From Verrucomicrobiota bacterium (GTDB lineage Bacteria; Verrucomicrobiota; Verrucomicrobiia; Limisphaerales; JBEHZA01): a DNA stretch of 64,000 bases. Of the stretch, positions 1 through 64,000 are shown in pieces. Both the position numbers and the translations under genes were made by a program. The notes under the pieces are model-generated. The model had not been told where the DNA came from. It ran no database searches and saw nothing but the letters and a program-made list of their open reading frames with translations. The number at the start of each line of letters is the position of its first letter. Positions within the stretch are counted from its first letter, which is position 1. Location of the stretch: positions 3,312 through 67,311 of the forward strand of contig JBEHZA010000001.1 in the NCBI GenBank assembly GCA_048497895.1, in the 5' to 3' direction.

Positions 1-1
1 T

Positions 2-1015
2 GCCGAAACACGGCTGATCCTGCTCGTTCCGCTGGGTAAACGCATTGATGAAAATATTCTGCGCCAGGCCGGCGTCAACGCCTGCCTGACCAAGCCCATC
101 CGCCAATCCGAACTCTACAATTCCCTTGTCAACCTGCTGAGTGCCCGCCCGGGAACAAGCACCGATTTCCTGACCCGGCCCGTCGCCAGTGAGCAGCCCG
201 CTCCAGCAGCCGCGCCACCGCCCAAGCATAAATTACGCATCCTGCTGGCCGAAGATAATCCGGTAAACCAGAAGGTAGCCGTACGCCAATTGGAAAAAAT
301 GGGTTACAGCGCGGATGTGGTCGCCAACGGCCTGGAAGTATTGTCGGCCCTGCGCCAAATGCCTTACGATATTATTTTGATGGATTGTCAGATGCCGGAA
401 ATGGACGGCTATGAAGCCACCCGGCGCATTCGCAAAGGCCAGTTGGGGGAACCGGAAGACAGTCCCACCACCCGGTTTGCCACCTCGGACCCAACGAAAA
501 TCTGCATCGTCGCCATGACCGCCAATGCCATGCAGGGCGACCGCGAAAAATGCCTGGCGTCCGGCATGAATGACTACCTTTCAAAACCGCTGAGAAAAGA
601 AGATTTGCAGGGAATTTTAGAACGCTACACGCCTCTGGATAAAATGACCGAACAACCTTCCCGCGGCGATTTGCTTAATGCCGACGTCGTGGCCGGCCTG
701 CGCGCCTTGCGCAGCAAAGATGGCTCCAATCCGCTGGTCGAAGTCATTGATCTGTTTCTGGAATTGACCCCGGTTAATCTGGTCCAGCTCCGGCAAAATT
801 ACCGGGACCGCGACGTCACCAAATTCATCCGCACCGCCCACGCCTTGAAAGGCAGTTGCGCAAACCTGGGAGCCGAACGCCTCTCGAATGCCTGTGCGGC
901 TGTCGAATCCGAAGCGGAAATGGGCATCACCCACATTACCGAGGAACGCCTGAGCTTTATCGAAAATGAGTTCCTGATCTTGAAACGGGCCCTGGAAATG
1001 GAACGCAGCCGGTAA
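2..1015 (+). CDS. Hybrid sensor kinase, C-terminal fragment (tail of one receiver, a full second receiver, Hpt domain); 5' end lies outside the window
   Basis: The frame of ORF 290..1015 stays open back to nt 2 (AETRLILLVPLGK...LTKPIRQSELY). Receiver motifs are present: RILLAEDNPVNQKV, DIILMDCQMPEMDGYE, SKPL. The Hpt motif AHALKGSCANLGA is also present. Confidence 0.85.
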   Translation, partial: AETRLILLVPLGKRIDENILRQAGVNACLTKPIRQSELYNSLVNLLSARPGTSTDFLTRPVASEQPAPAAAPPPKHKLRILLAEDNPVNQKVAVRQLEKMGYSADVVANGLEVLSALRQMPYDIILMDCQMPEMDGYEATRRIRKGQLGEPEDSPTTRFATSDPTKICIVAMTANAMQGDREKCLASGMNDYLSKPLRKEDLQGILERYTPLDKMTEQPSRGDLLNADVVAGLRALRSKDGSNPLVEVIDLFLELTPVNLVQLRQNYRDRDVTKFIRTAHALKGSCANLGAERLSNACAAVESEAEMGITHITEERLSFIENEFLILKRALEMERSR

Positions 1016-1218
1016 CTCGAACCGCTCCCGCCGCCATCCGGTTAAATAATACGTGTAAGTATTATTTAATTGCCAAACCCCTTGAGCTGTTGGATAGTCT
1101 CTTGGATTTCAACCTGTCGATTTCCGGCCTGAATTGGTCAGTGACAGGCGAATCTGTAAACATCAAAACCAAGCGCGTGGCTGAGCGGCATTTTCAAATT
1201 GTAAACGCCCTGGTAAAG

Positions 1219-2379
1219 ATGGTTGTCCGGCTGCTTTGCTGGACGGCCGGATTCTCGTTATTATTGGCTCCAGTTGAAGCCGCGTCGGTCACCGGTTCCG
1301 CCACCAAGGAAGCCTGGCCCATGTTCCGCGGCGGCCCGGAATTACTCGGGGTAACCCCTGCCCGCCTGCCTGAGAACCCAAAACTGCTCTGGTCCTTCAA
1401 AACAGCCGGACCGGTAAAATCATCCCCGGCCATCGTCAACGGCTTGGTTTATCTCGGTTCTGGCGATTCCAATGTCTTTGCATTGAACCTGGCGGATGGA
1501 AAAAAAGTCTGGTCCAGCCCGACGGAAGGAGCCATCGAATCCTCTCCGCTGGTGATCGATGACAAAGTCTTCATCGGTTCTTCGGATGGCCTCCTGTACG
1601 CGTTTAACGCCAAAGACGGAAAAGTGCTATGGAAATACAAAACCGATGACAAGATTCTGGGCGCACCGAATTGGGTTCGCTCGCCCAAGGATAACGCGAC
1701 CTGGATTCTGGCGGGCAGTTACGATTTTAAATTGCATTGCGTGGACGCCCTGACCGGCAAGGCCGTGTGGACGTTTGAGAGCGGCAATTACATCAATGGC
1801 TCTCCCGCAGCTTCTGCCGGACAAACCGTATTTGGCGGTTGCGATGCCGTGCTCCACGTCATCTCGCTCGCCGATGGTCAAAAGGTCAAAGAGATCGATG
1901 CCGGGGCCTACATTGCGGGTTCCGTCGCGTTGTCTGAAGGGCGTGCTTATTTCGGTCACTACGAAAACGAATTTCTCTGCATTGACCTCGCCGCTGAAAA
2001 ACCGGCCTGGAAATTTCATGATCGCGGCTTTCCCTATTTTTCCTCCCCGGCCATTACAACTGACCGTGTCCTGTTTGGCGGACGCGATAAACGGCTGCAC
2101 TGCGTGAAGAAAAATTCCGGCGAAGAAATTTGGGCCTTTGGCACCCGCGGCAAGGTGGATAGTTCCCCGGTCGTCGCCGGCAGCAAAGTCGTCGTCGGGT
2201 CAGACGATGGCCGGTTGTATATTGTCGGTCTGAATGACGGGAAAGAAATCTGGTCCTATGAAATCGGTCAGGCCATTGAAAGTTCGCCCGCGGTAGTCGA
2301 TGGTAGAATTGTGGTTGGCTCGGATGATGGCAGTGTTTACGCCTTTGGCGATCCGCCGGCTGCGAAGTCGAAAAATTAA
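1219..2379 (+). CDS. Secreted PQQ-like beta-propeller repeat protein (BamB/YfgL-like)
   Basis: Repeated ...SSP.V..G.V..GS.DG.LYA....DGK..W motifs. The ATG at 1219 gives a signal-peptide-like N-terminus (MVVRLLCWTAGFSLLLAPVEA). The TTG at 1090 in the ORF track is probably too far upstream. Confidence 0.8.
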   Translation: MVVRLLCWTAGFSLLLAPVEAASVTGSATKEAWPMFRGGPELLGVTPARLPENPKLLWSFKTAGPVKSSPAIVNGLVYLGSGDSNVFALNLADGKKVWSSPTEGAIESSPLVIDDKVFIGSSDGLLYAFNAKDGKVLWKYKTDDKILGAPNWVRSPKDNATWILAGSYDFKLHCVDALTGKAVWTFESGNYINGSPAASAGQTVFGGCDAVLHVISLADGQKVKEIDAGAYIAGSVALSEGRAYFGHYENEFLCIDLAAEKPAWKFHDRGFPYFSSPAITTDRVLFGGRDKRLHCVKKNSGEEIWAFGTRGKVDSSPVVAGSKVVVGSDDGRLYIVGLNDGKEIWSYEIGQAIESSPAVVDGRIVVGSDDGSVYAFGDPPAAKSKN

Positions 2380-2391
2380 TAACGTATAAGT

Positions 2392-3735
2392 ATGAGCATT
2401 CCTGCTGCCCCTGAAACTGTAAAAGCCCCGCCGTTGGAAAAGCAAACCACGGTCGGCAATTACTTCGTTTCAAATTATCCGCCCTTCTCTTTCTGGCAAA
2501 CCGATAAGGTGAATGAACTGGCGGCCGCTCTGGAACGCCCGCCCAAACCCGGCACTGATTTAGGAATTTACCTGCACATTCCGTTCTGCCGGAAGCGCTG
2601 CCACTTTTGTTACTTCCGCGTTTACACGGACAAGGATTCTTCGGAAATCCGCGCTTATCTCGACGCCGCGATCAGCGAACTCAAGCTTTACGCGAACAAG
2701 CCTTTCATCGGCGGACGCAAGCCCAGCTTTGTTTATTTCGGCGGCGGCACACCTTCCTATCTCTCGGTGGATCAACTGAAATATCTCACCGATAACATGA
2801 AAGCCCTGCTCCCCTGGGATCAGGTGGATGAAGTGACCTTCGAATGCGAGCCGGGCACGCTGACCGATCATAAGCTCAAAGCCATCCGTGAAATGGGAGT
2901 CACGCGGTTGAGCCTGGGCGTGGAAAACTTCAGCGATCACATTCTGGAAATCAATGGCCGGGCGCATCGCAGCAAGGAAATTGCCCGCGCTTACGGTTAT
3001 GCCCGCGAGCTGGGCTTCCCGCAGATCAATATTGATCTCATTGCCGGCATGGTGGAGGAGACGGAGGAAAACTGGCGCGATTGCGTGCGCAAGACCATTG
3101 AGATGTCGCCGGACAGCGTCACCATTTACCAGATGGAAGTGCCGTACAATACCGGCATCTATAAACAGATGAAAGCCGAGGGCAAACTGGTCGCACCGGT
3201 GGCCGATTGGGAAACCAAACGCGCCTGGGTCAGCTATGCTTTCGCGGAATTGGAAAAAGCCGGTTACAAAATCGGCAGTGCCTATACGGCAATCAAAGAT
3301 CCGAGCAAAACCAAATTCCTGTATCGTGACCGGTTGTGGGCGGGAGCGGATTTGCTGTCGCTCGGCGTGGCCTCCTTCGGCCACATCGGCGGGGTGCATT
3401 ATCAGAATAATCACGATTTCGCTCCGTACCTGGAGCGTATTCAGAAGGGCGAATTGCCCATCCACCGGGCGCTGACGCCCACGGATGAAGAACGCTTGAT
3501 CCGGGAAGTCATTCTGCAAATCAAACTGGGCCGCATTTCCCGCGCCTATTATCAGAAAAAATTCGGCGTCGATATCTGCGAGAAATTTGCGGTGCCCATG
3601 AACACGTTGAAGAACTGGGGCTACCTGACGATCGAGGGCGATGAAATCCGCTTGAACCGCGATGGCCTGCTGCAAGTGGACGTTCTGCTCCATGAGTTCT
3701 TCCTGCCGCAACACCTGCATGCCCGCTACGCTTAA
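2392..3735 (+). CDS. Radical SAM protein, oxygen-independent coproporphyrinogen-III oxidase (HemN)-like family
   Basis: CRKRCHFC (CxxxCxxC), the GGGTPS motif, an N-terminal NYPPFSFW, and about 447 aa as in HemN-like proteins. Confidence 0.8.
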   Translation: MSIPAAPETVKAPPLEKQTTVGNYFVSNYPPFSFWQTDKVNELAAALERPPKPGTDLGIYLHIPFCRKRCHFCYFRVYTDKDSSEIRAYLDAAISELKLYANKPFIGGRKPSFVYFGGGTPSYLSVDQLKYLTDNMKALLPWDQVDEVTFECEPGTLTDHKLKAIREMGVTRLSLGVENFSDHILEINGRAHRSKEIARAYGYARELGFPQINIDLIAGMVEETEENWRDCVRKTIEMSPDSVTIYQMEVPYNTGIYKQMKAEGKLVAPVADWETKRAWVSYAFAELEKAGYKIGSAYTAIKDPSKTKFLYRDRLWAGADLLSLGVASFGHIGGVHYQNNHDFAPYLERIQKGELPIHRALTPTDEERLIREVILQIKLGRISRAYYQKKFGVDICEKFAVPMNTLKNWGYLTIEGDEIRLNRDGLLQVDVLLHEFFLPQHLHARYA

Positions 3736-3759
3736 GCCAACCTCAAGCCATTGACGTAA

Positions 3760-4332
3760 ATGTCCACTCCCGTCACTACCAACCCCGGACCGGCTGCTGC
3801 CACTTTCTCGGCGGCATATCCGCTGGATGAGTTTTATGCCCAGGCCGGTTTAACCCTGCCGCCGTTGCAACAGATTGACGGCGAAGCCGTGCCGGAACCG
3901 TTCAAACACCTGCTGGTGCATCTGGATGATATGACGCCGACGCTGGAAAAATTCCACAAAGGCACGATTCATATTCAGGTCCTCTCCAGCCGCCGGACGC
4001 AGAACGCTTATTTCCGCGAAGTGGTGCTGTTGCTGGATGGCAGCAATAAGCCGGTGGAATTCGGCGCCATTAAAATCAATCTGGAACTCTTTCCCGAAAA
4101 AGCCCGCCAATTGATTTTGGAAGAGCATCTGCCGCTCGGTCATATTTTAGGCGAGCACACCATTAAACACTCCAGCCAGCCCAAGGCTTATTTCCGCGTC
4201 GCTTCGGACAAACGGATTAATGCCGCTTTCAAATTGGCGGGCGCTCACATTCTCTTTGGCCGGCGCAATACCCATTTCAATCCGCAGGGATTGCCCATGG
4301 CGGAGATCGTGGAAATTCTGCCTCCTGCTTGA
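3760..4332 (+). CDS. Chorismate lyase (UbiC/DUF98)-like protein
   Basis: By eye it aligns to E. coli UbiC blocks: LLVHLDDMTPTLEK vs LLLEDSMTKRFEQ, YFREVVLLLDG vs YWLREILLCADG, PLGHIL vs PLGRYL, and FGRRN...EIVEILPP vs WGRRS...LTELFLP. Confidence 0.55.
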   Translation: MSTPVTTNPGPAAATFSAAYPLDEFYAQAGLTLPPLQQIDGEAVPEPFKHLLVHLDDMTPTLEKFHKGTIHIQVLSSRRTQNAYFREVVLLLDGSNKPVEFGAIKINLELFPEKARQLILEEHLPLGHILGEHTIKHSSQPKAYFRVASDKRINAAFKLAGAHILFGRRNTHFNPQGLPMAEIVEILPPA

Positions 4333-4417
4333 GCACAACCCGCGGCCAGCGTAGAGTCGTCTCGCTGTGTCCTTGCGGGCACAGTTCAACGATGCAACTG
4401 TTTAAAGCAGCCCACGC

Positions 4418-5716
4418 ATGAACATTGTCCAGATTACTCCCGGCGCGGGTGGCATGTATTGCGGCAACTGTTTCCGCGATAATGCCATGGTCGCGGCTTT
4501 GCGGAAAATGGGACATTCCACGCTCATGGTTCCGCTGTATCTGCCCATGACGCTGGATGAGCAGAACCACAGTGAAGGAGTGCCGATTTTCTTCGGCGGA
4601 GTGAATGTTTATCTGGAACAAAAATCCGCTTTTTTCCGGCATGCCCCCGCCTGGCTGCATAAGTTGTTGGATTCACCCGGCCTGCTCAAATGGGCTTCCG
4701 GTCGTGCCGCCAAAACCCGCGCCGAAGAAGTGGGAGACATCGCCATCTCGATGTTGCGCGGTGAAGCGGGTCATCAGGCCCGCGAACTGGATGAACTCAT
4801 TCAATGGCTCAAACAGCAGGAACATCCGGATGTCATCTGCTTATCCAACGCCCTGCTCATTGGTATGGCGCGCCGGCTCAAAAGCGAACTGCGTTCCACC
4901 GTCGTTTGCATGTTGCAAGGCGAAGATTCATTTCTCGACAGCATGCCGGAGCCGACCCGCTCGGAAGCCTGGAAGACGATGTCGGAACGGGCTCAGGATG
5001 CGGATGGATTTATTGCCCCCAGCCGGTACTTCGGTGATTTGATGCAACGCCGGATGGGCTTGCCCGCAGATAAGGTGCAGGTGGTGCATAACGGAATCAA
5101 TCTCGAAGGTTATACCGATGGCATTGCGCCCACGAACCCGCCCGTGCTCGGTTACTTCGCCCGGATGTGCCGCGAAAAGGGACTGGACACACTGGTCGAA
5201 GCCTTTCTGATTTTAAAGACGGGGAACCGTGTGCCCGGTTTGAAATTGCGCATCGGCGGCGGTTGCGGCCCGGGAGATGAACCGTTTGTCCGTCAGTTGC
5301 GGGACCATCTTCAAGCCCGCGGCTGGCTGTCGGACGTTGAATTTCATCCAAACCTGACACGCACGCAAAAGTTGGAATTTCTCCGTTCGCTCACCGTCAT
5401 GTCGGTGCCGGCCTTGTATGGAGAAGCCTTTGGCCTCTACCTGATCGAAGCGCTGGCTTCGGGAGTTCCGGTGGTGCAACCCCACACAGCAGCCTTTCCG
5501 GAATTGATCATGAGCACCGGAGGCGGTTTAACCTGCGAGCCGGGAAATCCCAAAGCTCTGGCCGATGCTTTGGAGAAAATATTGATGGACCACGAACTCC
5601 GCCGCCAGTTGCGCGAAACCGGACGCCGGAACGTGCTCGAACATTATCACGTGGAAGCAATGACCGGAAAGATCGTCCAGGCGTTTGAAAAAATCTCCCA
5701 GGCCGGCTCCCGGTAA
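4418..5716 (+). CDS. Glycosyltransferase, GT4 (GT-B fold) family
   Basis: The C-terminal EAFGLYLIEALASGVPVV block carries the E-x7-E signature. Length is about 430 aa. Confidence 0.8.
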   Translation: MNIVQITPGAGGMYCGNCFRDNAMVAALRKMGHSTLMVPLYLPMTLDEQNHSEGVPIFFGGVNVYLEQKSAFFRHAPAWLHKLLDSPGLLKWASGRAAKTRAEEVGDIAISMLRGEAGHQARELDELIQWLKQQEHPDVICLSNALLIGMARRLKSELRSTVVCMLQGEDSFLDSMPEPTRSEAWKTMSERAQDADGFIAPSRYFGDLMQRRMGLPADKVQVVHNGINLEGYTDGIAPTNPPVLGYFARMCREKGLDTLVEAFLILKTGNRVPGLKLRIGGGCGPGDEPFVRQLRDHLQARGWLSDVEFHPNLTRTQKLEFLRSLTVMSVPALYGEAFGLYLIEALASGVPVVQPHTAAFPELIMSTGGGLTCEPGNPKALADALEKILMDHELRRQLRETGRRNVLEHYHVEAMTGKIVQAFEKISQAGSR

Positions 5717-5764
5717 ACGGCTTTTGCATCGTCAAACCGCAATTGATAAGCTAATCTTTTCAAC

Positions 5765-6208
5765 ATGGCCTACGAATTCAAAGTAACGCGGCGGGTGGAG
5801 TTTTCCGAAACCGACATGGCCGGGATCGTGCATTACTCCAATTTCTTCCGGTACATGGAAACCGCCGAGCACGCTTTTTACCGTTCCCTCGGTTTTTCCG
5901 TGGTGACGGATCAATTTGAAACACCGATCGGCTGGCCACGCGTTCACGCTGAATGCGATTATAAACGACCGCTCCGCTTTGAAGACGAAGTGGAAATTCA
6001 ATTGCTGGTGGCGGAAAAACGCACCCGCTCGTTGAAATTGCTGTTCAAGTTCTGGAAAAAGAATGTCACTCCCCTGGAAGAGGTTGCGCGCGGACATCTA
6101 GTCGTCGTGTGCGTCACTCATGCGGAAAAAGGCAAAATGGTCGCGGTTGAAATCCCGCGCGAAATTACCGAAAAGATCGAAGTCGCTCCCGCCGAATTGC
6201 TTCAGTAA
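5765..6208 (+). CDS. Hotdog-fold acyl-CoA thioesterase, 4-hydroxybenzoyl-CoA thioesterase/YbgC family
   Basis: The N-terminal block RVEFSETDMAGIVHYSNFFRYME is typical of the 4HBT family. Length is about 147 aa. Confidence 0.8.
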   Translation: MAYEFKVTRRVEFSETDMAGIVHYSNFFRYMETAEHAFYRSLGFSVVTDQFETPIGWPRVHAECDYKRPLRFEDEVEIQLLVAEKRTRSLKLLFKFWKKNVTPLEEVARGHLVVVCVTHAEKGKMVAVEIPREITEKIEVAPAELLQ

Positions 6209-6224
6209 GACAGTTTTTAAATTG

Positions 6225-6243
6225 GAAACCGCAGAGCGGTTTT
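6225..6243 (+). terminator. Hairpin 17 nt downstream of the thioesterase stop codon
   Basis: gaaaccgc-aga-gcggtttc gives an 8-bp stem and a 3-nt loop. The T residues lie inside the stem rather than trailing it, so this is only a weak intrinsic-terminator candidate. Confidence 0.35.
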
Positions 6244-6560
6244 CAGTTCCATAACAAGCTCTCCCTTTTGCCTTCGCTACCGCTCGAATTGAACTTTTGC
6301 GCGCGGTCTATAAAAAAATTACAAACTTTGTCTCTTCACTCCGGTCTAAACTAATACTGCAACTCAGCAGACTTCGGCACAACAAAGTGCCTGCTTAATT
6401 GGACCAGGATTGACGTCGATTCATTCCCACGTCCGCGCAGAGCAAGTATTTTCCGAAAACGAGCCGCCCACACTTGACGAATCGAGATTATGCCCGATGT
6501 TGAAACATCGCTTCCACCAGTTAATAAACGCAATTATTGTCTCTAAAAATATTTTCACCC

Positions 6561-7145
6561 ATGAATTCTTGGCTCACCAAATCGGGAGCAAGGGGGAATC
6601 AAATAAATCGTCACCGTCCGAATCCGTGCGAAGTTGTCATTGTTTACGAAAACACGCAGGCCCAGTGCCAACTGATGCAAGCGTGTGACCTGCTGGTCAA
6701 AAAACTCTGGACCGAGCGGGAATTTAAATTTCAATGGTGGAAATTTGCCCACTTTACCGACCCGTTAATCGCCAAAGTGGCAGCGACTACAGCCAGCAGC
6801 GCGGATCTGATTATTTTCTCTGCGGAAGCGAAGGACAATTTTTCCGATTCAATGACCGGGTGGATTGAAAGCTGGCTGCCACAACGGACCAAATGCGGCA
6901 CCCTTACCACGCTTTTCACTCAAAATTTTCCACCCGCCGCCTTTTCCACTCTAAAGCATCAATATCTGATGAAGCTCGCCCGCAGCGCTGGAATGGATTA
7001 CCACTCTCAAATGCTTCCCTCACAGGCGGAAGCCATTGAAGCTTCGCTGGAAATCATTTTGAAACGCCCGGACGCTTTAGCCCACATCGTTAAAGAGATT
7101 CTCGATCACGATCCGTGCCTGCGACGCTGGGGCATTAACGATTAA
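6561..7145 (+). CDS. Hypothetical protein, paralog of 24809..25378; C-terminus is RRWGIND
   Basis: ORF with an ATG at 6561 (the track start at 6537 is a TTG). It shares blocks with the other copy: V/FxxYE, WKF, ADL[IV]I.S, W...W and the terminal RRWGIN[DE]. Confidence 0.6.
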   Translation: MNSWLTKSGARGNQINRHRPNPCEVVIVYENTQAQCQLMQACDLLVKKLWTEREFKFQWWKFAHFTDPLIAKVAATTASSADLIIFSAEAKDNFSDSMTGWIESWLPQRTKCGTLTTLFTQNFPPAAFSTLKHQYLMKLARSAGMDYHSQMLPSQAEAIEASLEIILKRPDALAHIVKEILDHDPCLRRWGIND

Positions 7146-7155
7146 AGTGTGTCAA

Positions 7156-8388
7156 CTATTCCAGGACCGATTCGGCCATCGCGGTGATCAATCCAGAACC
7201 ATAGGCCTGACGTTCTTCGTACGTGGGTCGATGCCCGATTTTTTTGCTCGTGCCAATGCGCAACTCCATCAGCATCACCGGAATCTTTTTCTCCGGATAG
7301 AGTGAATTAGTATCCGTCGCGGGAACCTTTCTAGTCTTCAGCGGACTCGAAGGATCGAAGATCGTTTGCGCATTCAATTTATCAAAAAATCGCTGCATTA
7401 CGGCCAGCACCGCCGAGTCATCGGCCTGCGTGTCCACGTATTCATTCGTCTCCGTATTATGCAGATTGACCATCAAGTGAATCGGGTGCCCGGCATCGAC
7501 GTAACCCAAAATCGCCTTCTTCGCGTACCAAATCTCCGGCATGCGCTCCAGCAACTCCTTGCTCCGCAAATCCATTTCCGCCCAATGCCGGTTCACGTCA
7601 TAGCCGTTGCCATTAAAACGAATCTTGCCGTTGGCACAACCATCCGGGTCCACCATCGGCGTAAATTTGAAAACGATTTTATCCCGCAACGTTTTCGCTT
7701 TCGGATCATCGGAAATTACAAAACGCAAGGCCCCTTCCATGGCGAAAGAAGTGCCGGATTCCCAGGCATGTTGCCGCGCCTGCAACCAAACGGTTTTCTT
7801 TTGCGCATCGGGAATGGCGGGATTGGTGACCGTGACCATGTGCAGATCCCGGCCTTGCACCGTTTTACCAATGACCTCCACTCGCGCCAAAGGCGATTGA
7901 TCCACTTCCCGCAAGAATCTCAATAACCGCTCGTGCGTGTAGGGAACCTGGTGCGCGATCCAAATCTGGTTTTGCTCCGCTTTAAATTTAAGCGTGGCTT
8001 CTTTCTTCGTGTTATCCCAATCCATGGCGGAGAAAAACTGCCAGTGTTCATTGTCATAACTGAACACCGGACGGATATCCGCGTTCATGGCACACGCCCC
8101 CGGCTTGTCATTATATTCGCCAACAAAATCGGTAAACGTGAGCGACACCTCGCGATTCAACACGTTCTCCATGCGGAAATAGAACCAACTGACCTGCCGG
8201 TTCCGTCCGCGTTCATCATACTGCCCCTCAACGAAGCAACGAAAAGTGGTGGCATCCGCCTTTTCGATTTTGCCAATGGTGCCGCCCTGAAAACTCTGAT
8301 TGAAGGTAATCGCCGGCTGATCTTGCGCGAACGCTTGAAGAACCAGTACTCCGGTGAATAACAGCGGCAGGAAGCGTCTTGGAAACAT
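7156..8388 (-). CDS. Secreted M14-family zinc carboxypeptidase-like protein
   Basis: Signal peptide MFPRRFLPLLFTGVLVLQAFA, HAWESGTS (the HxxE zinc motif), and later NRHW and NLH blocks. Confidence 0.7.
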   Translation of the reverse strand: MFPRRFLPLLFTGVLVLQAFAQDQPAITFNQSFQGGTIGKIEKADATTFRCFVEGQYDERGRNRQVSWFYFRMENVLNREVSLTFTDFVGEYNDKPGACAMNADIRPVFSYDNEHWQFFSAMDWDNTKKEATLKFKAEQNQIWIAHQVPYTHERLLRFLREVDQSPLARVEVIGKTVQGRDLHMVTVTNPAIPDAQKKTVWLQARQHAWESGTSFAMEGALRFVISDDPKAKTLRDKIVFKFTPMVDPDGCANGKIRFNGNGYDVNRHWAEMDLRSKELLERMPEIWYAKKAILGYVDAGHPIHLMVNLHNTETNEYVDTQADDSAVLAVMQRFFDKLNAQTIFDPSSPLKTRKVPATDTNSLYPEKKIPVMLMELRIGTSKKIGHRPTYEERQAYGSGLITAMAESVLE

Positions 8389-8475
8389 GCCGGAATTATA
8401 GAGCGCGGCCCAATCCGGGCAAGCCCGTAAGAAAACGAATTTGACTCAGCTTCCAGCCGTTTTACTAAACCGCGC

Positions 8476-9519
8476 CTATTTCTTTGGGTTTTTAGCGCGA
8501 TACTCGTTCACCAGCGCCTGGACTTCATCGAATGTTTCTGTCGGCACAGCTTTGCCGCGAATCTGGGGATATACATCCGCCGCAAATTTCTGCCATTCCG
8601 CCTGCAATTCAGGGCTCAGCTTTTGAACCTTTAACCCATGCTTTTCCATGGCTTCGACGGATTCAACACTCTCCGCGCGGCTGCGCTGCTTGATCTGTGC
8701 GCCAGCTTCTTCGGCAGCCTTCAGCAAGGCGGGCTTTTGAGCTTCCGGAATGGCGTCCCAGGCTTTTTTAGTAATCACCGTGGCCCCCACCAGCGGAACC
8801 CAGTTCACTTCCAGCATATTCGGCGCGGGATTGAAGAACTGCCCGGCCAACGCGTAAAAGGGCACCGAAGGCACACAATCAATCTGCCCGGTTTGCAGGC
8901 CCGGCAACACATCGGTCTGTTCCAGCGGCACGGCGTTAATCCCGATCGTTTTCATGATCTCCACCGAACGTCCGTCCCCTGACCAAACGAACATTTTCAT
9001 CCGTTTGAAATCCTCCGGATGCAAACCGGGTTGTTTGGAAAAAAACCGCACCCAACCGGCATCTCCCCAAAACAGAACCACGAAGCCTTTTTCTAAAAAC
9101 TTCTTCTCCAACCCCGGCCGGAGTTTGGCGTGGACATAATCAAACTCCTCCAGCGAATGAAACATCATCGGCATCAGTTGCAACGCCCGCACGGAATCTT
9201 CAATCTGCGACAGTCCGGAGACCGAAAGCAAGGCACCTTGAATCTGCCCCACGCGCATACGCCGGACCATGTCCGCTTCTCCGCCCATGGTGCCATCCGC
9301 GTAAACGGTCAGGGTTACATTGCCACCGGAGGACTGGCGCCATTTCTCACCCATGCCCATCAAACTCTTGTGAAACGATGAGTCTTTGGGAACCAGGGTG
9401 GCCAATCGCACCTTGGTCGGGCTCTGCGCCCGGGCCACACCCGGCAGTAAAACCACACCCATCATTGCCAGCGCAACCAGTGCGGTCAGGCGTTTCCAAG
9501 TTATGAATCCCTTTGCCAT
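8476..9519 (-). CDS. TRAP-type transporter substrate-binding protein (DctP/TatP-like)
   Basis: Signal peptide and DctP-like length and blocks (...LATLVPKDSSFHK..., MFVWSGD...). Confidence 0.75.
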   Translation of the reverse strand: MAKGFITWKRLTALVALAMMGVVLLPGVARAQSPTKVRLATLVPKDSSFHKSLMGMGEKWRQSSGGNVTLTVYADGTMGGEADMVRRMRVGQIQGALLSVSGLSQIEDSVRALQLMPMMFHSLEEFDYVHAKLRPGLEKKFLEKGFVVLFWGDAGWVRFFSKQPGLHPEDFKRMKMFVWSGDGRSVEIMKTIGINAVPLEQTDVLPGLQTGQIDCVPSVPFYALAGQFFNPAPNMLEVNWVPLVGATVITKKAWDAIPEAQKPALLKAAEEAGAQIKQRSRAESVESVEAMEKHGLKVQKLSPELQAEWQKFAADVYPQIRGKAVPTETFDEVQALVNEYRAKNPKK

Positions 9520-9524
9520 AATAT

Positions 9525-10496
9525 TTACTTCGCTTTCTCTGGAGCGGGTTCAGCCGCTAAAAATAAATCGTCGGTCCGTGACAACAGCCATCGGGCCCGC
9601 TGTTGCATCACAAGATTGACCAAACGCCATTCGGGTTTGGCATCCACTTTGATGGCCAGCGCCTGTTCCAGCAAGGACTTGAATTCTTTTACATTCTGAT
9701 TTTTTACTGAAACACCTTCTGCCAATGACACCAACGGTCCGGCCTGCAAGCCCTGGCTCAACTCCATCGCGCGGGCGAAGTGCTTGCGGGCCAGGGTCTC
9801 GGCATCTGGACGGGCACCCGGACGCGCCAGCTCATAGGAAATAAGAAAAGCATGCACCGCACCGGAATCAAAGCTCTCATCCAGTTCCAGCGCGCGATCA
9901 ATCAAGGCTTCTGCGAAAGGTAATTCCACCACGGTATCCGGTTGATCCTTGGATAAAGAGATTTCCGCTGCCCAGGCCGCCGCAGTCCAGTAGAGGAAGT
10001 CGACGTCCCGCGTTTTGACGGCTTGCACGGCGGCTTTCGGGTCTTTCCGCAACGCTTGTTCAAAGCCGGGATATTTTACTTCCAGGCCGCGCAGGCCGTA
10101 CTTGCGCGCCCGCGCGTAGAGTTTGCGCGCCCGCAACCGCAACTCCGTGGCTCTCGTCAAATTCTTATCTTCCAACTCGTCCGCTTCCTCCTGCACGAAG
10201 GCGTAGCTGTATTGCGTAAAGCCGCTGGCGGCCGCGAGCAATAAACCGGTATGTTTCGGGGTTTCGGAAAGCAGACTCTCGATCAGTTTAAGGCTGAAAG
10301 GCACCGCGCTTTTGACCAACTCAGGATCATCATCCGAGGCAAAGGAGGTGCCGCTATGTGACAGCGCGTCGCCCAATTTATTCACGGCGATACGCCGCAC
10401 AGAACAACCACTGTTAATTACTAAAAGCAAAGCACCGGTCAAAGCCAGGCCCAACTTGAAAACCGGAAATGAGGGAGAATTTAATTTGAGGTACAT
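9525..10496 (-). CDS. TRAP-transporter-associated TPR lipoprotein, TatT family
   Basis: Starting at the ATG at 10496 gives a lipobox (LLLVINSGCS) and avoids overlap with the upstream gene. The protein is helical and TPR-like, and sits immediately upstream of a DctP-like gene, as in TatT/TatP systems. Confidence 0.6.
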   Translation of the reverse strand: MYLKLNSPSFPVFKLGLALTGALLLVINSGCSVRRIAVNKLGDALSHSGTSFASDDDPELVKSAVPFSLKLIESLLSETPKHTGLLLAAASGFTQYSYAFVQEEADELEDKNLTRATELRLRARKLYARARKYGLRGLEVKYPGFEQALRKDPKAAVQAVKTRDVDFLYWTAAAWAAEISLSKDQPDTVVELPFAEALIDRALELDESFDSGAVHAFLISYELARPGARPDAETLARKHFARAMELSQGLQAGPLVSLAEGVSVKNQNVKEFKSLLEQALAIKVDAKPEWRLVNLVMQQRARWLLSRTDDLFLAAEPAPEKAK

Positions 10497-10512
10497 CCGC
10501 TTTACAACGTGC

Positions 10513-11268
10513 TCATTTGCCATAGCCGGCGAGCGGCTGGCCATCCGCCTGAAGTTTGCCGCAGGACCACAGCAGCCCATTCGCCAGCAGGTGAAGATAC
10601 TCGGGCTGGGTAGCCGTTTTCAAGTCATGCCCCAGGGTGGTGGCAAAAACGTTTCCCGCGCCGTATTTGCTGGTCCAGCAGACGATATGTTCGCGGCCAT
10701 CTTTCGGGCTCTTTACTTTCAGCAACGGGTGGGAATCGGGCAAAAATTCAATAGTTTGATACAACTCGTCTCCCACCGTCTTCCAATCCTCCGGCCAATT
10801 CAGAGTGATCGGACTTTTCGCATCCAATTTCTGCGTGGCAAAGGGTTGGTAGGGGTCATGGACTTTGGAGCGCATACCGCAGCAATTCTCCCATTCATGC
10901 ACGCGGTCGGAACGCCGGAACGCATGCACCGAGCAGTGAATCATGACCGTCGGCTTGCCCGCGTGCGTGGCAGCAATGGCATTATCGAGCAACTGGCCGT
11001 CCGCTTCGTCAAAACACAGGTCGTATACCAAGGCATCATACGCATCCGCAAATTTGGGATCTTTCAATACTGCCATGTCAAATTTCACATCAAAGGTCGC
11101 GTTAACCAGGGCGCTCAAATTCGTGGTCAGATACGGTGCGAGGGTCTTGTAATCGTGGTAACCGCCGCCGGTTAAAAAAAGCACTTTCAACGCCGGCTTA
11201 TCCGCCGCCAAGGCCGCGGGTAGCAACCAACCTAAAGCCAGAATTACTGCCAACAGGCGTTTAATCAT
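10513..11268 (-). CDS. ThuA domain-containing protein (class I glutamine amidotransferase-like fold), secreted
   Basis: Signal peptide, then LKVLFLTGGGYHDYKTL and ATTLGH blocks typical of ThuA-like proteins. Confidence 0.7.
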   Translation of the reverse strand: MIKRLLAVILALGWLLPAALAADKPALKVLFLTGGGYHDYKTLAPYLTTNLSALVNATFDVKFDMAVLKDPKFADAYDALVYDLCFDEADGQLLDNAIAATHAGKPTVMIHCSVHAFRRSDRVHEWENCCGMRSKVHDPYQPFATQKLDAKSPITLNWPEDWKTVGDELYQTIEFLPDSHPLLKVKSPKDGREHIVCWTSKYGAGNVFATTLGHDLKTATQPEYLHLLANGLLWSCGKLQADGQPLAGYGK

Positions 11269-11403
11269 ATAAACCCTCTTTCTAGCAGATGATCCCCGAC
11301 GATGCCAGAGTGAAAATAGGTTTGATAGGAGTTGGACGGAAAGGGCGAAAGGCCGTTCAATAAACCGGATCGGGAATGGAAGGCAGACGCTTAGCCAGAG
11401 ATC

Positions 11404-12009
11404 TTACCGCATGGCCACCTGATCGGGATCGGGGGTTGGCTCAGGAATTTCGCTGAGGTGCGAGAAAGCCGGGTTGAGCCCCTTCTTCAGCATGATCTTG
11501 CCGATAATCTGGTGGCGGTTGTATTCCCCGTGAACGTGCATGGACTGCAACATCGAACGGTTATCGCCAATCACAAAAAACTGGTCTGGACCCAGAGTCC
11601 GCACTGTTTCATGCCAGGGCTGACGCGCCTTCACATAGGCCCGCTCATCCAAAGGTTTGCCATTAATCAGAACTACGCCCTGCTTGATTTCCACCGTTTC
11701 GCCGGGCAAAGCAATAATACGCTTGAGCAACAGGTAATGCTTGCCCTGCTCGTGAATGGCGACGATGTCCCCCCGCTTGACCGGACTCACGTAAATCGCC
11801 AGCCGGTTGATGAAATTAATCGTTCCATCCATGTACGTCGGGAACATGCTGACACCTTCCACCTGAATGGGAACAAAGACGTATTTGGAAAGTAAAACGG
11901 TGCCGAGGATGAGCACACAAATGCGCGTCAATGTCTTTAAGGGGTTTTTCCCGAAGACCCACCTCTTCCAATTCGATCCGGAAGAGCTGACTGTTTGCGT
12001 GGTTTGCAT
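11404..12009 (-). CDS. lepB: Signal peptidase I (S26 family)
   Basis: N-terminal TM segment, VEGVSMFPTY (the Ser box), LLKRIIALPGE (the Lys box) and GDNRS box E. Confidence 0.8.
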   Translation of the reverse strand: MQTTQTVSSSGSNWKRWVFGKNPLKTLTRICVLILGTVLLSKYVFVPIQVEGVSMFPTYMDGTINFINRLAIYVSPVKRGDIVAIHEQGKHYLLLKRIIALPGETVEIKQGVVLINGKPLDERAYVKARQPWHETVRTLGPDQFFVIGDNRSMLQSMHVHGEYNRHQIIGKIMLKKGLNPAFSHLSEIPEPTPDPDQVAMR

Positions 12010-12149
12010 AACCGTCCGGTGTGTGCTTGCAAGTAAGAGACGTCAGTTCGGATTTTATTTCAAGACAATATTGTTCACCTCAACAGCATATCTAATACAA
12101 ACTCACTCCATTTTTACCCCACGAAATCAACCGTCGAAACTGGCAGAAC

Positions 12150-13619
12150 TCAAGAAACTTTAAACGGCAACACGGCGGCCAGAATCAATGTCCCGATTAA
12201 GCCGCAAATGGAAATGGCCGTCAGCAAGATCGTCCAGGTGCTGAGGGTCTCGCGTTCGGTAAAACCAGCCAGCCGGCTCACCACCCAGAACCCGCTGTCG
12301 TTCATCCACGAAACGCCAATCGCTCCGTAACCAATCGCCAGAAACAAATAAACCGGATGATAGGGCAAACTGCCTGCGTCGTTGATCAACGGTACAATCA
12401 TTGCCGAAGTCGTCAACATGGCAACGGTGGCCGAACCTTGAGCGATGCGCATAATCAAGGAAACCAGCCAGCCCAGAATGAGCAGATTAACACTGTGACC
12501 AGCGGCCACCGCCTTGATGGCATCCCCCACCCCGGCATGTTTTAACATCAGCCCGAACGCCCCACCCGCACTGGTGATCAAAATCATAATCCCGGCCGTC
12601 TCCAACGGCTGACCAACCAGTTCACCCACTTTCGAGAAACTGAAGCCCCGCTGTTTCATGAGCACGGCCACGGAAATAAACGATCCGATAATCAAGGCCG
12701 TATTGCGATTACCCAGAAATTCCACCCAATCGAACAACAGTGGATAATTAGCCTTCAAGAGCAGGTGTCCTTGCGCATCCTTGATGGCTTGAAAGACCGA
12801 GGCGATCGAAATGAGAAGAATGGGGAGGATGACGGGAAGAATGGAAAGCGTAAACGAAGGCAGTTCCTTTTCGTCTTTCTCCACGATTTTATGCAAATCC
12901 GCTAGCGGCGAACCGGGCGTTTCGCGCAAAGGCACTTCGATGCGGCTATTAATCCACTTGGCCGTGAACCACGCGCCAGCCAGCGGAATCAGCCCGCTCA
13001 GCAACCCGAAAATAATCGAAAGCCCTAAATCGACCTTCAAGGTCTCCGCCATGGCCAACGGGCCCGGATGAGGCGCCACCATCGAATGCGTAATCACGCC
13101 GGAGGCGCAAATGGCCAGCGTGTACAGCACGTAATCTTTGCCGGTGCGCAAACGCATCGCCTTGGCCAGCGGCACGAGCAACATGAAAAGGGTGTCGAAG
13201 AAAATCGGAATGGAGACGACGTAGGTACTCAACAAAACCGCCAAACCGGCCCGCTTTTCACCGAAGACTGCCAGAAACCGGCGCACCACTTTATCCGCCG
13301 CACCGCTCTCCATCAGACACATGCTGATCAGCGACGCGAGACCAATGACGATGCCGATTCTTCCGGCGGTGTTGCCAAATTCCTGCGTGGTTAATTCCAC
13401 TGCCTGCACCCAGTGGCTTTTCTCCGGTTCGCCCGGCAGACTGCCCGGAGCGGAGAGCAAACCCGCCGTAATCGCCGTCAACGTCAGTGCGAGGAACGCA
13501 TGCACCCGCAACTTCGTGATCAGCACAATGATCATCGTCACACAGATGATCAGCACGGCAAAAGGCCACATCGAAACATTCGCGGAGCTTGCAGTAACGG
13601 CAAAAAGGGCCATCGGCAA
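12150..13619 (-). CDS. GntP family permease (gluconate/organic-acid:H+ symporter-like)
   Basis: About 489 aa and polytopic, with GntP-like blocks (GNTAGRIGIVIGLASLI, ILITSAGGAFG, GSATVAM). Confidence 0.8.
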   Translation of the reverse strand: MPMALFAVTASSANVSMWPFAVLIICVTMIIVLITKLRVHAFLALTLTAITAGLLSAPGSLPGEPEKSHWVQAVELTTQEFGNTAGRIGIVIGLASLISMCLMESGAADKVVRRFLAVFGEKRAGLAVLLSTYVVSIPIFFDTLFMLLVPLAKAMRLRTGKDYVLYTLAICASGVITHSMVAPHPGPLAMAETLKVDLGLSIIFGLLSGLIPLAGAWFTAKWINSRIEVPLRETPGSPLADLHKIVEKDEKELPSFTLSILPVILPILLISIASVFQAIKDAQGHLLLKANYPLLFDWVEFLGNRNTALIIGSFISVAVLMKQRGFSFSKVGELVGQPLETAGIMILITSAGGAFGLMLKHAGVGDAIKAVAAGHSVNLLILGWLVSLIMRIAQGSATVAMLTTSAMIVPLINDAGSLPYHPVYLFLAIGYGAIGVSWMNDSGFWVVSRLAGFTERETLSTWTILLTAISICGLIGTLILAAVLPFKVS

Positions 13620-13710
13620 AAACGGTTATAATTGGGTTTTTTGGACGGCCTAAAGGGAAACGCAATCAACCGTGGTTGTCTATGATTTTTTGCGAAACAT
13701 CAAAACCGGA

Positions 13711-13742
13711 TTTTAACCGCGAAATACGCAGAATACGCGGAA
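13711..13742. repeat. Left arm of the perfect 32-nt inverted repeat flanking the GxxExxY gene
   Basis: ttttaaccgcgaaatacgcagaatacgcggaa. Its exact reverse complement lies at 14269..14300. Confidence 0.95.
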
Positions 13743-13810
13743 AGGGAAAAACCTTGTTACTGTATTTAGAAGGCATTGCGTATTTTGATCCGCTTAAGTA
13801 GTTATTTCTG

Positions 13811-14224
13811 ATGGATGCAGATTTACTCTTTCGGGAGGAAAGCTATCGAATCATCGGCGCGTGCTTTGAAGTTTATCGTGAAAAAGGATGCGGTTTTCTG
13901 GAGGCCGTTTATCAGGAGTGCATGGAGATGGAATTGCACCTTCAAGGAATTCCTTTCGTTGCTAAAAAGCCTCTCCCGCTCGAATATAAAGGGCTACCAC
14001 TTCGCAGCAGCTATGAACCGGATCTCATTTGTCACGATAAAATCATCGTTGAGCTAAAAGCGGTCAAAGACCTGTGTGACGAACATCGCGCGCAAGTGCA
14101 GAACTATCTAAAGGCCACCGGCTTCCAGCTTGGGCTATTGGTCAATTTCGGTCATTTTCCAAAAATGGAAATAGAACGTCTAGTCAACACACGCGGAAGG
14201 TATGGAAATCAAATATCCAGTTGA
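13811..14224 (+). CDS. GxxExxY protein (PD-(D/E)XK-like family)
   Basis: The motif GFLEAVY (GxxExxY) follows the N-terminal IIGACFEVYREKG block. EPDLIC...IIVELK resembles a PD-(D/E)XK core. Length is 137 aa. Confidence 0.85.
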   Translation: MDADLLFREESYRIIGACFEVYREKGCGFLEAVYQECMEMELHLQGIPFVAKKPLPLEYKGLPLRSSYEPDLICHDKIIVELKAVKDLCDEHRAQVQNYLKATGFQLGLLVNFGHFPKMEIERLVNTRGRYGNQISS

Positions 14225-14268
14225 GTTAAAACTGTAAATCACTCAAATAAATTCCGCCTCTTTTCCGC

Positions 14269-14300
14269 TTCCGCGTATTCTGCGTATTTCGCGGTTAAAA
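14269..14300. repeat. Right arm of the perfect 32-nt inverted repeat flanking the GxxExxY gene
   Basis: ttccgcgtattctgcgtatttcgcggttaaaa is the exact reverse complement of 13711..13742. It ends 4 nt before the trpS stop codon. Confidence 0.95.
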
Positions 14301-14304
14301 AAAT

Positions 14305-15270
14305 TTAGTCCAGGCCGCTGGCTACTTTGGCGCGGTGCAATACCTTTTCGGCAACGACGCGCGCGCGGTTCGCACCATCGTTCAGCACACCGTGAACATA
14401 ATCCAGGTTGGCCGCGAGTTCCGCGCGCTTCGCTCGCGCTGGAGCAAAATAATTCCAGTAATGCTCGAACAGCGCTTTCTTCAGATCGCCGTAGCCCAAT
14501 CCGCCCGCGCGCAAACGATCTTCAAAATCCTTCGCCACTTCCGGCGGGGCCACGAGTTTCAAGAGCTGGATGGCGATGTTTTTCTCCGCATCCGGCTTTG
14601 GTTCCGCGGGAGTGCGACTGTCCATCACCAACCCCATGATTTTTTTGCGGGTGGCTTTTTCTTCGCCGAAAATCTCGATGGTATTGCCGTAACTCTTGCT
14701 CATCTTCTGGCCGTCGGTGCCGGGCACCAAAGCCACTTCCTCACGAATGCGCGGCTCGGGAATCACGAACGTTGTACCGTAAGCTTCGTTAAACTTGGTG
14801 GCAATGTCGCGCGTCATCTCTACGTGCTGCTTCTGATCCTTGCCTACGGGCACCACGTTGGAATCGTAGAGTAAAATATCCGCAGCCATCAGCACCGGGT
14901 AAGCGAAGAGGCCGTGATAGGGAGAAATACCCTTGGCGACCTTATCCTTGTAGCTGTGTGCGCGCTCCAGCAATCCCATCGGCGTCAGGGTCGTCAAAAT
15001 CCACGCCAGCTCGGTCACTTCCACCACATCGGATTGCTTGAAGAAAACCGCTTTCTTCGGGTCAATGCCGCACGCGAGGAAATCCAGCGCCACATCCAAG
15101 GAATTCTTGCGCCGTTGTTCGGCATCGAACAGCGACGTCATCGAATGGTAGTTGGCGATGAAGTAATAGGCCTCGCCCTGATCCTGCAATTCGATCGAAG
15201 GCCGCATCATCCCGAAGTAATTCCCAAGATGGAGCGCGCCTGAAGGCTGGATACCGGATAAAATTCGCAT
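14305..15270 (-). CDS. trpS: Tryptophan--tRNA ligase
   Basis: MRILSGIQPSGALHLGNYFG (HIGH-type motif) and KMSKS. The ATG at 15270 avoids overlap with the upstream SIS gene. Confidence 0.9.
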   Translation of the reverse strand: MRILSGIQPSGALHLGNYFGMMRPSIELQDQGEAYYFIANYHSMTSLFDAEQRRKNSLDVALDFLACGIDPKKAVFFKQSDVVEVTELAWILTTLTPMGLLERAHSYKDKVAKGISPYHGLFAYPVLMAADILLYDSNVVPVGKDQKQHVEMTRDIATKFNEAYGTTFVIPEPRIREEVALVPGTDGQKMSKSYGNTIEIFGEEKATRKKIMGLVMDSRTPAEPKPDAEKNIAIQLLKLVAPPEVAKDFEDRLRAGGLGYGDLKKALFEHYWNYFAPARAKRAELAANLDYVHGVLNDGANRARVVAEKVLHRAKVASGLD

Positions 15271-15293
15271 CGTGCGGAAAAGATTGGACGGCG

Positions 15294-15863
15294 CTATTTC
15301 TGAAATTCCGGTAACTCCATGAAGGCGTAACAGAGCGTGTGGCAAATGCCCATGTGCGCATCTTCCACGCGACCGTAGTGCGTGTCGTTAATGACGATCA
15401 CTTGTTGCGCGATTTCGGCGAGCTTGCCGCGCTTGGCTCCGACGAGCGCCACGGTTTTCAATCCGTTTTGATTCGCCCATTCCACGGCTTTTACGAGGTT
15501 CGGGGAACTGCCGCTGACACTCATCACCATGACGACGTCACCAGCTTTGCCGTAGTTTTGCAACTGGCGGGAAAACACTTCGTCGTAGGAGTAATCATTG
15601 CCGAGGGCCGTCATCCAACTGACATTGTCGTTGAGCGAAAGCACGCGGAAACGTTTCTTGAGTTTGTCCGAAGCGCCTTTGCCCAAATCAGTTGCGAAAT
15701 GCGAAGCGTTGGCCGCGCTGCCGCCATTGCCAAAGACAAAGAATTGGCGGTCTTCTTTTAAGACGGTCTGCATTTCACCGACTAAACGCGCAACGGCATC
15801 GACTGGGATCGAGTCCAAAGCCGCCTTCTGCGCCCGAATATAATCACTAAACCATTGATTCAT
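15294..15863 (-). CDS. SIS domain protein, phosphoheptose isomerase (GmhA)/DiaA-like
   Basis: FGNGGSAANASHFATDL and VMSVSGSSPNLVKA parallel the GmhA blocks CGNGGS...HFAEEL and ISTSGNS. Confidence 0.7.
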   Translation of the reverse strand: MNQWFSDYIRAQKAALDSIPVDAVARLVGEMQTVLKEDRQFFVFGNGGSAANASHFATDLGKGASDKLKKRFRVLSLNDNVSWMTALGNDYSYDEVFSRQLQNYGKAGDVVMVMSVSGSSPNLVKAVEWANQNGLKTVALVGAKRGKLAEIAQQVIVINDTHYGRVEDAHMGICHTLCYAFMELPEFQK

Positions 15864-15930
15864 GTCGCGGTATGATGGATGGCTTCCGCCAGTTTGTCAG
15901 CGGGAAATTTGTTAAGAGTCTGTCTCAAAA

Positions 15931-16848
15931 TTATTGAGCGGATTTGGCCAGCAGCAAAGCGCCCACCGGCACAGGGTCTTCCCCCAAGGCCGCCAGTTTG
16001 ATTTGCGGTCCCGGCGCAAAGGCTTCCATGACAAAGCGAGGCAATACATCCGCCACGGCCTGACGCAACGGTTCGCCGATCAGGGAAAGCCCACCACCAA
16101 GGATAACCACTTCGGGATGAAGCAGATGAACAACGTGCGAAAGGCCAAAGGCCAGGTCTTCGGCGGTTTCCGCCAGGACCTGTTTGGCCGCTTTATCCCC
16201 CTTCGCCAGAGCGGGGGCAAGATGCCGGGCTTCACCGCCGGGCGTCTTGTCCAGCATTCGGCTCAAGGCACTGCGAGGGTGGGTCTTTTTTAAGGCGCGA
16301 ATCTTACGATCCACGGCCCAACCGGCACAGCGGGATTCGACGATCGTTCCGCGCCGATCCAGCCGCACATGGCCAATCTCCACTTCCCCCGGTTTCGCCC
16401 CATGATAAATTTGACCATTCACCGCTAAACCACCGCCGACGCCGCTGCCCATGGTAATGTAAAATGAGGGGTTAAAGCCGACGCCCGCCCCTTTCAGGGC
16501 TTCGCCCAACGAGGCCACGTTCGCGTCGTTGTCCACCTTCACCGGCAATTTGGTTAAAGAGCGCAACCAATCGCCCAGATCAAATTCCGACCACCCTTCA
16601 ATTTGATGCGAACAACAGATTTTGCCCGTCTTCCAATCGACAGGGCCGCCGAAGCCAACACCAATGGCTGCGGGTTTGGCGTCCGCGATCAACTCCGGCA
16701 AGGTCGTCTTGATCTGCTCGCGAATACCTTCACCGCCTTTGGCTTTGTCCACCGCCAGGCGACGGCGTTCCAGAATGTTGCCATGTTCGTCACCGGTGAC
16801 GATTTGCAATTTGGTGCCACCAATTTCAATTCCGAGATAGGTGCTCAT
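15931..16848 (-). CDS. ROK family sugar kinase (glucokinase-like)
   Basis: N-terminal LGIEIGGTKLQIV ATP-binding block, DNDANVASLGE, and ROK-like length of 305 aa. Confidence 0.8.
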   Translation of the reverse strand: MSTYLGIEIGGTKLQIVTGDEHGNILERRRLAVDKAKGGEGIREQIKTTLPELIADAKPAAIGVGFGGPVDWKTGKICCSHQIEGWSEFDLGDWLRSLTKLPVKVDNDANVASLGEALKGAGVGFNPSFYITMGSGVGGGLAVNGQIYHGAKPGEVEIGHVRLDRRGTIVESRCAGWAVDRKIRALKKTHPRSALSRMLDKTPGGEARHLAPALAKGDKAAKQVLAETAEDLAFGLSHVVHLLHPEVVILGGGLSLIGEPLRQAVADVLPRFVMEAFAPGPQIKLAALGEDPVPVGALLLAKSAQ

Positions 16849-16869
16849 GAAAAATATATGATTCGTGAA

Positions 16870-17454
16870 TCAGATCAGGCGAAAATAATCAGGCTCCTTG
16901 CCCGGTTTCCATTTAATGTTACAGCCAAGGCTGGGAATTTGTTCGACCGTAATAGGCTGACCGGCGAGTAATTGATCCACTGCTTGCCGCAAAGTTTCAC
17001 CGGTTACCGGGATCGGATTGCGTCGGCGTGCGGCATCCATTTGACCGCGGTAAACCAACTTGCGAGCCTGATCGAACAGAAAAAAGTCCGGCGTGCAGGC
17101 AGCGCGATAGGCTTGAGCCACGGTCTGGCTCTCATCATAAAGGTAGGGAAACGTATAACCCGCCTGACGGGCTTCCAACGCCATCTTCTCCGGTGAATCA
17201 TCCGGATACATCACTGCATCATTGGCACTGATGCCGGCCACGGCCACTCCACGCGCCTGAAAATCCTTCGCCATCTGCGTCATACCTGCCTGGATGTGCT
17301 TCACGTAAGGACAGTGATTGCAGAGGAACATCACCAACAAGGCGGGCGCAGCGGAGAAATCTTTAAGGGAAACGATTCGCCCGTTCGTATCCGGCAAGGA
17401 AAAATCCGGCGCAGGCGAACCTAAAGCCAACATGGTTGAGAGCGTTTGTGCCAT
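16870..17454 (-). CDS. Thioredoxin-fold redoxin (AhpC/TSA-like) protein
   Basis: APDFSLPDTNGR...LVMFLCNHCPYV contains a CxxC in a thioredoxin-like context. Confidence 0.7.
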   Translation of the reverse strand: MAQTLSTMLALGSPAPDFSLPDTNGRIVSLKDFSAAPALLVMFLCNHCPYVKHIQAGMTQMAKDFQARGVAVAGISANDAVMYPDDSPEKMALEARQAGYTFPYLYDESQTVAQAYRAACTPDFFLFDQARKLVYRGQMDAARRRNPIPVTGETLRQAVDQLLAGQPITVEQIPSLGCNIKWKPGKEPDYFRLI

Positions 17455-17644
17455 AACTCAAACTCGTATTGCGCCACAGGTTAAAAGAATTTCCGCACGT
17501 TTGGATAGTGGGAAATTTTGAGGTGGCAAGTGTGAAACTGAGTTTGGTTGGTTTTGGAATAAACGGAAGCGCTTCCCCAAAGCGCGCTTACGAACTCAAT
17601 GCGACTTGCCAAGTCCGCAAATCGCCAACTTGCATTTTCCTGCT

Positions 17645-19075
17645 CTACTTTGACAGCCGGTCCAGCACGTTGCGGGTGATGCGATCCACCATTTTATCAC
17701 CGCCGCGCAAGCCGTGGGCCCAGTCCGTAGTAGCCGCAGTAAAGACGGTTCCACCACGTGTATAGATGCCCATGCAGGCGTTACCGATGCGGCCTTTTTC
17801 CCAGCGTTCATACCATTCACAATCGTCCGGATGCCAGCTTACGGGACAAGTGCTCAGAACGGTGAATGTCTCCGGCGTGCCATCGCGATGCGTGGCAAAC
17901 GGGAGGCCGTCGCGCCATTCCAATTCGCAACCGTCGGTCTCATAACCTACAATGCTGTCTTTCGCGCCAAAGACATCACCGCGCTTCAGACCAGTGCCGG
18001 CAAACACCCAATGTTCGGGTTGATGCACGGTATATTCCGCCGGTTCATTCATGAATTGACCATGGCTTTTGCGATAACCGCCCCACAGGAAGCCAACGCC
18101 CGTAAGCTGATTTTCCGGGCGTTTCACCAGATAGTGGCTCCACGCGGTTGAAAGGTTTTTGAAATCACCCGCTTTGTAAGCCGGGTCCGTAAAGTAGTTC
18201 TGTTTCCAGGTAGTAAACGCGCGGCCGTTGTCTTCGGTGCGGGTCTGCCAGCAAACCGAATTGCCGCTGAAGAAAGCGGCGTTACCTCCCTGGGCGATGA
18301 ATTTCTCCAGTGCGTCCCGCATAGGGCCGCTCCAATATTCATCGTGGCCAACACTGAGCACGAGCCGGTAATGCGCGAGCAGTTCCGGATGAAATTCCAG
18401 ATCGCTGTTCACGGCGTAATCGAGCACGTAACCATTGCGCTCCGCCCAAATTACGAAGGGTTGTTCCCAATTCGGAAATTGAGAGCGGGTCGGGCGATCG
18501 AAGGAAACGCGATTGCCCTGATTTTTGCCAAAACCGTGATAACCGTAAACGCTGAAGCCACCCCAATTGTTATAGGCGTTGTAGGTATTCGCGCAGAGTT
18601 GCAGGAGGATCGTCGTTCGCTTGCCTGGATCAACCGGGCGCACAACAAACCAGGCTTCGCTCTCGGCGGTGCGTTTGCCGCGTTGCGTCCAGACACCGCC
18701 ATTATCCTCGCTATGAAACTTCGCGACGTAATAACCGCTGCGCCAATCCGGCGAGACCGGCACTCGAAATGCCTCAGGCCAGCCACACCCGAAGGAGGAG
18801 GCATTTTCCGGCACCGGATAAGCGTGGCCAGGCAGATCTTTCTTGCTCCAAACGACGACATTCGTAGCGCCAATCCGGGAGATTTCCACCGAGAATTTAG
18901 CCGTGCCGGTGGACACGTGGAAGGAAACCTCTTCGCCAGGCACGACACTCTGCTGGCCGGTGTAACCCTCGATGAAAATTGGCGGACTGTCTTCCGCGGC
19001 AAATACCGGGGCAGTGAAAAAAAGCGCAACAAACAACGCCAGGAAGCGAGAGTAAAGGTGATTCATAGGCGACAC
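17645..19075 (-). CDS. Secreted protein resembling the N,N-dimethylformamidase large-subunit family
   Basis: Signal peptide, then the block LLQLCANTYNAYNNWGGFSVYG and the later GHDEYWS, recalled from that family. Not verified by any search. Confidence 0.45.
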   Translation of the reverse strand: MSPMNHLYSRFLALFVALFFTAPVFAAEDSPPIFIEGYTGQQSVVPGEEVSFHVSTGTAKFSVEISRIGATNVVVWSKKDLPGHAYPVPENASSFGCGWPEAFRVPVSPDWRSGYYVAKFHSEDNGGVWTQRGKRTAESEAWFVVRPVDPGKRTTILLQLCANTYNAYNNWGGFSVYGYHGFGKNQGNRVSFDRPTRSQFPNWEQPFVIWAERNGYVLDYAVNSDLEFHPELLAHYRLVLSVGHDEYWSGPMRDALEKFIAQGGNAAFFSGNSVCWQTRTEDNGRAFTTWKQNYFTDPAYKAGDFKNLSTAWSHYLVKRPENQLTGVGFLWGGYRKSHGQFMNEPAEYTVHQPEHWVFAGTGLKRGDVFGAKDSIVGYETDGCELEWRDGLPFATHRDGTPETFTVLSTCPVSWHPDDCEWYERWEKGRIGNACMGIYTRGGTVFTAATTDWAHGLRGGDKMVDRITRNVLDRLSK

Positions 19076-19244
19076 GTTATTGTTATCAACGTGGGTTCGC
19101 TTGGAAAGCAGATTGTGGTGCGAACGCGTTCATTGCCCATAAATGGCGGTTCTGCTCTATCAACAGCGCGGCAACTGCTTTTGTCGATCTTGAATTGTAA
19201 TGGCGCTGAAATCAGCGGGCAGATATGATGCGGCTTCTTTCAGT

Positions 19245-20420
19245 ATGAGGAACGCGCTGACATTGGCTTGGCTGCTGACACTGAGCCTGGTGACTTACTC
19301 CGGTCAGGCGGCGGGACAATCTGCCGCGACGAATGCGATCCCGCCGGAAATGCAGCTCGAACCGCTGCCGTTGCACGCGCCGGAACCAAAGGATAATCCG
19401 TCCACTCCCGCAAAGATTGCATTGGGGCGTTTGCTGTTCTTCGATCCCGTACTATCCGCGTCCCAAGAAGTGGCGTGTGCCACGTGCCATCATCCGGCCT
19501 ACGGTTGGACCGATGGGCGCGCGGTTTCCATTGGCGTCGGTGGCACCGGGCTGGGAACGAAACGAATTTTCCAAAGCACCAGCCATCTGCCCGTGCTCAA
19601 TCGCAATGCGCCAACGATTATTAACACTGCGTTTAACGGGCTCGTGGCGAAAACGAATCTGAACCCGGCCTGGTCGCCGATGTTCTGGGACGCGCGCGTA
19701 ACCAGTCTGGAGACCCAGGTTTTCACGCCGATGCGCATGCGGGAAGAGATGCGTGGAGACGGGTGCGCAGAAACCGACGCCGTGCCGCAAGCCATAGCCC
19801 GGGTTCGTGCCATCCCGGAATACCGTAAATTTTTTGGCGCGGCTTTTCATCAACCCGAGGAAACAGCGGTCACGGCCAATAATCTGGCCCGGGCCATCGC
19901 GGCGTTCGAGCGCTCGTTAATCGCGGCGAATTCCCCTTTCGACCGGTTTTTGCGCGGTGATCCCAAAGCCTTGACGGCGGAACAACAGCAGGGCCTGCGC
20001 GTGTTCCAGACGGCTGGCTGCATTCAATGTCATGGCGGGCCGATGCTTTCTGATTTTAAACTGCATGTCATTGGCGTAACAGAAACGACATCGGACCGGC
20101 GACAGGAATTTCGCACTCCGACTTTGCGCAACTTACGGCTGACCGCGCCCTACATGCACAATGGCAGCCTGCGCACAATTGCGGATGTGCTTGTCTTTTA
20201 TGACAACCTGTCCGAAACAGTCGCTGAAACTCTGGACGGAGGCGATAAGTCGGCGCAGCCGCCACTCGATCCGTTGCTCCGTCAATTGAATTTGAATCCA
20301 GAAGACTACGCTGCTCTGACCGCGTTCCTCGACGCGTTGAATGATGATGCGTATGACCAATCCACGCCCCGGAATGTGCCGAGCGGATTACCCGTGAGCG
20401 GAATTGCAACGCGGCCTTGA
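19245..20420 (+). CDS. Di-haem cytochrome c peroxidase (CCP/MauG family)
   Basis: Two CxxCH motifs (CATCHH, CIQCHG), RTPTLRN and APYMHNG blocks. The ATG at 19245 gives a signal peptide. Confidence 0.85.
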   Translation: MRNALTLAWLLTLSLVTYSGQAAGQSAATNAIPPEMQLEPLPLHAPEPKDNPSTPAKIALGRLLFFDPVLSASQEVACATCHHPAYGWTDGRAVSIGVGGTGLGTKRIFQSTSHLPVLNRNAPTIINTAFNGLVAKTNLNPAWSPMFWDARVTSLETQVFTPMRMREEMRGDGCAETDAVPQAIARVRAIPEYRKFFGAAFHQPEETAVTANNLARAIAAFERSLIAANSPFDRFLRGDPKALTAEQQQGLRVFQTAGCIQCHGGPMLSDFKLHVIGVTETTSDRRQEFRTPTLRNLRLTAPYMHNGSLRTIADVLVFYDNLSETVAETLDGGDKSAQPPLDPLLRQLNLNPEDYAALTAFLDALNDDAYDQSTPRNVPSGLPVSGIATRP

Positions 20421-20433
20421 AGAGCCGCAGATT

Positions 20434-21081
20434 TTAGGCGCGGGCCCGGTGAACGGCCGCGACGAATTCACGCGCCAGCCGGGTCAATTCAGGCCAATTG
20501 CCGTCCTTGAGAATCTGTTTGGATACCAAAGAAGAACCCACACCCAAAGCGGCACAGCCGGCTTTTAAAAAGTCACCGACATTGTGCAAATCCACGCCGC
20601 CGGTCGGCACAATGCGCAAGTGAGGCAGCGGCGCGCGCAGGCTCTTGATGTAATTCGGCCCCAGCCCTTCCGCAGGGAAAATCTTGATGAAATCAGCGCC
20701 CGCTTCATGCGCGAGTTGCGCTTCCGTGGGCGTATATGCGCCCAGCATCACGGGACGATCCAATGCGTGCGCGGCGTCCGCAATCGCGGGCCGCATGATC
20801 GGCGTGACGACAAACTCGGCTCCGGCCTGAATCGCCGCGCGGCAGGTCTCGACATCGAGAATCGTGCCGACGCCAATCAAAGCCCGTGCGCCCAATTTTT
20901 GCGAGGCTTCCCGAATCGCCGCAATGGCATTCGGAGTCGTCATCGTAATCTCAATCGCAATGACGCCGCCGGCAATCAAGGCTTCTGACAAAGGCAGAAC
21001 CTGTTCCGGTTTTTCGGCCCGCACGACGGCGATGATGCCGGGGTTGGTCAACAGCGAGATGATTTCACTTTTAGAACGCAT
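20434..21081 (-). CDS. eda: 2-dehydro-3-deoxyphosphogluconate / 4-hydroxy-2-oxoglutarate aldolase
   Basis: IIAVVRA, AIEITMTTPNA, GVGTILD, FVVTP and IKIFPA blocks. Length is 215 aa. Confidence 0.8.
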   Translation of the reverse strand: MRSKSEIISLLTNPGIIAVVRAEKPEQVLPLSEALIAGGVIAIEITMTTPNAIAAIREASQKLGARALIGVGTILDVETCRAAIQAGAEFVVTPIMRPAIADAAHALDRPVMLGAYTPTEAQLAHEAGADFIKIFPAEGLGPNYIKSLRAPLPHLRIVPTGGVDLHNVGDFLKAGCAALGVGSSLVSKQILKDGNWPELTRLAREFVAAVHRARA

Positions 21082-21099
21082 GCGAAGAACGAGGTAAGG

Positions 21100-22428
21100 T
21101 TAATTATTTTCCGCCTGTCGATAGGACTCAGCGAGCAAGGTGATCGGGTGCGCCAAACGAATGGGCAATCCCTGGCGTTTCACTCCGTTGATAATGTGCA
21201 GCAGGCAACCGGGATTTCCCGTGGCCACCACCGTTGCCCCGGTGCTTTTGATGTGCTTGATCTTACGATCGAGCAATTCGCCCGCCATTTCCGGCTGAGT
21301 AATATTGTAAATTCCAGCGCTGCCACAGCACCAGGTGCTCTCCGGCAATTCCACCAGCTTCAGATTGGGAATAGCGCGCAAGACCTGGCGCGGTTGCGCC
21401 GTGATTTTCTGCCCGTGACAAAGATGGCAGGCTTCGTGATAGGTCACGGTTTGTGCAGGGGCACCGGCAGCGGAGGGAGAACGAATGCCAATCTGCGCCA
21501 GCCATTCGTGAATGTCTTTCACCTTCCGGTCCCACAATTCCGCGCGGTGCGCATAAGCGGGATCATCCGCCAGTAATTTGGCGTAATGCTTCAGGTGCGA
21601 GCCGCAACCGGCCGCATTGGTAATAATGGCGTCAAATTTTTCCGGCGGCAGCAAATCGATTTGTTTGCGGGCCAGTTGTTGCGCCAGTTCCCATTCGCCG
21701 TTGTGGGCGTGCAGCGATCCGCAGCAGCCTTGCGAAAGCGGCGTCACCACTTCGCAGCCGTTTTGAGCCAACACCTCCACGGTGTCCAGGTTCACGTCGC
21801 TGAAAATCAAATCCTGAGCGCAACCGGTGAGCATCGCCACGCGATACTTCTTTTCGCCGCGCGCTGGAGTCACCGGCTCAATCAAATCATCGGAATACTC
21901 CGGTTGTATGACGGGCGTCATGGCTTCCAATTCGCGCAGGCGCTTCGGCATGAGCCGAAGAATTCCACTGCGCCGCACAAAGGATTGCAGACCCAATTTT
22001 TGATACAGGCGCAAGACGGAACCCACCAGTTGCAACCGGCTGTGCTCCATAAAGAGCCAGCGCAACGTAAACCCGCGGATGATTCCGCGTTGTGGGCCGT
22101 TCTGGTTTAACGCGCCACTGGCCTCAGCCTCGGCGCGGGCATGCTCGAACAATTCAGCATAATTAACACCCGCGGGACACGCGGTCATGCATGCCAAACA
22201 ACCGAGGCAAAAATACATTTCGTCGGCAAACGCCTTGGTCGGCTCCAGCCGTTCATCTGCAATGGCACGCATCAGGGAGATACGTCCGCGTGGGCTGTTG
22301 CGTTCCAGTTTGGTGGCGTCGTACGTGGGGCAAGTGGGCAGGCAGAGGCCACAGTGCATACATTGCTGCACCACGGAGTAATCCAAATTTTTAAGATGCG
22401 AACCAGCCATACCCGTTTTCAGACTCAA
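21100..22428 (-). CDS. (Fe-S)-binding protein, GlcF / heterodisulfide-reductase-like (two 4Fe-4S motifs plus two CCG domains)
   Basis: CMHCGLCLPTCP and CLGCLACMTACP motifs, plus GCCGS and WCCGSAG. Confidence 0.75.
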   Translation of the reverse strand: MSLKTGMAGSHLKNLDYSVVQQCMHCGLCLPTCPTYDATKLERNSPRGRISLMRAIADERLEPTKAFADEMYFCLGCLACMTACPAGVNYAELFEHARAEAEASGALNQNGPQRGIIRGFTLRWLFMEHSRLQLVGSVLRLYQKLGLQSFVRRSGILRLMPKRLRELEAMTPVIQPEYSDDLIEPVTPARGEKKYRVAMLTGCAQDLIFSDVNLDTVEVLAQNGCEVVTPLSQGCCGSLHAHNGEWELAQQLARKQIDLLPPEKFDAIITNAAGCGSHLKHYAKLLADDPAYAHRAELWDRKVKDIHEWLAQIGIRSPSAAGAPAQTVTYHEACHLCHGQKITAQPRQVLRAIPNLKLVELPESTWCCGSAGIYNITQPEMAGELLDRKIKHIKSTGATVVATGNPGCLLHIINGVKRQGLPIRLAHPITLLAESYRQAENN

Positions 22429-22539
22429 TTGAGCAGTTCAAGAAAACGGGTACGGCCGGATAAAGTCGAGGCGTAAATCCAACGGCCAATCCCACCTGAC
22501 ATCGACGGGCAATCTGCAATACCAGCAAAAGCCGCTCAA

Positions 22540-22878
22540 CTACATCCAGGCGACTTCGCTCAAATCGAGAAACCAATCACTGCCATCGGTAACCCGGACG
22601 GCCTTGTTCTCAATCTTATAAATCACCTTGTCCAAATCGACCGTTGGCGGCAGCACATTCACGAGCAAATCCCCACTCACCAGAGAAATGATGCGCGTCC
22701 GCTTTTCCGGTCGCCGGATGAAGGAAAATTTTGCGCGATCCACCGTGAAAACATTGCCGGTGACACGAGCCACTCCACCTTCGTAATCATCCACCACGCC
22801 CACAAAGTGGCGGCGCGCTTCTTTTTCAAAATAACGCCGGTGAATGACATGAATTTTTTCGCCCCGCTTGAGAATCAT
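22540..22878 (-). CDS. Hypothetical protein (112 aa)
   Basis: A clean ORF co-directional with its neighbours. I recognise no motif with confidence. Confidence 0.45.
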   Translation of the reverse strand: MILKRGEKIHVIHRRYFEKEARRHFVGVVDDYEGGVARVTGNVFTVDRAKFSFIRRPEKRTRIISLVSGDLLVNVLPPTVDLDKVIYKIENKAVRVTDGSDWFLDLSEVAWM

Positions 22879-22926
22879 AGTCGTTTTTTACTCACTTCCC
22901 GCAAACACGTAAAGTTTTTCTCCAAA

Positions 22927-23223
22927 TTATGCCCGCAAAACCGAATTATGACTGCCAAAGGGGTTCGGAACCGATTCCGCCACCTTGGGGTCGGTTATCC
23001 AGACACCGTCCACGACAAACCGGTATTCATAGATGCCGGGTGGCAGAGCCAGTTCCTTGGCCCAAAGACCGGGTTTAAGGCGAATCATTTCGGTCACCTG
23101 AGGATGCCAATCATTAAAAGAGCCGGCCACAAACACAGCCTGGGCAGAAGAATGCTCAAATTCCAGATGGACTTTCCGGTTGCGATCCCGTTTTGAAACC
23201 GTCGGATTGTTATTCTTTTTCAT
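22927..23223 (-). CDS. Glycogen-binding (CBM48 / AMPK-beta GBD-like, E-set) domain protein
   Basis: VFVAGSFNDWHP...W...LPPGIYEYRFVVDGVWITDP. The ATG at 23223 is preferred over the TTG at 23244. Confidence 0.65.
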   Translation of the reverse strand: MKKNNNPTVSKRDRNRKVHLEFEHSSAQAVFVAGSFNDWHPQVTEMIRLKPGLWAKELALPPGIYEYRFVVDGVWITDPKVAESVPNPFGSHNSVLRA

Positions 23224-23519
23224 AGCGCTCCATTTCTTAAACAAACTAACGGTGAGACAGTCATTGACGCCTCACCAGTTTTGCCAAAGGCCAGCCCTTT
23301 TTTGCTGAAGAAAAGCCATAATTCAGCCAGTCAACCCACAACAAAATGCGGCGCAATTCAGCCAAAACCGGAACAGCAATGGTTCGATATCCGGGTTACA
23401 TAAATTGGTAGATCAGGATGAAGTATTCCATCGAACGGTCCCGATGAATCCTGATTTAACAGCTGGCTGGCACCAGCAGAGTGGATCGAAACACAACCAA
23501 TGCCAGAAAAGGAATCGTT

Positions 23520-23972
23520 ATGAATACACTTACACGTTGGCATCCCTTCAAGGAACTGGACGACCTGCAAACCAGGTTGGGAACACTGTTTGGGCGTTCC
23601 CCCGTGCGTTCCGAGAATGGGAATGAGACCATGACGCTGGCCGAGTGGGCTCCCCTCGTGGACATCACCGAAGACAAAGAGGCCTTTCTGATCAAAGCCG
23701 AATTGCCCGACGTGAAAAAGGAGGAAATCAAAGTCACCGTCAATGATGGCGTGCTTTCGATTTCCGGAGAACGCAAATTTGAAAAAGAAGAGAAAGACAA
23801 AAAATATCATCGCATTGAGCGGGCTTACGGCAGTTTCCAGCGGAGCTTTACATTGCCGGAAGGGACCGATGCGAGCAAGGTCAACGCTGAATTCAAAGAT
23901 GGCATGCTGACCGTACGGCTGCCGAAGAGCGAAATCACCAAACCCCAGACGGTTGAGGTAAAAGTAGCCTGA
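23520..23972 (+). CDS. Hsp20/alpha-crystallin small heat-shock protein
   Basis: AELPDVKKEEIKVTVNDGVLSISGERK...FQRSFTLPEG...AEFKDGMLTVRLPK. The ATG at 23520 is preceded by aaaagga. Confidence 0.9.
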   Translation: MNTLTRWHPFKELDDLQTRLGTLFGRSPVRSENGNETMTLAEWAPLVDITEDKEAFLIKAELPDVKKEEIKVTVNDGVLSISGERKFEKEEKDKKYHRIERAYGSFQRSFTLPEGTDASKVNAEFKDGMLTVRLPKSEITKPQTVEVKVA

Positions 23973-23986
23973 TACGCACAGTCTGG

Positions 23987-24023
23987 CGCAGGCCGGGAAA
24001 TGAACTTGTATTCCCGGCCTGCG
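23987..24023 (+). terminator. Strong hairpin 15 nt downstream of the hsp20 stop codon
   Basis: cgcaggccgggaa / ttcccggcctgcg gives a perfect 13-bp stem with an 11-nt loop. There is no clear T tract, so it could be a terminator or an mRNA-stabilising stem. Confidence 0.5.
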
Positions 24024-24050
24024 TAAAGCAATAACTGGTCGTCACACGCT

Positions 24051-24728
24051 ATGAAGAAGCGGCCTCATCATCGAATTGAAATCAAGCTGCGGGACATCAG
24101 CCAGCTTTTCAATTCCATGGACCCGTCTCCCTTCAACGAGAAGGATCTCGATCACGACGCGGAAGAATTCATCGTCAGTTGGGTGCATGAATACCCGCGG
24201 GAAGACCCCATTTCACTGGTGATTTACCTGCAACAATGGCCGAGCCATCCCGACCCCAAAATACTCCTGGAGCAGGCGATCCATAACTACTTCGCCTACC
24301 GGGCACGGCTGAATTGGATGGAATTCAAGCGGTTGATGAAACAAGGCCGGACAAGCCTGATTATTGGACTCCTGTTCCTCTCCGCCTGTCTATTTGGCAG
24401 TGAAATGCTGCGGCATCAGGAACCGGGCACTTTCCTGAGCATCCTGCGCGAGAGCCTGACCATTGCCGGCTGGGTGGCGATGTGGCGGCCGATGGAAATT
24501 TATCTCTACGAATGGTGGCCCTTGCGGCGGCGCGGCCAAATCTTCGACAAAATGAGCCACATGCACGTGGAATTGCGAAAGCGCGAGGAAGCTTCTCCGA
24601 AAACTACAGTCCTCACGGCCAGCACTCCTGCGGCGACCTCAACGGAATCGTCCATGGCTACGCCGCTGACCGTTGCCACCAATAACCTACCGGGTTCACC
24701 GGACAGCAGCCATCCGCCTCAAAAATAG
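24051..24728 (+). CDS. Hypothetical membrane protein (about two TM segments, Ser/Thr/Pro-rich tail)
   Basis: Hydrophobic stretches SLIIGLLFLSACLFGS and LTIAGWVAMW. No family recognised. Confidence 0.5.
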   Translation: MKKRPHHRIEIKLRDISQLFNSMDPSPFNEKDLDHDAEEFIVSWVHEYPREDPISLVIYLQQWPSHPDPKILLEQAIHNYFAYRARLNWMEFKRLMKQGRTSLIIGLLFLSACLFGSEMLRHQEPGTFLSILRESLTIAGWVAMWRPMEIYLYEWWPLRRRGQIFDKMSHMHVELRKREEASPKTTVLTASTPAATSTESSMATPLTVATNNLPGSPDSSHPPQK

Positions 24729-24773
24729 CCGGTCTTACCACCACTACCTTGCTTTTTGAACCTTTCCGGAAAA

Positions 24774-24797
24774 GCGTCCGTTTACGGGACGTCTTTT
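24774..24797. terminator. Imperfect hairpin flanked by A/T runs between convergent genes
   Basis: aaaa-gcgtccg-ttta-cgggacgtc-tttt forms a 6-7 bp stem with one bulge. The flanking A and T runs could serve both convergent genes. Confidence 0.3.
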
Positions 24798-24808
24798 GAA
24801 GCGCTTCC

Positions 24809-25378
24809 TTATTCATTGATCCCCCAGCGGCGATAATCCACGGCTTCATGCCCGAAGGTATCGGGGTAAGCCAACAAGTTGCCTCCGCGCCATTCTGGTT
24901 GTGAAGCCAGTTGCATGGCGCGATAATTAACGAAGCAATCCATTTGCGCCCAATGGGCGATGCTTTTGAAATAATTGCGCACCACGGCCGCCGCCTCCGT
25001 GTTCCGGATACTTTGATCCAGCAATACCACCAGCGCCCGGTTACGGAGGGATGGGCCGGTGCAAACCCAATTGGCGAACCAATTTTTCAATTCGGGCGAA
25101 AGGCTTTCCGGCTGGCGCAACGAGATGATCACCAAGTCAGCCATTTTGGCTTCCCCGGAGGCCACACTGGCCAGGCATCCCATTTCCAACGCTTCAAACT
25201 TCCACAAGGTAGGATGAAAATCAGGCGCCGCCGGCAAGGAATGGTTCAGTTTTTCATATACGCGCCGGGCTTCGATCCCGGCCACGACATCTTCATAAGC
25301 AACAAAAATTTTAAAAGCGGGCTGGCTGGAAAAACATTCCAGGGAAATAGTGTTGGATTCAGAAATGTCGTAGTGCAT
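24809..25378 (-). CDS. Hypothetical protein, paralog of 6561..7145; C-terminus is RRWGINE
   Basis: ATG at 25378. It shares blocks with the 6561 copy: FVAYED, LWKF, ADLVIISL, NWFANW and the terminal RRWGINE. Confidence 0.6.
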   Translation of the reverse strand: MHYDISESNTISLECFSSQPAFKIFVAYEDVVAGIEARRVYEKLNHSLPAAPDFHPTLWKFEALEMGCLASVASGEAKMADLVIISLRQPESLSPELKNWFANWVCTGPSLRNRALVVLLDQSIRNTEAAAVVRNYFKSIAHWAQMDCFVNYRAMQLASQPEWRGGNLLAYPDTFGHEAVDYRRWGINE

Positions 25379-25495
25379 GGCGACAAAGTAAATTACCGGA
25401 AGGCACTTCACAATTGGGCCTCACCCCATTCGCAACTAAGGGATTCTCCTAGCAACCGTCAGGCAGGATTTTGGCCGGGCAAAGACTAAACAAGG

Positions 25496-26188
25496 TTACG
25501 TGCGCTCACCCGCTTGTGATTCCACCCAGCGCACCGCTTCCCGAATCAGCTCCGGCGCGGTCTTGAGCTTGAGTTTCTGTTTGATATTGGCGCGATGCAC
25601 TTCGACGGTTTTGACACTCACGTGAAGCTGGCCCGCAATGTCGCGCGTACCCTTGCCCTCGCCCAGCAACTGGAACACTTCAAATTCACGATCCGTCAGA
25701 TTGCCTACTGGCGAGCCACCGTTACCAGTCCGGCGACCAGAAAAGATTTCCAGAATTTTGGCCGACATTTTTTCGCTGACATAAATCTGGCCCGCCAGCA
25801 CCTGATGAATGGCAGCGATCAACTTCTGCCCTCCCTGCTGCTTCATAAGATAACCCCGGCCCCCGGCACGCAGCACACGCTCGGCATACACCGATTCATC
25901 GTGCATGGAAATGACCAGCACGTTGGTGCCGGGATACATCGCTTGAATGTCCTTGATCAATTCGAGACCATTTTTTCCAGGCATCGTGATATCCGTCAGC
26001 ACCAGCTCCGGTTTGAGTGGGCCGATTACCGCCAAAGCTTCCGGCGCGCTCTCAGCCTCACCACACACCATCAGGTCCGGTTCATTATTGATCAGCAACG
26101 ACAACCCCTGCCGCATGATGGGGTGATCGTCCACAATGAGAATCCGCTTTTTGGTGCGGGCGACTTTGCGTTTAGATGGGGTGCTCAT
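25496..26188 (-). CDS. NarL/LuxR-family response regulator
   Basis: Receiver motifs (ILIVDDHPIMRQGL, DITMPG) plus a LuxR HTH (LTDREFEVFQLLGEGKGTRDIAGQLHVSVKTVEVHRANI). Confidence 0.9.
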   Translation of the reverse strand: MSTPSKRKVARTKKRILIVDDHPIMRQGLSLLINNEPDLMVCGEAESAPEALAVIGPLKPELVLTDITMPGKNGLELIKDIQAMYPGTNVLVISMHDESVYAERVLRAGGRGYLMKQQGGQKLIAAIHQVLAGQIYVSEKMSAKILEIFSGRRTGNGGSPVGNLTDREFEVFQLLGEGKGTRDIAGQLHVSVKTVEVHRANIKQKLKLKTAPELIREAVRWVESQAGERT

Positions 26189-27651
26189 CGTTCTTCCACC
26201 GGAATAATTTTGTCCGACTTCTTATGGACGGTGCATACAACCGTGGTTCCCCCTTCATTGCCCTTCTGTAAGGCCAGCGAGCCGCCAATCATCCCCGCCC
26301 GGTAGCGCATGATGCGCAGTCCCATGCCCCGCTTTTTCGGCATCGTCCGGGGCAACCCGCAGCCATTATCTTTCACCATCAAATTCGTCCGCTCGGGAGT
26401 ATGGGTCAGCACAATTTCAATCGTGGTAGCTTTGCCGTGCCGGAGGGCATTGCTCACCGCCTCCTGCGCAATCCGAAATAAATGCGTGGCGGTAGAATTA
26501 TCCGTCACAAGCACCGTCTCCGGGCAACGGAACGTGCACTTGGTCTTAAAGAGTTTTTCCGTATTCGCCGCCAGTTCCTGCAACGCGAGCATCAATCCTT
26601 CCGCATCTTCGACCACAGGCGAAAGACCGCGGGCCAAATTTCGCGTATCGGAAATGGCTTGCCGGACCAGTTTAGCAATCTCCGCAGCATGAACGGCCTC
26701 GGACTTCGCCTTGGCGCTTAACCGCTGTTCCAATACCTGGCTCATGAACTCAATTCCCGCGAGATGCTGGCAAAGGCCATCGTGCAAATCCTGGCCAATC
26801 CGCTGCTGTTCCATCTCGCTGATCTGCAGAATCTCCTGCTCCAGCCGTTTGCGTTCCGTAATGTCCAGCCCGGTGCCGATAATGTATTCCACTTTCCCAT
26901 CCGCGCCTGAGAGCACGGCATTGGACCACGCAATCAGGCGTTTGTCTCCATCACGGGTTTGCCAGTAATTTTCAAAGCGGTTGTGCAATTCGCCCGAGCA
27001 CAGCCGTTCAAAAACCCGCTTTACCTCGGTCAACTCGCCGGAAATAATCAATGTATCCCAAATATGTTTACCCCGGACTTCCTCGAAGGAGTAGCCCGTC
27101 GCCCGTTCGCACGCCGGATTGAAATGAATGACGCGACCATCCCGGTCCAGCACGACAACGAGCGCGCCGGACGTCCGCAGCAGGGCAGTGACAAAATCGT
27201 GTTCCTTACGAAACGCTTCCTCGGCCGCAACCAGTTTCCGCTCCTTTTCAATTTGCTGGAGCGTGCGCGCCACGATGGTGGGCAAAAGCTCCAAAAAATT
27301 CGCGTCTTTGACCAGATAATCGTGTGCGCCGCGCTTCATCATCTCGACCGCCACGCGTTCATCGCCCTGCCCGGTGATAATGATGAAAGCCAACTTGCTA
27401 TTGAGAGCGGTGATCTGGTTGATTAACGCAGGACCTTCAATATCCCTGAGCTTTAAATCGAGCAGAAGCAAATCCGGAGTGTTTTGCGCGAGCCAGGCCA
27501 TAGCGGCTTTGCCGGAGCTCGCGGTGGATACGCGGTAACCGGCCCGCGCGAGAATTCTCTCCATCAACCGCAGCAGCCCCAAGTCATCATCCACCACCAA
27601 TAAGCCTGGCAGAGACGGTTCAACGACTTTTCTGAGATTAAGACTGGGCAT
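26185..27651 (-). CDS. Hybrid receiver-PAS-histidine kinase (HisKA_3/NarX-type)
   Basis: LLVVDDDLGLLRL...LLLDLKL receiver, a PAS block, the H-box DLHDGLCQHLAGI, and DNGCGL with GMGLRIM in the ATPase domain. Its stop overlaps the downstream start as ATGA. Confidence 0.85.
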   Translation of the reverse strand: MPSLNLRKVVEPSLPGLLVVDDDLGLLRLMERILARAGYRVSTASSGKAAMAWLAQNTPDLLLLDLKLRDIEGPALINQITALNSKLAFIIITGQGDERVAVEMMKRGAHDYLVKDANFLELLPTIVARTLQQIEKERKLVAAEEAFRKEHDFVTALLRTSGALVVVLDRDGRVIHFNPACERATGYSFEEVRGKHIWDTLIISGELTEVKRVFERLCSGELHNRFENYWQTRDGDKRLIAWSNAVLSGADGKVEYIIGTGLDITERKRLEQEILQISEMEQQRIGQDLHDGLCQHLAGIEFMSQVLEQRLSAKAKSEAVHAAEIAKLVRQAISDTRNLARGLSPVVEDAEGLMLALQELAANTEKLFKTKCTFRCPETVLVTDNSTATHLFRIAQEAVSNALRHGKATTIEIVLTHTPERTNLMVKDNGCGLPRTMPKKRGMGLRIMRYRAGMIGGSLALQKGNEGGTTVVCTVHKKSDKIIPVEER

Positions 27652-28090
27652 GAATTTCGGGAACCTGCACGAGTGAGACGAACATGCCGAGATGTTTGAT
27701 CGCATCGGCAAATTTATCGTAGTCCACCGGTTTGACGATGTAGTTATTGCATCCGAGGCTGTGGCAGCGTTCGACTTCGCGCGGATCGTCCGTAGTGGTC
27801 AGCATAACCACAGGTATCTTGCGGAGTTCCGTGTGCGTTTTGAGCTGGCGCAGGACTTCCACACCATCCACCTTGGGCATGCGAATATCCAGCAGCAGCA
27901 GGTAAGCCGCCTCCGTCAAACGATGGATTCCCGGCCCGCGGCAAAAAAGATAGTCCAGGATGGTCTGCCCGTTTTCAAAGCGTACGATGCGGTTGCGCAA
28001 TCCCGCCCGTTCCAGATTTTTTTCGATCAGCCGTGCGTGACCCGCATCATCTTCGGCAATTAAAATGATCACCTCTTTAGCCATGCTCAT
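27638..28090 (-). CDS. Single-domain CheY-like response regulator
   Basis: [25 protein letters not shown] and IVKP. The ATG at 28090 overlaps the upstream kinase stop as ATGA. Confidence 0.85.
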
Positions 28091-29376
28091 TTGATATGCC
28101 TCCAACAATCAGGGTTTGGCAAGGAAACAAAAAAGGTGCAGCCCTTCCCCAGTTCAGATTCCACCCAGATACGACCGCCCTGGCGTTCCAGAATGCGTTG
28201 CGCAATGGTCAGCCCCAAGCCTTCCCCTTCACCGGCGTGGGGATCAAGCCGGTGAAAAATCTCGAAAATTTTTGCCTGATGTTCCCGGGCAATGCCGATG
28301 CCATTGTCTTTCACCGCGTAGATGGAAAACCCGCCATCCACCTGGCCGCTGACTTCAATCGTCACCGGACGCGAGGGGTCGCGATATTTCAAAGCGTTAT
28401 CGATTAGATTCGAAAAGACCTGATTGATTAGAGTGGAATCACCGCTGGCGTCCGGCAGCTTCTGGATATTTAAGGTACCGGAATATTCTTTAAGCTGAAA
28501 TTCCATGGTGAGCACAATGTTCTGCAACATCTCGGTCATGTTCAGCCGCTCGATCTTCAAAGCGGCGCGGCCAAGACGTGAAAACCGCAGGAATCCCGAC
28601 AAGAGCGAGTCAATCTTGGACACGCCGGCCATAATGTATTCAATGGCTTCGGGGACATCCCGCGAAAGCATCTCCTCAAGTTGCGCAGGACTGGTCCGCC
28701 CATCACCGGCAATCGCTCCCCGCACCCGTTGGCAGGTATCGGCGAGTTCACGGCTAAACCCTTGAATATTTACCAGGGGCGAACGCAAATCGTGCGAGGC
28801 CACATAAACGATCGTTTCCAATTCCTTGTTTTTTTCCGCCAGGCTCTGAGCCAGTTCCGCCAGCCGTTCCTCGTCACGCTTGCGCTCCGTGATGTCCGTG
28901 CGGATGGCGATGTATTGCGTGGGCTTGCCCTGGGCATTGACAAAGGGAAAGATCGTGGTGGCTACCCAGTAATGGCTGCCATCTTTGGCCCGGTTGCGGA
29001 TTTCGCCTTTCCAAATCTGCCCGTGCGCAATCGTGTTCCATAGATTTTGGAAAAACTCCCGGGGATGATAACGGGAATTGATGATGCGATGGTCCTGGCC
29101 AATCAACTCGTCCCGTGAGTATTTGGAAATCTCGCAGAACTTGTCGTTCACGTACGTAATGCGCCCCTGCGGGTCGGTAATCGCCACGATAGAGTGGGCA
29201 TCGAGCGCGGCTTTGAGATCGCGAATCTCCTTTAAGCTGGCCGTTTCGGTGGACTCGGCCGCGCCTGAGGATTTCATCGCATCCGAAGCGCGCAAGCGCC
29301 CCGGTTCCGCCCCGGCGGTGAGTTCTTCCAGTGTGCGGACTAAATCAGCCTTGCTCATACGGGAGAAATCACTCAT
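28087..29376 (-). CDS. PAS-domain sensor histidine kinase (HisKA type)
   Basis: PAS block ([26 protein letters not shown]), H-box [10 protein letters not shown]-box [15 protein letters not shown] and GEGLGLTI. Confidence 0.85.
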
Positions 29377-29447
29377 GTCGCCAGTGTAAGGCTTCGTCCG
29401 AAAGACTCACGCCAAAAATTGGCGCACTGTCCGCCTGAAGGCACCAC

Positions 29448-30455
29448 TTACACCGAAGGCAATTTGGCACGATATTCCGTGGGTGATTGGCCGACAATTT
29501 TCTTGAACACACGATTAAAGTGCGTCAACGACTGAAAACCCACTTCGAAGGCGATTTCGCTGATGCGCAGGTTGGGGTTCAGCAATAGGTTCTTCGCCTT
29601 TTCAATCCGCACCCGCGAAACATAGTCGGTGAAGTTGATGCCGGTTACTTTCTTGAACATTTTGCAGAAGTAAAATGTGCTCGTATTGACCGCTTTGGCA
29701 ACCTGCCCAAGCGAGAGTTCTTCAGCCTGATGTTCTTGAATGTATTGTTTGGCACGAGTGATGACAGGCGGTTCCGCGTTGTCCCGTTGTACGACGATTT
29801 GATTACTGATCATAGAAAGATGTTGGGCGAAAATATTCAGCAGGTTTACGACCGCATCATACTGACGGGTCGTCAGCACGTGGGTGTTGAAATACGCTTC
29901 ACGTAACTGGGCGGCGTCGACTGGCAAACCCCAATCGGCGATTTGTTGGGCGGCGCGTTCAAATTGCGCTTCCGTGGGGCGTTTACGGAAAACCTGCCCC
30001 GTTTGCAGATAGGCCACGACTTGATCGCCCTGCCGGATCGGCACGGCGGTATCGCACAAACCCAGGGTGCAAGTAACCGTTTGCGGTTCTTGCGTGGCGG
30101 TTTCGCTTAGTTGCTGCTGGACGCGCAGACAAGCGGCGCAGGACCGGCTCTTCTCTGCCATCAAGGCGCAAAAGGGGCTTTCGTTCTTATGCCCGTGATG
30201 AGGCAATTGCCAGGATTCCACAGGCCGCAAGCTCACCGGCATGCCGGTCGTCTCATTGAAGGCGCGTTCGTAATCCCGGTAAATCTGGGAATTGACCAAC
30301 GCCTCAATGATGCCCTTGTGGTGCTGAGAACCGTTCGCCGGCGCCGTTCGCGTCGCTGGGGCTGCCAGCGCCGCGATGCGGGCGATGCGCGAAACATTCG
30401 CACTGTTAACTTCTGTTTTATTCTGCCCGGTGGCGCTCGCATAAATTGTTTGCAT
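29448..30455 (-). CDS. AraC-family transcriptional regulator with an N-terminal PocR-like sensor domain
   Basis: The C-terminal double HTH is present (LSLGQVAKAVNTSTFYFCKMFKK; ISEIAFEVGFQSLTHFNRVFKK). The Cys-rich N-terminal region resembles PocR. Confidence 0.7.
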   Translation of the reverse strand: MQTIYASATGQNKTEVNSANVSRIARIAALAAPATRTAPANGSQHHKGIIEALVNSQIYRDYERAFNETTGMPVSLRPVESWQLPHHGHKNESPFCALMAEKSRSCAACLRVQQQLSETATQEPQTVTCTLGLCDTAVPIRQGDQVVAYLQTGQVFRKRPTEAQFERAAQQIADWGLPVDAAQLREAYFNTHVLTTRQYDAVVNLLNIFAQHLSMISNQIVVQRDNAEPPVITRAKQYIQEHQAEELSLGQVAKAVNTSTFYFCKMFKKVTGINFTDYVSRVRIEKAKNLLLNPNLRISEIAFEVGFQSLTHFNRVFKKIVGQSPTEYRAKLPSV

Positions 30456-30570
30456 GCCAGCAAAATAGGCGAAGCTGACGTGCGCAACAATTGGGCCACT
30501 TCCCATTCGTGAATGGCGGCAAATAACTAGACCCCCTAAGGGAATCCCTTAGCGCCCATTCTCCACGGAA

Positions 30571-31035
30571 TTACTGCAAGCCTTCCGCTTTCAATAAGCG
30601 TGCCCGCGTGACTTGCAAACGCTCAATGACTACTTCCGACACACGCTTCATCAATTCATAACCAAAGTGGTGATTCGTTTCACACTCCTCGCGCAAACGC
30701 GTGCCATAAAAGAAAATCGCGCTTGCCGGTTCGACGACGCGGGCATCGAAATGCCAATAATACGGCGCAAACAACCAGGACCAGCCGAGCACTTCGCCCG
30801 CGCCTAATTCCTGGATCAATAACAAGCCTCCATCCTTGGCATGTGATTCCAAAACCACCTTGCCGGATTGAATCAAATAAAAGCGATTGGCCATTTCCCC
30901 TTCCTGAAAAATCAATTGGCCGCTGTTGAATTCGACCGCCATGGCGCAACTGGCCAGGATCTTGAGATAGCCGGGGTCGATGCCTTTGAAGAAAGGGTGC
31001 TCTGCAAGGATTGCTTCGAGATTTTGCATATTCAT
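30571..31035 (-). CDS. Stand-alone cyclic-nucleotide-binding (cNMP/Crp-like beta-barrel) domain protein
   Basis: FQEGEMANRFYLIQSGKVVLE...LGAGEVLGWSW. There is no HTH because the protein ends after the C-helix. Confidence 0.75.
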   Translation of the reverse strand: MNMQNLEAILAEHPFFKGIDPGYLKILASCAMAVEFNSGQLIFQEGEMANRFYLIQSGKVVLESHAKDGGLLLIQELGAGEVLGWSWLFAPYYWHFDARVVEPASAIFFYGTRLREECETNHHFGYELMKRVSEVVIERLQVTRARLLKAEGLQ

Positions 31036-31173
31036 TTTCTCCCGCCCGTCATGGCCACGTGGATTTTCATTTGGTTCTGTTTCAGCCTAATCGCCACTCC
31101 GTCTGCCAGCTTCCTCCAATTTGGCCGTCAATCAACCTTTATTGCTCAGGCATCGGGACAATTCGCAAAAACA

Positions 31174-31183
31174 GGTGATCACC
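31174..31183. promoter_or_regulatory. Perfect 10-nt palindrome in the divergent intergenic region
   Basis: ggtgatcacc, about 85 nt upstream of the ATG at 31269. It is a candidate operator only. Confidence 0.2.
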
Positions 31184-31268
31184 CCACAAATTACGGGTGG
31201 CTCTCTCCCCTGAGCCGGACGATATTGTGGTGCTCTTAATCTGGAGAGCCAACGCAATCAATGGCGTC

Positions 31269-32714
31269 ATGAAAGCCTATTATGAACATTCCCAAGTGCG
31301 ATCGCGCATGCTCGAATATCTCGGCGGCGATTCCGCCCGCAAACTGACGGCGCAGTTCATCACCGCTGGCGATATCGCCGCCTCGCATCACCGGGAACCG
31401 CATCCGCTGAGTGAATTGCCGGTGTTTTGGCAGCAGGGTTCTGATATCGGCCGCTCGCTTTGGGATCGTCAATCGCTCCTCGTCCATCTGGACATCGAAT
31501 ACGTTAATTTTGACTATCCGGCAGAGCCATATCTGGAACCCGAACGCATCTTTGAACTGCAACGTCCGATCGAGTGGGCCGTCGAAGGCTTGCTCCTGGA
31601 TCATCAGATTCGTCCGCTCCACCTGCTGAGCGGACGCGGCCATCACTTTGTCTGGCGCGTGCGCCAGAATTCCCGCGTGTTCCAGCAATTGATCCAGCTT
31701 GGACGGCAACCGAAAGAGCTGCCCGAATTTAACGCGCAACCTCACGCCCCTCATAATCAAGCCGTCTCGGCCGACCTGGGAGCAGCCTTCGCTGGTCTCG
31801 GATTGGTGATGGAGTTTTTCGCGCATCAACTCAAAGTGGATGCCACCCCCATGTGCAAAATCCCCATTGCCCTAACTGCCGTGGAAGTTCCCCCGTCCAA
31901 TTTCGGCCGTGAGCTGATCTCTCTCGATATTTCTGAATATGGCGATCCCTTGAGTTCGCGCACGATTCGTGTGCCGTTCAGTTATTATCTTAAACCGTGG
32001 CAGCAACGCGGCCTGCTGGGCGAAAGCACCGTGGAAAATCTGCTGCCCACATTTCTGATTCCGTTGCAAGGTCTGGATTCCTCGCACGGCAGCCGGGTGA
32101 TGCACGATCAGGACAGTGTGCTGGCGCTTGCGGAACACGCCACCGCGAAAATACCCGATCAATCCAAAGCTATGGAGAACCTCGTTCAGACTTACAAGCG
32201 TTCGCCGCTGGCACAGTTTCACCACTGGTATTTTTCGCAGGAACATCATCCGCCGGAAACATGGCCGGAGAATTATGATCGCACGCCTCTGGAGGCCCTG
32301 CCCGCTTGTGCCCGCTACATCCTGGAACATCCCAATGATCTCCTGTTGAAACCCTCCGGCATTGAGCGCATCGTTCGGGTCATGCTTGCGCTGGGCTGGC
32401 ATCCGCGCCATATCGCCGGCCTGATCCGCTCCCGTTTTGAACGCGATTATCAGTGGGGCGATCAATGGCAAGGTTACGTTCCCGCCATGCGCGCCGATTT
32501 TTACACCCGCATTTTCTCCGGCCTGATCGTCACCGGCCTGGATGACTTGCAGGACTTCACCTGCGCCACCGCACAAATGGAGAAAATGTGCTTTCATCCG
32601 GATTGTCCGGACAATTTGGCTTCATTCCGAAACTCATTATTAGAAAGGAAACGTTATGAGCGACTGGCCTGTCGGCCTTTCAACCGGCTGTTTTTATCAG
32701 CGGAACATTCTTGA
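31269..32714 (+). CDS. Hypothetical protein with archaeo-eukaryotic primase (AEP/PrimPol)-like catalytic motifs
   Basis: From the ATG at 31269: LLVHLDIEY (DxE, motif I), LLSGRGHHFVW (sGxGxH, motif II) and ISLDISEYGDPLSSRTIRVPFSYYLK (D ... RhPxS..K, motif III). The C-terminal half has Cys347 plus a CX8CX4C group at 432/441/446. Motifs were read by eye. Confidence 0.5.
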   Translation: MKAYYEHSQVRSRMLEYLGGDSARKLTAQFITAGDIAASHHREPHPLSELPVFWQQGSDIGRSLWDRQSLLVHLDIEYVNFDYPAEPYLEPERIFELQRPIEWAVEGLLLDHQIRPLHLLSGRGHHFVWRVRQNSRVFQQLIQLGRQPKELPEFNAQPHAPHNQAVSADLGAAFAGLGLVMEFFAHQLKVDATPMCKIPIALTAVEVPPSNFGRELISLDISEYGDPLSSRTIRVPFSYYLKPWQQRGLLGESTVENLLPTFLIPLQGLDSSHGSRVMHDQDSVLALAEHATAKIPDQSKAMENLVQTYKRSPLAQFHHWYFSQEHHPPETWPENYDRTPLEALPACARYILEHPNDLLLKPSGIERIVRVMLALGWHPRHIAGLIRSRFERDYQWGDQWQGYVPAMRADFYTRIFSGLIVTGLDDLQDFTCATAQMEKMCFHPDCPDNLASFRNSLLERKRYERLACRPFNRLFLSAEHS

Positions 32715-33540
32715 TTCACTCGAGCTGATCCGGCGCGGCGGATTCGATATGGTCGAAGTCTGCTCTTTTCCGGCGCACCTGGATTATCACGACAAAGCCG
32801 CCGTGCAACGCGCCGCTCAGCGAATCGAGGAATTGGGCATGGAAGCGTATTCTTTCCATGCGCCGTTTGCCGATCACATCGATATTACCTCGTTGTATCC
32901 GGATCAGCGCAGTCTCGCGACGAACGAAATTCTCCAGGCGGCGGAAGCTGCGGCCTTGCTCCAGGTGCGTTACTTCGTCATTCATCCGGGACCGGAACAT
33001 GCCACTCTGCCGCCCGGCCATGAACGTTATCAGCGGATGGAGAACGCGGTCAGTGTCCTGAATCAGGTGGCCCGTCGCTGCCAGGAACTTGGAGTAGTCT
33101 GCGTGCTGGAAAATAAACTGCCACATCTGTTGTTCGGCACCACCAGCGACATCCTCTGGATCATGGGCGCCATGAATACCATTGAAATCGGCACCTGTCT
33201 GGACACCGGCCACGCCTATCTCTCCGGAGACATCTACAACGTCATGCACAAACTCTCGGCCCACTTACAGATGCTTCACGCCAACGACAACCTCGGCACT
33301 TACGACGACCACAAGCCGCCCGGCCTCGGTAATATTGATTGGTTTAAACTGCTCGCAGAACTTTCGGAAACCGGCTTTCACGGCGGGTTGATTCTGGAAC
33401 TCGCAGGTAATCAGGACGCTGAACTGGTCCTTGCCGAAGCCCGTCGCGCGCGCCGCTTTTTGCGCGATATTTCGCGGCGTCTCAGCCTCTCCAGCCCGCC
33501 GACAGTTAATGTGCCTCACCGGCCTGTGCCGCCGGGCTGA
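32656..33540 (+). CDS. Xylose-isomerase-like TIM-barrel protein (sugar phosphate isomerase/epimerase; AP endonuclease 2 superfamily)
   Basis: N-terminal GLSTGCF, FHAPF, YFVIHPG, LENK and DTGH blocks. Its start overlaps the upstream gene by 59 nt. Confidence 0.75.
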   Translation: MSDWPVGLSTGCFYQRNILDSLELIRRGGFDMVEVCSFPAHLDYHDKAAVQRAAQRIEELGMEAYSFHAPFADHIDITSLYPDQRSLATNEILQAAEAAALLQVRYFVIHPGPEHATLPPGHERYQRMENAVSVLNQVARRCQELGVVCVLENKLPHLLFGTTSDILWIMGAMNTIEIGTCLDTGHAYLSGDIYNVMHKLSAHLQMLHANDNLGTYDDHKPPGLGNIDWFKLLAELSETGFHGGLILELAGNQDAELVLAEARRARRFLRDISRRLSLSSPPTVNVPHRPVPPG

Positions 33541-33563
33541 ACTTTAAAAACTTATTTCAAAGA

Positions 33564-35258
33564 TCACATCTTGCCGTGACGCAAAATGGAAATCAGCAGC
33601 CCGAACCCCATCAAGGCCGCAATGATATAACCGATCAATCCGATCACCGGCACGTCATGCCATTTTGGCGGAATGCCCGAGTGAATAATCAGGGACGACC
33701 CGATAATCAATGACGCCAGCACGATGGAAAAAGATAAGCGGTTGCTGATCCGTTCGCCGGATGTAATCAACGGCCCCAGCCCTTCGTGCCGGAACACCAT
33801 GCGCGCTTCTCCTGTTTTGATCTGTGAAAAAATCCGCCGCAATTCCGCCGGCAATTCCCGCGCCATCTCGGAAAAATCCATTCCGAATTCATACAACCCT
33901 TCCAGCAAACGCTTCGGCTTGACCCGTTGCATCCGCGCCCGCCGCATGAAAGGAATCGTCTGCTCAATCACATCGTGCTCCGGATACAAGCGGCGCACCA
34001 GGCTCTCCGTCAAACTCATTGCCTTGAGCATCACCAGAAAATCAGGCGGAATGCGCAGCCCGTAGCGCGACGTCAAATGGAAGAGCTGGCCAATGAGCTT
34101 GCCGAATTCCACATCCTTCATCGGTCGGTAAAAATGCTGGTGCATGAAGTCCGCTACATCCGCCTCCATGCCGTGCCGCGGCGGATCGCTATCGGCTGAA
34201 GCCAGTTTCAGCAAGGCGTTCGTCACACTGATTTCATTCCGGCGCGAAATGCCCCACACCAGGTCGGCAAATCCCTCCCGCCCGCGCTGATCGAAGAAAC
34301 CCATCATGCCGAAATCCAGGAAACAGATCACCTGATTCGGCAGAATATGGATGTTGGCTGGATGCGGGTCAGCATGGAAAAATCCATATTCAAAAATCTG
34401 TTTCATCACCAGATCGGCAATCCGTTCCGCCACGATCTTCCGCTCCGCTTTCGTGAGATTGGATTCCTCCAGCTTCGACGCCTTGATGCCGTCGATATAT
34501 TCCATCACCAGCACCCGCTCCGTCGTGTAGGCATGATACAGCTTCGGAATATAAATCGTCTTCTCCTGGGCAAATTGCCAGGCGAACCGTTCCAGATGCG
34601 CCGCTTCCACTCGGAAATCGATCTCCTTATAAAGGCTCTTGCTGATCTCCGCCACGATCGCCGTTGGCCGGTGCAACCGCCAGCTTTCCACGTGATTTTC
34701 GATCAACTGCGCCAGATGGTGCATGATCTCCAGGTCCACCTTCACCAACTCCTGAATGCCCGGCCGCTGCACCTTGAGCACCACATCTTCCCCCGTCAGC
34801 AAACGCGCCCGGTAAACCTGCGCCATCGACGCCGACCCGAGTGGGATCTGATCCACCGTCTCAAATAATTCCTCCAGTGGCTTCTTCAGTTCCTTTTCGA
34901 TAATCGCCCGTGCCTCCTCGAACGAAAATGGCGCCACCTGATCCTGCAACTTGGCCAATTCTTTCGTGAACGCCTCCGGCAATAAATCCGCGCGGGTCGA
35001 AAAAATCTGCCCCATCTTCACAAACGTCGGGCCTAATTCCTCGCATGCCAGCCGCAACTTCTCCGGTTGCGTCAGGTGGGCAATCCGCTCCTGTTCTTCC
35101 CGCAACCGCCGCGAAGTCAGGTTCAGCAACCAGCCCGGCAAATGCAGTCGCTGGACGATATCCTCATAGCCGTACTTCAGGAATACCCGGAGAATCCCGC
35201 TGAAACGCTGGAGATGTTTATAGGTGCGCCCTATGTTTTCCAAACGTCGAATGAACAT
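33564..35258 (-). CDS. ABC1/UbiB-family atypical kinase with C-terminal TM segments
   Basis: LGPTFVKMGQIFSTRADLLP, ASMAQVYRA, HADPHPANI, LDFGMMG and a hydrophobic C-terminus. Confidence 0.85.
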   Translation of the reverse strand: MFIRRLENIGRTYKHLQRFSGILRVFLKYGYEDIVQRLHLPGWLLNLTSRRLREEQERIAHLTQPEKLRLACEELGPTFVKMGQIFSTRADLLPEAFTKELAKLQDQVAPFSFEEARAIIEKELKKPLEELFETVDQIPLGSASMAQVYRARLLTGEDVVLKVQRPGIQELVKVDLEIMHHLAQLIENHVESWRLHRPTAIVAEISKSLYKEIDFRVEAAHLERFAWQFAQEKTIYIPKLYHAYTTERVLVMEYIDGIKASKLEESNLTKAERKIVAERIADLVMKQIFEYGFFHADPHPANIHILPNQVICFLDFGMMGFFDQRGREGFADLVWGISRRNEISVTNALLKLASADSDPPRHGMEADVADFMHQHFYRPMKDVEFGKLIGQLFHLTSRYGLRIPPDFLVMLKAMSLTESLVRRLYPEHDVIEQTIPFMRRARMQRVKPKRLLEGLYEFGMDFSEMARELPAELRRIFSQIKTGEARMVFRHEGLGPLITSGERISNRLSFSIVLASLIIGSSLIIHSGIPPKWHDVPVIGLIGYIIAALMGFGLLISILRHGKM

Positions 35259-35371
35259 AAGTCACCTCAAGTTAACCCGCTCCTCAATAACTGCAACCTC
35301 TTGATTTACAATTTTGGACATGGATTAAGGTGTCATGCGGAAATGGCTCTCCGCTGCCCTGAGCCTGGCCA

Positions 35372-36241
35372 TTAATCGACCTGCACTTCCTTGAATTGTG
35401 CCACTGGACTGGCGGCCACCGGTTCACTCTGCGCTGAACGCGCTTTGAGCGCATCGAACTCAGCTTCGTAATTCTTGTGATTGGTCCCCATCAATTGATC
35501 CCAGATATTGAAGTAGAGCCCATAGTTGCAATGCACCTGCCGGTGGTGCATATCGTGGTGCAGCGTCGTATTGTACCAGCGCAACACCGGCCTGTGCACA
35601 AAACCCGCCGGCATCAGTTCAAAACCGGAATGCCCCAGCGCATTCATCCCCGTCATGTAGAGCAGCCAGATTAACGCTGCCAGCGGATGCAGCGGCATGA
35701 ACACCGCCACTAAAGGGAACACCCCCGCCTGCACAAAAGCCTCAATCGGATGAAACGAAAACGCCGCCCATGGGGTTGGTGTATGACTTAAATGATGAAT
35801 CCGGTGCACCAGCGGAAACAACGGCTTCCAGTGCATTAACCGGTGCGTCCAATAAAAATACGTGTCATGCGCCAGAATCAGAACCACGACACTAAAAGCC
35901 AAGTATCCCCAACCCCGGCTTTTGAAATCACCATAAATATGCAGCCAGCCATGCCGATGAAGCAGAAACACCCCGACTCCCACCAGCGCGAAAATCGCCA
36001 TCGAACATAAGCTATAAAGCACTTCCCTCCGCATATCGTTGCGGGACGCCTCTGCTTTCTGAATCTTGAACGGGCGCATCGCCTGCCGCCGCCAGACGTA
36101 GAACAATAGAAACACCCCGCCCGCAATCAAAAGGTAACGGAGCAGATTCGCCACGTAATCCGCCGCGAAAATCTTCGCCAGCAACTCCATGGAAATCGGT
36201 TTTTTCATCAGAAAAGCTCTAAATTCAGGTGTTTGTTTCAA
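35372..36241 (-). CDS. Fatty acid hydroxylase / sterol desaturase superfamily membrane protein
   Basis: Histidine boxes HDTYFYWTHRLMH, HRIHHLSH and HHDMHHRQ. Confidence 0.8.
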   Translation of the reverse strand: MKQTPEFRAFLMKKPISMELLAKIFAADYVANLLRYLLIAGGVFLLFYVWRRQAMRPFKIQKAEASRNDMRREVLYSLCSMAIFALVGVGVFLLHRHGWLHIYGDFKSRGWGYLAFSVVVLILAHDTYFYWTHRLMHWKPLFPLVHRIHHLSHTPTPWAAFSFHPIEAFVQAGVFPLVAVFMPLHPLAALIWLLYMTGMNALGHSGFELMPAGFVHRPVLRWYNTTLHHDMHHRQVHCNYGLYFNIWDQLMGTNHKNYEAEFDALKARSAQSEPVAASPVAQFKEVQVD

Positions 36242-36331
36242 TCACACGTTTACCAGCCCCCCTCCCACCTGTAAAGCCACCATACAAAGCCATACACCCC
36301 GGTAATTTCCCATTCCGCACTCTGCAATCCG

Positions 36332-36376
36332 CCTTCCGCACTTAATTTATGCCGGAATAGCCCGGAATAAGCCAGA
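36332..36376. repeat. 45-nt direct repeat, copy A
   Basis: ccttccgcacttaatttatgccggaatagcccggaataagccaga matches 36600..36644 at 40 of 45 positions. Confidence 0.85.
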
Positions 36377-36599
36377 CACTCCTCTCCCTCGGAGCGCGGA
36401 CCGCCGAGTCCGCGTATCCCCGTGGCACCTCCACCATTCCGATCGATTTCCCGTCATTTTCGACCATTCCCCATTCACGCTGCATCAACCAAATCATCAT
36501 CGTCACCTCATTGTTCCTATCCATCCTCTAAGCCCTATTTTCCATCATCTCAGGTTCTATGCGTAAGCACCTTTCGCTGCCGTCCATTTCTTAATTCTT

Positions 36600-36644
36600 C
36601 CTTCTGCATTTAATTTATCCCTGAATAGCCCTGAATAAGCCAGA
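36600..36644. repeat. 45-nt direct repeat, copy B
   Basis: ccttctgcatttaatttatccctgaatagccctgaataagccaga. Confidence 0.85.
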
Positions 36645-36772
36645 ATACCCCTGACAAGACGCCCGGCCGCGACCATTTTGCTTTCGCCTCCTCATCCGGT
36701 TCCTCTCTTGGGAGGGGTTAGGGGTGGGTTCTCCACCCGTGTTAATCCATCCATGGTTTAATCGGTTTTTCT

Positions 36773-36804
36773 TTTCGCGTATTCTGTGTCTTCCGCGGTT
36801 CAAC
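36773..36804. repeat. Solo degenerate copy of the right arm of the GxxExxY-cassette inverted repeat
   Basis: tttcgcgtattctgtgtcttccgcggttcaac matches 14269..14300 at 26 of 32 positions in the same orientation. No adjacent GxxExxY ORF. Confidence 0.6.
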
Positions 36805-36830
36805 GTCCCTTTCGGTTTCGTTATTAGGCA

Positions 36831-36870
36831 TTCTTTCGGATTTCGTCATTCGGGCCTTCGTCATTTCCCC
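36831..36870. repeat. About 40-nt direct repeat, copy 1 (ttctttcggatttcgtcattcg...ttcgtcatt)
   Basis: The first 22 nt are identical to 37151..37172, and the following ttcgtcatt block is shared. Confidence 0.8.
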
Positions 36871-37110
36871 TCCCGTACACACCAAAGCCCCGCCGGCCTA
36901 ACCCTCCAGCGCTCCAAATATTAAATCACACCCACGCCCCCTTGTATTTCCCACCGTGGTAAATTATCGCAAATAATTTAATAAAAACATCACCCCTCCC
37001 CCAGCGTACCAGCACAGTCCTTTCATTAACACCGCGCTTCAGCCCAGTGCCCTCGCGCTCACCCGCCCGGCTGTTTCAACAGCTTCCTCCCTATTTTCCC
37101 CATCCGTGTC

Positions 37111-37130
37111 TATCTGTGTGAATCCGTGGT
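37111..37130. repeat. 20-nt repeat tatctgtgtgaatccgtggt, copy 1
   Basis: Identical 20-mer at 53127..53146. Both copies are preceded by a (t)tcccatccgt-like block. Confidence 0.85.
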
Positions 37131-37150
37131 AAAAAACCCTCCCCTCGGGT

Positions 37151-37189
37151 TTCTTTCGGATTTCGTCATTCGTCAATTCGTCATTCCCC
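37151..37189. repeat. About 40-nt direct repeat, copy 2, abutting the DUF1501 stop codon
   Basis: ttctttcggatttcgtcattcgtcaattcgtcattcccc. Confidence 0.8.
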
Positions 37190-38631
37190 TACGCCAACAC
37201 CTCCTTCAGCACCTGCCCATACACATCCGTCAGCCTGAAATCTCTTCCCCCAAATCGATACGTCAACCGTTCATGATCCAGCCCCATCTGATGCAGCAAC
37301 GTCGCGTATAAATCGTACACCGTCGTTACATTCTCCACCGCATGATATCCCAAATCATCCGTCGCTCCGTAAACCGTTCCTCCTTTAAAACCGCCCCCCG
37401 CCAGCCACACACTGAACCCAAACGGATTGTGGTCCCGCCCGTCGCTCCCCTGCGAAAACGGCGTCCGGCCAAACTCGCCCGTGAACAACACAATCGTGTG
37501 CTCCAGCAAACCCCGGCTCTTCAAATCTTTCAGCAACGCCGCAATCGGCTGATCCACCTGATACGCCATCGCCCCGTGCCCCTTTTGCAATTGCCCATGC
37601 TGATCCCACGGATTCGGCGGATTGCCCGCGCCGATATTCGCCGAGAGACAGCTCAGTTCCACGAACCGCACCCCGCGCTCCACCAACCGCCGCGCCATCA
37701 GGCATTGCCGCGCGTAGGCCGCCATCTCCTTGTGCGGCGCATCGATTCCGTAAAGTTTCTTCGTCGCCTCGCTCTCCCCGCTGATATCGCACAACTCCGG
37801 CACCGCAGTCTGCATCCGGTACGCCGTCTCGTAATTGTGAATTGCTGCGTCAATCTGCGGCTCCTGCGTCGTCGTCAGATATTTCTCGTCAAACTCATTG
37901 ATGAAACTTAGCCGGCGTCGCTGCAACCCATCGCTCTCCCGCGGGCGAATATTCGCCAATGCAGATTCGCCATCCACCTTGAGAATCGATGCCTGATTCT
38001 GCGCCGGCAAATAACCGTTGCTGTACAGCCCCACCCCGCCATGCGGCACACTCGCCGCCCCGCTCTGTAACACCACGAACCCTGGTAAATCCTGATTCTC
38101 CGTCCCCAGCCCGTAACTCACCCACGCCCCTGCGCTCGGATGTCCCATGAAGGGAAACCCAGTGTGCATGAAATAATTCCCCTGCGCATGCTCGTTCACC
38201 TTGCTGGTCATCGACCGGATAATCGTCAAATCATCCGCGCAACTTGCGATGTTCGGAAACAACTCGCTCATCTCCAACCCGCTTTGCCCGCGCTTCTTGA
38301 ACTCCCACGGGCTGGCCATAATGTTCCCGTTGTTATTGAACATCGTCCGATGCACCGGCACCGGCATCGGCTGCCCATGATCCCGCGTCAATCGCGGCTT
38401 CGGATCAAACGAATCCACGTGCGAAACCCCGCCGGACATATAACAAAAAATGACATTCTTCGCCCGCGGCGGAAAATGCGGCTGCGGCAGTATCCCCGCC
38501 ACCGGTGCCGACACTGCCCCATACGCGCGCTCCGACAACAACCCGCTCAGCGCGAGCGAACCAAATCCCAGTGAACAACGCCGCAACATCTCGCGGCGAG
38601 AGAACGGCCTGTGAATTAAGGGAGTTTTCAT
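37189..38631 (-). CDS. DUF1501 domain protein (sulfatase/alkaline-phosphatase-like fold) with a Tat-type signal
   Basis: The N-terminal [18 protein letters not shown] is Tat-like. DUF1501-type blocks are present ([25 protein letters not shown]). Its start overlaps the upstream stop by 4 nt. Confidence 0.8.
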
Positions 38632-41600
38632 CGGAGATAAATAAATTCTTTCAGATTAAACAATGACTGCGCGAAATCCTGCCACACCGGTTCGCTCGTC
38701 CCCATTTGCGCCACGGCCACCTGATGCGCCGCCGCCAGATCATCCAGATACTGCGCCGCGCCTGCCAGTTCCGTGTCCCCCGGCAAACGCCCAAAGGCCT
38801 GCTCAAACATCACCCGCACCCGCTCATCACGGGACTGCCCCGGTTGCGTCCGTAACAGTTCGTGCGCCCATTGCCGCGCCATCTCAATCACCATCGGGTC
38901 ATTCAAAAACGCCAGCGATTGCGCCGGCACATTCGTCACGTCCCGCCGCCCCTGCGTCGTGAACGGCTTCGGCGCATCAAATACCGCGAGAAACGGACTC
39001 AGGCTATTCCGCCGGATCGTCAGATAAACACTGCGCCGCCGCTGATTATCGCCACCCGCCAGCGCATTCTCTCCCACGCCGTACATGCGCGTGTCCAATC
39101 GCGACGACACCGCCAACAGTGAATCCCGCACCGCCTCCGCTTCCAACCGTTGAATGCGCGCATGGGACAACAATTCATTTGCCGGGTCTTTCGCCCGCGC
39201 TTCCGCCGATGGCTCGCTGCTCAATTGATACGTCCGCGACAACAGTAAGAAACGCAGCATCCGTTTCGTGGACCAGCCGTCCGCCACAAATTTCGCCGCC
39301 AGATAATCCAGCAATTCCGGATGCGTCGGTTTTTCTCCCAACCGCCCAAAATTATCTACCGACGGCACAATCCCGCGCCCGAATAAATGCTGCCACAGCC
39401 GGTTCACCGCCACGCGCGCCGTCAACGGATTCGTCGGACTCGCAATATCGTTCGCCAGTTCCAATCGTCCGCTCAACTGCGTCTCATACGGTTTGCTGTC
39501 GAACGCCTCCAGAAAACGCCGCGGCACCGGTTCTGTCGGCTTCGTGAAATCTCCCCGCGTAAACAGCGGCTGATTGATCGCTACCGCCTCAATCACTCCC
39601 GGCGCACGCCGTGGCACCGCCAGTTCCGCTTCCAATTGGCGGTATTGCCTCACCAGTGGAGCCACCATCGGCAGTTGCGCCAACGAACGCGGCATTAAAT
39701 CCCGCTGTACAAAAGCGTCGAGCAACGCGCGCTGAACTTCCGTCAGTTCACCCCGTTGCCAGGCTTGAATAGCTTGCGTTAATCCCTCCTCATATCGCCG
39801 CCCCAATTCCTGCGCTGAAGCCGGTGAGGTTTGTTGCCAGAGCCACGCATTCGCATCCACCGTCTCTCTCGGCGGCTCTTTGCCATCGTGAAATGTTATC
39901 GCCTGCACCCCAAACCACGAACGCCCTTCCCCTTCGGTCCCTGGACCATTCTTTGCCGGCGCATATCGTCGTGCCAAATCATCCGCCGTACCAATTTCCA
40001 GATACGCATACGAACCTTTTCGATACGCCGTATCCATTCGCACCCAACCCATCGTGTCACGCTTCAGTTCCGCCCGTGGAAAAATATTGTTCAATCCCAG
40101 CGGATAATTATCCACGATCAACCGCACCATCGCCCCCTGCCCGCCCAATGCCCGCACACTGATCCAATCGCTCGTCACCTTGAATCGCGGTGAAGTGAAT
40201 AATCCATTGTCTTTCTGCGAGAGCAAATGCGTGTACACTCCCGCCGGCAATAATTCCCGCACCACCAGATCGCCAGCGGGTTCAATGCTAAAGGCTCCGG
40301 ACCTGCTGACTGACTCACTTAATCCATCCCCATAACGAAACCACTTCGCCGCGCCATCCCCCGTCAAATCCCACGCGTTCGTAAAATTCGCACGATTGAA
40401 CTGCACCCGGCCTTCCGTCTCGCCCATACCCTCTTTGCGAAGTTGTTGCCAGCCGTCCGTGAACGCCGAACCAACGCGTCCCCGCAGGATCGCCCACGCA
40501 TGCAACGGATGCGCCGGGTCTTTATCCGCCTCGGCCAATACCTTGAGCCAACCGCCATTTTTCCGTTCCAGTTCCGTTAATTGTTTACGCGCCTGTTCCA
40601 ATTCACTCACCAGCTTCGTGCGTTCCTCGTTGGAAACCGGTGTAGTCGCCTTGGCTAAATCTTCACTCTTCAAATGCACCGGCCCCGCTTTGAACGAAGC
40701 CGCCAGTTCCTCCGCCGTCAACGCCCGCGCGTAAAGCCTTACCTCTTCAATCTCCCCTTTCAGGAATGACTTCGCTCCGCCCAAATGCCGCTTCCCAAAC
40801 AGCAGATGCCCATCACGCGCCCCAAACTCATGCAAAGCGGCCTCGTCACTTTCCGGAATATAACTGCTCCCATACAGCACTCCGTTACGGTAACCAGTGA
40901 TGCGGTTTTCCTTATCGTAAACGATCGCCACGTGAACCAGTTCATTCGTCCCCGCCGTTTCCGTCACCCCGTTAAAATCCCGCGTGCGCCGGTGATTATT
41001 ACTCCCTGCCAGCCATTTGCCCGCCTGCCGTTCCGCATACACAATCGAATCAAAAATACTGCCGTTCCCCGATTCCACGGTCACCACGCCGCCACCGCCC
41101 TGACTCAACGTAGCCAGCGAAACCCACGCCTCCAGCGTCTTCTCCCGCAACGGCTCCTTGAGCGCTTCCGTCCGCACATACGCATCTTCTCCATTCAAAA
41201 CCAAACGCCCGTTGCGAATCACCGCGCCGCCTTCCAACGTGCCGTGCAGTGGACCCACCAGATCCCGCGCATCCCCTTCAAACGTCCACCAACTCGTCGG
41301 CGTGGGAAATTGCAGTTTATAACCGCCGTTCGCACCACCCATGGCTGCCAGTCGCGCCTGCAAATCCATCGCCGCCACCGCGTGCTCCAGCGACTGCACC
41401 CGCTGTTGCAACTCCTGATACTGCACGCCCATCGTGGTCGCCGTGTTTAATCGCTCCGGTAATTCCTGCGCCGCCGTCTGCCACGCACTGATCAATCCGC
41501 TCCGGATTTTTTCTTTCAACGCCGCCAGTTCCGCCCGATGCCGATTCAGCACTTCCGGCGCATCAATTGTCACCAGCGCCGGACGCGCGCTCTCGAAAAT

Positions 41601-42725
41601 GCCGTATAACGCGTAAAAATCCTTCTGGCTGATCGCGTCGAATTTATGGTCATGACAACGCGCGCAGGAAACCGTCAGCCCCAGAAACGCCTTCGACACC
41701 ACGTCGATCTGGTTGTCCACGTTACGCACCTGTTCATCCAGCGTATCCACCGGCTGAAACCCATGCTCCACCATCCGCAATTGCCCGATGCCCAGCACGG
41801 ATTCATTAATCCCCTCCTCGCGATTCCACCGCGGCTTCGGCAATAAATCACCAGCCAGATTTTCACGAATGAGTTGATCCACCGGCACATCATTATTCAA
41901 GGCGCGAATCAGATAATCACGATACCGCCATGCCTCCGGAATTTCCGTGTCCCCTTCACTCCCGTGCGTCTCCGCAAACCGCACCAGGTCCATCCAATGC
42001 CGCGCCCACCGCTCACCAAATCGCGGCGACGCCAGCAGCCGGTCCACCAGCTTCGCGTAAGCCTCTGCTGAATTGTCCGCCAGAAAATCCGCAATCTCCG
42101 CTGTAGTAGGCGGCAACCCCGTCAGCGCAAACGTCACCCGCCGGATCAACACCCGTTTGTCTGCCGCCGCCGCCGGCTGCAAACCCGCCGCTTCCATTTT
42201 CGCGAGAATAAATCGATCCACCGGATGATCCGACCACGCCACATCTTTCACTGCCGGTACTTCCACTTTATGTACCGGTTGGAAACTCCACCACAGTTTG
42301 CGCGCCGCCAACGTCTGCGCCCACGGCACTGGTGCTGCCGCCACCGCTTCCGTCGGTGCTTCGTCCCGCGGATCAGGCGCTCCCATTTTCACCCACACGA
42401 TGAAATCCTGAATAATCGCCTCATCCAGCTTCGGCGCCTTCTTCGGCATCTTCAATTCCTCTGTCTGATGCGTAATCGACGTAATCAACAGGCTCTTCGC
42501 TACGTCACCCGGCACAATCGATGGCCCCGTATCACCGCCCTTCAACAATCCGTCCCGGAAATCCACCCGCAACCCACCCTTCTGCTTCTTCACGCTGTGA
42601 CACTCGTAACACTCCGCCACCAGCACCGGCCGGATTTTCTTCTCAAAAAACTCCGTCTGTTCCGTCGTCAATTTCGCCCCCGCCCCACTCACCGGCAAAA
42701 CGAAACCCACCATCATCAAAATCAT
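38628..42725 (-). CDS. Giant PSCyt1 / PSCyt2 (DUF1549) / LamG-like / PSD (DUF1553) protein
   Basis: CYECHS (CxxCH, PSCyt1), [10 protein letters not shown] (DUF1549), a concanavalin/LamG-like middle region ([25 protein letters not shown]...EAWVSL) and DUF1553-like C-terminal blocks. I prefer the start at 42725 ([17 protein letters not shown] signal). The ORF remains open up to 42899. Confidence 0.8.
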
Positions 42726-42746
42726 CCACGCCAGATAAGTCACCGC

Positions 42747-42781
42747 CCCCGGACAGCGACCGTCCCCGGTCGCAGCAACGT
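42747..42781 (-). repeat. 35-nt hairpin repeat, copy 1 (REP-like)
   Basis: ccccggacagcgaccgtccccggtcgcagcaacgt is identical to 45146..45180. On the minus strand it folds as gcgaccg-GGGA-cggtcgc. It ends about 20 nt 5' of the ATG at 42725. Confidence 0.85.
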
Positions 42782-42895
42782 CCTCACTGCCATTCGTCCC
42801 AAATCTTACTCTCGCATCATCACGACGGCTCCCAACCCGCTTCTTTACAAAAGCAAAATTCACAAACCTCTTTATGTGTGTTGACCCAAACATAT

Positions 42896-44248
42896 TCATT
42901 CCATCGCCTGCATCACCTTCCAGCCGCGCCCTCTCAATGTATCCACCAGCACCGCTCCCAAAATCACCAGCCCCAGCACCACCTTTTGCGTATAGCTTTC
43001 GACGTTCGTCAGATTCATTCCATTCTGAATAACTGCAATCGTAAACGCCCCGATCAACGTCCCAAAGATGCGCCCCTTTCCCCCATTCAAACTCGCTCCG
43101 CCCACCACCACCGCCGCTATCACATACAATTCATACATCTGCCCAAACGTCGGCGACCCGCTCTTAAGTTGCGACGCCAGCACCACTCCCCCGAGTCCCG
43201 CAAACAAACCGCTTAAAATGTAACTCACCAACAACACCCGCCGCACCGGAACGCCCGAATACCGAGCCGCGACCCGGTTACCGCCCACCGCGTACAAGTA
43301 TCTCCCCAGCACCGTCCGCGACATCACCACGTGCGCCAGCCCATACAGTGCCAGCATCAGCAACACCGCATTCGGAATCCCCAAATTCACTCCGCGTCCC
43401 AGCCATACAAATGAATCCGGCACCTGATAAACCGATTGCCCGTGCGTCAGCAAATATGCCAGTCCGCTCGCCACCAGCATCATCGCCAGCGTTACGATAA
43501 ACGGCGGCACTTGAAACAGCGTCACCATGCCTCCGGAAAAAGCCCCCACCGCTCCACAAATCAAAATCGCCGCTCCACACGCCAGCGCCATGCCCCACAC
43601 ACCCGCCTGCTGCGCTCCCGCAAAATTGCGAATAAACAACGCCGTCAACACCGCCGAGAGTGCAATCAAACTGCCTACTGATAAATCAATCCCGCCCGTA
43701 ATAATCACCATCGTCATTCCAATCGCCACAATCGCAATCACCGCAATTTGATTCGCAATATTCAGCAAATTGTCCCGCTTCAAAAAGTTCGGCCATTTGT
43801 AAGCCTGTGGCGTCAACACCCGTGGCGCGCCCAGCGCTGGGAAATCCGTTTTCAAATCCGCAAACACCAGCCATGAAGCCGCTGTCTGATTGCACGCAAT
43901 CGCCTCCAGCTTTCCTTTCGCCGCCATTGCCTCCAACGCCCCGCGCGCATCCTTCGGTTCTCCCTTCACCACCGCCACTACCTCAATTTGCGCCGCCTTC
44001 AATTCCGCCGCCACCGCGTCTGCAAACGCGGCGTCCTCCGCTTGCCCCGACACCGCCACCAACACCCTTGCCCCTTTGCCAAATTGCCCCGTGATATTTC
44101 GCGCCAGTTGTTTCGCCGCCTCCACTCCCACCGGATATTGCTCTGTATAAGTAATCGCGCTGAAAAACGCGCACATCGCCAGCAGCACCAGCAACATTCC
44201 ATAATCCGTCACCCACTGAGACGCGGAATGTTTGGCGGACTGGCTCAT
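42896..44248 (-). CDS. Sugar (ribose/AraH-type) ABC transporter permease with a roughly 130-aa N-terminal extension
   Basis: GGIDLSVGS and further RbsC-like TM blocks. One N-terminal TM segment is followed by an Ala-rich soluble segment before the permease core. Confidence 0.8.
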   Translation of the reverse strand: MSQSAKHSASQWVTDYGMLLVLLAMCAFFSAITYTEQYPVGVEAAKQLARNITGQFGKGARVLVAVSGQAEDAAFADAVAAELKAAQIEVVAVVKGEPKDARGALEAMAAKGKLEAIACNQTAASWLVFADLKTDFPALGAPRVLTPQAYKWPNFLKRDNLLNIANQIAVIAIVAIGMTMVIITGGIDLSVGSLIALSAVLTALFIRNFAGAQQAGVWGMALACGAAILICGAVGAFSGGMVTLFQVPPFIVTLAMMLVASGLAYLLTHGQSVYQVPDSFVWLGRGVNLGIPNAVLLMLALYGLAHVVMSRTVLGRYLYAVGGNRVAARYSGVPVRRVLLVSYILSGLFAGLGGVVLASQLKSGSPTFGQMYELYVIAAVVVGGASLNGGKGRIFGTLIGAFTIAVIQNGMNLTNVESYTQKVVLGLVILGAVLVDTLRGRGWKVMQAME

Positions 44249-44264
44249 GGGTAAAATATTCGAG

Positions 44265-45113
44265 TCAAAGCTTCAACGCCTGCTCCACCGCCCGCCGCAA
44301 GATTACCGGCTCCGGATCAACTCCCGTCCAATATTGGATGCAAATCACCCCTTGGTTCACAATCATCCCCAGCCCATCCAACACCTTGCATCCGCGCGCC
44401 TCCGCCTCGCGAATCAATCTTGTTCGCGGCGGACTGAACACCACATCCGCCACAATCATGCCTGCTTTGAGTGAACTCACGTCCAGCGCCAGCCGCGCCT
44501 CGCCATCATACAATCCAATCGATGTCCCATTGATCACCACATCCGTTCCCGCTGGAATAATGTAATCTCCCTCCCACCGCACCAGTTCCGCATTTAACTT
44601 CAGTTTATCCCGCAACAAACGAACCAACTCCTCTCCGCGCGCCGTCGAGCGATTCACCACCGTAATCTTCTTCACGCCCGCCAATGCCAGTTCCACCGCA
44701 ATCGCCCGCGCCGCGCCGCCCGCCCCAAAAATCACCACGCTCTTTCCCTTCGGCTCAATTAATTCCTCCAGCGATTTTAAAAAACCTTTTCCATCCGTAT
44801 TTTCGCCAATCAATTTGCCCTCGCGCCGCACCACACAATTCACCGCTCCCATCACCGCCGCCGATTCTCCCAACCCATCGAGATGCTGAATCACCGTCAC
44901 CTTGTGCGGCAGGCTGCAATTGAACCCGCGAAACCCCATCGCCTTGGCCCCGCGCACCGCCACGCCCAAATCTGCTGGCGTCACTTCCATGTTCACATAC
45001 CGCCAGTGCAAATCGTGATGCGCAAACGCCGCCTCAATCATCGCCACCGTCGGATTCCCCGCCGCCCCCTGCGACATCGACCCCACCAGTTCATGCAAAA
45101 AATTCGCTTCCAT
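44265..45113 (-). CDS. aroE: Shikimate (or quinate/shikimate) dehydrogenase
   Basis: FNCSLPHK, NTDGKGF and VIFGAGGAARA blocks. The ATG at 45113 is preferred because the longer ORF N-terminus translates the repeat element. Confidence 0.7.
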   Translation of the reverse strand: MEANFLHELVGSMSQGAAGNPTVAMIEAAFAHHDLHWRYVNMEVTPADLGVAVRGAKAMGFRGFNCSLPHKVTVIQHLDGLGESAAVMGAVNCVVRREGKLIGENTDGKGFLKSLEELIEPKGKSVVIFGAGGAARAIAVELALAGVKKITVVNRSTARGEELVRLLRDKLKLNAELVRWEGDYIIPAGTDVVINGTSIGLYDGEARLALDVSSLKAGMIVADVVFSPPRTRLIREAEARGCKVLDGLGMIVNQGVICIQYWTGVDPEPVILRRAVEQALKL

Positions 45114-45145
45114 GATTATTAAACATTTAAAAATGCGCCCACACG

Positions 45146-45180
45146 CCCCGGACAGCGACCGTCCCCGGTCGCAGCAACGT
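45146..45180 (-). repeat. 35-nt hairpin repeat, copy 2 (REP-like)
   Basis: Identical to 42747..42781 in the same orientation. It ends about 33 nt 5' of the aroE-like ATG. Confidence 0.85.
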
Positions 45181-45385
45181 AAATCCTTCAAGAGGTGTTA
45201 TTACCTCCCGAAACCTTTCGTCCGCGCCAGCGTCCCCCCTGTAGCGGCAGTGCATCCTTGCCTGCCGGCAACCGCAGCATCCCTGCTGCGAATCTCCACC
45301 TGAAAACGCCATGCACTCAAAAGTTCTATCAATCACCCGCGTTCCGCTCAGTTTTGAAATCACCCTCATCTCAAGTTCCTTCAAA

Positions 45386-46369
45386 TCACTTTAGCGTCGC
45401 ATCCTTCTCCCCATCCGCCTTGCGATACAGACTCGTCGGAATCAGCAATTCCTTCGGCACCTCCTGCCCTTTGAAATGTTTGATAATCGACTGCACAATC
45501 TCTACCCCCATGCGATCCGGAAACTGAATCGGGTCCGCGTAAATCTTGCCTTCCTTGATCGCCTGTTTGCCCTCCGGCTGCCCGTCAAATCCCACGATGA
45601 TCACCTGTTGCGTCTTCCCCGCCTTTTCAATCGCCGCCCGCGCTCCCAACGCCGAGGGATCATTGATCGCGAACACTCCGCGCAAATCTCCATGCGCCTG
45701 CAACGCATCTTCCGCCGCCTTATACCCCACGTCCTTCGCCCCGCCCCCATCCAGTTCCGTTACCAAATCAATCTTCCCCGTCGCCTTCGTATTGTAATCG
45801 TCAATCACCTCCCGAAAGCCCTTCACGCGCAACCGACACGACTCCGCCTGTTTGAAATGTAAAATCGCCACCTTGCCGCCCGCTGTGCCCAGCGCTTCAA
45901 TCATCGCCCGTGCCGCTTCCTTGCCCCCGCCGTAATTATCCGTCGCAATTTGCGTCAACAATTTCACCCCCGGCTCATTGCACGGAATATCCACCGTCAA
46001 CACCGGAATCCCCGCCGCGTTCGCCTCCTGAATCACCGGCACAATTGACCGCGATTCCGCCGGACTCAGCACAATCGCCGCCACTTTCTTCACAATAAAA
46101 TCCTTCACCTGATTCGATTGCCGCGCCACGTCGTTATCCGCACTCAACACAATCGTTTCGTAACCATTCTTCTTCGCCTCTGCCGCAATCGTGTCACCAA
46201 TGACCTTGAAGAACGGGTTCTGCAACGCCAGCAGCGTCACCCCAATCGTCCCTTTGCTCACCGGCGCCGGTGCTGGCGTGGCATCAGCCTTCGGTGCCTC
46301 CACTTGTTTGCCGCAACCCGCAATCAAACAGACGGCCATCAACGCCAGGGAGAAGAATTTCGCTTTCAT
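45386..46369 (-). CDS. Sugar ABC transporter substrate-binding lipoprotein (RbsB / periplasmic-binding-protein type I)
   Basis: Lipobox LIAGCG and PBP type I blocks (IGVTLLALQNPFF, VAAIVLSP, GIPVLTVD, IIVGFDG). Confidence 0.85.
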   Translation of the reverse strand: MKAKFFSLALMAVCLIAGCGKQVEAPKADATPAPAPVSKGTIGVTLLALQNPFFKVIGDTIAAEAKKNGYETIVLSADNDVARQSNQVKDFIVKKVAAIVLSPAESRSIVPVIQEANAAGIPVLTVDIPCNEPGVKLLTQIATDNYGGGKEAARAMIEALGTAGGKVAILHFKQAESCRLRVKGFREVIDDYNTKATGKIDLVTELDGGGAKDVGYKAAEDALQAHGDLRGVFAINDPSALGARAAIEKAGKTQQVIIVGFDGQPEGKQAIKEGKIYADPIQFPDRMGVEIVQSIIKHFKGQEVPKELLIPTSLYRKADGEKDATLK

Positions 46370-46390
46370 AATCTTAGTGTTTTTTCAGGT

Positions 46391-47212
46391 TTACTCCGCA
46401 AACCGTTGCGCCGCCTCATTCGCTGCCTCAATCATAATGCGCCCAAACTCCGCGAATCGCCCCCGCGGAATGCGCTCCTTCGGCCCCGCAATGGTAATCG
46501 CCGCAATCGCCCGCCCGTGGTGATTCAACATCGGCGCCGCCACACAATGAATCCCGTCGAAATGCTCGCCCCGATCCACCGCATAACCGCTCGCGCGAAT
46601 TTCCTCCAGTTCCGCCAGCAATTCTTTTCGCGTCGTCAGCGAATGTTGCGTAAACCGCTCCAGCTTGATGCTCCCCAGCAACGCCTCCAGTTCCTCCGGC
46701 GGCAGAAACGCCAGAATCGCCTTGCCCGGAGCCGCGCAATGAATCGGCGCGCGCGAACCGGGATCGACAATATATTTAAACGGATGAATCGACGGTAGTT
46801 GATCAATAATCACGCATTGATTCTCCGCCAGACAGCAAAGTTGCGTCGTTTCTCCCGTCGCCGTCAGCACCTTGCGCATCGCCTCCACACTGCATTCCAC
46901 CAGACTGCGGGAATGCGATTGCGGCTGTCCCAGCAGCAATAATTTGCGCGTCACAAAAAAACGCTTGTTCTTCTCCTCCCGTCGCAAATATCCCAGCTCT
47001 TCCAACGCATTCGTAATGCGATGCGCCGAAGCCGGCGATACCGCCAAAGCCGCCGTCAGTTCGGAAAGCGTGGCCCCGCCCGGAATCTGCGCCAGATGCT
47101 CCAGCAAGGCCAAACCACGCTCCAAAGCCGGCACTCCGTAGCCGGAATCCGCGCCGTTTTTCACACCGTTACGCGGCTGAACAGAATCCGCCGTGGGCAG
47201 CGACATTTTCAT
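46391..47212 (-). CDS. IclR-family transcriptional regulator
   Basis: N-terminal wHTH (ALERGLALLEHLA...GGATLSELTAAL) and an IclR effector domain (...AAPMLNHHGRAIAAITIAGP). ATGs at 47212 and 47206 are preferred over the TTG at 47260. Confidence 0.85.
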   Translation of the reverse strand: MKMSLPTADSVQPRNGVKNGADSGYGVPALERGLALLEHLAQIPGGATLSELTAALAVSPASAHRITNALEELGYLRREEKNKRFFVTRKLLLLGQPQSHSRSLVECSVEAMRKVLTATGETTQLCCLAENQCVIIDQLPSIHPFKYIVDPGSRAPIHCAAPGKAILAFLPPEELEALLGSIKLERFTQHSLTTRKELLAELEEIRASGYAVDRGEHFDGIHCVAAPMLNHHGRAIAAITIAGPKERIPRGRFAEFGRIMIEAANEAAQRFAE

Positions 47213-47310
47213 AAGTGGAATGATTTCCGATAATGAAAACTCCCTCTCCAATAAATGCAAGCCCGGAATTTCTGTCCGCTCCAGTTTTTCCCGCTAAGCT
47301 TTTGCGCTGG

Positions 47311-48066
47311 TTAATTTCCCCCCGGAAACATGCTGCTCCGCGGCGGTTTAGGGTCTTCGTTCTGCATGACCTGCACCACCCCATGATGCGTCGCCAGTAG
47401 AAATCCCCCGCCCGCCAGCAGGCAACCCGCTGCCACCACAAACAGGCAAGCCGGTCCGAACCGCATATCTGCCACCGCTCCCAGCCAGCCGCCCGTTCCA
47501 AAGCCCAGAAACACCAGCACCAAAAAGCGTAGCTTCCACCCTTCAATCTCACGATGCCGAAGCCAATGCCCCAACATCACCCCGATATCCGTCACCATCC
47601 CCGTTACATGCGTCGTCCGGATCATCAGTCCGCAATAACTGCTGGTCATCGCATTTTGCAGGCCGCAAGCCATGGAGATCACCGGCAATGCGTACCGATG
47701 TTTCCCAATCAGCAAAGCCGTCGCCAGCGCCACCAGCAGCCCCTCCAGCATCAGCGCCGCCCCATAGCGCCGGCTGGGAATGAGTTTCAACGCGCCCACC
47801 AATAAACCCGCCAGTGTCGCGCCCGCGAGGAACCCAAGAATAATGCTCGCTGATGTAAAAACATTCTCCCCCTTCGCTTCCGCCACATCCATGCCCAAAT
47901 GCGAAACCGCCCCCGTCATATGACTGACCGGCGTGCGGAAAAAGCCCAGTGAAACCGTATTGATGAACCCTGCCGTCGCCGATAGCAACACCGCCCCCGG
48001 CAGCAGGTGGCGCACGTTGCGAAACGCCTGCTGCCGATCAAAGCCTTGTGGATGCGAGTAAGGCAT
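47311..48066 (-). CDS. YoaK/DUF1275-family membrane protein
   Basis: Polytopic, with SHMTG, CGLQNAMTS and HVTGMVTDIG blocks recalled from DUF1275. Confidence 0.6.
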   Translation of the reverse strand: MPYSHPQGFDRQQAFRNVRHLLPGAVLLSATAGFINTVSLGFFRTPVSHMTGAVSHLGMDVAEAKGENVFTSASIILGFLAGATLAGLLVGALKLIPSRRYGAALMLEGLLVALATALLIGKHRYALPVISMACGLQNAMTSSYCGLMIRTTHVTGMVTDIGVMLGHWLRHREIEGWKLRFLVLVFLGFGTGGWLGAVADMRFGPACLFVVAAGCLLAGGGFLLATHHGVVQVMQNEDPKPPRSSMFPGGN

Positions 48067-48346
48067 AACTTTCCAACCACTGCGGATGTCACGCGAACTT
48101 CCACAGCTCGTCCGATTCTAACCGGGAAACGCTCGTGAAAGTAAGCTGGCCAGTTCACGCCAGGGTTTTCGGGCGAACGGCTGACACCGACGACTGCTAA
48201 AACTATGGGCCTAAGATCCGTTGCTGGCAAGGGCACGGATTTTACCTTTTTTGGCATTTCCCCATCTCTCTACTTCCTCTTCGCCTTTCCCGCCAAATTT
48301 ACACTAGGCAGTCGCGCGCAGGTTCGTTAGCGTTTTGCTTACCATC

Positions 48347-49537
48347 ATGAGATTCCTGTTTAAAAGTATTGTTCTGACATTGGCGCTCCTCCCAGGTGTT
48401 GCTCTCACTCATTCTGCCTCTGCTGCCGAATCTTTCGATCTGGCAGAAGCCACCAAACATTCGCTCGTCGCCATGGGTGATACCGCCCGCTTGCAACATG
48501 CCCTGGCCAAAGCCCGCCGCGGCGAGAAAGTCACCGTTGCCGTCATCGGCGGCTCCATCACTCAAGGGGCTAAGGCGACCAAACCCGACAATCGTTACGG
48601 CAATGTCATCGCCGCGTGGTGGAAGCAAACCTTCCCGAAAGCCACCATCGCCTTTGTGAATGCCGGCATCGGCGCTACCGGTTCGGATTACGGTGCGCTA
48701 CGCGCGCAACGCGATTTACTCTCTCACCAACCCGATTTTATTGTCGCTGAATACGCCGTGAATGATGGCAATACGCAAGCCGCCGCCGAAACTTTGGAAG
48801 GTCTCGTCCGTCAGTCCCTGGGCCAGCCGAATCAACCCGCCGTGATGCTGCTGTTCATGATGCACGAGGGTGGCGGCAACGCTCAGGAATGGCATTCCAA
48901 AGTCGGCGCTCATTATCATCTCCCCATGGTCAGCTTCCGCGATGGTCTCTGGCCTGAAATCAAAGCCGACAAAATCAAGTGGGCTGATGTCGAAGCCGAT
49001 ACCGTCCACCCCAACGACGTCGGCCACGGTTACGCTGGCAAATTCGTCATCAGCCTGCTCACTCAAGTTCTGGCCACCCTGCCCGCTGACAATGCCTTGC
49101 CTGCCGTCCAGCCCATCGCCTCACCGCTCTTCCATGATTCCTTCGAGCACACCGCCCTCCTCGAAGCGTCCGATCTCAAGCCTGTTAAAAACAACGGCTG
49201 GGAACTCGATCCCAAAACCGCCTCCTGGCATAGTGAAAAGCCCGGCAGCGTCGTCGAATTTGAAGTCACCGGTAAGATTATTTTCCTGATGGACTTCCAC
49301 ATCCGCAAACCGATGGGCAAAGCCAAAATCCAAGTGGATGACGCTCCCCCCATTATCCGTGACGGCTGGTTTGATCAAACCTGGGGCGGTTATCGTGCCA
49401 CCACGATTATTGCTCACGACTTGAAGCCCGGCCCGCATCATGTCCGCGTGGAATTACTCGCAGAAAAGAATCCGCAAAGCGAAGGCCACGAATTTCGCAT
49501 CATGGGCCTCGGCACAGCAGGAGTGACCACCAGGTAA
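48347..49537 (+). CDS. Secreted SGNH/GDSL hydrolase with a C-terminal extra domain
   Basis: Signal peptide from the ATG at 48347, block I VAVIGGSITQG and block V DTVHPND. Confidence 0.7.
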   Translation: MRFLFKSIVLTLALLPGVALTHSASAAESFDLAEATKHSLVAMGDTARLQHALAKARRGEKVTVAVIGGSITQGAKATKPDNRYGNVIAAWWKQTFPKATIAFVNAGIGATGSDYGALRAQRDLLSHQPDFIVAEYAVNDGNTQAAAETLEGLVRQSLGQPNQPAVMLLFMMHEGGGNAQEWHSKVGAHYHLPMVSFRDGLWPEIKADKIKWADVEADTVHPNDVGHGYAGKFVISLLTQVLATLPADNALPAVQPIASPLFHDSFEHTALLEASDLKPVKNNGWELDPKTASWHSEKPGSVVEFEVTGKIIFLMDFHIRKPMGKAKIQVDDAPPIIRDGWFDQTWGGYRATTIIAHDLKPGPHHVRVELLAEKNPQSEGHEFRIMGLGTAGVTTR

Positions 49538-49607
49538 TCGTCGCTGGCAATTTTTCACCGGCTGAGAGCCTCTTTTCAAAGCGCCGTGCCCATGCTAGGA
49601 TTCCCCT

Positions 49608-50717
49608 ATGCGTTGGCTGACGCTGTTACTGTTTCTCGCTCACGGTTCCGTTGCCTGGTCGCAAGCGATTGCTCCACCTCTGCCGCCTAAAGAGGGCCCC
49701 GGCAGTGGTCAGGTTGCTCACTCCGCAGTAATCAAGCACCGGTACGGTGAAGGCACGCTCGAATATTGGATCTACGAACCCGATTCGCCCCGGCCCAAAT
49801 CCGCTCCCGTCATCGCCTTCCTCCACGGCTGGGGTGGCACGAATCCCTCCATCTACGGCGCGTGGATCGAGCATCTCGTCAAACGCGGCAATATCGTCAT
49901 TTATCCACGTTACCAGACGGACAATCGCACCCCGCTCGACGAATTTACCCCCAACACCATCAAATCCCTCCAGCAGGCGTTCGAAAAGCTGAAATCCGAA
50001 CCCGGCCACGTATTGCCGGAACTGGATAAATTCGCCGTCGTCGGCCATTCTGTCGGCGGTCTGCTCACTGCCAATGTCGCCGCGTTGGCTAAATCATCCG
50101 GTCTGCCACCCGCCCGAGCGCTCATGTCCGTGCAGCCCGGCCGCACGTGGAATCCGTTGCCCCAGTTCAGCGTGCCACTGGAAGATTGTTCAAAAATCCC
50201 CGCCGAATCCCTGCTGCTCACGGTCGTTGGCGATGACGATCCCCTTGCTCGCGACATTGATGCGAAAAAGATTTTTCACGAATCCACCCGCGTTCCGCTC
50301 GTCAATAAGAACTATGTCACCCTCGTCTCCGATGACCACGGCAAGCCCGCCTTAAAAGCCAATCATTTCGCCCCGACTGCGCCCGGATTGCTATTCGATA
50401 ATGGCGAGCACAGCGGCACGAACCATATGGAGAGCGGTGGTCTCTTGCGTGAGCGCATCCGCGAACGCATGGAAGAACGCAAACAGGCAAAAAGTGAAAC
50501 CAACGAACCGTTTGCCAATCTCTCCGGCGGAACCGGCTTCAACGTCAACGCGCTCGATTATTACGGACTTTGGAAATTGTTTGACGGCCTCTGCGATGCC
50601 GCGTTCTACGGAAAGAATCGTGAATTCGCGCTCGGCAATACCCCGCAGCAAAGATTCATGGGCAAATGGAGCGACGGTACGCCCGTCAAAGAATTAAAGA
50701 TTACCACCGATCCGTAA
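49608..50717 (+). CDS. Secreted alpha/beta hydrolase
   Basis: Signal peptide, nucleophile elbow GHSVGG, and an upstream FLHGWGG oxyanion-type block. Confidence 0.65.
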   Translation: MRWLTLLLFLAHGSVAWSQAIAPPLPPKEGPGSGQVAHSAVIKHRYGEGTLEYWIYEPDSPRPKSAPVIAFLHGWGGTNPSIYGAWIEHLVKRGNIVIYPRYQTDNRTPLDEFTPNTIKSLQQAFEKLKSEPGHVLPELDKFAVVGHSVGGLLTANVAALAKSSGLPPARALMSVQPGRTWNPLPQFSVPLEDCSKIPAESLLLTVVGDDDPLARDIDAKKIFHESTRVPLVNKNYVTLVSDDHGKPALKANHFAPTAPGLLFDNGEHSGTNHMESGGLLRERIRERMEERKQAKSETNEPFANLSGGTGFNVNALDYYGLWKLFDGLCDAAFYGKNREFALGNTPQQRFMGKWSDGTPVKELKITTDP

Positions 50718-50744
50718 CCTCGTTCTCCGGATTCAGCCCGCCTT

Positions 50745-51797
50745 TCACGCCACAGTAATTGCCGCATCCAGATACACGTCCTGAATTAGATTCAGCAGTT
50801 TCACGCCCTCCTTCATCGGACGTTGAAACGCTTTGCGTCCGGAGATCAATCCCGTACCACCCGCGCGTTTATTGATCACTGCCGTCTTCACGGCGTCCGC
50901 AAAATCATCCTTGCCGGAAGCGCCGCCTGAATTGATCAAACCCGCCCGCCCCATGTAGCAATTCACCACCTGATACCGCGTCAGATCAATCGGATGATCC
51001 GTCGTCAGCTTGCTGTACACCAGCGGATGCGTCTTGCCAAAATGTTCCAGTGCCAGATAACCACCGTTATTGGTCGGCTGCTTTTGCTTGATGATGTCCG
51101 CCTCAATCGTTACGCCCAGATGATTCGCCTGTCCGGTCAAATCCGCGCTCGTATGATAATCCTTATCTTTATTAAATGCGTTATTGCGCAAGTAGCACCA
51201 CAAAACTGTCGCCATCCCCAGTTCATGCGCCCGCTTGAAAGCAATGGATGTCTCCTGAATCTGCCGGTGCGATTCCTCTGAGCCAAAATAAATCGTCGCT
51301 CCCACCGCGACGGCCCCCATATTCCACGCCTGCTCGACTTGTGCGAAATAAATCTGATCGAATGAATTGGGATACGTCAGCAATTCGTTGTGGTTCAGTT
51401 TCACCAGAAACGGAATCTTGTGCGCGTATTTGCGCGACACCGCGCCCAGCACACCCAGCGTGGACGCCACGGCATTGCAACCACCTTCGATCGCCAGCTT
51501 CACAATATTTTCCGGATCAAAATACTCCGGGTTGGGCGCAAAACTCGCTCCCGCAGAATGCTCAATCCCTTGATCCACCGGCAGAATGGACACGTAGCCC
51601 GTTCCCGCCAGGCGGCCATGTTTGAAAATATCCGCCAGACTCCTCAACACGGCATTCGACCGGTCGGATTGCGTGTAAACGCGATCCACGAAATCGGGTC
51701 CGGGAAGATATAACCTGTCTTTGGTAATCGTCTGACATTGATGTTCCAACAGGCTTTTCGCACTGTTGCCCAGCAATTGCTCAAGCTCCTGATTCAT
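50745..51797 (-). CDS. fbaB: Class I fructose-bisphosphate aldolase (FbaB/DhnA type)
   Basis: Near-colinear similarity to E. coli FbaB as recalled: [83 protein letters not shown] and [12 protein letters not shown] at 51797. Confidence 0.9.
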
Positions 51798-51856
51798 AGA
51801 TTTATCCTGCAAGATGGCCGATATTTCGCCGAACGCAAGCGCGCAACCGTTACGAT

Positions 51857-52318
51857 TCAAGGTCCATTAACGGCGCGGCCCGCAACCTGAGTTTGCCCCC
51901 CATTTAAACCCGGCAGACTCGCCGCCGCATTTTTACCCCGGATAAACTTGTGACAACTCACACAGCTCACCGTCATTTGAAAATAAGCGCCCGTGGCAGC
52001 ATCCAGATTCTTTTGCTTCGCCGCGCGTTCCAGAGATTCAGCCTGCCGGCGGAATTCGTTCATCAAAAGATCGTATTCCGGTGTCTGCCGGGAATACCAG
52101 CCGCCCGCCTGGCTTAACTTTTTCAGCTTTTGCGAATTCTGCAGGATCAGGTCGTAATCCTCCATCGCAACCCCCTCGAGCACCTTCTGCGCATAGCCTA
52201 ACTTTAATTGCATCGCCTCTTTGATCGGATCAGCGGCGCGGGCGGAACTTGGATGGAATGTCAACATGGCCAATGCCGTGAGAATGCTCAGGGCAGAGGA
52301 AAATAATTTCGCTTTCAT
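51857..52318 (-). CDS. Secreted four-helix-bundle c-type cytochrome (cytochrome c'/class II-like)
   Basis: The ATG at 52318 gives a signal peptide ([19 protein letters not shown]...ARA). The protein is helical with a single CxxCH (CVSCHK) near the C-terminus, which is the class II arrangement. Confidence 0.5.
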
Positions 52319-52397
52319 ATTTGGCCTTTCACGATGGGCAGCGCCGCCTTCGCCCTTTTCCCCTCTAACCCGGCGCGCGCTGCCATTCTGCGGTGCT

Positions 52398-52682
52398 CTA
52401 GACCGCAAATCCAAACCGGAACTTCTCTTCTTCCGGCGTCAACTTGAGCGAGGCACACAAATGCTTCGCCGCCAGTAAACCCGCGGCAGTCTTGACCAGT
52501 TTATCGAAGTCATGACGGGATAAAGCGACTCCTTCATGCTTGATCTGGTCAATCCGCACGCCGCGTTCGAGCAGTTCCACCAGAAACTCCTGACAGGCAA
52601 TCGGATCATCCGTCTGATAATTGCCGCTCTGGGAGTGCTTGCGGAAATCCATGCTGTAATCGATGTGATATTTTGCAATCAT
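52398..52682 (-). CDS. Hypothetical protein (94 aa)
   Basis: ORF starting 15 nt downstream of the preceding small ORF on the same strand. No motif recognised. Confidence 0.4.
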   Translation of the reverse strand: MIAKYHIDYSMDFRKHSQSGNYQTDDPIACQEFLVELLERGVRIDQIKHEGVALSRHDFDKLVKTAAGLLAAKHLCASLKLTPEEEKFRFGFAV

Positions 52683-52697
52683 AGGGATGTTTTGATT

Positions 52698-53009
52698 TTA
52701 AGGTTGTGCCAGACACGACTGTGTCTGACGGATTTTACGGACCCAACTTTGGAAAATGTCTTTCGCCAGCGGCATTACCTCTTCCCAGGCGACGGTTTCA
52801 CGAACGATCTCGTCGGCGGGCAGCCAATCGGCATGCCAATGTTCCCGTGTCCTTTGCGGGTCGATTGGCCGCAAATAGGCGCGCAACTCGACTTCCATCC
52901 GGGAATTCACCTCATCGAATTGAGCCACCGCACTCGCGCAAACATCTGACTCACCACGTTCAGTCGCCATTTCCGCCACAATCTCAGTGATGGTAATGAT
53001 CTTTTTCAT
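52698..53009 (-). CDS. Hypothetical protein (103 aa, acidic)
   Basis: ORF with an ATG start. No motif recognised. Confidence 0.4.
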   Translation of the reverse strand: MKKIITITEIVAEMATERGESDVCASAVAQFDEVNSRMEVELRAYLRPIDPQRTREHWHADWLPADEIVRETVAWEEVMPLAKDIFQSWVRKIRQTQSCLAQP

Positions 53010-53126
53010 TGGTAATTAGACTATCGGTGAGGCCACTGAAAACCGCTCTCCCTGGATTGTTAAAGGGCTAACAATTTTTGCAATGAATCCAAGCAGCCAC
53101 TCCTTTCCCATCCGTCCCGCATGCGG

Positions 53127-53146
53127 TATCTGTGTGAATCCGTGGT
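53127..53146. repeat. 20-nt repeat tatctgtgtgaatccgtggt, copy 2
   Basis: Identical to 37111..37130. It lies about 55 nt downstream of the radical SAM stop codon on the minus strand. Confidence 0.85.
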
Positions 53147-53198
53147 TGGAACAATTTCACGCGATTCACAATTCAACCCTTTTAAAACTTCGGATCAC

Positions 53199-54155
53199 TT
53201 AGAAAACTTCCACCTTTAACCCCGTGCTCTGACGCACCGTTTGAGCAATCAACGAAAGAGTCTTCAACGGCAGATGGCTGCACTCGGAATGCGGCGTCGG
53301 ACGCGTGGCCGAATAAATCTGCACGAGTGAAATTTGCGTCCCTTGATTTTTTAATTCCAGGAGCCGGTGGGCAAACTGTTCCACTTCCTCGCGCGCGGGC
53401 GCGTGTCCGTACAGGCTGGGAAAAAGGCTTTGAATCACCACCGGTCGTTGACGGCCAAACTCCCGGATGTTTTCCAGAATCCGGGTCAGCGGCACTTGCG
53501 CTTTGTTGACTTTGTCCATGTAGGACTGCGTTCCGGCCTCCAGCTTGGCCCACACCTCATCCCGCTGCGTAAAATAGGAAAGCGCCTCCTTCACCTCCGG
53601 ACGGTCTAAACCCGATGCGTTGGTGATCAGCACCAGTTTAAAGAAAGGCACCTTGCCTTTGGCGCGGATATGCACCACCGCTTCGACCGCTTCAAAAAAA
53701 TTCGGACACAAGGTTGGTTCCCCATCGCCGCTGAGCGTCACATGCTTGAGGCGCAGCAGTTCTTCCGTCATCGCGGTGTAATTGGGCCGATTGCGCAATC
53801 CCCCCGCCTGGATCATCGCCAGCGTCCGCTCCAGTTCTTCCGCCATCACGTTGACGTCCAGCACGGTGTCACGCGGCGGCACAACGCGGTTCACCTCACA
53901 ATAACCGCAATCGAAATTGCACACCTTGTCCGGGTTCATATTCACCCCCACAGATAACCCGCGCGCCCGGGGTGAAATCACCGCGTAAACAAAACGATTG
54001 TCAAAAAAATCCCGTGGGCAGCCGAAAGCGGTGCTTCGCGCCGTGGAACCGGGCGTTTTTTTGCTGGCGGGCAGGCTTTCAACACTGGCCATATGTTTTA
54101 AAGGAATGGGGGATAATATGGCCGGGTTTTCAGCCCGTAATGAATTCATGCTCAT
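53199..54155 (-). CDS. Radical SAM protein (function unassigned)
   Basis: CNFDCGYC (CxxxCxxC) and the VTLSGDGEPTL block. The start is ambiguous (54155, 54149 or 54092), and the longest choice overlaps the USP gene by 26 nt. Confidence 0.75.
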   Translation of the reverse strand: MSMNSLRAENPAILSPIPLKHMASVESLPASKKTPGSTARSTAFGCPRDFFDNRFVYAVISPRARGLSVGVNMNPDKVCNFDCGYCEVNRVVPPRDTVLDVNVMAEELERTLAMIQAGGLRNRPNYTAMTEELLRLKHVTLSGDGEPTLCPNFFEAVEAVVHIRAKGKVPFFKLVLITNASGLDRPEVKEALSYFTQRDEVWAKLEAGTQSYMDKVNKAQVPLTRILENIREFGRQRPVVIQSLFPSLYGHAPAREEVEQFAHRLLELKNQGTQISLVQIYSATRPTPHSECSHLPLKTLSLIAQTVRQSTGLKVEVF

Positions 54156-54630
54156 GTTCGCGAACGGTTAATACCGGACATGGCGCGTGCCGAACCACGT
54201 TTTCGGCCGTGCTGCCCAGAAATACATGCTTCAATCCTGTGTAACCATGCGTGGAAATAATGATCAAATCCACTTCCAGCTTGCGGGCCGTCGCGGCAAT
54301 TTCGGTGGGCGGATGGCCCGTCTTGACTAACGTGCCAAACGGCAGGGAACTTCCCACTTCCGCATTGGCCAGCGCCAGTATTTCCCGGGAACTGGCCTCC
54401 ACCATCTGCTGTTCAATCAGAGGAAAATCCAGAGCGGCAAATTCGGCCCCGGAATAACTCAACTGAACCACATGCAACAGGATCACTGTTGCGTCAAATT
54501 GCTTCGCAAAGGCCACGGCATAACGCAACGCCTTGCGTGAACAATCTGAAAAATCGATCGGAACCAGAATTTTCCGCAAACACAGTTCAGCGGCTGGAGG
54601 AACCGGATTGGCTGATGTCGTAGTGCTCAT
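54130..54630 (-). CDS. Universal stress protein (UspA family)
   Basis: ILVPIDFSDCS, ILLHV and GSTAENVVRHAPCPVL. ATG at 54630. Confidence 0.85.
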   Translation of the reverse strand: MSTTTSANPVPPAAELCLRKILVPIDFSDCSRKALRYAVAFAKQFDATVILLHVVQLSYSGAEFAALDFPLIEQQMVEASSREILALANAEVGSSLPFGTLVKTGHPPTEIAATARKLEVDLIIISTHGYTGLKHVFLGSTAENVVRHAPCPVLTVREHEHEFITG

Positions 54631-54750
54631 ATCTTCACCTGTCACTTAGCTAACTTTCTAAGTTAACGTAAATGTCACTCCCGCCGGGCACTACCCGGAC
54701 CTTGCCTTTAAGTAGACATATTTTGTGAAGACCAAACGGAGGGACGCGGA

Positions 54751-57072
54751 CTACCTGGTAATCCCGCGGACCAGCAGGAGACGCAAACTGTTTCCCACCA
54801 CCACCACGGTGCTGCCTTCATGTCCAACAACTCCTAATGTCAGTGGGATCAAGCCAAGGATGGCGAGGAAAACCAGCACCGCCACCGTTCCTAAAGAAAT
54901 CACCAGATTCTGCCGGATGACATTGCGGGCACGGGAACTAAGCTGGTAGGCCGTTAGAAAATTCTCCAGCCGGTCGTGCATCAAAACCACTTCTGCCTGT
55001 TCCAAAGCCGCGTCCGAACCCCGCGCGCCCATCGCCACCCCCACGTGTGCGACCGCCAGGCTGGGAGCATCGTTAACCCCGTCCCCGATCATCGCCACTT
55101 TGTTTCCCTCTTTACTCAACGCTACGATCGCCGCCACTTTCTGTTCCGGTTTTAATTCCGGCCGGACATCGTCCAGTTCCAATGTCCGCCCCAGTTTTTC
55201 CGCCGCTGCTCGATGATCCCCCGTCAACACCACGGTCTTCAGCCCGGATTCCCGCAATTGCCGGATCACATCGCGCGCTTGCGGCCGGATATCGTCCCGC
55301 AAGAGAATGCGCCCGACCAGTTCCCCTTTGCTCACCCACACCTCGGATAATCCGGCTTCGGTCAAGGGCACTTCAGAAAAAACCGGGCGCGCAACGGCTT
55401 CGGCCAGCCATTCCCGCCGCCCAAGCAGCACCGTGCCAGCGCCAAAACGGGCGCGCAATCCCATCCCCGTGATGGATTCAAACTGCTCCAGTTCCAATTC
55501 CCGCAACTGTTGCTGTTTGCCGTAACGCGTGATCGCCCGCGCCAGTGGATGCGTGGACAACCGTTCCAGAGAATAAGCTAGTTGCGCCACTTCCTGTTCC
55601 CGTCCCGGCGGAAAACTCTCCACCCGGTCCACTGATAATTCACCGGTGGTCAACGTGCCGGTTTTATCCATGGCCACCACCGTCACCTCGTTCAATTTCT
55701 CCACGGCTGCGCCGCCGCGAAATAAAATCCCGCGTTTGGCTCCCCAGGCAATGGCGGCCAGAATGGCGGAAGGAATTGATAACACCAGCGCGCAGGGCGA
55801 AGCCACCACCAGCAGAGTCATGGCCCGGTAAAATGCGCTCTTGCTCTCCGGAGTAGAGACAAATGGCGCCCGGCCAAACCCCAGCCACCAGACAAAAAAC
55901 ATCACCAGCGAAAGCGACAGAATGCCGTAGGTATAGCGTGTTCCAAATTTATCAGTGAACCGTTGCGACGGCGCTTTGAGGTGCTGCGCTTCCCGGATCA
56001 GATGAATGATCTTTTGCAGCGCACTTTGGCTCGCAGGCCGCAATACCTTCAAATCGACCACGCCCCACAAATTGAGCGTACCCGCCATAACGTTGTCCCC
56101 GGTGGTTTTGTCCACCGGCGTTGCTTCTCCCGTCAGGTTTGCTTCATCGGCGGCCGTTTTTCCTTTGATGATCTCCGCATCCACCGGAAACAACTCCCCG
56201 GGCTTAACCCGCAAATTCATGCCCGCTTCCAACTGCTCCACTGGCAGCGTCTGTTCCTGCCCAGAACTGTCTAAAACAATGGCGGTTTTCGGAGCCGTCT
56301 TGAACAACGAACGGATTTCCCGCTGGGTACGCCCCATCGCGTAATGTTCCAGGGCTCCGGACAATGAGAAAAGAAACAGCAAAGTCGCCCCTTCCGCCCA
56401 CGCACCAATACTCGCACTGCCCACTGCCACCGCCAGCATCAGGAAATGCACATCCAGCACTTTTTCCTGAAGCCCCTCCCAAACTTCTTCCGCCGTAAAC
56501 CAGCCGCCCGCCAGATAAGCGGCCAGATAAAGAACAGTCACCACCGGACCATGGCTCAGGAAATACGCCATCAATCCAAACAGCCCACAAAGACCAGCCG
56601 CTACAAGTTGGAACTTCCACTCGTTCTCGTGCTCCTCCCCTTCCTCGGGCAAAACCACTTTGCGCGGCACGAACCGCGGCAAAGCCATGTTATGCCAGCG
56701 CCAGAATTTCGGCGCCGTGGGACACGTCACCCGGGCTATCGTTGTAGTGGTGGCGTCATTGGAAACCGTGACCCGCTGTTGTTCTCGCTTCGCCGCTGGC
56801 TGCATGCAACCGGAACAATCCGCCGCGCCCTCCAACAGCGTGCAACGTTCAACCGCCGATCCCTCTTGCACTTGTTGAATCTTCTCCGTGAGCAACTGAT
56901 CCAGATCAGGTCTTAGGGGTTTGCCCAGTGTCGCCACGGAAATCGCCTGCGCCCGGTGGTCAATTTTCACCGCTTCCAGCGCTGGCTCATCCTTCATCAC
57001 CTCCTCCACCGTGCGAACCAGGCAATGCTCTTCCCGGGAAGTCGAAGTTTGTGGTGTCGATCTATTCGCCAT
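54751..57072 (-). CDS. P1B-type heavy-metal-translocating ATPase with an SPC transmembrane motif
   Basis: DKTGTLT, ASPCALVLS (SPC rather than CPC), GDGVNDAP and HEGSTVVVVGNSLRLL. The N-terminus has no GMxCxxC HMA motif but does carry CTLLEGAADCSGC. Confidence 0.85.
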   Translation of the reverse strand: MANRSTPQTSTSREEHCLVRTVEEVMKDEPALEAVKIDHRAQAISVATLGKPLRPDLDQLLTEKIQQVQEGSAVERCTLLEGAADCSGCMQPAAKREQQRVTVSNDATTTTIARVTCPTAPKFWRWHNMALPRFVPRKVVLPEEGEEHENEWKFQLVAAGLCGLFGLMAYFLSHGPVVTVLYLAAYLAGGWFTAEEVWEGLQEKVLDVHFLMLAVAVGSASIGAWAEGATLLFLFSLSGALEHYAMGRTQREIRSLFKTAPKTAIVLDSSGQEQTLPVEQLEAGMNLRVKPGELFPVDAEIIKGKTAADEANLTGEATPVDKTTGDNVMAGTLNLWGVVDLKVLRPASQSALQKIIHLIREAQHLKAPSQRFTDKFGTRYTYGILSLSLVMFFVWWLGFGRAPFVSTPESKSAFYRAMTLLVVASPCALVLSIPSAILAAIAWGAKRGILFRGGAAVEKLNEVTVVAMDKTGTLTTGELSVDRVESFPPGREQEVAQLAYSLERLSTHPLARAITRYGKQQQLRELELEQFESITGMGLRARFGAGTVLLGRREWLAEAVARPVFSEVPLTEAGLSEVWVSKGELVGRILLRDDIRPQARDVIRQLRESGLKTVVLTGDHRAAAEKLGRTLELDDVRPELKPEQKVAAIVALSKEGNKVAMIGDGVNDAPSLAVAHVGVAMGARGSDAALEQAEVVLMHDRLENFLTAYQLSSRARNVIRQNLVISLGTVAVLVFLAILGLIPLTLGVVGHEGSTVVVVGNSLRLLLVRGITR

Positions 57073-57212
57073 GAATCAATCCCTGCGATCAAACCATATC
57101 ACATTACCCCTTGCTCCTGCCAGTGAACATAAACGCATCTGGTTTTGCACGGCAGCTCAGCAAATCCCAAATGATCTGCCGCCTCGCAGCGCAAAACCCT
57201 CTCCGCAAATAA

Positions 57213-58580
57213 TCAGGGCGTTGTTCCCGACACCACTTTCTTCGTCTCCACCGTTTTTACGTAGTCGCGGAAATCCGGCTTGGTATCGAGCAGGATTTCA
57301 TAAATGGCGCGTTTGGACTCAGCCGTCAGGTTTTGAAAATCGGGCTGCTTATCTTCTCCCGTCAAAATCTCTTTCAATCGTAGATAAACCCGTTCCTTCA
57401 TCGGTTGCGGCAGACCATTGAAAGCATCCGAATAAATCAGGAAACTGCATGGATATTTAAACAGTCGTTTTTCCAAATCCAAATCGCGCAAAGACCGCCC
57501 CTGTTTATCTTTTGGCCCTTCCGCCAGAAAATCTTTCGCGAAACTGGAAACCCCTTTGATCGGACTCGTGATCGGCGCTTCTTCCACAAACAACAGATAT
57601 TTCAAAAACCCTTCGGTCACACTGTGCAGATAATTGATGTGCTTGTATTGCGCCAGATGAAGGCTGGTTTCAAAGTGCAGGCGCGTGATAAAATTGTGCA
57701 TGTGCGTCTCATGCTCCAGCACCATCAACGCCACAATATCACTCGCCGGTTCCAGGTATTTTCCGGTGTCGAAAAATTTGTTCAGGTTCGTAATATTGCC
57801 CTGGTAATTCGGGTCCTGCTCCTGCCGCGCCGCCGCCGCCTTGCCGATCAGATTGCCCCGGTGCAATTGATTCCCATGCGTTCCCGAGACATACCAGCCT
57901 CCCCAACGCTCCTCAATCGGCGTGCGATGATTCACTTGGGACGTGCCGCTGAGCATATCCGGATTGCCTTCTTCATCGGTCATGAAAGAGCGCATCAAAT
58001 GTCCCGGCACACCCATGGTCTTCGAGGAGGCATGACATTCCAGACATTGATCCGTGCGCACGAAACGCGGGCGGGCCGTTTCGCGTTGTTCCAAAGCATA
58101 GAATACCCCGCCGAGTTTGGGATCGACTCCGGATAATTCCATCAACGGCGCGCCGGGAATCCAGCCGATATAAACGTCGTCATTAAAATAAAGCGCGCGC
58201 GGATTTTCCGGTGAGATATGCTGCCGTTGCAACGAGGTCTTGGAAAACACCAGCATTTGCGAGGACGGTTTGACATTGAGTTCCTTCAACAACGCCGGAA
58301 GATAACCATACTTGGCGTCGAACTTAAGCTGCTTTTCCCCGCTATCAATCAGCCGTTGCAAACGCGCCAGCGGATCGTTCGCTTTGGTCTGGTTGTACGC
58401 AATCGTGTCTTCATCAAACGGCGCCATTTGCGTGGACCCTTGAAAATCCTGTGCCCGCACCGTGATTACGCATCCCGCCACCACCGCCAACGCGAGGACC
58501 GCGAAACGACTAGAAAATCTGCCGCTCTCTAAAATACCGGAAAAATTCATGTCCCGCTTAATGTTCATCCACTGTAACAT
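57213..58580 (-). CDS. Secreted hypothetical protein with a single CxxCH haem-binding motif
   Basis: N-terminal hydrophobic segment (AVLALAVVAGCVI) and TDQCLECHAS. Otherwise nothing recognised. Confidence 0.5.
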   Translation of the reverse strand: MLQWMNIKRDMNFSGILESGRFSSRFAVLALAVVAGCVITVRAQDFQGSTQMAPFDEDTIAYNQTKANDPLARLQRLIDSGEKQLKFDAKYGYLPALLKELNVKPSSQMLVFSKTSLQRQHISPENPRALYFNDDVYIGWIPGAPLMELSGVDPKLGGVFYALEQRETARPRFVRTDQCLECHASSKTMGVPGHLMRSFMTDEEGNPDMLSGTSQVNHRTPIEERWGGWYVSGTHGNQLHRGNLIGKAAAARQEQDPNYQGNITNLNKFFDTGKYLEPASDIVALMVLEHETHMHNFITRLHFETSLHLAQYKHINYLHSVTEGFLKYLLFVEEAPITSPIKGVSSFAKDFLAEGPKDKQGRSLRDLDLEKRLFKYPCSFLIYSDAFNGLPQPMKERVYLRLKEILTGEDKQPDFQNLTAESKRAIYEILLDTKPDFRDYVKTVETKKVVSGTTP

Positions 58581-58769
58581 ATTCCTCAGCAGACGCCATC
58601 GGAGCCTGCCGAGATGCCCGCAATTTAACCATTATTCACCCTTTCTTGCTTTCATTACCAGTGAACACCTAAATCTGACTCGAATCCATCCCGTTTCATT
58701 CAGCCGGTTACCCAAAAACTCCTGCCTTAACTTTTTGCAAACCACGCGCACAGTGCTATTAGTGGTAAC

Positions 58770-61472
58770 GTGTTTGACGGAACTGAAAAAGAACAGCAAT
58801 TGGGCGACGCCATCGTCATTCATGGCGCGCGCGAGCATAATTTAAAGAACCTCTCGGTTTCGATTCCCCGCGGTCAATTCGTCGTCCTCACCGGCGTCAG
58901 TGGTTCCGGCAAAAGCACTTTGGCCTTTGATATTCTTTTTTCCGAAGGCCAGCGCCGCTTTCTCGATTCCATGAATGCCTATGCCCGGCAATTCGTGGAA
59001 CAACTCTCCCGTCCCGACGTCGATTTAATCACCGGCATCCCTCCCACCGTCAGCATTGAGCAGCGCAACTCCCGCGGCGGCGGCAAGAGCACGGTGGCGA
59101 CCGTTACGGAAATCCATCATTTCATCCGCCTCCTGTTTGCCCGGCTTGGCACACAGCATTGCCCCGATTGCCATCTGCCGGTGACCGCCCAGACGAAAGA
59201 CCAGGTCGGACGTCAGTTGCAGACGGAAATAAAACGGCGCGGCGACCTGCTCCTGCTCGCGCCAGTCGTAAAGAATCGCAAAGGCTTTCATACCGACGTG
59301 GCCGAATGGGCCGCCAAACACGGCTACGCTGAAATTCGCGCCGATGGCAAAATTCACGCCACCAAAGATCGCTTGCGCCTGGATCGTTTCCGTGAACATG
59401 ACGTGGAAATTGTCGTGGGTGTTTTGGAAAAGAAAGCCCCTCGTGGTAAAACTCCGGCCAAATCGCCTCAGCAATTGATCGACGAAACCTTGAAGCTCGG
59501 CCACGGCACGTTGCTCGCGCTGGACAATCACGGCAAAACGACCATCCACTCCACCGAACGCGCCTGCGCGCAATGCGGTCGTTCGTTTGAGCCGCTGGAC
59601 CCGAAAATGTTCAGTTACAATTCCGCGCAAGGCTGGTGTCCCCGTTGCCGCGGTTTTGGTGAATTATTTTACCTCCCGGAAGTAGATCGCGGCGCGCGGG
59701 CCGAGGCCATTGAAGAATCCTGGTTTGAATGGCAGGAAGGTAAACGCGAGCCATGCCCGGAATGCCATGGCGCCCGCTTGAATCCGATTGTGCGGGCTGT
59801 GCATTTGGATGTGGCTGGCGCAAAGTTCCCTGGTGAAAAAAACACTCCCACGATCGACACCTTCTCCCGGGCATCCGTCGTCGAAGGGTTTGATTATTTC
59901 CGCACGCTGAAATTCAAAGGCCACGAAGCCGAGATCGCGCGCGATATTTTACCGGAAATCCGTGAGCGCCTGAAATTCCTGAATGAAGTCGGCCTGGATT
60001 ATTTGCAACTCGGCCGCAGCGTCACCACCTTGTCCGGCGGCGAAGCCCAGCGCATTCGTCTGGCCGCTCAACTCGGCTCGAATCTCAGTGGCGTCATGTA
60101 TGTGCTGGACGAACCCACCATTGGCCTGCACGCGCGCGACAATGAGAAACTGCTCGAATCGCTCGCTAAACTCCGTTCGCGCGGCAACTCGCTCATCGTC
60201 GTCGAGCACGATGAAGACACGATGCGTCACGCCGATTACATTATCGATCTCGGTCCCGGAGCCGGCATCAATGGTGGCCGCATTGTCGCCAGTGGCACGC
60301 TCGCGGAACTTATGGAGCACGAAAACTCCATCACGGGCCAATGTCTGCGCCACAAAAAGGCATTCCCTACCCGTGGCGAACGTCGTCCCGTCAAGCGCAC
60401 GGCAACGGCCAAATCCGCCGCCATGCCCAGCCTCACCTTGCACGGTGCGAGCACAAACAATCTCCACGACCTGACCGTCTCGTTCCCCTTGAACCGCCTC
60501 GTCGTCATCACGGGCGTCAGCGGCTCCGGCAAGAGCACGATGATCCGTGAATGCCTCTTGCCGGCGGTTACCTCCGCCTTGAAATCCAAGCGGCCAAAAA
60601 CCGAAGGTTTGCACGTGACCGGCCACGAATTGATTCAAGCCGTTTACGAAGTCGATCAAACTCCCATTGGCCGCACGCCCCGTTCGACTCCCGCGACCTA
60701 CGTGGGCTTCTTCAATCAAATCCGGGAACTTTTCGCGCAAGTGCCCGAAGCCCGCTTGCGGGGTTATTCACCCAGCCGCTTTTCCTTCAACAGCGCGCAA
60801 GGTCGCTGTCCGGAATGTGAAGGCGCCGGCACGATTAAATTGGAAATGAATTTCCTGCCGCCCGCGTATGTGCGTTGCGAAACGTGCAACGGCACCCGTT
60901 TCAATCGCGAAACCTTGGACATCGAATTTGGCGGCAAAAATATCGCTCAGGTGCTCGAACTCAGCGTGGCCGAAGCGATTGAATTCTTCAGCTCCTTCCA
61001 GCGCTTGCGCCGTCCGCTCGAAGCCTTGCGCGATACCGGGCTGGATTATCTCAAGCTCGGCCAGACCAGCCCCACGCTCAGCGGCGGAGAAGCGCAACGC
61101 GTCAAACTCGTCTCCCATTTATTAACCGGATTAAAAGCCGGACCTGCCGCCGTGGAAACCACGTTGCAGCGCGGCCGCTTCAAACCTTCGCACAACCTGT
61201 TTATCCTGGAAGAACCGACCATCGGCCTGCACATGGCGGATGTGCAACGGCTCGTCGATGTCTTACAACGCCTGGTCGATGCCGGTCATTCAGTCATTGT
61301 CATTGAACATAACCTCGAATTGATTGCCGAGGCCGATTGGCTGATCGATCTCGGCCCTGAAGGCGGTGAAGGTGGCGGGAAAATTGTTGGCGCGGGAACC
61401 CCTGAACAGATTGCCGCCAATAAGCGCTCGCACACCGGACGCTTTTTGCGTAGTGTGCTCGGCAAAGCATGA
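58770..61472 (+). CDS. UvrA-like excinuclease ABC subunit A paralog with a truncated insertion domain
   Basis: GAREHNLKN, two Walker A motifs (GVSGSGKST twice), two LSGGEAQR signatures, and zinc-module CxxC pairs (CPDC, CAQC, CPRC, CPEC, CPEC, CETC). The start is GTG at 58770 or TTG at 58799. Confidence 0.85.
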   Translation: MFDGTEKEQQLGDAIVIHGAREHNLKNLSVSIPRGQFVVLTGVSGSGKSTLAFDILFSEGQRRFLDSMNAYARQFVEQLSRPDVDLITGIPPTVSIEQRNSRGGGKSTVATVTEIHHFIRLLFARLGTQHCPDCHLPVTAQTKDQVGRQLQTEIKRRGDLLLLAPVVKNRKGFHTDVAEWAAKHGYAEIRADGKIHATKDRLRLDRFREHDVEIVVGVLEKKAPRGKTPAKSPQQLIDETLKLGHGTLLALDNHGKTTIHSTERACAQCGRSFEPLDPKMFSYNSAQGWCPRCRGFGELFYLPEVDRGARAEAIEESWFEWQEGKREPCPECHGARLNPIVRAVHLDVAGAKFPGEKNTPTIDTFSRASVVEGFDYFRTLKFKGHEAEIARDILPEIRERLKFLNEVGLDYLQLGRSVTTLSGGEAQRIRLAAQLGSNLSGVMYVLDEPTIGLHARDNEKLLESLAKLRSRGNSLIVVEHDEDTMRHADYIIDLGPGAGINGGRIVASGTLAELMEHENSITGQCLRHKKAFPTRGERRPVKRTATAKSAAMPSLTLHGASTNNLHDLTVSFPLNRLVVITGVSGSGKSTMIRECLLPAVTSALKSKRPKTEGLHVTGHELIQAVYEVDQTPIGRTPRSTPATYVGFFNQIRELFAQVPEARLRGYSPSRFSFNSAQGRCPECEGAGTIKLEMNFLPPAYVRCETCNGTRFNRETLDIEFGGKNIAQVLELSVAEAIEFFSSFQRLRRPLEALRDTGLDYLKLGQTSPTLSGGEAQRVKLVSHLLTGLKAGPAAVETTLQRGRFKPSHNLFILEEPTIGLHMADVQRLVDVLQRLVDAGHSVIVIEHNLELIAEADWLIDLGPEGGEGGGKIVGAGTPEQIAANKRSHTGRFLRSVLGKA

Positions 61473-61951
61473 GTCAGGCGTACGAAGAAATCATCGAGGG
61501 CGAAACGATGCACCGTTATGCGCCAGGCGTCCGTCACGAAGAGATTTGCGCCCGCCTGCACGCCCACGTCAGTGCCTGTCTGGAATTTCAAACCACTGCC
61601 CGCTTATTAAGCCCGCGTGAACTGGTGCAGATCACCCCCGGCAGCATGATCCGCCCCGATCTCGCCCTTGTCACTAAAGCCACCGGCAAACTCTGGTTGG
61701 CCGCGGAAATCATCAGTTCCGATGACAACCGCGCCGATACCGTCGTCAAAAAACAGCTTTACGAAGAAATCAATCTTCCCCGCCTCTGGATGATCGATCC
61801 GCGTTACGACAATCTGGAAATCTATCAAGCGGGGGCTTATGGCATGGCCTTGAAAACCATCCTTGCTCAGCGCGATACGCTCACGGAAGCGTTGCTGCCC
61901 AAATTTGAATTGAGCATTGCGGAATTGTTCGGTTTGAAAAAACTGTCATAG
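61469..61951 (+). CDS. Uma2-family (DUF820) PD-(D/E)XK endonuclease-like protein
   Basis: IRPDLALV...AAEIISSDD...KKQLYEEINLPRLWMIDP. Its ATG overlaps the uvrA-like stop as ATGA. Confidence 0.7.
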   Translation: MSQAYEEIIEGETMHRYAPGVRHEEICARLHAHVSACLEFQTTARLLSPRELVQITPGSMIRPDLALVTKATGKLWLAAEIISSDDNRADTVVKKQLYEEINLPRLWMIDPRYDNLEIYQAGAYGMALKTILAQRDTLTEALLPKFELSIAELFGLKKLS

Positions 61952-61960
61952 AAGCGCGGA

Positions 61961-63247
61961 TTATTGGTAACGCGCGAACAAATCTTCCTTCGGCCATTCC
62001 TTCACCGCCTCCGCTGCGCGATGCAAAGCGGCATCAATCGCCCCATCCGGCAATTGCGGATCGTTACTGCGTTGATTAAACACCACCGCCCAGCTTAACC
62101 CATCCCACCGCCGCACCAGCAACGTAGAGGTGCCGGGCAAACTGCCGTTGTGCCAATAATTCGCCTTGCCGTTTCTCACCGGGCGGACCAGCCAGCCGCA
62201 ACCATAATACGCATCGGTAACGCTGCCATCGGGCTTGCGTGACACCGGCGCTTCAGGCGGACGATACATCGTCGCCAGCGTCTCCGCTTTGAGCACCGGA
62301 CAATGCGCCGGATCATCCAGCCCTGCCGCGAAACGAACCAAATCCACCGCCGACGCAATCCATCCACCGTGAGCATCCATCGCCTCCAGGTTAAACGCGC
62401 CATCAGGCCACGGCACCATTCCCGGATGCTCCGGGAAAACACTTTCTCCCAAATCGTTCTTCGGTGTGTAGTAACACACCTCTCCTTCCGCCCGTTTCGT
62501 GGATAACGTGCCGCCGATCCGCATGTGTTTAATCCCTAGCGGAGCCAGCACCTGCTCCTTCACGTATTGCTCATACGGCATGCCGGTAATCGTTTCAATT
62601 ACGCGCCCGAGCACACAAAAACCAAAATTGGAGTAAACGTATTTTGTGCCTGGATCAAACTCCAGCGGCTTGCCGAGCATGAAGCGAATAATCGATTTCG
62701 GGTCCGCCGGTCCGGGAATCCCCGCCGCTTTCGAAATACGTTTCGATTGAAACATGGGATCAAACCCCTGATCCCGGTCCCAGCCGCCCGTGTGATGCAG
62801 CAACTGTTCAATGGTGATGGCTTGCAAACGCGGGTCCAGCGGCTTGCCCGTAAAGACAATCGGCGGCAGCTTCACAATCGCAAAAGCCCGATCCTCCAAT
62901 TTCAACCGTCCTTCCTCGACCAGTTTCAAGATCGCCACGGCCGTGAACGGTTTGGAAATGCTCGCAATCCGAAAAAGAGAATCCGGTTGCGCGGGAATCT
63001 TTTTTTCCCGATCGGCCCAGCCATAGCCGCGCGCGTAAACCAGTTTGCGATTCTTCACCACCGCCAATGCGCCACCCGGAACTTTGCGCGCCTGCATGAA
63101 CTGCTCCATCTCCTGATCGAAACTGGCGAAGGGAAGGGATTTCTTTTCCTCTTCCGCCAGCAACGGTGGTATCGAAACACCCACTACACCCGCTGCGCTA
63201 ATGTCCAGAAAATGACGGCGGGACCAGGAATTGCGAGCAGGTTTCAT
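61961..63247 (-). CDS. Serine hydrolase, beta-lactamase (class C/esterase) family, with a Tat-type signal
   Basis: SRRHFLDISAAGVVG signal, SISKPFT (SxxK) and the YSN motif (YVYSNFGF). ATG at 63247. Confidence 0.8.
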   Translation of the reverse strand: MKPARNSWSRRHFLDISAAGVVGVSIPPLLAEEEKKSLPFASFDQEMEQFMQARKVPGGALAVVKNRKLVYARGYGWADREKKIPAQPDSLFRIASISKPFTAVAILKLVEEGRLKLEDRAFAIVKLPPIVFTGKPLDPRLQAITIEQLLHHTGGWDRDQGFDPMFQSKRISKAAGIPGPADPKSIIRFMLGKPLEFDPGTKYVYSNFGFCVLGRVIETITGMPYEQYVKEQVLAPLGIKHMRIGGTLSTKRAEGEVCYYTPKNDLGESVFPEHPGMVPWPDGAFNLEAMDAHGGWIASAVDLVRFAAGLDDPAHCPVLKAETLATMYRPPEAPVSRKPDGSVTDAYYGCGWLVRPVRNGKANYWHNGSLPGTSTLLVRRWDGLSWAVVFNQRSNDPQLPDGAIDAALHRAAEAVKEWPKEDLFARYQ

Positions 63248-63266
63248 GCGTCCATGAAATCGCTTC

Positions 63267-64000
63267 TCACATGGAATACCAGCCAATTCGGACGCGATTC
63301 TTGTAATACAATACCCCCAGCAATCGCATCTCCACTGTCAGGAAATAGAGCGTTAGAAAGCCCGTTGGAATACTTGGCAATATTGGTATCGGAATAATTG
63401 TTTTCAACAAGGTCTCACTCAGATAACGCAGCACGACCATTAAAAAGAATACGACGCAAGCAATGATGTATTCGACCGGAACCTTGGTAATCGCTGGAAT
63501 CACCACGAATGGATTAATGGCGATGAAGCTATCGGACATCGCCGTGGCCAGCAAAGCCATGGGAAAATAAAGCAGACCTAATCCAATCAGCGGAAAAGCA
63601 ATCAGGTAATTGACATCCTCTTTGGAATTGCCGGCCATAACCAGATAAGCAAGTGCCGGCCCAAAACAAACCAGCACAGTAAATACGAGCGTAAAGAAGG
63701 GCACCGCCACATCACTCCACCACTCTGCAAATTCCGGCCAGTCCGGCAGCCGGTCTTCGCCCCGGGCCGTGGTGGTAATGATGCTTTGCAGGTAAACAAA
63801 TAGATAGCCGCCGGCAAAAATGGTCATCCACCAGGAAAATCTCGCCACAAAATCCAACACCAGAAAAGTCAACGTTCCCAGCACCAGCATAAATGTCCCG
63901 CCATGGCCGAAAGGATATTTTAAAATGCCGGGTAATTCTTGAATGAACGTCCGGTTTTCCCGCGCGACCCGTTCTTTTTCCTGCCGCTCATATTCCTCCA
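63267..64000 (-). CDS. Polytopic membrane protein of unknown function; 5' end lies outside the window
   Basis: My hand translation shows the frame open from 63890 up to the window edge (...EEYERQEKERVARENRTFIQELPGILKYPFGHGGTF-MLVLG...). At least five hydrophobic segments follow. Confidence 0.55.
   Translation of the reverse strand, partial: EEYERQEKERVARENRTFIQELPGILKYPFGHGGTFMLVLGTLTFLVLDFVARFSWWMTIFAGGYLFVYLQSIITTTARGEDRLPDWPEFAEWWSDVAVPFFTLVFTVLVCFGPALAYLVMAGNSKEDVNYLIAFPLIGLGLLYFPMALLATAMSDSFIAINPFVVIPAITKVPVEYIIACVVFFLMVVLRYLSETLLKTIIPIPILPSIPTGFLTLYFLTVEMRLLGVLYYKNRVRIGWYSM

What the first reader, a model, noticed from the sequence alone, without database searches (positions are those of the whole stretch)
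31269..32714. Orphan 481-aa protein carrying all three AEP (primase-polymerase) catalytic motifs in a non-mobile context
Read from the ATG at 31269, the translation contains in the canonical order and spacing: hhhhDxE (LLVHLDIEY, D75/E77, nt 31491-31499), sGxGxH (LLSGRGHHFVW, from nt 31629), and D followed by RhPxSxxxK (ISLDISEYGDPLSSRTIRVPFSYYLK, D220 at nt 31926). This is the motif I/II/III pattern of archaeo-eukaryotic primases. DxE rather than DxD is what PrimPol uses, and R.P.S..K is PriS/LigD-Pol-like. The C-terminal half has one distal Cys (C347) plus a CX8CX4C cluster (C432/C441/C446). This loosely recalls the one-distal-plus-three arrangement of the PriL Fe-S domain, but that link is speculative. 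No helicase, replication, plasmid, phage or CRISPR gene is nearby. The neighbours are a TIM-barrel protein, a stand-alone cNMP-binding protein and a PocR/AraC regulator. A chromosomal AEP in this setting could be a repair polymerase or something not yet described.
Basis: partly seen in the sequence, partly recalled or inferred. Interest (0 to 1): 0.7.

Follow-up and report, generated by a model that had tools for sequence, protein, structure and literature searches.

The report
Hidden primase-like enzyme paired with nuclease
The gene encodes an unannotated member of the primase-polymerase (AEP) enzyme superfamily that is not an orphan: it occurs in hundreds of bacterial species and is nearly always locked by a 59-base overlap to an endonuclease-IV-like gene, so the pair is most likely an undescribed DNA repair module.

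Summary
"Orphan" is wrong. The protein founds a large unnamed family (1668 clusters at 90% identity, 368 species genomes) in Verrucomicrobiota, Planctomycetota, Fibrobacterota and Acidobacteriota, with distant archaeal-context members. No match was found in the plasmid, phage or viral-contig collections searched.

No sequence profile detects it (Pfam, NCBIfam, PADLOC, PDB). A confident AlphaFold model (pLDDT 91.5) matches only AEPs: LigD polymerase domain, Prim-PolC, pRN1, CAPP and PriS. D75, D/E77, G124, H126, D220, R231 and R234 hold down to 28% identity. So do four cysteines in an all-helical C-terminal domain with no confident structural relative.

In 84 of 84 related loci the next gene is the same TIM-barrel protein, overlapping by exactly 59 nt in 76 of 82. 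That protein keeps all nine metal ligands of endonuclease IV, four of which ketose epimerases lack.

Independently, 36 of 120 LigD-type polymerase homologs carry a fused TIM barrel of the same superfamily.

Best reading (about 0.5): a chromosomal, stress-linked end-cleaning plus synthesis repair pair. Activity, substrate and metal content are untested.

The parts
31269..32714 (+). Gene for a 481-aa AEP-superfamily protein of an unnamed family. The alternative GTG start at 31197 would give 505 aa.
   Evidence: ORF and translation. Family of 1668 clusters, all named 'hypothetical'. AF2 model pLDDT 91.5, pTM 0.92. Foldseek top hits are all AEPs.
31269..32141 (+). N-terminal catalytic (AEP-like) region, residues 1 to about 291. 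The boundary is approximate.
   Evidence: Foldseek alignments to LigD PolDom, Prim-PolC and CAPP span 315-374 columns. In the DSSP string of the model, the motifs sit on strands 69-80, 117-120/124-132 and 215-220.
31488..31514 (+). Motif I, LDIEYVNFD (D75, E77, D82). These are predicted metal-binding acidic residues on a beta strand.
   Evidence: D75 is kept in 67/71. Position 77 is E in 41 and D in 26 (a DxE/DxD alternation as in AEPs). Y78 62/71, N80 60/71, D82 55/71.
31629..31646 (+). Motif II, SGRGHH (S/T121, G122, R/Q123, G124, H126), at the turn of a beta hairpin.
   Evidence: G124 71/71, H126 66/71, G122 62/71. It is the only segment that hhalign aligns to the LigD PolDom profile (SG.G.H on SG.G.H, not significant).
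31926..31994 (+). Motif III, D220, plus the downstream DPL..R..R.PFS.Y.K segment. In PriS-type enzymes the equivalent segment binds the triphosphate.
   Evidence: D220 71/71, D226 67, P227 68, R231 67, R234 66, F237 66, K242 60. Position 240 is Y in 46 and H in 13, giving S-x-H-x-K as in PriS in the distant clades.
32142..32654 (+). C-terminal all-helical domain (residues 292-462). It has invariant P296, Y309 and H318, the GWHPRH segment, and four conserved cysteines: C347 (32307-32309), C432 (32562-32564), C441 (32589-32591) and C446 (32604-32606).
   Evidence: C347 67/71, C432 65/71, C441 66/71, C446 54/71; P296, Y309 and H318 71/71. All four Cys are present in nearly all distant clades. The domain model has pLDDT 80. 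No significant structural relative. PriL Fe-S domain 6du0 has the highest query-normalised TM-score (0.33) and pRN1 helix bundle 9rtj the highest target-normalised one (0.38) among noise-level hits.
32656..32714 (+). 59-nt dual-coding overlap. The last 19 codons of the AEP gene are read in a second frame (+1) as the first codons of the TIM-barrel gene.
   Evidence: Sequence. The overlap is exactly 59 nt with an ATG start in 76 of 82 related loci. The AEP tail has pLDDT below 50. Its conservation follows from the TIM N-terminus VGLSTGCFY in the other frame (inference from the codons).
32656..33540 (+). Partner gene: a 294-aa TIM barrel of the xylose-isomerase-like / AP endonuclease 2 superfamily with an endonuclease-IV-type metal site.
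   Evidence: PF01261, E 5.7e-33. Directly downstream on the same strand in 84/84 loci and in three distant clades. hhalign to E. coli Nfo gives 96.5% probability. The alignment (Nfo residues 85-264) places H110, E152, D183, H186, H208, D217, H219 and E248 on eight Nfo ligand positions; H68 in the HAPF segment is matched to Nfo H69 by position only. All nine are invariant. Epimerases lack H68, H110 and D217/H219. Nearest solved structures are MJ1311 and M. tuberculosis EndoIV.
30571..31035 (-). Divergent stand-alone cNMP-binding protein. It is a recurrent but not universal neighbour and a possible regulator.
   Evidence: PF00027. The homolog cluster is present in 10 of 84 loci, immediately upstream and divergent in five: L008, L028, L034, L041, L054. 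Weak association; part of the module only by inference.

Best explanation
[quoted passage not shown] It belongs to a deep-branching family that sequence profiles cannot see. Its catalytic domain is followed by a helical domain with four conserved cysteines, probably a metal or Fe-S site.

It works together with the product of the overlapping downstream gene, a TIM-barrel phosphodiesterase with an endonuclease-IV-type metal centre. The most likely mechanism is a two-enzyme, chromosomally encoded nucleic-acid repair module.

1. The EndoIV-like enzyme incises at abasic sites or removes 3'-blocking groups (3'-phosphate, 3'-phosphoglycolate) to leave a 3'-OH.
2. The AEP then fills the gap or extends the end, possibly with ribonucleotides, under stress or stationary-phase conditions.
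3. Sealing is left to a ligase encoded elsewhere.

Shown here: the AEP fold (on a predicted model), conservation of the catalytic and NTP-binding residues, the EndoIV-type ligand set, the obligatory gene pairing, and the chromosomal setting.

Inferred: the substrate (DNA), the order of the steps, the role of the Cys domain, and stress regulation.
For: 1. Fold. The AF2 model has pLDDT 91.5 and pTM 0.92. The 16 best PDB Foldseek hits are all AEPs: LigD PolDom 2r9l (probability 1.00), Prim-PolC 5op0/6sa0, pRN1, CAPP (TM 0.58 on the target) and human PriS. BFVD hits are phage primases or prim-pols.

2. Active site. D75, D/E77, G124, H126, D220, R231, R234 and K242 are conserved down to 28% identity and across nearly all 20 clades.

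3. Pairing. The TIM gene lies directly downstream in 84/84 loci, with a 59-nt overlap in 76/82. It is also adjacent, with a 4-nt overlap, in distant clades at 31-37% identity. No other gene is conserved nearby. One apparently genuine fusion protein exists, P0130.

4. Partner chemistry. hhalign to E. coli Nfo gives 96.5% probability and E 7e-10. All nine Nfo metal-ligand positions are occupied by invariant identical residues: eight fall inside the hhalign alignment and H68 is matched by position. Ketose epimerases lack four of them. M. tuberculosis EndoIV is the second-best solved relative.

5. Independent precedent. Thirty-six of the 120 listed homologs of a bona fide LigD-type polymerase domain are proteins of about 600 aa with an N-terminal PF01261 TIM barrel fused to PF21686. 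In L094 a LigD_Prim-Pol gene sits next to the pair. In mycobacteria, EndoIV prepares gaps that the AEP Prim-PolC fills during stationary-phase excision repair (PMC5663958).

6. Context. Universal stress protein genes lie within 6 kb in 21 of 84 loci and directly upstream in distant clades.

7. Not mobile. No match in plasmids or phages, nor in viral contigs scanned with close-clade patterns.
Against: - No ligase, Ku, glycosylase or other repair gene is conserved next to the pair.
- The conserved Cys4 helical domain has no counterpart in the gap-filling AEPs (LigD PolDom, Prim-PolC). It recalls the initiation domains of true primases (PMC5862659).
- The partner's best NCBIfam hit is CbiR, a small-molecule phosphodiesterase, at 46.6 bits. 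Nfo scores 27.7 bits. Both are far below their cut-offs.
- The partner's closest solved relatives, MJ1311 and TTHB071, have no established function.
- Some family members lack the TIM partner altogether: an archaeal-context clade and clades 5 and 6.
- Every link to AEPs rests on a predicted structure. Foldseek E-values are only 5e-3 or weaker, and hhalign to the LigD PolDom and pRN1 profiles is not significant.
- I could not inspect model coordinates, so spatial clustering of the triad is unverified.
- No biochemical or expression data exist.
Confidence: 0.5

Rival explanations
1. It is a self-contained primase. The AEP domain and the C-terminal Cys4 helical domain would act like a fused PriS plus PriL-CTD/PriCT. 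The helical domain would hold the initiating nucleotide and template so that primers are made de novo, for example to re-prime past lesions or restart replication. The EndoIV-like partner would remove the lesion or a blocked end nearby.
For: - AEPs that initiate synthesis typically carry a helical PriL-CTD, PriCT or PriX-type module. PolpTN2 has a fused PriL-like domain with a predicted 4Fe-4S cluster (PMC5862659).
- Four cysteines in a 1+3 arrangement are conserved across nearly all clades.
- Among the noise-level Foldseek hits of the isolated domain, PriL Fe-S domain 6du0 has the highest query-normalised TM-score (0.33, rmsd 5.3) and pRN1 helix bundle 9rtj the highest target-normalised one (0.38).
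- One of 71 members hits PF04104 (primase large subunit) at E 0.029.
- Distant clades carry the PriS-like S-x-H-x-K motif.
Against: - The structural and Pfam hints are individually insignificant: probabilities 0.13 and 0.08, and E 0.029 in one sequence.
- The Cys spacing (85, 8 and 4 residues between successive Cys) differs from what I recall for PriL.
- C446 is lost in about a quarter of the sequences.
- hhalign to pRN1 ORF904 residues 1-370 is not significant.
- No helicase or replisome gene is linked.
- This reading gives the invariant EndoIV-like partner no clear job.
Confidence: 0.2
2. The pair does not act on genomic DNA. The AEP-fold enzyme would be a nucleotidyltransferase, and the TIM barrel a phosphodiesterase, acting on a small molecule, a cofactor or a short signalling oligonucleotide. 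One would make and the other break a phosphodiester bond as part of a stress response.
For: - The partner's best curated-family hit is CbiR, a cobamide-remodelling phosphodiesterase of the same superfamily.
- Nucleotide-sensing proteins recur nearby. A stand-alone cNMP-binding gene occurs in 10 of 84 loci and is immediately divergent upstream in five of them and in the window.
- In L028 and L034 a palindrome lies in the intergenic region shared by the cNMP-binding gene and the AEP gene.
- One member, P0217, carries an N-terminal CBS pair.
- USP genes are frequent neighbours.
- The AEP palm shares its RRM-like core with nucleotide cyclases and Cas10. These appear only as very weak Foldseek hits.
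Against: - The CbiR score is less than half its cut-off, and no cobamide gene is linked.
- To my knowledge every characterised AEP is a nucleic-acid polymerase or primase.
- The independent TIM-barrel fusions are to genuine LigD-type DNA repair polymerase domains.
- The cNMP, CBS and USP links are lineage-restricted and could simply reflect regulation.
Confidence: 0.12
3. It is a catalytically silent or structural AEP relic whose motif resemblance no longer reflects enzyme activity.
For: No sequence profile of any known AEP family detects it.
Against: Near-invariance of exactly the metal-binding and triphosphate-binding positions across 28-100% identity and several phyla argues for retained catalysis. 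A few individual sequences with substitutions (P0182, P0193, P0252) are the exceptions.
Confidence: 0.05

Closest known systems
Mycobacterial Prim-PolC / LigC excision-repair complex working with endonuclease IV (PMC5663958)
   Same: An AEP polymerase fills short gaps whose 3' ends were cleaned by an endonuclease-IV TIM-barrel enzyme. The system is chromosomal, non-replicative and linked to stationary phase. Prim-PolC structures are among the top Foldseek hits.
   Different: - Here the AEP and the EndoIV-like gene form an obligatory overlapping operon. In mycobacteria they are separate genes whose products were reported to interact through LigC.
- No ligase is linked here.
- There is no detectable sequence similarity to PF21686.
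- This protein has an extra Cys4 helical domain.
- The partner is not an Nfo orthologue (27.7 bits against a 129.65 cut-off).
LigD of bacterial NHEJ (polymerase, 3'-phosphoesterase and ligase domains, with Ku)
   Same: It couples an AEP polymerase with a 3'-end-healing phosphoesterase. The best single PDB match is the M. tuberculosis LigD polymerase domain.
   Different: The end-healing enzyme here is a TIM barrel, not the LigD PE domain. No ligase domain or Ku gene is present. The sequence family is different.
Proteins of about 600 aa with a PF01261 TIM barrel fused to a LigD-type Prim-Pol domain (for example P0303 and P0376, Acidimicrobiia and others; uncharacterised, found)
   Same: They show the same pairing of superfamilies, an AP_endonuc_2 TIM barrel plus an AEP. 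They are stand-alone chromosomal genes without Ku or a ligase nearby. Their TIM domain aligns with the partner here at 84% hhalign probability and keeps most of the ligand positions.
   Different: Those are single polypeptides with the TIM domain N-terminal, whereas here there are two overlapping genes with the TIM gene downstream. Their AEP is a recognisable PF21686 domain and lacks the Cys4 domain. The TIM subfamilies differ.
AEPs with a fused helical initiation domain: pRN1 ORF904 (PriCT-1), PolpTN2 (PriL-like Fe-S domain) and PriS/PriL (PMC5862659)
   Same: The architecture is an AEP catalytic domain followed by an alpha-helical domain, here with four conserved Cys. pRN1 and PriS are among the fold hits.
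   Different: Those are replicative primases of plasmids, viruses or cells, usually linked to helicases. This family is chromosomal, has no helicase link, and its C-terminal domain has no significant match to them.
Eukaryotic PrimPol
   Same: It has a DxE motif I, a non-replicative damage-tolerance role and a Cys-containing C-terminal metal module.
   Different: No sequence or specific fold match was found here. As I recall, PrimPol uses a UL52-type zinc finger, not a 170-residue helical domain. It has no EndoIV-like partner.
MJ1311 (PDB 3wqo) and TTHB071 (3ayt), the closest solved relatives of the partner protein
   Same: Same TIM-barrel subfamily (profile E 2e-31 and 2e-11). MJ1311 shows residues matching all nine EndoIV-type ligand positions. 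TTHB071 shows eight; its alignment ends before the ninth. MJ1311 was listed as the predicted EndoIV homolog of M. jannaschii (PMC2770678).
   Different: Their functions are not established. The PDB names both as uncharacterized proteins. No AEP partner is known for them.

Membership tests
AEP (archaeo-eukaryotic primase / primase-polymerase) superfamily | Catalytic core fold (AEP-type module with RRM-like palm) | tested here: met
   AF2 model pLDDT 91.5. The 16 best PDB Foldseek hits are all AEPs, with probability 0.75-1.00 for the first 12, and the BFVD hits are primases or prim-pols. Caveats: the model is predicted, E-values are 5e-3 or weaker, and TM-scores are 0.3-0.59.
AEP (archaeo-eukaryotic primase / primase-polymerase) superfamily | Motif I hhhDxD/E with conserved acidic pair | tested here: met
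   D75 67/71. Position 77 is E in 41 and D in 26. The motif sits on predicted strand 69-80.
AEP (archaeo-eukaryotic primase / primase-polymerase) superfamily | Motif II sGxGxH | tested here: met
   S/T121 68/71, G124 71/71, H126 66/71, at a hairpin turn. It is the only segment aligned to LigD motif II by hhalign, though not significantly.
AEP (archaeo-eukaryotic primase / primase-polymerase) superfamily | Motif III acidic residue, plus the downstream basic/Ser/His/Lys triphosphate-binding segment | tested here: met
   D220 71/71, R231 67, R234 66, S/T238 60, Y/H240 59, K242 60.
AEP (archaeo-eukaryotic primase / primase-polymerase) superfamily | Detectable sequence-profile relationship to a curated AEP family (PF01896, PF09250, PF21686 and others) | tested here: not met
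   No Pfam or NCBIfam hit at E<=10. None of the 71 members hits an AEP catalytic family. The family profile against PDB sequences finds nothing. hhalign to the LigD PolDom profile and to pRN1 gives probability about 0.2%.
AEP (archaeo-eukaryotic primase / primase-polymerase) superfamily | The three acidic residues cluster at one metal site in 3D | not testable with these tools
   Model coordinates and Foldseek residue alignments are not returned. Only the secondary-structure placement could be checked.
AEP (archaeo-eukaryotic primase / primase-polymerase) superfamily | Primase and/or polymerase activity | not testable with these tools
   Requires biochemistry.
LigD polymerase domain / Prim-PolC family (PF21686) | Profile membership, and linkage to Ku or an ATP-dependent ligase | tested here: not met
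   No PF21686 hit. hhalign is not significant. No Ku or ligase in 84 loci. A single locus, L094, has a LigD_Prim-Pol gene nearby.
PriL-CTD / PriCT-type primase accessory domain (4Fe-4S) | Four conserved cluster-ligating cysteines | tested here: inconclusive
   C347 67/71, C432 65/71, C441 66/71, C446 54/71, all four present in nearly all distant clades. Conservation fits a metal site. The spacing differs from what I recall for PriL, and metal content is unknown.
PriL-CTD / PriCT-type primase accessory domain (4Fe-4S) | Fold or profile similarity to the PriL Fe-S domain or the pRN1 helix bundle | tested here: inconclusive
   Foldseek of the isolated domain gives 6du0 at E 7.1, probability 0.13, TM 0.33, and 9rtj at E 7.5, TM 0.38. 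6du0 has the highest query-normalised and 9rtj the highest target-normalised TM-score in a list with nothing significant. PF04104 is hit by 1 of 71 members at E 0.029.
Endonuclease IV (Nfo) family, for the partner gene 32656-33540 | TIM barrel with the nine ligands of the trinuclear metal site (E. coli H69, H109, E145, D179, H182, H216, D229, H231, E261; residue list from my own knowledge) | tested here: met
   PF01261. hhalign to E. coli Nfo gives 96.5% probability over Nfo residues 85-264 and aligns H110, E152, D183, H186, H208, D217, H219 and E248. H68 in HAPF is matched to H69 by position. All nine are invariant in 26 partners. Epimerases lack H68, H110 and D217/H219.
Endonuclease IV (Nfo) family, for the partner gene 32656-33540 | Score above the curated Nfo family threshold (orthology) | tested here: not met
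   TIGR00587 nfo scores 27.7 bits against a cut-off of 129.65. The partner is a separate subfamily with MJ1311.
CbiR cobamide-remodelling phosphodiesterase, for the partner gene | Score above the NF041277 threshold, and linkage to cobamide genes | tested here: not met
   46.6 bits against a cut-off of 105. No cobamide gene among the conserved or frequent neighbours.
Known anti-phage defence systems | Match to a PADLOC model | tested here: not met
   No hit for either protein at E<=0.1.

The most novel reading that the evidence does not exclude
The pair is not a DNA repair system. It would be a stress-controlled nucleotide-signal or small-molecule system in which an AEP-fold enzyme, working without a genomic template, makes a phosphodiester-linked product (a short oligonucleotide or a nucleotidylated metabolite). 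The EndoIV-like TIM barrel would degrade or remodel that product, with cNMP-binding, CBS and USP proteins as sensors. This would be the first AEP with a non-polymerase, signalling or metabolic role.
Probability: 0.1. Interest if true: 0.9.

Novelty: new variant of a known kind. Interest (0 to 1): 0.68.

Why it matters
Bacteria prime replication with DnaG. Their AEPs are known mainly from NHEJ or excision repair (LigD, Prim-PolC), from mobile elements and from CRISPR-associated systems.

This finding adds an AEP family that:
- is chromosomal, was found in 368 of 185,579 species genomes, and spans several major environmental phyla;
- is invisible to Pfam, NCBIfam and profile searches, and annotated everywhere as 'hypothetical protein';
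- carries a conserved four-cysteine helical domain;
- is locked by a conserved 59-nt dual-coding overlap to an endonuclease-IV-like enzyme.

LigD-type polymerases have independently fused to a TIM barrel of the same superfamily. Taken together, this suggests a recurring 'TIM-barrel end-cleaner plus AEP polymerase' design for DNA repair, with no paper found on it in the searchable library.

If the design is confirmed, three things follow. It would define a new repair route in Verrucomicrobiota, Planctomycetota, Fibrobacterota and Acidobacteriota. It would suggest a function for the MJ1311/TTHB071 structural-genomics proteins. It would give two new families for domain databases.

Tried and rejected
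**Searches that found nothing**
- Sequence searches of the AEP protein against Pfam, NCBIfam, PADLOC and PDB.
- The family profile against PDB sequences: only a spurious E 1.1 hit.
- hhalign of the family against pRN1 ORF904(1-370) and against a 30-sequence LigD PolDom alignment: not significant.
- The 71-sequence alignment was too diverse for the genome scan; the 42-sequence one worked.
- Foldseek of the isolated C-terminal domain: no significant match.
- Literature searches for AEP plus xylose-isomerase-like, TIM barrel, Planctomycetota or LigD, and for TTHB071 and MJ1311. There is no paper on this family or on TIM-AEP fusions. MJ1311 appears only in a table of predicted EndoIV homologs.
- Pfam scans of the unannotated neighbours of distant or archaeal-context members. 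hhalign of the 484-aa upstream gene in L088 against the family.

**Ideas considered and set aside**
- Fusion proteins as Rosetta-stone evidence. P0141 loses the Cys cluster into low-complexity sequence and is probably a frameshift artefact. P0130 looks genuine, but it is a single case.
- P0259 (a PocR domain, a family fragment and an AraC HTH). This is most likely an assembly chimera and was not used as evidence.
- A conserved upstream regulator site for the window gene. The palindrome found in a sub-clade is absent from the window: 7 matches against 8 expected by chance.
- The sigma-70 promoter and terminator scan near the gene gave nothing above chance.
- Sugar isomerase or epimerase as the partner's function. 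Overall similarity to epimerases equals that to EndoIV, but the EndoIV-specific ligands are present in the partner and absent in epimerases.


Full report
**1. The observation**

The ORF from ATG 31269 to the TGA at 32712-32714 is real and encodes 481 aa. The longest ORF starts at GTG 31197 (505 aa), which is how the gene was called in the public collection (P0001). Homolog lengths (mostly 480-490 aa) and the onset of conservation at residues 4-5 favour ATG 31269.

- D75/E77 at nt 31491-31499.
- SGRGHH from nt 31629.
- D220 at nt 31926.
- C347, C432, C441 and C446.

The neighbours are as described:
- a 154-aa cNMP-binding protein (30571-31035, minus strand);
- a PocR/AraC regulator (29448-30506, minus strand);
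- two PAS histidine kinases and a LuxR-type response regulator further upstream;
- a PF01261 TIM barrel downstream (32656-33540, plus strand);
- then an ABC1 kinase, a fatty-acid hydroxylase and a DUF1501 protein.

**2. Not an orphan**

The protein has 1668 homolog clusters (90% identity) at E<=1e-3 among the 8000 candidates scored. It has 584 representative clusters at 50% identity, reaching down to about 28% identity. Every source name seen is 'hypothetical protein'.

A scan of one genome per GTDB species found relatives in 368 genomes. Among the 80 loci listed, most are Verrucomicrobiota (Chthoniobacterales, Udaeobacter, Terrimicrobiaceae). Others are Planctomycetota (Pirellulaceae, Planctomycetaceae, Phycisphaerae, Thermoguttaceae), Fibrobacterota (Fibrobacter, Chitinispirillaceae) and Acidobacteriota. 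A few MAGs are labelled Nitrospirota, Methylomirabilota or Alphaproteobacteria.

The gene sits on contigs of up to several Mb. Nothing was found in 72,556 plasmids or 50,697 phage genomes. A pattern-based scan of 2.9 million viral contigs, which can only find close-clade relatives, also found nothing.

**3. What the protein is**

No sequence method recognises it:
- Pfam, NCBIfam, PADLOC and PDB give no hit even at E<=10.
- A 71-sequence family profile finds nothing real in the PDB.
- None of the 71 members hits a catalytic AEP Pfam family.

An AlphaFold2 model from a 42-sequence alignment is confident: pLDDT 91.5, pTM 0.92, with only residues 465-481 disordered. Foldseek against the PDB returns AEPs and nothing else at the top:
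- M. tuberculosis LigD polymerase domain (2r9l, 4mky; probability 1.00);
- M. smegmatis Prim-PolC (5op0, 6sa0, 6sa1);
- pRN1 primase (9aam);
- the CRISPR-associated Prim-Pol (7p9j, 7nqf; TM 0.58-0.59 on the target);
- human PriS (4mhq).

Lower in the list, at negligible probability, come other palm enzymes (Cas10, Thg1, cyclases). The viral library gives phage primases, DUF927 proteins, 'replication protein B' and bifunctional primase/polymerases. E-values are modest (5e-3 or weaker), so this is a distant relationship seen through a predicted structure.

The motif evidence is independent of the model and strong. In 71 sequences at 28-51% identity to the query:
- D75 is kept in 67.
- Position 77 is E in 41 and D in 26, the DxE/DxD alternation typical of AEP motif I.
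- G124 is invariant and H126 is kept in 66.
- D220 is invariant.
- R231, R234, F237 and K242 are kept in 67, 66, 66 and 60.

The signature holds in nearly all of 20 sequence clusters. In the distant clusters position 240 is His, giving the PriS-like S-x-H-x-K. In the model's secondary structure, motif I lies on strand 69-80, motif II at the turn between strands 117-120 and 124-132, and motif III at the end of strand 215-220. As I recall the AEP topology, this is where these motifs should sit.

Two limits apply. I could not inspect coordinates, so 3D clustering of the triad is untested. hhalign against a 30-sequence LigD PolDom alignment is not significant (probability 0.2%), although its single local alignment places the family's SG.G.H and the preceding helix on LigD's SG.G.H. 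hhalign against pRN1 ORF904 is also not significant.

My conclusion is that the protein is a member of the AEP superfamily at fold and active-site level, but of no named family.

**4. The C-terminal domain**

Residues from about 292 to 462 are all-helical. P296, Y309 and H318 are invariant, and a GWHPRH segment is strongly conserved. C347, C432 and C441 are kept in 65-67 of 71 sequences and C446 in 54. All four are present in nearly all distant clades, so four Cys is the ancestral state.

Modelled alone (pLDDT 80), the domain has no significant PDB match (best E 1.2). Within that noise-level list, the eukaryotic PriL Fe-S domain (6du0; TM 0.33, rmsd 5.3) has the highest query-normalised TM-score and the pRN1 helix-bundle domain (9rtj; TM 0.38 on the target) the highest target-normalised one. 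One of 71 members hits PF04104 (primase large subunit) at E 0.029.

Kazlauskas et al. argue that PriL-CTD, PriCT-1, PriCT-2 and PriX are related helical modules fused or bound to AEPs for primer initiation (PMC5862659). A divergent module of that kind is plausible here, but it is not shown.

**5. The decisive context**

Three long contigs first showed a PF01261 gene directly downstream, overlapping the AEP gene, while everything else differed.

Across 84 loci (80 species genomes plus four contig look-ups), a homolog of the window's TIM-barrel protein lies immediately downstream on the same strand in 84 of 84. Its translation aligns from residue 1. The overlap is exactly 59 nt with an ATG start in 76 of 82 measurable loci.

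Clustering all flanking ORFs shows no other conserved neighbour. The next most frequent are:
- universal stress proteins, in 21 loci;
- a P-type ATPase, in 12 loci;
- a stand-alone cNMP-binding protein, in 10 loci and immediately divergent upstream in five of them, as in the window.

In distant clades (31-37% identity) the TIM gene is again directly downstream, now with a 4-nt overlap. USP genes lie next to it, and in L094 a LigD_Prim-Pol gene follows.

Three other distant members lack the TIM gene:
- one has archaeal-type neighbours (Pelota, MJ0043_C);
- one is followed by an AbiEii gene;
- one lies near a MoxR-type ATPase.

**6. The partner**

The partner is a PF01261 protein (E 5.7e-33) that reaches no curated NCBIfam threshold. 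Its best hit is CbiR at 46.6 bits against a cut-off of 105. Nfo scores 27.7 bits against 129.65. Several epimerases and isomerases score similarly.

With a profile, the closest solved structures are MJ1311 (2e-31), M. tuberculosis EndoIV 5zhz (1e-12), TTHB071 (2e-11), and then ketose 3-epimerases and further EndoIVs at similar scores. Overall similarity therefore does not decide its chemistry.

The metal ligands do. hhalign to E. coli Nfo (sequence taken from NC_000913) gives 96.5% probability and E 7e-10 over Nfo residues 85-264. It aligns H110, E152, D183, H186, H208, D217, H219 and E248 with Nfo H109, E145, D179, H182, H216, D229, H231 and E261. H68 in HAPF corresponds to H69 by position, outside the hhalign alignment. 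All nine are invariant in 26 partners.

In the pairwise alignments, MJ1311 has matching residues at all nine positions. TTHB071 has them at eight, and its alignment ends before the ninth. The ketose epimerases have Ser or Tyr at H68 and H110, and Arg, Gly or a gap at D217-x-H219. The partner is thus best described as an EndoIV-type multinuclear-metal phosphodiesterase of a separate subfamily. It is not an Nfo orthologue. The Nfo ligand list is from my own knowledge of the E. coli structure.

**7. An independent precedent found on the way**

To build a LigD PolDom profile, I searched with the LigD_Prim-Pol neighbour from L094. Thirty-six of the 120 listed homologs are proteins of about 600 aa with an N-terminal PF01261 TIM barrel fused to PF21686. 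Many are from Acidimicrobiia and annotated only as 'non-homologous end-joining DNA ligase'.

Their TIM domain aligns with the partner family at 84% hhalign probability and keeps most ligand positions. They are stand-alone chromosomal genes without Ku or a ligase nearby.

So a genuine DNA-repair AEP has independently joined a TIM barrel of the same superfamily. No paper in the searchable library mentions this.

**8. Mechanism**

The best-supported reading is a two-enzyme repair module. The EndoIV-like enzyme incises abasic sites or removes 3' blocks. The AEP then extends or fills, and a ligase encoded elsewhere seals the nick. This mirrors the reconstituted mycobacterial pathway, in which EndoIV processes the gap that Prim-PolC fills with ribonucleotides before LigC seals it in stationary phase (PMC5663958). 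It also mirrors the Pol plus phosphoesterase logic of LigD.

The frequent USP and other stress genes nearby fit a stress or dormancy setting, but that is an inference.

Weak points of this reading:
- no linked ligase;
- the unexplained Cys4 domain, which points towards primase-type initiation;
- the partner's similarity to small-molecule phosphodiesterases;
- clades without the partner;
- no experimental data of any kind.

I give the repair module about 0.5, a self-contained Fe-S primase about 0.2, a non-DNA nucleotide or small-molecule role about 0.12, and an inactive relic about 0.05. The remainder is unassigned.

**9. The overlap**

The TIM gene is in the +1 frame relative to the AEP gene. 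The AEP tail (residues 463-481) is disordered in the model. Its conserved 'LFL' follows from the TIM N-terminus G-C-F-Y read one base earlier (codons). The tail therefore looks like an overprinted by-product, and the arrangement suggests translational coupling.

A run of five T (32691-32695), preceded by a weak hairpin, lies inside the overlap. A +1 slip there would produce an AEP-TIM fusion. One natural fusion-like protein exists (P0130). A second, P0141, looks like a frameshift artefact. Frameshifting was not tested.

**10. Novelty**

The AEP superfamily, EndoIV-like enzymes and their cooperation in repair are all known. Three things are new:
- a large chromosomal AEP family that escapes all profile libraries;
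- its Cys4 helical domain;
- the obligatory, overlap-locked pairing with an EndoIV-like TIM barrel, paralleled by undescribed TIM-LigD-PolDom fusions.

I rate this a new variant of a known kind, with interest 0.68.

Noticed in passing
Proteins P0297, P0303, P0312, P0376 and others; loci L095-L098 (gene at 6001-7806 in L095 and L096): Thirty-six of the 120 listed homologs of a LigD-type polymerase domain are proteins of about 600 aa with an N-terminal PF01261 (AP endonuclease 2 / xylose-isomerase-like) TIM barrel fused to PF21686. They are mostly from Acidimicrobiia, sit alone on the chromosome without Ku or a ligase, and are annotated only as an NHEJ ligase. I found no paper describing this architecture.
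   Followed up: partly
window 32656-32714: A 59-nt dual-coding overlap (TIM gene in the +1 frame) is conserved exactly in 76 of 82 related loci across phyla. It contains a run of five T (32691-32695) preceded by a weak hairpin (32671-32688). This could serve translational coupling or a +1 frameshift that makes a fusion protein.
   Followed up: partly
L028 and L034 at 5854, L047 at 4238, L057 at 5886, L063 at 5900, L076 at 5902 and others: A palindrome, TGCGCAA-N3-TTGCGCA, often followed by AAAACGCAAG, lies upstream of the AEP gene in a subset of Chthoniobacterales/Udaeobacter loci. Its end is 29-68 nt from the start of the longest AEP ORF where that was measured. In L028 and L034 it sits in the intergenic region shared with the divergent cNMP-binding gene, and it recurs before other genes in these loci. 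It is absent upstream of the window gene (window matches are at chance level).
   Followed up: partly
L087-L089 (P0238), L090 (P0268), L091 (P0174): Distant family members (28-36% identity, with the catalytic residues and four Cys intact) occur without the TIM partner. One has archaeal-type neighbours (Pelota/Dom34, MJ0043_C). One is followed by an AbiEii toxin-like gene. One lies near a MoxR-type AAA ATPase. The adjacent 416-630-aa genes have no Pfam match.
   Followed up: partly
Protein P0217 (612 aa): One family member carries an N-terminal pair of CBS domains, which are usually adenine-nucleotide sensors, fused to the AEP-like protein.
   Followed up: no
Protein P0259 (428 aa); compare window 29448-30506 (minus strand) and 31269 onwards: A predicted protein combines a PocR sensory domain, residues 41-228 of this AEP family, and an AraC HTH. 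The window has a PocR/AraC gene about 760 nt upstream of the AEP gene, so this is probably an assembly chimera. A real rearrangement was not excluded.
   Followed up: no
Flanks of L001, L092, L093 and 21 of the 84 loci: The pair often lies among stress-type genes: universal stress proteins, a P-type ATPase, BON and DUF883 proteins, a nitroreductase-like gene and cNMP-binding proteins. This resembles a dormancy or hypoxia island. Enrichment was not tested statistically, and the loci are phylogenetically related.
   Followed up: partly
window 31197-31268: The public gene call (P0001, 505 aa) starts at GTG 31197, 24 codons upstream of the ATG that homolog alignment supports. There is no obvious Shine-Dalgarno sequence before either start.
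   Followed up: no
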